A stretch of 16,238 bases of DNA from Candidatus Eiseniibacteriota bacterium (GCA_034440375.1 JAWXBZ010000180.1:1-16238); one strand, 5' to 3'. Counted from the stretch's first letter, positions 1 to 16,238 are shown. Notes: a model not told the origin generated them from the letters alone. Numbers and translations are program-made.

Positions 1-1
1 A

Positions 2-775
2 GGCCGAGCCGAAGTCAACATCGCCGACCAGCCGGTGGCCGCTGGCACGCGTTGGGTCCTTGATCCGGTTGATGCCGACGTCGATGACGATGGCGCCCGG
101 TTTGAGCATGTCGCCGGTGACCGTATTGGGACGACCAACCGCCGCCACGACCAGGTCGGCATTCCGCGTATATCGGGAAAGCTCGCCGCTCTGGGCGTGG
201 GCCAGGGTCACGGTGGCGTTCAATCCCGGTTGCTTTCGCGAGAGGAGGTTGGCCAGCGGCCGACCCACGATGTTGCTCCGTCCAATGACCACGGCATGGA
301 GGCCGGCCAGGTCCAGCCCGGCGTGGCGAAGCATCCGGACGATGCCGAACGGCGTGCAGGGGACGAAGCCGGGCAGCCCCGCCATCAGGCGGCCGGCGTT
401 CAGGGGATGGAACCCGTCCACATCCTTGTCCGGCTCGATGGCCCGGATCACCACGCTCTCGGACAGGTGGGGCGGCAATGGAAGTTGAACCAGGATTCCG
501 TGTACCGCCCGATCGTTGTTCAGTTCGGCCAGCGCTTCCAGAAGCGCCCGCTCGGTCATGTCGGCCGGGAAGACCCGGTCAATGGAGGCAATGCCGACGC
601 GAGCGCAGGCCGCCGCTTTCTTCGCCAGGTAGACGAGCGAGGCGGGATCCTCTCCGACACGGATCAGGGCCAGCGTCGGCGAAATACCGAAAGAGCGGAG
701 ACGCTCGATCTCGGTGGTCGTCTCGGCCAGCAGCGCATCGGCGACGGGCGCCCCTTCGAGGAGTTGCGCGCTCAA
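2..775 (-). CDS. folD: Bifunctional methylenetetrahydrofolate dehydrogenase/cyclohydrolase FolD (3' end outside window)
   Basis: Not in the ORF track. Manual minus-strand translation from TTG at 775 gives MSAQLLEGAPVADALLAE...VGEDPASLVYLAKK...KDVDGFHP...PCTP...KPGAIVIDVGINRI...RLVGDVDF, all diagnostic FolD motifs. The + strand ORF 35..787 is its antisense shadow. Confidence 0.95.
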   Translation of the reverse strand, partial: MSAQLLEGAPVADALLAETTTEIERLRSFGISPTLALIRVGEDPASLVYLAKKAAACARVGIASIDRVFPADMTERALLEALAELNNDRAVHGILVQLPLPPHLSESVVIRAIEPDKDVDGFHPLNAGRLMAGLPGFVPCTPFGIVRMLRHAGLDLAGLHAVVIGRSNIVGRPLANLLSRKQPGLNATVTLAHAQSGELSRYTRNADLVVAAVGRPNTVTGDMLKPGAIVIDVGINRIKDPTRASGHRLVGDVDFGSA

Positions 776-789
776 GGCCCCAACTGACC

Positions 790-1584
790 CTAGTTGACCG
801 CGTCCGGAAGGTATTCCATGACGCGCCGAATCGCCGTGGACTTGCCGCTCACCTCATCGACATCCACGATGACCCCGCACAGGCGGACGTCACGGCCGGC
901 CGGTTTGAACTTGACCGGCAGTCCCGTGACGAAGCGGTGAATGGCCGCCTGTTTTTCGACACCGATGACCGAGTCGAAGGGGCCGGTCATCCCGATATCG
1001 GTGCAGTAGGCCGTGCCGCCCGGCAGGACCCGCTCATCACAGGTCGGTACATGGGTGTGCGTGCCGATGACCACCGAAGCCAGGCCATCGAGATACCATC
1101 CCAGAGCCACCTTTTCACTGGTCGCCTCCGCATGGAAGTCGACGATGACCACCCGGGCGCCGGCCTCTCGGGCTTCAAGAATCTTCTTTCGCGCCGTCAG
1201 GAACGGATCATCCAGCGGTTTCATGAAGGTTCGCCCGAGAACCGTGAGCAGTCCCACCGTACCGAGCGGTGTCGGATAGAGCCCCAGGGGGGAACCGGGA
1301 GCACCGTTCGGATAATTGGCCGCTCGGACAATGCGCGGCTCCTTCGGCAGGTACTCCATCATCTCCGGTTTGTCGTAGACATGGTTTCCGCTGGTCATGA
1401 CGTCAACACCCGAGGAGAAGATATCCTCGGAGGTATCCCGGGTCATCCCGATGCCGCCGGCGGCGTTCTCACCATTGGCGATGACAAAATCGATCGAGTG
1501 CTCGGTGCGCATCTTCGGCACGAAGCTCCGCACCGCCTTCCGGCCCGGATTGCCGACGATATCGGCGATGATGAGGATTCTCAC
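790..1584 (-). CDS. ymdB: YmdB-family metallophosphoesterase (2',3'-cyclic phosphodiesterase)
   Basis: Motifs [43 protein letters not shown]. Lies directly downstream of rny with a GTGA start/stop overlap at 1581-1584. Confidence 0.95.
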
Positions 1585-3155
1585 TTGGCGTAATCGACCG
1601 CGCGCGTTTCACGGATTACCACCACGCGGATCTGGCCGGGATACTGAAGCTCTCCCTCGATCTTGCGAGCGATTTCGGCGGCCAGCAGTGTCGAGCGGGC
1701 GTCGTCCACCTGTGAGGGCTCGATCATGACCCGGATCTCCCGCCCGGCCTGGATGGCATAGCACTTTTCAACGCCGCTGAATGACTCGGCCAGCGACTCG
1801 AGTTTCTCCAGGCGCTTGACATAGGTCTCGAGTGTCTCGCGACGGGCGCCGGGGCGTGCACCGGAAATGGAGTCGGCCGACTGGACCAGGACCGTATAGA
1901 TGTCATCGTGAGTCAGGTCGTCATGGTGATGCCCGATGGCATGGACCACCGCATCGGACTCGCCGTACTTGAGTCCGAGCGCCTTGCCGATGGAGGGGTG
2001 CGTCCCCTCGGTTTCGTGGGTCACCGCCTTGCCGATGTCATGGAGAAATCCACAGCGGCGGGCCAGCATTTCATCGAAGCCAAGCTCCGCCGCCATCATG
2101 CCGCAGAGATAGCCGACTTCCTTGGAGTGGTTCAGGATGTTCTGGCCGTAGGAGGTGCGATAACGGAGACGTCCCATGAGCTTGAGCAGCTCCGGGTGAA
2201 TCGCATGGAGCTTCAGCTCAAAAGCCGCCTCATCGCCCAGCGTTCGGATCTCATCCTCCATTTCCTTCCGGGCCTTCTCGACAACCTCCTCGATGCGCCC
2301 GGGATGGATGCGGCCGTCCTGGACCAGCTTCTCGAGCGCCCGGCGGGCAACCTCGCGCTTGACCGGGTCGAAGCCGGACAGGATGACCGCCTCGGGCGTG
2401 TCGTCGATGATGACGTCAATGCCGCTGACCGTCTCGAAGGCGCGGATATTGCGGCCCTCCCGACCAATGATTCGACCCTTCATCTCGTCGTTGGGCAGGG
2501 ACACCACCGATACGGTGCTCTCCAGGGCATGGTCCGCCGCGCTTCGCTGGATGGCCATGAGGACGATCTTCTGGGCCTCGCGGTCGGCCGTGCGCGCGGC
2601 TTCCTCCTTGATCTCGGAGATCAGCTTGGCGGCATCGATCCGGGCCGTTCCCTCGATGTTCGTCATCAGGACGCGGCGGGCTTCCTCCGAGCTCATCCCC
2701 GCGATCCGCTCCAGTTTCTGGTTCTCATCACGGATCAGCTTGTCGACTTCCAGGCCACGCTCGGCCAGGCGCTGCGTCTGGGCGGCCAGGTCGGTTTCGA
2801 GCTTCTTCAAATCGCGGTCCTTCGACTCGATGACTTCCACCCGCTTGGCCAGGGCCAGATCGCGATCACTGGCCTTTCGCTCCAGCGCCAGCAGTTCCTT
2901 GCGGGTGGCCTGCGACTCCTTGTCCAGCTCCTGCTTCGCCTTGAACCATTCGTCCTTGGCCTCGAGGCTGGCCGTCTTCCGAATAATCTCGGATTCGCGC
3001 CGCGCTTCTTCGATGACGGTTTCCGCACGGCCACGGGCACCGGTCACCTGCTTTTCGGCCGCCTGTTGCTGGAGGCGCCCACCGAGGACGAAGGCCACGG
3101 CTCCCACGACGATGGCCACGACCAGGGCCACCAGAATCGGATTCATCTCGCTCAT
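1581..3155 (-). CDS. rny: Ribonuclease Y
   Basis: N-terminal TM helix, coiled coil, KH domain ([14 protein letters not shown]), [11 protein letters not shown] motif (LHDIGKA), [14 protein letters not shown]. Start placed at ATG 3155 (MSEMNPIL) behind GAAGGGGA; the longer 3266 start runs into the 6S RNA. Confidence 0.97.
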
Positions 3156-3202
3156 CGTTCCATCCCCTTCCGTCCCGACAATCGGCGCCGGGGGCAAAAA
3201 AA

Positions 3203-3383
3203 TTCCCCGCCAGCTACCGTGTCGCCAGGAACCTTGAACCTGTAAAACAGATGGGCACCTTTCCAACCGGCGTTGCGCCCCCGAGATCTATCGAAGTCGG
3301 GCTCCGCTATCCGGAAGACTCGGCCCCCGTTCCACAAGTACGTTGGCTCAAAAGTACCGGGCCATCACGTGCAGGGCAGGGAA
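3203..3383 (-). ncRNA. ssrS: 6S RNA (ssrS)
   Basis: About 180 nt between zapA and rny, a known 6S synteny. The ends pair into a long rod (UCCCUGCC/GGCGGGGA, CUGC/GUAG, CGUG/CACG, UUGAGCC/GGUUCAA), followed by a U-run. Boundaries are approximate. Confidence 0.88.
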
Positions 3384-3443
3384 AAGAATCTTCGATCTTT
3401 TCTTTTGGTCGCGATCCCTTGATCGTCGCGTCGCGGATGATTG

Positions 3444-3740
3444 TCACTCACTCGACAGTGCTTCGTCCAGCAATGTTTCGAGATTAGTGAGTCGCCCGCC
3501 GACTTCCGTCCAGTCGTCCCGACGAGCGTCCTTCTCCTGGAAGAACTCGTCGGCGATGGTCAGTGACGCCACGATTGCCAGCTTGGTCGGTGACTGTGCG
3601 GCGGCAGAACCTTCGAGAATCTTCATGGTGCCGTCCACATGTTCCGCCAGGCGCGCCAGGTGGGCCGGGTCGACATCGCCCCGGATCTGGTACGCCACAC
3701 CTCGTATGGTGACATTGGTTTCGGTGATCGGTCGGTTCAT
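3444..3740 (-). CDS. zapA: Cell division protein ZapA
   Basis: VTIRGVAYQI...LAEHVDGTM...KLAIVASLTIADEFF pattern; GGAGGGG RBS; located upstream of the 6S RNA. Confidence 0.9.
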   Translation of the reverse strand: MNRPITETNVTIRGVAYQIRGDVDPAHLARLAEHVDGTMKILEGSAAAQSPTKLAIVASLTIADEFFQEKDARRDDWTEVGGRLTNLETLLDEALSSE

Positions 3741-3863
3741 GAGGCTTGCACCCCTCCATTCCGTGTCACGTACGCCGCTGGCATTCGATCAAGACCGCTT
3801 CCACTCCTGCCCCGGCGGGCCAATCGACCCGCCTGTTCCATCTATGTCAACAAAGCCGGTGCG

Positions 3864-4160
3864 CTAGTTTGTCACCGTCTCCGATTCGAGATACTCCAGC
3901 CGTGCCAGAATTTCCTCGACTCGCTGGGTCAGGGCCCGACGATCGGCCAGAAGACCCAGCCGTTCGCGGTCAAGTTCAGCGATGCGATTCTCCAGTGTTG
4001 CGAAGGCCCGTCCCTCGGGCGCCCCGGCTTCGGCCCGACCGCCGACGGCCTTGAGACGCCTGTTCTCGGTGGTCAATTCACGAATTCGTTCGACAGCGAG
4101 GGTGACACGCTGTTCGAGCGCCGCAAGAATCGGTTCGATCTCGTTCGGACGGTCGCTCAT
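3864..4160 (-). CDS. Small coiled-coil protein, ZapB-like
   Basis: 98 aa with heptad pattern (LEQRVTLAVERIRELTTENRRLK...LENRIAELDRER...RVEEILARLE). Lies between pheT and zapA, with an ATGA overlap with the pheT stop. Confidence 0.7.
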   Translation of the reverse strand: MSDRPNEIEPILAALEQRVTLAVERIRELTTENRRLKAVGGRAEAGAPEGRAFATLENRIAELDRERLGLLADRRALTQRVEEILARLEYLESETVTN

Positions 4161-6580
4161 CCATCCCTCAATTCCGCGCTGAGTTGTTCGGAAAGGCCGG
4201 AGGCAATCCGTCCGACGGCTGCCCGGAGGTCCTCGTCCGACAGCGTACGGTCCTCCGCCTGGAAGCGGAGCGCGTAAGCCAGGCTGACTTTTCCAGCCGG
4301 CAGCGGCGTTCCGACATAACGGTCAAAAAGAACGATTTCGGTGACCAGGGCTCCCCCGAGCGAACGAATCAAGGCATGGACCGAGGCCTCGGCCACCGAC
4401 TCGTCGATCAGGAAAGCCAGATCGCGCCGTGATGCCGGGAAGCGCGAGGCCTCCCTAAAACGGACGATCTCGGTGAGTGATTGAAGCAGGGCGCCCACAT
4501 CAAATCGGGCCATGAATATCGGCCGTTGGATGTCGAACCCGGTACTGATCGCCGAATCGAGGGTTCCGACCTCACCGACTCGCGTCTTTCCCGATTCGAC
4601 GATCGCCGAAGTCCCTTTGATTAAACCAGTTGCATCGTAGCAACGCCATTGTGGCGTGTCAACGCGGAGGCGCAAAAGGAAGGCCTCCACGTGCCCTTTA
4701 AATCGAAGTTCGTCCATGACCGGATCCAGCCGGGTCAGGTTGGGACCGAAATCTCCCCCCGTGGCGACGATGATCAGTTCGAGCGGCTCATCGGCGAGGG
4801 GTCCGCTGGATGCCTTTTGATAGGTTGGACCGACCTCGAAGAACCGAACCTCCGCGCGACCGAAACGCTGATTGCGGGCCACCGAGGCCAGAGCCCCGGG
4901 GAGGAGCGACAGTCGGAGAAGCCCTGCCGCCATCGACTGGGATTCCGGAACGGTGATCCCCTTCTGCCGGATCGTCTCAATCGGAACGCCGGCACGACGG
5001 TGTGATTCCGGATCGGTCAGGACCGGGTTCAGCATCTCGGTGAAGCCGAGACCCACCCAGGTTTCACGAATGCGGGTCATGAGTCGATCGATCGGCGCGC
5101 GTTCGGCAGCGAGGCCTGCGGCATTCCAGTCGCGATCGGTCAGGCGTTCATAGCCGTGGAAGCGGGCCACTTCCTCGACCATGTCACATTCCTCACGCAC
5201 ATCGGGGCGGTGGCTGGGCACGACCCATGACACCGGCTGGCCGGCGACGGCCGGTTCGTCGGCCTGGAAACCAAGACGGGAAAGCCAGATGCCCGCCTCG
5301 TCGTCGCCAATCGGCTCGCCCAGAAGGCGCGTGGCGGCGTCCTGGCGCCAGGTGACGCGACGCGGGGTGAGCACGGCAGGATCCGTCACTTCGGCCCGGC
5401 CGGCGAGCACGGTGCCCCCGGCCATCCCGGCCAGGAGAAACGCGGCGCGGTCGATGGCCCATTCAACGCCCGCCGGATCGACGCCCCGGATGAACCGGAG
5501 CGACGCATCCGTGGTCAGGCGAACCGCAGCCGCACCGAGGAGCGTCCGGTAGGAATCGAAGACGGCCCCCTCCAGGAGGACGTTGGTCGTCCGCCCCGTG
5601 ACTTCCGTATCGGCCCCGCCCATGATGCCGGCCAGCGCCACCGGCCGCCCGGCATCGGCAATCACCAGAACCTCCGGAGAGAGCAACCGCTCGACGCCAT
5701 CCAGTGTCGTCAACTTCTCCCCGGTACGGGCCCGTCGGACGATGATCCGATTTCCTTCGAGACGATCGGCGTCGAATGCATGAAGCGGCTGTCCCAGCTC
5801 CCAGAGAATGAAGTTGGTCACATCGACGACGTTGCTGATCGAACGCTGCCCGATCGAGGTCAGCTTCCGGACCAGCCATTCCGGAGATGGTCCAACCGTG
5901 ACTCCGGTGATGACCCGGGCCAGGTAACGTGGACACGCCTCCGGATCGTCGATCGATACGCGGATCCGCGCCGCGACCGGTTCGGACAAGGGTGGTTCGG
6001 GCAATTGCGGTAATCGGAGCGTCCGATCGAAGGCCACCGCCAGTTCCCTTGCGATGCCGACATGGCTAAAACCATCCCCCCGGTTGCTGGCGATATCGAT
6101 GTCGAAAATCGTGTCGCCCGCCCCGAGCACGTCGGAGAGCGGGGTGCCGGGCGGGGCTCCCCCCGGCCCGAAGTCGATGATCCCCTGGTGTTCGGTCGAG
6201 AGGCCCAGTTCGCGCTCGGAGAGAAGCATCCCCTGGCTCTCCACCCCTCGCAGTTTGGCCTTCTTGATCTGTGTACCGTCCGGCAGCACCGCCCCGATCA
6301 GCGCCACGGCGGCCGACACGCCGGCAGCGGCATTCGGTGCGCCGCAGATGATCTGGAGCGGCGACTCCCCGCCAACATCAACCTGGCACAACGTCAACTT
6401 GTCGGCATTGGGGTGCCGTTGTGCCGACACGACCCGGCCGACCACGAACGAGTCGAGTGACGGGCCGGTGGTGATTTTTCCTTCGACCGGGAAACCGAGG
6501 CTCGTGAGCCGGCCGCCCACCTCGTCGGCCGTCTCGGGCAGGTCCACATAGTCGCGAAGCCAGGTCAGGCTGATTTTCAT
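4157..6580 (-). CDS. pheT: Phenylalanine--tRNA ligase beta subunit
   Basis: MKISLTWLRDYV start, HPNADKL, CGAPN, KLRGVESQGML, NRGD, GQPLHAFD, RPDV..E.DMVEEVARFHGY, C-terminal RFPASRRDLAF. Confidence 0.98.
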   Translation of the reverse strand: MKISLTWLRDYVDLPETADEVGGRLTSLGFPVEGKITTGPSLDSFVVGRVVSAQRHPNADKLTLCQVDVGGESPLQIICGAPNAAAGVSAAVALIGAVLPDGTQIKKAKLRGVESQGMLLSERELGLSTEHQGIIDFGPGGAPPGTPLSDVLGAGDTIFDIDIASNRGDGFSHVGIARELAVAFDRTLRLPQLPEPPLSEPVAARIRVSIDDPEACPRYLARVITGVTVGPSPEWLVRKLTSIGQRSISNVVDVTNFILWELGQPLHAFDADRLEGNRIIVRRARTGEKLTTLDGVERLLSPEVLVIADAGRPVALAGIMGGADTEVTGRTTNVLLEGAVFDSYRTLLGAAAVRLTTDASLRFIRGVDPAGVEWAIDRAAFLLAGMAGGTVLAGRAEVTDPAVLTPRRVTWRQDAATRLLGEPIGDDEAGIWLSRLGFQADEPAVAGQPVSWVVPSHRPDVREECDMVEEVARFHGYERLTDRDWNAAGLAAERAPIDRLMTRIRETWVGLGFTEMLNPVLTDPESHRRAGVPIETIRQKGITVPESQSMAAGLLRLSLLPGALASVARNQRFGRAEVRFFEVGPTYQKASSGPLADEPLELIIVATGGDFGPNLTRLDPVMDELRFKGHVEAFLLRLRVDTPQWRCYDATGLIKGTSAIVESGKTRVGEVGTLDSAISTGFDIQRPIFMARFDVGALLQSLTEIVRFREASRFPASRRDLAFLIDESVAEASVHALIRSLGGALVTEIVLFDRYVGTPLPAGKVSLAYALRFQAEDRTLSDEDLRAAVGRIASGLSEQLSAELRDG
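4634..4662 (-). promoter_or_regulatory. Putative sigma70 promoter inside pheT (TTGACA-17-TACGAT, with extended -10 TGn)
   Basis: Perfect -35 TTGACA (4662-4657), 17-nt spacer ending in TGC, -10 TACGAT (4639-4634). Lies in a locally AT-richer patch and points toward zapB-zapA-6S-rny. Confidence 0.6.
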
Positions 6581-6616
6581 GGGCGTCCGTACCGAGTGGT
6601 CATGGGGATCGGCATC

Positions 6617-7639
6617 CTAGAACTGTTCGAGGAACCGGAGATCATTCTCCTGGAAATATCGAATGTCGGTGACGCCATGCCGGAGCATCGTGATTCGCTC
6701 AACACCCATTCCGGCGGCATAACCGGTCCAGACATCCGGATCGTAACCGACGTTGGCCAGGACGCGCGGATGCACCATTCCCGCCCCGAGGATTTCAATC
6801 CAGCCGCTCCCCTTGCAGACCCGGCAGCCGCTTCCCCGGCAAAGAAAACAGGTCACGTCGACCTCGGCACCCGGCTCGACGAATGGAAAGTAGGACGGCC
6901 GGAGGCGCGTCCGGGTATCGGCGCCGAACATCAACCGGGCGAAGGTCGAGAGGCAACCCTTGAGATCGCGCATCGTGACGCCCCGGTCGACGTAGAGGAT
7001 TTCGACCTGATGAAACTCGCACAGGTGGGTGGCATCGACGGCCTCGCGGCGATAGACCCGGCCAGGGCAACAAATCCGAATGGGCGGTTCCTGCGCCCGC
7101 ATCGCCCGCACTTGGACCGGCGAGGTGTGAGTCCGGAGCAGTACGTCCGGTGTCAGGAAGAAGGTGTCGCCTGGCTGCCGTGAGGGGTGCTCGGGCCCGA
7201 TATTGAGGGCGCCGAAGTTGTTCTCGACCGTTTCGACCTCGGGCCCCGACACCGGCGTGAATCCCATGCCGGTCAGGATCTCGAGAATCCGGTCGAGCGT
7301 CTGCGTGATGGGATGCGCACGACCGGTCGATGGCCGAAGGCCTGGCCGACTGTAGTCCAGGCCGGCCGGCCGGTCATCGGACACCCCGACCGTTCCGGCC
7401 AACCGGGCCTCGAAGAGCGCCGTCAGGTTCGCCTTGAGTTGATTGGCGGCATCGCCGATGCCGGCCCGCTCCTCGATCGGTACGTCCTTGAGCCCGCGAA
7501 GGACCGCTGTGACGCGGCCGGCTTTTCGGCCGAGCCACGACACGCGGAATGCCTCGAGGGCGGCGGGGTCATCGGCCTGTGCCAACTCCCGCTCCGCCAT
7601 CAGGCGAAGTTGCGCCAGTTCCTCGATCAGGCCGGGCAT
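6617..7639 (-). CDS. pheS: Phenylalanine--tRNA ligase alpha subunit
   Basis: HPITQT, GPEVE, NFGALN..PEHPSR, LLRTHTSPVQ, PGRVYR, FHQVE, RPSYFPFVEP, CxxC.G.GCxxCK, WIEILGAGMV. Start set at ATG 7639 (MPGLIEEL); the 7723 start overlaps rplT. Confidence 0.97.
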   Translation of the reverse strand: MPGLIEELAQLRLMAERELAQADDPAALEAFRVSWLGRKAGRVTAVLRGLKDVPIEERAGIGDAANQLKANLTALFEARLAGTVGVSDDRPAGLDYSRPGLRPSTGRAHPITQTLDRILEILTGMGFTPVSGPEVETVENNFGALNIGPEHPSRQPGDTFFLTPDVLLRTHTSPVQVRAMRAQEPPIRICCPGRVYRREAVDATHLCEFHQVEILYVDRGVTMRDLKGCLSTFARLMFGADTRTRLRPSYFPFVEPGAEVDVTCFLCRGSGCRVCKGSGWIEILGAGMVHPRVLANVGYDPDVWTGYAAGMGVERITMLRHGVTDIRYFQENDLRFLEQF

Positions 7640-7661
7640 GGATCCAGGTCCCGGCGGCGAA

Positions 7662-8027
7662 TCAGGCGGCGGCGGCGGCGGCCGAGCGGGCCAATTCGGC
7701 CAGCGCCGTGAATCCGGCCGCATCGTTGACAGCCATTTCCGCCAGCATCTTCCGGTCCACGTTGACCTCGGCCTTCTTCAAGCCGTTCATGAACACGCTG
7801 TAGGACAGACCGTTCAGTCGCGCCGCCGCATTGATGCGGGTGATCCAAAGGCGGCGAAAGTCACGCTTCTTCAGACGGCGATGTTCGTAGGCGAATTGCA
7901 ACCCGCGCATGACCGTGTCCTTGGCGGTCTTGTACAGCTTTCTGCGACCGCCAAAATTTCCCTTGGCGGCCTTCAGGATCTTCTTGTGTCGTTCGCGTCC
8001 GGCTACGACACCCTTTGCTCTCGGCAT
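7662..8027 (-). CDS. rplT: 50S ribosomal protein L20
   Basis: MPRAKGVV...KILKAAKG...[18 protein letters not shown]...[18 protein letters not shown] before ATG 8027. Confidence 0.98.
7665..7682 (-). repeat. (GCC)6 trinucleotide run encoding the C-terminal poly-Ala of L20
   Basis: Six tandem ggc units on the + strand, directly before the rplT stop codon. Confidence 0.8.
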
Positions 8028-8120
8028 GACGGAAAACCTCCAAATACGGCTAGCGGGTCTGGTGCTCAACCGCCGCCGGTTGTTTCTGTTGAACCTGGTT
8101 CGAAACGATGACGAAGTGAG

Positions 8121-8155
8121 CTTATGGTTAAGGTCGAAAAGACCTTAACTATAAG
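8121..8155. other. Long AT-rich inverted repeat spanning the rpmI stop codon
   Basis: CTTAT-G-GTTAAGGTC-gaaaa-GACCTTAAC-T-ATAAG: a perfect 9-bp stem plus a 5-bp extension, with no U-tract on the coding strand. Confidence 0.7.
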
Positions 8156-8342
8156 GAAGTAGCGCGGCGATACGCCTGGCGTCACCGTCGTGAACGAGGG
8201 CGTCACGCTTCAGGTGGCGCTTCCGCTTGCGGCTCTTCGACGTCAGGATATGTCGGTGATACGAACGACCGCGTTTCAGTTTGCCGCTGGCGGTCTTCTT
8301 GAACCGCTTGGCCACGGTCTTGCTGGTCTTAAGCTTTGGCAT
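8145..8342 (-). CDS. rpmI: 50S ribosomal protein L35
   Basis: [24 protein letters not shown]...[25 protein letters not shown]; start overlaps the infC 3' end by 14 nt. Confidence 0.97.
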
Positions 8343-8934
8343 TGCCGGCGTCCTCTCTGGTGCTCGCGGAGGGACGTGGCGCGGGCGCGACCTTGGGGGC
8401 CGGCGGCGGCGCATCCTTCTTTGGCACCATGTACAGGGTCATCGTGCGTCCCTCGACTCTTGCCGGGACTTCGACGATCCCGATGTCGGCCAGTTCCTTG
8501 ACGGCGTTGTCCAGAATCCGCCTTCCGAGTTCCATGTGAACCATCTCGCGGCCCCGGAACATCACCGTGAACTTGACCTTGTCGCGATGCGCGAGAAACT
8601 CGCGCGCGTGATTTACCTTGAAGTTGTAATCATGCTCGTCGATCTTCGGACGGAGCTTGATCTCCTTGATCACCATGATGTGCTGGTTCTTGCGCGCCTT
8701 TCGGGCCTGCTTCGACTCCTCGTACTTGAACTTGCCGAAGTCCATGATCTTGCATACGGGGGGCCGGGCGGTCGGCGAGATTTCCACGAGATCAAGACCC
8801 TTCTCCTGAGCCAGGGTCAGGGCATCGGTGTTCGTCATGATGCCCAGCTGGCTCCCGTCCGCATCGATGACACGGATCTGGGGGATGCGGATACGGTCGT
8901 TGATCCGGATCTGCTGCTTTTTCTCAGGCGGTAT
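8329..8934 (-). CDS. infC: Translation initiation factor IF-3, probable AUA start
   Basis: IRINDRIR...GLDLVEI...[15 protein letters not shown]...[15 protein letters not shown]...[17 protein letters not shown] lies 8 nt before an in-frame ATA at 8934-8932, with no in-frame ATG/GTG/TTG between the SD and the conserved domain. Confidence 0.95.
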
Positions 8935-8981
8935 GGCAAATACCTCCACGTTTCGAGATCCGGACGTGCCTCGGAAACGCG

Positions 8982-9015
8982 AAAACGGGCGGCACGCCGA
9001 TGGCGCACTCACCCG
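8982..9015 (-). terminator. Conditional intrinsic terminator of the infC leader
   Basis: CGGGUG-AG-UGCGCC-auc-GGCGUG-C-CGCCCG followed by UUUU. Its 5' arm is shared with the antiterminator helix. Confidence 0.6.
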
Positions 9016-9122
9016 TTGGGGAGCCGACCGGATTCTTGGGATCCGACCGATGCAACCCGACAACATCCCCCGAATGAATCGGGAGCCGCCGGGTGAGAAG
9101 CGCCGCTTCTACTTGAGCTAAG
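8982..9122 (-). promoter_or_regulatory. L20-leader-like cis-regulatory RNA (attenuator) upstream of infC-rpmI-rplT
   Basis: AGAAGC-GGC-GCUUCU hairpin followed by CACC, recalling the Firmicutes L20 leader. Alternative pairing GGCGC-UU-CUCACCCG / CGGGUGAG-U-GCGCC competes with a terminator. Confidence 0.7.
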
Positions 9123-9128
9123 TTCGGT

Positions 9129-9157
9129 ATATTACTGATGCGATTCGATTTCCGCAA
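9129..9157 (-). promoter_or_regulatory. Putative sigma70 promoter for the leader-infC operon
   Basis: TTGCGG (9157-9152), 17 nt, TAATAT (9134-9129). The -10 includes the thrS TAA stop, and the predicted TSS falls just before the leader. Confidence 0.5.
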
Positions 9158-11051
9158 CCACTTTCTTGACAAAGTCAGCCCGGGCCATGGCTCCCAGGTC
9201 CTTCCCCCCGTGCCCCCGAACGCAAACGGTGCCCGCCTCGGCGTCCCGGGCTCCCACCACGAGCATGTACGGAACCTTGGATTTCTCGCCATCCCGGATC
9301 TTCGCCCCGATCTTCTCGTTCCTGGACAGGATGTCGACCCGGACCCCGGCGGCCTTGAGCTCATTCTGTACCAGGGCGGCATACTCGAGATTCTGCTCCG
9401 ACACCGGGATGACGCTGACCTGCATCGGGGCCAGCCAGGCAGGAAACACCCCCGCGTAGTGCTCGATCAGGACGCCGAAAAACCGCTCCAGGCTGCCGAG
9501 CAGGGCCCGGTGAATCATGTACGGGCGGTGTTCCTTGCCGTCCTCGCCGATGTAGGTCAGGTTGAATCGTTCCGGCAGGTTGAAATCGAACTGGATCGTG
9601 GAACACTGCCACTCCCGATCGAGCGCGTCCTTGATCTTGATGTCGATCTTGGGTCCGTAAAACGCGCCGCCACCTTCGTCCACGCTGAAACCGAGCCCCC
9701 GCCGAACGAGCGTATCGCGGAGTGCCGACTCGGCGCTTTCCCATTGCGACGGATCCCCCACTGATTTCGCGGGCCGGGTGGAAAGAAATATTTCGAAGTT
9801 CTCGAATCCGAAGGCCCGGAGCATGTCCAGACAGAAGCCAAGCACGCGATCGATCTCGTCCGGCATCTGGTCCGGCCGGCAAAAGAGGTGGGCATCGTCC
9901 TGGGTGAACCCGCGGACGCGCAGGAGCCCGTGAAGCACGCCCGACCGCTCGTAGCGATACACGGTGCCGAGTTCAGCCCAGCGAAACGGCAGGTCGCGGT
10001 ACGACCGAAGGCCGGTCTGGTAGATCAGGATATGGAACGGGCAGTTCATCGGCTTCAGGTAGTATTCCTGCCCCTCGATCTCGATCGGGGCGTACATGTT
10101 CTCCTTGTAGAAATCGAGATGCCCCGAGATTTCCCAGAGCGTCGATTTCCCGACATGCGGCGTGTAGACGATCTCGTAGCCGCCGTTCAGATGGGCGTTC
10201 CGCCAGTAGTCCTCGACGGCCGTCCGAATGCGCCCCCCCTTCGGATGCCAGAAGATCAGCCCCGCTCCCCCCTCGTCATGCACCGAGAAGAGATCGAGCT
10301 CCTTCCCGAGCTTTCGATGGTCGCGGAGCTTGGCCTGCTCCAGCCGGTCGAGATACTTCGCCAGGTCTTCGGGCGTGGCCCAGGTGGTGCCGTAGATGCG
10401 CTGCAGCATCGGCCGCTTTTCGTCGCCGCGCCAGTAGGCGCCCGCGACTTGCAGCAGCTTGAATGCCTTGGCATTCAAGCTGCCGGTAGAAGGAGCGTGG
10501 GGTCCACGGCACAGGTCGGTGAATGGTCCGTTGACGTAGTAGGTCACGACATCGTCGGCAAGCCCCTCGAGGATCTCGACCTTGTAGATGTCGTTCGAAT
10601 CGCTGAATCGCTCGATCGCCTCCAGCCGACTGACCTCGATCCGCTCGAACGGCATCTTCTGCGCGATGATCCCGCGCATCTTGCGTTCAATGGACTCCAC
10701 GTCTTCGGGCGTAAACGCCCTCGACGAGTGGATGTCATAGTAGAAGCCGTCCTGGATCGGTGGCCCGATGGCAAACTTGGTGTCCGGGTAGAGCTCCTGG
10801 ATGGCGGTGGCCATGATGTGGGCGCTGGAGTGGCGCAGGAGGAACAGGCCGTCCTCCGATTCCGTCGAGATGCCATGCATCTCGATGGCCGGGCCGGCCG
10901 GGTCCATCAATCCCTTGAGCTGCCCGTCAACACGGGCGCCGATCAGGCGATCCGGCGCTCCCGCCCGGCCGAGGACCTCCCCGACGGTGGCACCTGGAGC
11001 CGCCTCGACCGAGGCCTCCCCACCGTCCCAAATCACCCTGATGGCACCCAT
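9132..11051 (-). CDS. thrS: Threonine--tRNA ligase
   Basis: RHSSAHIMA, GPPI..GFYYD, DLCRGPH, GAYWRGD, RDHRKLG, KPMNCPFH, RVRGFTQDDAH, GAFYGPKID, MIHRALLGSLERF. Confidence 0.98.
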   Translation of the reverse strand: MGAIRVIWDGGEASVEAAPGATVGEVLGRAGAPDRLIGARVDGQLKGLMDPAGPAIEMHGISTESEDGLFLLRHSSAHIMATAIQELYPDTKFAIGPPIQDGFYYDIHSSRAFTPEDVESIERKMRGIIAQKMPFERIEVSRLEAIERFSDSNDIYKVEILEGLADDVVTYYVNGPFTDLCRGPHAPSTGSLNAKAFKLLQVAGAYWRGDEKRPMLQRIYGTTWATPEDLAKYLDRLEQAKLRDHRKLGKELDLFSVHDEGGAGLIFWHPKGGRIRTAVEDYWRNAHLNGGYEIVYTPHVGKSTLWEISGHLDFYKENMYAPIEIEGQEYYLKPMNCPFHILIYQTGLRSYRDLPFRWAELGTVYRYERSGVLHGLLRVRGFTQDDAHLFCRPDQMPDEIDRVLGFCLDMLRAFGFENFEIFLSTRPAKSVGDPSQWESAESALRDTLVRRGLGFSVDEGGGAFYGPKIDIKIKDALDREWQCSTIQFDFNLPERFNLTYIGEDGKEHRPYMIHRALLGSLERFFGVLIEHYAGVFPAWLAPMQVSVIPVSEQNLEYAALVQNELKAAGVRVDILSRNEKIGAKIRDGEKSKVPYMLVVGARDAEAGTVCVRGHGGKDLGAMARADFVKKVVAEIESHQ

Positions 11052-11102
11052 CGAACGACCCCATGGCGCCAGGAAGGCGCGGCGAGAAGAATTTACCCGG
11101 AT

Positions 11103-11128
11103 AAAACGAAGCAGGCCAACGGCCTGCT
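11103..11128 (-). terminator. Terminator-like hairpin between tRNA-Val and thrS
   Basis: Perfect 8-bp stem AGCAGGCC-guu-GGCCUGCU followed by UCGUUUU, an interrupted U-tract. Confidence 0.55.
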
Positions 11129-11142
11129 CTGTTCCGTTCGAA

Positions 11143-11219
11143 TGGTGGGCGATACTGGATTTGAACCAGTGACCCCTTGCATGTCAAGCAAGTACTCTAA
11201 CCAACTGAGCTAATCGCCC
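11143..11219 (-). tRNA. tRNA-Val (GAC)
   Basis: GGGCGAT acceptor stem, D-arm TAGCTCAGTTGGTTAGAG, anticodon arm CTTGC-TT-GAC-AT-GCAAG, T-arm GGTTCAAATCC, encoded CCA; 77 nt. Confidence 0.97.
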
Positions 11220-11238
11220 ACTCGAATTGCGAGCGGGC

Positions 11239-11267
11239 ATTTTGCCGAAGTCGGGCGGCCGTGTCAA
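11239..11267 (-). promoter_or_regulatory. Putative sigma70 promoter for tRNA-Val/thrS
   Basis: TTGACA (11267-11262), 17 nt, CAAAAT (11244-11239), then a GC-rich discriminator (GCCCGC), about 20 nt before the tRNA. Confidence 0.65.
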
Positions 11268-11282
11268 TCACACAGAGGGCCG

Positions 11283-11333
11283 CCGATTTCGGGAACCGGC
11301 CAATGACCGATTTCCACCGTCCATGACCGATTT
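11283..11333. repeat. Direct repeats upstream of the tRNA promoter
   Basis: ATGACCGATTT at 11303-11313 and 11323-11333 (20-bp period), plus a third core CCGATTT at 11283-11289. Confidence 0.6.
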
Positions 11334-11378
11334 TACGAACAATGGCCCGGAAGCTGCTTCCTATTATACGGAGAACCG

Positions 11379-11640
11379 TCAGTCGATCAGCGTCACCGCC
11401 TCGGTTTGCGTCCGTCCCCCCGCCTCCACCCGCACGAAGTAGCGACCCGACGGCATCACGCGCCCCGCTCCGTCACGGCGACCCCAGGTCAGCAGCGTCC
11501 CCTCCACCGCCACCTGATCGAATGCGTACCGCCGAACACGCCGCCCCGATACATCGAAGATCCCCACCGAAACCGGCCCGGCCACCTCCGGGATCATCAA
11601 CAGCGACACCACATCCCGCACCGGATTCCCCCGATGCTTG
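11379..11640 (-). other. Stand-alone T9SS type-A/FlgD-Ig-like C-terminal sorting domain; small CDS or gene remnant
   Basis: GNPVRD...GPVSVGIFDVSGRRVRR...LTWGRRDGAGRVMPSGRYFVRVEAGG.TQT..VTLI-stop matches the usual NP...V.IYD..GR.VR...WDGRD..G...SG.YF pattern. No signal peptide or cargo. Possible GTG start at 11621. Confidence 0.65.
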
Positions 11641-11676
11641 GGAAAGACCCTTCGACTGAATTTCGTCCGCTCTGCC

Positions 11677-13338
11677 CTACGAGCTGACGCGTACCCAGCG
11701 GCTTTCGCCCTTCGGGTTGATCGGCGAATGAGTGGCCACGTATCGCTCCAGCGCCTCACGATCGGTGTAGCCGGTGAACCGGAAACTCTCCGAGGCCACT
11801 TCACGTATGAGGGACAGGCCGCTGTTTCCTTCCGAGAGGAAGTTGTTCATGGCGACGGTGTATTCGGTGTTCGGATCGAGCGGTTTGTCGCCGATGATCA
11901 GCGAGGTGATCCGATCCCCTTCCGCGCGCGTCGGGTCGTATTCGATGGTGGCGCCGGAAATGAAAAGCGAGGGACCGTAACGACCGACCTTTTGTTCAAA
12001 GAGGCGGCGCACGAACTCCCCCGTCACCTTGGCCTCGACCAGCGTGTTGCCGAAGGGAAGAACCGAAAGGCAGTCGCGCTTGGTGATCGGCCCCGGCGCG
12101 ATGTCGGCCCGAACGCCACCGGTGTTCTGGATGGCCAGGTTGGAACCGGTAAACTCCCGGATGGAGTCCGCCACCAGCGCCCCCAGGTTGCCCCGATCGG
12201 CGTCGCCGCGCTGCAGATTGACCCGGGTTTCGCCGATCTGTTCGTCCAGTCCCTCTTCCGCCACGGCCACCTGGGCCCCGATCGTCTCGGCGATCCCCTG
12301 GTCCGGCCAGAACTCGTCCTCGAATAGGGTGACCAGGGCTCCCCGATCATGGTGCGTCTCGTAGCCGATCATCTTCCCCAGCCGGCGGTCGAACTGAACG
12401 GTGATGTGGCCCACGCTCGAGCCATTGGCATACGGCTGGACCACCAGCGTATGCGTGACCGGATCCTCCCAGGGCTGGTCATACCCCTGGTGCGAGTGTC
12501 CGGCAAAAATGATGTCGACGCCGGGAACATAGTGCGCCAGTTCCATCGCCTCGTACTCGGTCGGACGCTCGCCCCGCGCTTCCTGCTCGATCATGTCCCG
12601 GTAGACGCTGGCCAGGTTCGGCTTGTACGGGAGTCCCGCATGCACCGGAAAGAGAATGAACTGCGCGCCCTGGGCGCGGGCCTCCTCCACCTTGGTCGGC
12701 AGCATCTCGTGGAGGGGACGGAAGGTGAGGCCGTCGATGTTCTTGGCGAACGAGATCTTGGCCGTCTCCTCGGTCACCATGCCGATGATGGCCGTCTTCA
12801 CGCCGGCCACCTCGACGATTACCATGTCCTTGACCCAGTCGACCCGCTCATTTGTGCCGGTCGTGTACAGGTTGGCGCACAGAAGGGGAAACCGGGCCGT
12901 CCGGACCAGTTCCTCGGTGATTTTCCAGCCCAGGTCGAAGTCGTGATTGCCAAGCGCCGCGGCCGTGTAACCGACCGAATTCATCCACTCGATGACCGAT
13001 TTTCCCTGGAAGTGCATGCCGACCGGCGTTCCCTGAAAGAGATCGCCCGAATCGACCATCAGGAAGCCGCGGCCTGCTTTCTCGGCTTCCGCCCGCACTT
13101 TCTTGATGTACGTGGCCGCCGAAGCACCGCCCCCCATCGGCGGCGGAAACTGCGGATTCAGAAAGGTGGCCTTTTGGGGATCGATATGTCCGTGAATATC
13201 GCTGGTATAAATGATGTCGATTTCCACGACATCGGGCGCGGGTGATTCGGCCTTCAGCGGCATGACCACCACCGCTACCACCGTCGCGGTGAAAACCAGA
13301 GTCGCCAGTATGCCCCGAATCGAACGAAATGAAGTCAC
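11677..13338 (-). CDS. Exported bifunctional UDP-sugar hydrolase/5'-nucleotidase family metallophosphoesterase (UshA/CD73-like)
   Basis: Signal peptide ending PLKA; TSDIHG, DSGDLFQG, GNHDFD, HAG, GHSH metal motifs; C-domain QNTGGVRADI and LPFGN. AGGAGAG RBS before GTG. Confidence 0.92.
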   Translation of the reverse strand: MTSFRSIRGILATLVFTATVVAVVVMPLKAESPAPDVVEIDIIYTSDIHGHIDPQKATFLNPQFPPPMGGGASAATYIKKVRAEAEKAGRGFLMVDSGDLFQGTPVGMHFQGKSVIEWMNSVGYTAAALGNHDFDLGWKITEELVRTARFPLLCANLYTTGTNERVDWVKDMVIVEVAGVKTAIIGMVTEETAKISFAKNIDGLTFRPLHEMLPTKVEEARAQGAQFILFPVHAGLPYKPNLASVYRDMIEQEARGERPTEYEAMELAHYVPGVDIIFAGHSHQGYDQPWEDPVTHTLVVQPYANGSSVGHITVQFDRRLGKMIGYETHHDRGALVTLFEDEFWPDQGIAETIGAQVAVAEEGLDEQIGETRVNLQRGDADRGNLGALVADSIREFTGSNLAIQNTGGVRADIAPGPITKRDCLSVLPFGNTLVEAKVTGEFVRRLFEQKVGRYGPSLFISGATIEYDPTRAEGDRITSLIIGDKPLDPNTEYTVAMNNFLSEGNSGLSLIREVASESFRFTGYTDREALERYVATHSPINPKGESRWVRVSS

Positions 13339-13357
13339 GACGTCACTCTCCTGTCCG

Positions 13358-13386
13358 TGACACCGGCATGAGTCACGCCGGCATCA
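13358..13386 (-). other. Intercistronic hairpin beginning at the stop codon of the barrel gene
   Basis: UGAUGCCGGCGUG-acu-CAUGCCGGUGUCA, 13 bp including G-U pairs, with no U-tract. Confidence 0.55.
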
Positions 13387-14676
13387 GAAACGATAACGGA
13401 TATCCACCACGCCCGTGAGCAGGCTGTCCGTAACGCGGTCGGTCTTGGGATCGTTGGGGTTGGTCCGGGGCGTGATGGCGTTCTGCCTCGAATTCCGCTT
13501 CAGGACGTTCATGCCGAATCCGACATCCCAGGTCTCGAACTTGTAGCCGACACCGAAGGCCACTCCCGCTTCATCCACATCCTCTGCGGCATACAGTTCC
13601 CGGTAGATGAATCCAAAGCGGGCCGGAAGATTGTTGTAAAAGACATGCTCGACACCGGCATGAAAATCCCAGGAGTTCCGAACATCCCCTGTCGCGATCG
13701 CCAGGTTGGCTTCCAGAACCGGATCGACCAGGTCGCTTTCCCAGAAGGTGCGGACAGCGGACATGCTGAACAGGGTGCGCGGGTTGTTGCGGGGATTCAA
13801 TGACACACCGATCGCGAGTTGTCCCGGATACTCGACGTCGTTGTTTCCGGTCGTCGTATCCGAGAGCGTTTCGTAACGCCAGTCCGTGTCAAGCGTGACC
13901 GGCAGCGTATAGGATGCGGCCACGGTCACACGCTCATCCAGGTCGGCCGAGGCGCCGAACGTGGCGCCAACGCCGTTGAGATCGCGCGACAGGACGTTGC
14001 GGGAGGCGGCCTCCCGATACGGCGCTGGAGCCGGTCCCGGTATCGTGGTATTGGAAAACGTCAGGTTGCCAAAGTAGTAGTGCAACGAGGCTCCGAGCGC
14101 GAGGATCCGCTCCTTGTAGCTGACTCCCGCCGATGCGGAATAGATCGAGGTGCTCGATCGGATGAACTGGGTCGCCTGCACCTTGTCACGATTGGCGGCG
14201 TCGCGACCATTGGCCACCCGGCGCTCATCCACGAAATCGTACTGGAAGTTGTAACGCTCAAAAATTCCCCCCGCCACCGAGAACCGGGGGTTCTCCTCAT
14301 TGGGCTGCCAGAGGACCCCGCCATTCACGCGCACGTAGCTTTCGGGGTTCTCGGTAATGGCCGTGTCCTTGATGTATGAGTCGAAGGAATCGAAAAGTGG
14401 CACGTACCGGGTTTCATCATATCGTGCGCCACGCACCGACATTTCGACGGCCCGACCCTTCTGACTCGACATCATGGCCGGGTTGCTCAGCAGCGAATAC
14501 GAACCGTCGGGCACGGCCACGGTGGCTCCGCCCATCGCCAACCCCCGGGCGGACTGCGCCGAAACCGGCGTTCCCCAGGCGGATTCGAGGTAGGTATAGG
14601 CACTGGCCGGACCCGCGGCGGCGAGAGCGGCCAGAACGAAGCCGGCCAGCGCCCGCGAACGAAAGGACACTCTCAT
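13384..14676 (-). CDS. Outer-membrane beta-barrel, FadL/PorV(UPF0164)-like
   Basis: GGAGGAG RBS before ATG 14676 (MRVSFRSR); signal peptide ending ASA; SARGLAMGGATVA...SNPAMM hatch motif; alternating beta-strands; C-terminal DIRYRF BAM-type signal. Confidence 0.8.
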   Translation of the reverse strand: MRVSFRSRALAGFVLAALAAAGPASAYTYLESAWGTPVSAQSARGLAMGGATVAVPDGSYSLLSNPAMMSSQKGRAVEMSVRGARYDETRYVPLFDSFDSYIKDTAITENPESYVRVNGGVLWQPNEENPRFSVAGGIFERYNFQYDFVDERRVANGRDAANRDKVQATQFIRSSTSIYSASAGVSYKERILALGASLHYYFGNLTFSNTTIPGPAPAPYREAASRNVLSRDLNGVGATFGASADLDERVTVAASYTLPVTLDTDWRYETLSDTTTGNNDVEYPGQLAIGVSLNPRNNPRTLFSMSAVRTFWESDLVDPVLEANLAIATGDVRNSWDFHAGVEHVFYNNLPARFGFIYRELYAAEDVDEAGVAFGVGYKFETWDVGFGMNVLKRNSRQNAITPRTNPNDPKTDRVTDSLLTGVVDIRYRF

Positions 14677-14723
14677 CAGGTTCTCCTCCGGAAGACGATC
14701 GCAAGTCATGGTCGTCGACATCC

Positions 14724-16238
14724 CTAGAAGGTGTAGTCGAGCTGGAAGCGAAATGAATTGACGTTGTCCTTCACGGCCGTTCCCTCGGGTCGGCCGCTCG
14801 GGTCAATCGGATTCTCGAAATTGCGGAGTTGGAGATTCGACACGACATCCTGGTTGTCGACGGTGTACTTGAGCCGCCAGGACAACTCGTTGGACAATCG
14901 GCTGCGCACCATGAACCAGTTCCGGAAGCCGGTGCCATCCAGCGCGATGAACTCGTTGTCCTCAAAGTTGTAGAGGAAGCCGTCGTAAATCTCGCTGGAC
15001 ACCGTAACCGCCAGGCCGGAGGTGAAGTTGTGGACGTACTTGGCCTGGAATGCCTGACCAGGAGCCGCCCGGGTACCGAGGTTGGTCGTCCCCCCGTTAC
15101 CGTCGCCATCGCTGCCGAGTCGAGGGCGCGGCTTGAAAATGACGTTGGTCGAGGAATATAGAAAATCGAGCCGGTTGTAGTTCGACAGGTAGAACCGGGC
15201 CTCGAATCGCGTGTCCCAGCCGGAGAACCCGCGGACCTCGTCCTCACCCTTGCCGTCCCGCTCCGACCAGCGTTGCCGGACCCGGAGGCGGACCGGAAAA
15301 ATCGGCCGATACTCGAAGTTGACGGTCAGCCGCTGACTGTTCGTATCGTCGACTTTGCGGACGTAGTTGTCGTATTCAAAGGAATTGAGCGTCAGGTCGC
15401 GGCTGATCTGGTAGCGGCCGGTCAGGTAGAACCCTCGCTCCGCCTTGGACTGCGGATCATTCTCGGCCAGGTAGGAGAACATCGGATTCCAGAGACGGAA
15501 CTCGTCGCCGGCCAGCGTCTGGTCGTACCGATTCGTCTCGGCGAAGCCGCGATGGTAGGGATTGTCGTAGTGCAGATCGTAGTCGCGGTAGAGCGCCTGG
15601 ACGTTGAAGTTCTCGTACTGGAGGTAGGCCGATCCAAGATAAGCCTCGGGGCCGGCCGCGAAGGCCCGCCCGGTAAATGTCTCCTCCCGGGCGGTCATCA
15701 GCTTGCCGTACTCGCCGGCCACGGACAGGTTGCCCAGGATGGCGGTGAAATCGGAACCGACCAGGTCGCGAAAATTTCCCAGTCCCCGGTTGTCATAACC
15801 CGCCGCAAACTCGGCATCACGCGCCTCGATGCGGTTCGGGTCGATGATCAGTGAGGTTGGATCGGGATTGAAGCGATGGATCAGGCTGTCGTCCTCGGCG
15901 CCCGGGTGAAGATTGTTGCGGTACCGCATCTCCATGGCCGTAAAACCGATATAGGTCGAGGGAAGGACCCGGATGCGGGCATTGCCGCCGACGATCTTTT
16001 CGTTCATCACATCGCGCATCGGCAGGAAACGATTACGAAATGGTGGCGCCACGAAGTCCCGGATATCCTCGAGCGTTTCGTCATCAATCCGCGGCACCAT
16101 GGTGATGCCACGGTTGAAGGAACCGTCGGGATTCAGGACGGCGTCCTTGTCGTCGTCGGAGTAGAAACCGGTCAGGCGAATCGGACCGATCGACGCCTCC
16201 GCGGCTCCGCCTTTCAGGGCTGACTCGTCGCTCCGCGA
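14724..16238 (-). CDS. Large outer-membrane beta-barrel protein, 5'-truncated; resembles the ComEA/helix-hairpin-helix-associated OM family of the FCB group
   Basis: The frame is open to the window edge (SRSDESALKGGAAEASIGPIRLTGFYSDDDKDAVLN precedes the track's Met). Amphipathic strands and C-terminal FQLDYTF. The family resemblance (E..L.G.AA, T.FYS...DA, GE.G, LYR.Y..Y.N.Y...F.E, E.GFY) is from recall, not from a search. Confidence 0.7.
   Translation of the reverse strand, partial: SRSDESALKGGAAEASIGPIRLTGFYSDDDKDAVLNPDGSFNRGITMVPRIDDETLEDIRDFVAPPFRNRFLPMRDVMNEKIVGGNARIRVLPSTYIGFTAMEMRYRNNLHPGAEDDSLIHRFNPDPTSLIIDPNRIEARDAEFAAGYDNRGLGNFRDLVGSDFTAILGNLSVAGEYGKLMTAREETFTGRAFAAGPEAYLGSAYLQYENFNVQALYRDYDLHYDNPYHRGFAETNRYDQTLAGDEFRLWNPMFSYLAENDPQSKAERGFYLTGRYQISRDLTLNSFEYDNYVRKVDDTNSQRLTVNFEYRPIFPVRLRVRQRWSERDGKGEDEVRGFSGWDTRFEARFYLSNYNRLDFLYSSTNVIFKPRPRLGSDGDGNGGTTNLGTRAAPGQAFQAKYVHNFTSGLAVTVSSEIYDGFLYNFEDNEFIALDGTGFRNWFMVRSRLSNELSWRLKYTVDNQDVVSNLQLRNFENPIDPSGRPEGTAVKDNVNSFRFQLDYTF

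Follow-up and report, generated by a model that had tools for sequence, protein, structure and literature searches.

In the ddb loci of gut Bacteroidales and among the transformation genes of Riemerella, an outer-membrane barrel is paired with a surface DNA-binding protein and with nucleases, according to the sections of these reports drawn on here (PMC12478041, PMC8459023). In the extracellular nucleases Xds and ExeM, lamin-tail domains (LTDs) and OB-folds serve as accessory domains; in the parts of the papers cited for these enzymes, a DNA-binding role of the bacterial LTD is unproven and the domain is not required for their activity as nucleases (PMC6746945, PMC6085458).

The DNA analyzed here, hereafter the window, is the whole stretch of 16,238 nucleotides from a Candidatus Eiseniibacteriota bacterium (GCA_034440375.1, JAWXBZ010000180.1). 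A preliminary description of it had noted three closely spaced co-oriented genes, A, B and C, and had read them as a cluster for capture and salvage of extracellular nucleic acid. All three were found where they had been placed (Table 1), with gaps of 47 nt from the A stop to B and 45 nt from the B stop to C. The cluster is however larger than three genes, as the window covers the distal part of a five-gene outer-membrane module with the order U2, U1, A, B and C, where in some lineages a gene for a ComEC-like lipoprotein is inserted between B and C. From the domains, predicted folds and gene order we suggest, with a probability of about 0.55, that nucleic acid is captured, imported and dephosphorylated by this outer-membrane module. 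No published description of a module with this composition was found. Downstream, the module is bounded by tRNA-Val(GAC), beyond which the thrS-infC-rpmI-rplT-pheST housekeeping block starts; a promoter-like site (11267-11239) and a terminator-like site (11129-11109) are located around the tRNA gene.

Table 1. Features of the module and its downstream boundary in the window (positions counted from the first nucleotide).
Feature	Position	Strand	Description
tRNA-Val(GAC)	11143..11219	-	ARAGORN; Rfam tRNA 71.6 bits
D, orphan T9SS-type/FlgD-Ig-like sorting domain	11379..11627	-	in ORF 11379-11804
Gene C	11677..13338	-	553 aa, complete; GTG after AGGAGAG; hydrophobic N-terminus; without sorting domain
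Gene B	13384..14676	-	430 aa; ATG after GGAGGAG; ends ...IRYRF; N-terminus signal-peptide-like by eye
Gene A, 3' part	14724..16238	-	ORF of 504 codons, open at window edge; 5' end outside

Synteny was analyzed in the best 80 loci of 174 confirmed matches, all from uncultured genomes; distant family members in Cloacimonadota, WOR-3 and Fidelibacterota lie outside these counts. Wherever there was enough DNA, B was found downstream of A (69/69), C likewise downstream (63/63), U1 upstream of A (74/74) and U2 upstream of U1 (65/65), and the five-gene set was complete in all 53 loci whose DNA reached far enough to either side. Meanwhile, six genes flanking the module in the window (thrS, infC, pheS, pheT, rny and ymdB) gave no match in the 80 loci when used as queries. 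Co-localization of the genes in other genomes, on which the preliminary description had made its reading depend, is therefore borne out. The A proteins of the 80 loci are 34 to 64% identical to that of the window, and the identities of A and C are only weakly correlated across loci (rho 0.25). Some neighbors would suit the use of nucleic acid: in L001 a gene of the nucleoside phosphorylase superfamily, in L080 one for a DHH/DHHA1 phosphoesterase (a single locus each), and upstream UgpB/UgpE-like ABC transporter genes (a gene cluster of 5 members in 5 loci). Other sorting-domain proteins were also encoded nearby.

The part of A inside the window encodes 504 aa with the C-terminus ...QLDYTF, in agreement with the >500 aa and terminal Phe noted before, and it has no match in Pfam or NCBIfam. 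We found 79 relatives at E<=1e-3, and the best of them (P0001, 881 aa), which aligns to 100% of the 504 residues with 89% identity, contains PF12836. Compared with P0001 the window A lacks about 377 N-terminal residues; together with the two further conserved genes upstream in related loci, this confirms the expectation that the cluster runs past the window. Among 1.84 billion proteins the A family is represented 127 times, and full-length relatives are about 750-890 aa, with a signal peptide followed by a ComEA-type HhH domain and then a ~24-strand barrel of ~660 residues. The window ends before the N-terminus of A, and the HhH evidence comes from relatives: HHH_3 was present in 5/5 full-length relatives and in 29/29 divergent family representatives, 26 of which exceed Pfam's cutoff. 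The family profile matched solved ComEA chains (8dss at 1.4e-10, also 8dfk and 2duy, the weakest at 1.6e-6) and the HhH repeats of EEPD1 (9yi2, 5.9e-18), and in some members a weak match to the first domain of GspK was seen. Placing A in an HhH-bearing outer-membrane family is thus supported. HhH folds are sometimes purely structural; the presence of a nucleic-acid-binding-type domain in the full-length A family is supported by these matches, and binding itself is predicted.

The preliminary description had the cluster bind DNA/RNA at the cell surface. Since a Sec signal peptide comes first, then the HhH domain and then the barrel, a location of this domain in the periplasm, or as a plug, is more likely than binding of DNA by it at the surface. 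In an AF2 model of P0001 (pLDDT 75, pTM 0.73) the fold matches of the barrel were generic, with TonB-dependent receptors at TM <=0.29, and no specific solved relative was found by fold search. Nor did A and five full-length relatives show any TonB-receptor, plug or carboxypeptidase-regulatory-domain match. By a crude hydrophobic-alternation assignment, the predicted lumen-facing strand positions of A contain 33 K+R versus 18 D+E, as compared to 72 versus 93 in the whole barrel domain and to 16 versus 19 at the lumen-facing positions of B by the same crude procedure.

For C, the earlier assignment as a signal-peptide 5'-nucleotidase holds (with signal peptides assessed visually in the translations), as both 5_nucleotid_C (3.7e-37) and Metallophos (2.4e-9) score above the Pfam cutoff, and the matches in the PDB include 3ivd (2e-55) and UshA (1ush, 1.2e-35). 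The metallophosphoesterase motif residues D47, H49, D99, N131, H132, H233, H281 and H283, which as in UshA are probably metal ligands, are invariant in 19 homologues, and homologues with 84-95% identity are 552-553 aa long. For the UshA equivalog NF007109 the cutoff is 600 bits and C reaches 182.3; it was therefore rejected as an UshA orthologue and is to be seen as a superfamily member. By these sequence features, C is an exported 5'-nucleotidase of the UshA/CD73 superfamily with intact catalytic motifs and a predicted activity.

UshA-family enzymes also hydrolyze UDP-sugars, NAD and cyclic nucleotides, and C alone is therefore no pointer to DNA. With such a generic enzyme, A and B could be a porin set for mononucleotides and phosphoesters that admits nucleotides, NAD and UDP-sugars, although no polymers, for hydrolysis by C in the periplasm, and the predicted basic lining of A and the lack of a nuclease in the core module are in line with this. 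We find this improbable, as a ~24-strand barrel with an HhH domain and a lamin-tail/OB-fold protein of 500-1700 aa exceed what diffusion needs, and as a ComEC-type nuclease is encoded in 11/63 loci. This putative nuclease is an MBL-fold lipoprotein whose gene lies between B and C; among solved structures it matches ComEC nuclease domains best (9ic4, 1.2e-16; 30bt, 4e-16), and its top NCBIfam match is ComEC_Rec2. No nuclease gene was found in the module copy of the window or in 52/63 related loci, which speaks against nucleic-acid capture, as the source of the substrate of C is left unexplained within the module.

A ComEC-nuclease-like protein in some loci and a ComEA-type HhH domain in the A family also bring to mind DNA uptake for natural transformation (competence) rather than nutrition, where the module would correspond to the Riemerella system, but with pore and ComEA function in one fused protein. 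In Riemerella, as far as the cited part of the report goes, transformation depends on a DUF5689 protein at the surface together with a barrel in the outer membrane and a protein with HhH (PMC8459023), and DUF5689 was weakly matched in 1/38 U2 members and in a neighbor in L001 (two separately listed matches of 23.2 and 22.4 bits are below the cutoff of 28.6). However, the invariant partner of the barrels (63/63) is a dephosphorylating enzyme that destroys nucleotides, the ComEC-like protein consists of the nuclease domain only, on a lipoprotein, and neither the comEC channel nor dprA or comF was found among the scanned neighbor genes. A role in competence is in our view distinctly unlikely, and nucleic-acid capture for catabolism is preferred.

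B had been described as a 430-aa barrel of FadL/PorV type with a signal peptide and a terminal Phe. The FadL part of this stood, as Toluene_X (PF03349) is matched at 3.8e-10 with 39.3 bits, above the cutoff of 29.7. When the PorV/PorQ families (NF033709, NF033710 and NF033711) were scored, B reached 35.2 bits for PorV_fam (9.8e-9, cutoff 90) and 22.1 bits for PorQ (cutoff 220), and the PorV-family match is confined to an N-terminal motif at residues 40-80; the PorV-type label applies to this motif, while the PorV/PorQ-like barrel of the module is the upstream U1. The profile of B matched BtBamG (9.8e-21), PgBamG (3.7e-16) and TodX (5.9e-12) in the PDB, and PorV (6h3i) at 0.0098. An AF2 model of B (pLDDT 85) was similar to BamG/FadL in Foldseek (TM 0.63-0.68 query-normalized, <=0.75 target-normalized; E down to 4e-18), with FadL and TodX nearly equal to BamG, and PorV 6h3i was absent among the 50 matches listed. 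By profile and model, B is a FadL-fold outer-membrane barrel closest to BamG/FadL, not PorV.

The best sequence and fold matches of B are BamG of Bacteroides, Porphyromonas and Flavobacterium, for which the portions used of two reports describe an essential barrel of FadL type in association with BamA (PMC12578637, PMC12611786). B might on these grounds be the BamG subunit of this lineage in outer-membrane protein biogenesis, with A as client of, or partner to, the BAM complex. We regard this as highly improbable, as B scores 41.5 bits (8.8e-11) against a cutoff of 250 for NCBIfam BamG (NF053685) and as FadL and TodX come so close to BamG in fold. Moreover, neither bamA nor bamD was found in the window or the neighborhood ORFs scanned, A has no Omp85 or POTRA match, and the operon is shared with a nucleotidase and with lamin-tail proteins.

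The two upstream genes encode a small barrel (U1) and a lamin-tail-domain surface protein of 500-1700 aa with a C-terminal sorting domain (U2). U1 matched the PorV/PorQ family in 8/8 members, with a best match of 1.9e-20 that at 62.6 bits is below the cutoff of 90, and the PorV chain 6h3i at 1.2e-4. In U2, the LTD was detected in 34/38 members, an OB-fold nucleic-acid-binding domain in 7/38 and FlgD_ig in 8/38, the alignment has a conserved C-terminal block, and a catalytic nuclease domain was found in 0/38. Judged by these domains, surface nucleic-acid binding is better assigned to U2 than to the HhH domain of A. The orphan sorting domain reported after C was also recovered: residues 60-135 of the D ORF match TIGR04183 (9.5e-5, 22.3 bits versus a cutoff of 23) and FlgD_ig (1.4e-4). 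D is in another frame than C and has neither a signal peptide nor a passenger domain, and as it now stands it therefore cannot direct sorting. In L063, L072, L076 and L077, a tblastn search with D matched lamin-tail proteins at their C-terminal ends, and D is probably what is left of a gene for a lamin-tail surface protein, as found after C in some relatives.

U1, U2 and D are T9SS-flavored, and for them a role in display or secretion fits equally well. The whole could then be a T9SS-type surface-display/secretion module, with U2 and the former protein of D as cargo known by its sorting domain, U1 and B as PorV/PorQ/FadL-type carrier or anchor barrels, A as translocon or anchor, a structural HhH and a merely co-expressed C, and the PorV-family motif in B and the additional sorting-domain proteins nearby point in the same direction. 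Yet every PorV/PorQ match is under the curated cutoff (62.6 for U1 and 35.2 for B, versus 90), and this explanation does not account for the fusion of a ComEA-type HhH to a barrel in 29/29 divergent members, for the linkage to a 5'-nucleotidase in 63/63 loci or for the ComEC-like insertion in 11/63. The preliminary description had named orthology of both barrels to core T9SS components as evidence against itself; A has no family match and generic folds, and B is nearer to BamG/FadL. Core T9SS genes (SprA/Sov, PorK-N, PorU) were not found in the loci scanned. We consider display or secretion unlikely; it can coexist with nucleic-acid capture, where U2 display may be one step.

For nucleic-acid capture and import the following mechanism can be proposed. 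U2, held on the cell surface by U1 via its sorting domain, would engage extracellular nucleic acid, and A would be the conduit across the outer membrane. The HhH of A, located either in the lumen or facing the periplasm, may bind the strand independently of sequence and give an inward bias in the manner of free ComEA, which has a ratchet role in competent bacteria. B would be an accessory barrel that either docks to A or holds a partner protein, comparable to BamG in Bacteroidota. Cleavage of fragments could fall to the ComEC-like nuclease, or to nucleases with genes elsewhere, and C would strip the 5'-phosphate to give nucleosides and phosphate for uptake. More tentatively, and with the odds against it, A may found a new class of translocons for nucleic acid in the outer membrane, with a ~24-strand basic-lined pore and a built-in ComEA-type ratchet, that imports DNA/RNA without pilus, secretin or TonB, assisted by two FadL/PorV-type barrels and a lamin-tail receptor. 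Such a class would be widespread in the candidate phyla near Fibrobacterota, Gemmatimonadota and Eisenbacteria, and is possibly kin to the shorter 'HhH domain' barrels of Bacteroidota.

Among known systems, ComEA shares its HhH (and Pfam HHH_3) with the N-terminal region of the A family, but is small, soluble or membrane-anchored, and works with a secretin and pilus, whereas in the A family the HhH is fused to the large barrel. PorP/SprF-type genes typically adjoin their cargo genes, and the gene for the PorV/PorQ-like U1 directly follows that of a large sorting-domain protein, U2, as in T9SS PorV/PorQ/PorP arrangements; the scores are however below the family cutoffs, and A has no T9SS counterpart. 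B shares the FadL fold with BamG/FadL (9hiv_F, 9hjm_F, 9n2d_B, 3dwo, 1t16) and, similar to BamG2-BamH2, is encoded beside presumed partners. Unlike BamG it is under the equivalog cutoff with no BAM genes nearby, and transport of hydrophobic substrates, as by FadL and TodX, is unsupported by the gene context.

The Vibrio/Shewanella Xds/ExeM route with UshA/CpdB also has LTD and OB-fold at the surface and a periplasmic UshA-type nucleotidase last; in the sections consulted, LTD/OB-fold are fused to an EEP nuclease, the genes are scattered and general porins are used (PMC6746945, PMC6085458), whereas a nuclease domain was undetected in U2 and the module is one operon with dedicated barrels. In Riemerella anatipestifer, the genes RA0C_RS04915, RA0C_RS04920 and RA0C_RS02645 likewise combine an outer-membrane barrel with an HhH protein and one at the surface, and DNA crossing without a type IV pilus is proposed. 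In the part of that report used here the HhH protein is separate, the barrel is of a carboxypeptidase-regulatory-domain (TonB-receptor-like) type and the role is transformation (PMC8459023); in the module HhH and barrel are one polypeptide of an unrelated family, and the nucleotidase points to catabolism. The ddbABCDEF loci of gut Bacteroidales, as presented in the cited sections, comprise an outer-membrane barrel, an adjoining surface protein that is a putative nucleic-acid binder and exported phosphoester hydrolases, and follow a PUL-like logic for an extracellular polymer that the module appears to share (PMC12478041). There, DdbC is a TonB-dependent transporter and DdbD a DUF5689 lipoprotein (PMC12478041, same sections), whereas the A family has a fused HhH and A no TonB-receptor or plug match, and U2 has lamin-tail domains and a sorting domain, with DUF5689 in 1/38. 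The module thus has neither a DdbC-type anchor nor the DUF5689 partner and secreted nucleases of ddb loci; it has two extra FadL/PorV-type barrels, and instead of a nuclease it has a 5'-nucleotidase as its invariant enzyme. By analogy, the module resembles the ddb loci in its logic, with parts that differ.

All recognisable genes of the window (59-67% G+C) lie on the minus strand. The four features singled out in the preliminary description were borne out: a large β-barrel gene cut by the window edge (A), a FadL-fold barrel gene (B), an exported 5'-nucleotidase gene (C) and an orphan sorting domain (D), with intergenic gaps of 47 nt (A/B) and 45 nt (B/C). Together with two genes found 5' of A in related loci, U2 (a lamin-tail surface protein) and U1 (a small PorV/PorQ-like barrel), A, B and C make up what we here call the module. 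Since the tRNA-Val(GAC) gene has a promoter-like site and a terminator-like hairpin of its own, it forms an independent unit that separates thrS from the module. In the housekeeping block, the initial ~67 nt of rny's longest ORF lie within a 6S RNA, and therefore the real rny start is probably further downstream. The inverted repeat in the B/C spacer could be a hairpin that modulates translation of C, or it could be chance.

Features of the window (positions in nt)
Feature	Position	Strand	Remarks
A	14724-16238	-	504 codons, open at window edge; C-terminus ...QLDYTF
B	13384-14676	-	430 aa; GGAGGAG before ATG; signal-peptide-like N-terminus; C-terminus ...IRYRF
B/C spacer	13339-13383	-	short inverted repeat CGTGAC ... 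GTCACG immediately 5' of the C ribosome-binding site
C	11677-13338	-	553 aa; AGGAGAG before GTG; hydrophobic N-terminus
D (ORF)	11379-11804	-	short frame; sorting-domain match in last ~75 residues
tRNA-Val(GAC)		-	3' of module, before thrS; promoter-like site (TTGACA-17-CAAAAT) 11239-11267; terminator-like hairpin 11109-11129
Housekeeping block		-	after tRNA-Val, in order: thrS, infC, rpmI, rplT, pheS, pheT, zapB-like, zapA, 6S RNA, rny, ymdB, folD
6S RNA	3200-3385	-	between zapA and rny; Rfam RF00013, full length, 53 bits (gathering score 46.4)
rny, longest ORF	1581-3266	-	TTG start

A scan for relatives of A, with one genome per species, gave 174 confirmed loci, of which the best 80, all from uncultured genomes, were kept for comparison. 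Their depositor labels read Krumholzibacteri- (22), Fibrobacter- (16), Eisenbacteria (6), Gemmatimon- (5) and Latescibacterota (1), with 30 unnamed. Gene order was counted by tblastn, using the window proteins and the upstream proteins of four loci as queries and the loci with enough DNA as denominators. B was found directly 3' of A in 69/69 loci with at least 1400 nt downstream and C 3' of B in 63/63 loci with at least 3600 nt downstream, and the clustering of these three genes, which the preliminary description had read as a candidate system for nucleic-acid capture and salvage, is conserved in every locus that could be scored. The same holds on the other side of A, where U1 (~297 aa) lies directly 5' in 74/74 loci and the large surface protein U2 lies 5' of U1 in 65/65; all five genes were present in 53/53. 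Identity of A to the window protein ranged from 34 to 64% across the loci, and the window's own flank genes (thrS, infC, pheS, pheT, rny and ymdB as queries) had no match in any of the 80. Genes outside the module vary by clade and include ClpX-like, alpha-2-macroglobulin, further lamin-tail and FG-GAP proteins. Because the module is kept while the genes beyond it differ between clades, the five genes travel as a unit. An argument for co-evolution from correlated identities was dropped, as the correlations were too weak (rho 0.60 for A-B, 0.25 for A-C and 0.10 for B-C).

Near-identical loci were labelled Gemmatimonas (L042) and Fibrobacter (L043), and near-identical B N-termini occurred in L042, L043 and L035, L040, L048 under the depositor labels Gemmatimonas sp., Fibrobacter sp. 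or "bacterium". The taxon labels of these metagenome-assembled genomes are therefore unreliable.

A itself had no match in Pfam or NCBIfam, and 79 relatives were found at E ≤ 1e-3, the best of them 89% identical. Full-length relatives are about 810-880 aa long and carry PF12836. The helix-hairpin-helix (HhH) domain HHH_3 was present near the N-terminus in 5/5 full-length relatives and in all 29 divergent full-length representatives (26 exceeding the Pfam cutoff and 3 at E ≤ 2e-4), which were hand-picked from 127 A-family representatives found among 1.84 billion proteins. In a search against solved structures, the A-family profile matched ComEA chains 8dss (1.4e-10), 8dfk and 2duy and also the HhH repeats of EEPD1. 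The earlier placing of A in an HhH-bearing outer-membrane family was thus correct. All A-family members that we found come from metagenome-derived genomes. In the Atlas, Bacteroidota clusters annotated "HhH domain-containing protein" (585-676 aa, at 0.94-0.97) are candidate shorter relatives of A, and DUF6029 (at 0.93) is a further candidate relative. Two distant family members, P0371 (1251 aa) and P0401 (668 aa), have TPR repeats ahead of the HhH domain; such repeats suggest a protein-protein docking function on whichever membrane side the HhH domain occupies.

The barrel part of the A family had no sequence relative among solved structures in the profile search. An AF2 model of the full-length relative P0001 (881 aa; pLDDT 75, pTM 0.73) places helices at approximately residues 50-210, besides a signal peptide, and has ~24 long strands by a manual count from DSSP. 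Foldseek of this model against the PDB returned only generic barrels (SlpA, FimD/PapC ushers, TonB receptors and MtrB, TMq ≤ 0.31) and so pointed to no ancestry for the barrel. With a crude assignment by hydrophobic alternation, the lumen-facing strand positions of A have 33 K+R and 18 D+E, and B gave 16 and 19 by the same procedure; the barrel domain of A as a whole is acidic (K+R 72, D+E 93). The basic predicted lining agrees with a nucleic-acid conduit, as one crude structural point. A rival reading is that the genes form a mononucleotide porin set.

B is a FadL-fold barrel: its Toluene_X match exceeds the Pfam cutoff and its AF2 model has pLDDT 85 and pTM 0.82. A profile of 18 homologues matched Bacteroides BamG best (9.8e-21), then Porphyromonas BamG (3.7e-16), followed by TodX/TbuX, Flavobacterium BamG, FadL and lastly PorV (0.0098); the PDB entries were identified as BamG from PMC12578637 and PMC12611786. 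In Foldseek, BamG and FadL chains ranked together (TM 0.63-0.75) and PorV was absent from the best 50 matches listed. A role of B as an accessory of the BAM complex is consequently one of the rivals that we considered, and B reaches neither the curated BamG nor the curated PorV cutoff of NCBIfam. The Bacteroidota BAM subunit BamM was ruled out as a nucleotidase-like partner, since it is described as a prolyl-isomerase fold with a metal-ion domain.

The product of C is a complete 5'-nucleotidase of the UshA/CD73 superfamily. Both of its Pfam domains exceed their cutoffs, its closest solved relatives are 3ivd (2e-55), 2z1a and UshA, and the metallophosphoesterase motif residues are invariant across 19 homologues. 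Against the NCBI UshA equivalog it scored 182 bits, under the cutoff of 600, and C is therefore a superfamily member and no UshA orthologue. UshA-type enzymes act on many substrates, which counts against a reading of the module in terms of nucleic acids.

U1 matched the NCBI PorV/PorQ family in 8/8 members with full-length alignments (best 1.9e-20, under the 90-bit cutoff) and the PorV chain 6h3i (1.2e-4). U2 proteins are about 500-1700 aa long and end in a conserved sorting-domain-like block. Among 38 members, 34 have a lamin-tail domain, 10 CBM_56, 8 Big_5, 8 FlgD_ig, 7 an OB-fold nucleic-acid-binding domain and 1 DUF5689, and a catalytic nuclease domain was found in 0/38. Lamin-tail and OB-fold accessory domains are likewise described for the surface nucleases Xds and ExeM. 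Against the salvage proposal, no part in DNA binding has been proven for the lamin-tail domain of bacteria, and Xds and ExeM keep their nuclease activity without it. D scored 22.3 bits (9.5e-5) with the T9SS sorting domain TIGR04183, whose cutoff is 23, and also matched FlgD_ig (1.4e-4); its ORF has neither a signal peptide nor a passenger domain. It lies in another frame than C, and it is no frameshifted tail of C because C homologues at 84-95% identity end at 552-553 aa without a sorting domain. In related loci D finds matches only at the C-terminal ends of lamin-tail proteins, among them those encoded 3' of C in a subgroup of loci, and most simply it would be a remnant of a lamin-tail protein gene. 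U1, U2 and D suit a T9SS-type display role equally well, and a display or secretion module is accordingly a rival to nucleic-acid capture, with which it overlaps.

In 11/63 loci (L005, L006, L008, L011, L013, L016, L018, L022, L024, L047 and L070) a gene of ~1.5 kb lies between B and C (e.g. L006:11966-13501). Its product has an MBL fold and a lipoprotein-type signal; among solved structures it is closest to nuclease domains of ComEC (9ic4, 1.2e-16; 30bt, 4e-16), and in NCBIfam to ComEC_Rec2. A stand-alone exported nuclease domain of ComEC type, as predicted here, is unusual in itself. Judged by these matches, A has the HhH domain of ComEA, and the MBL-fold protein corresponds to ComEC's nuclease domain. 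Competence uptake is a further rival, again overlapping with nucleic-acid capture for salvage. The core module has no nuclease and HhH folds can be structural, both of which speak against the salvage proposal.

Several other neighbours were noted. UgpB/UgpE-like ABC genes (solute-binding protein and permease), scoring far under the Ugp equivalog cutoffs, lie directly 5' of the module, upstream of U2; the gene cluster to which they belong has 5 members, spread over 5 loci (L058, L072, L075, L079 and L080; e.g. L075:342-2729). A nucleoside-phosphorylase-superfamily gene (PNP_UDP_1) adjoins the module in L001 alone (L001:1-777, +) and a DHH/DHHA1 phosphoesterase gene in L080 alone (L080:13970-15682, +). 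These three fit a nucleotide/phosphate theme as leads only. Divergent from U2 in 33/56 loci (e.g. L032:2340-4139, -) is a gene of the alkaline-phosphatase superfamily that matches Sulfatase and, less strongly, Phosphodiest in Pfam; in Krumholzibacteria-type loci it is kept head-to-head with the module. Because it is closest to arylsulfatase-like families in NCBIfam, its assignment as a phosphodiesterase was set aside. In three Eisenbacteria-type loci (L002-L004, e.g. L003:13951-18501) C is followed by a bacterial alpha-2-macroglobulin gene (1517 aa).

Taken together, we propose a five-step scheme, because the components follow the same logic as systems already known to handle extracellular DNA, including the Bacteroidota pairs of a barrel and a surface protein. 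U2, held by U1, would bind nucleic acid at the cell surface; A would be the conduit, its HhH domain capturing the incoming strand, with B as an accessory barrel; fragments would be produced by nucleases, namely the ComEC-like lipoprotein in loci that have it and other enzymes in the remainder; and C would free nucleosides and phosphate.

Beyond the secretin and pilus paradigm, the passage of DNA through the outer membrane is still an unsettled matter, and extracellular DNA is a major pool of phosphorus and nitrogen. If the scheme is true, it would explain extracellular DNA use by these uncultured groups, and it would offer a compact and testable system that assigns binding to a single domain, conduction to a single barrel and dephosphorylation to a single enzyme. 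It would also widen the emerging theme of FadL-fold barrels as holders in multi-barrel outer-membrane machines (cf. BamG and PorV), and should interest the fields of envelope transport and competence. Neither the module nor the HhH-barrel family was described in the literature consulted on BamG, lamin-tail nucleases/T9SS, ComEA, DUF5689 and Eisenbacteria/Krumholzibacteriota nucleases.

In Vibrio, the use of phosphate from DNA is reported to end with a periplasmic UshA-type enzyme (PMC4714964), Bacteroidota ddb DNA-utilisation loci pair an outer-membrane barrel with a surface DNA-binding protein (PMC12478041), and Riemerella transformation uses an outer-membrane barrel and a surface DNA-binding protein and also requires a separate HhH protein (PMC8459023). 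The first alternatives to the secretin/pilus route, the TonB-dependent DdbC of Bacteroidales and its Riemerella counterpart, were reported only in 2021-2025. Loci of this general kind, in which a dedicated outer-membrane barrel serves DNA utilisation or uptake, have been known since then, but the machinery here differs. The module would be a third, mechanistically distinct candidate route, its whole gene set staying linked in several little-known phyla that are common inhabitants of soils, sediments and wastewater. Unlike the known barrel-based loci, it is not TonB-dependent, it has two FadL/PorV-type accessory barrels, and its HhH domain, normally a free periplasmic DNA-binding domain, is welded to the pore.
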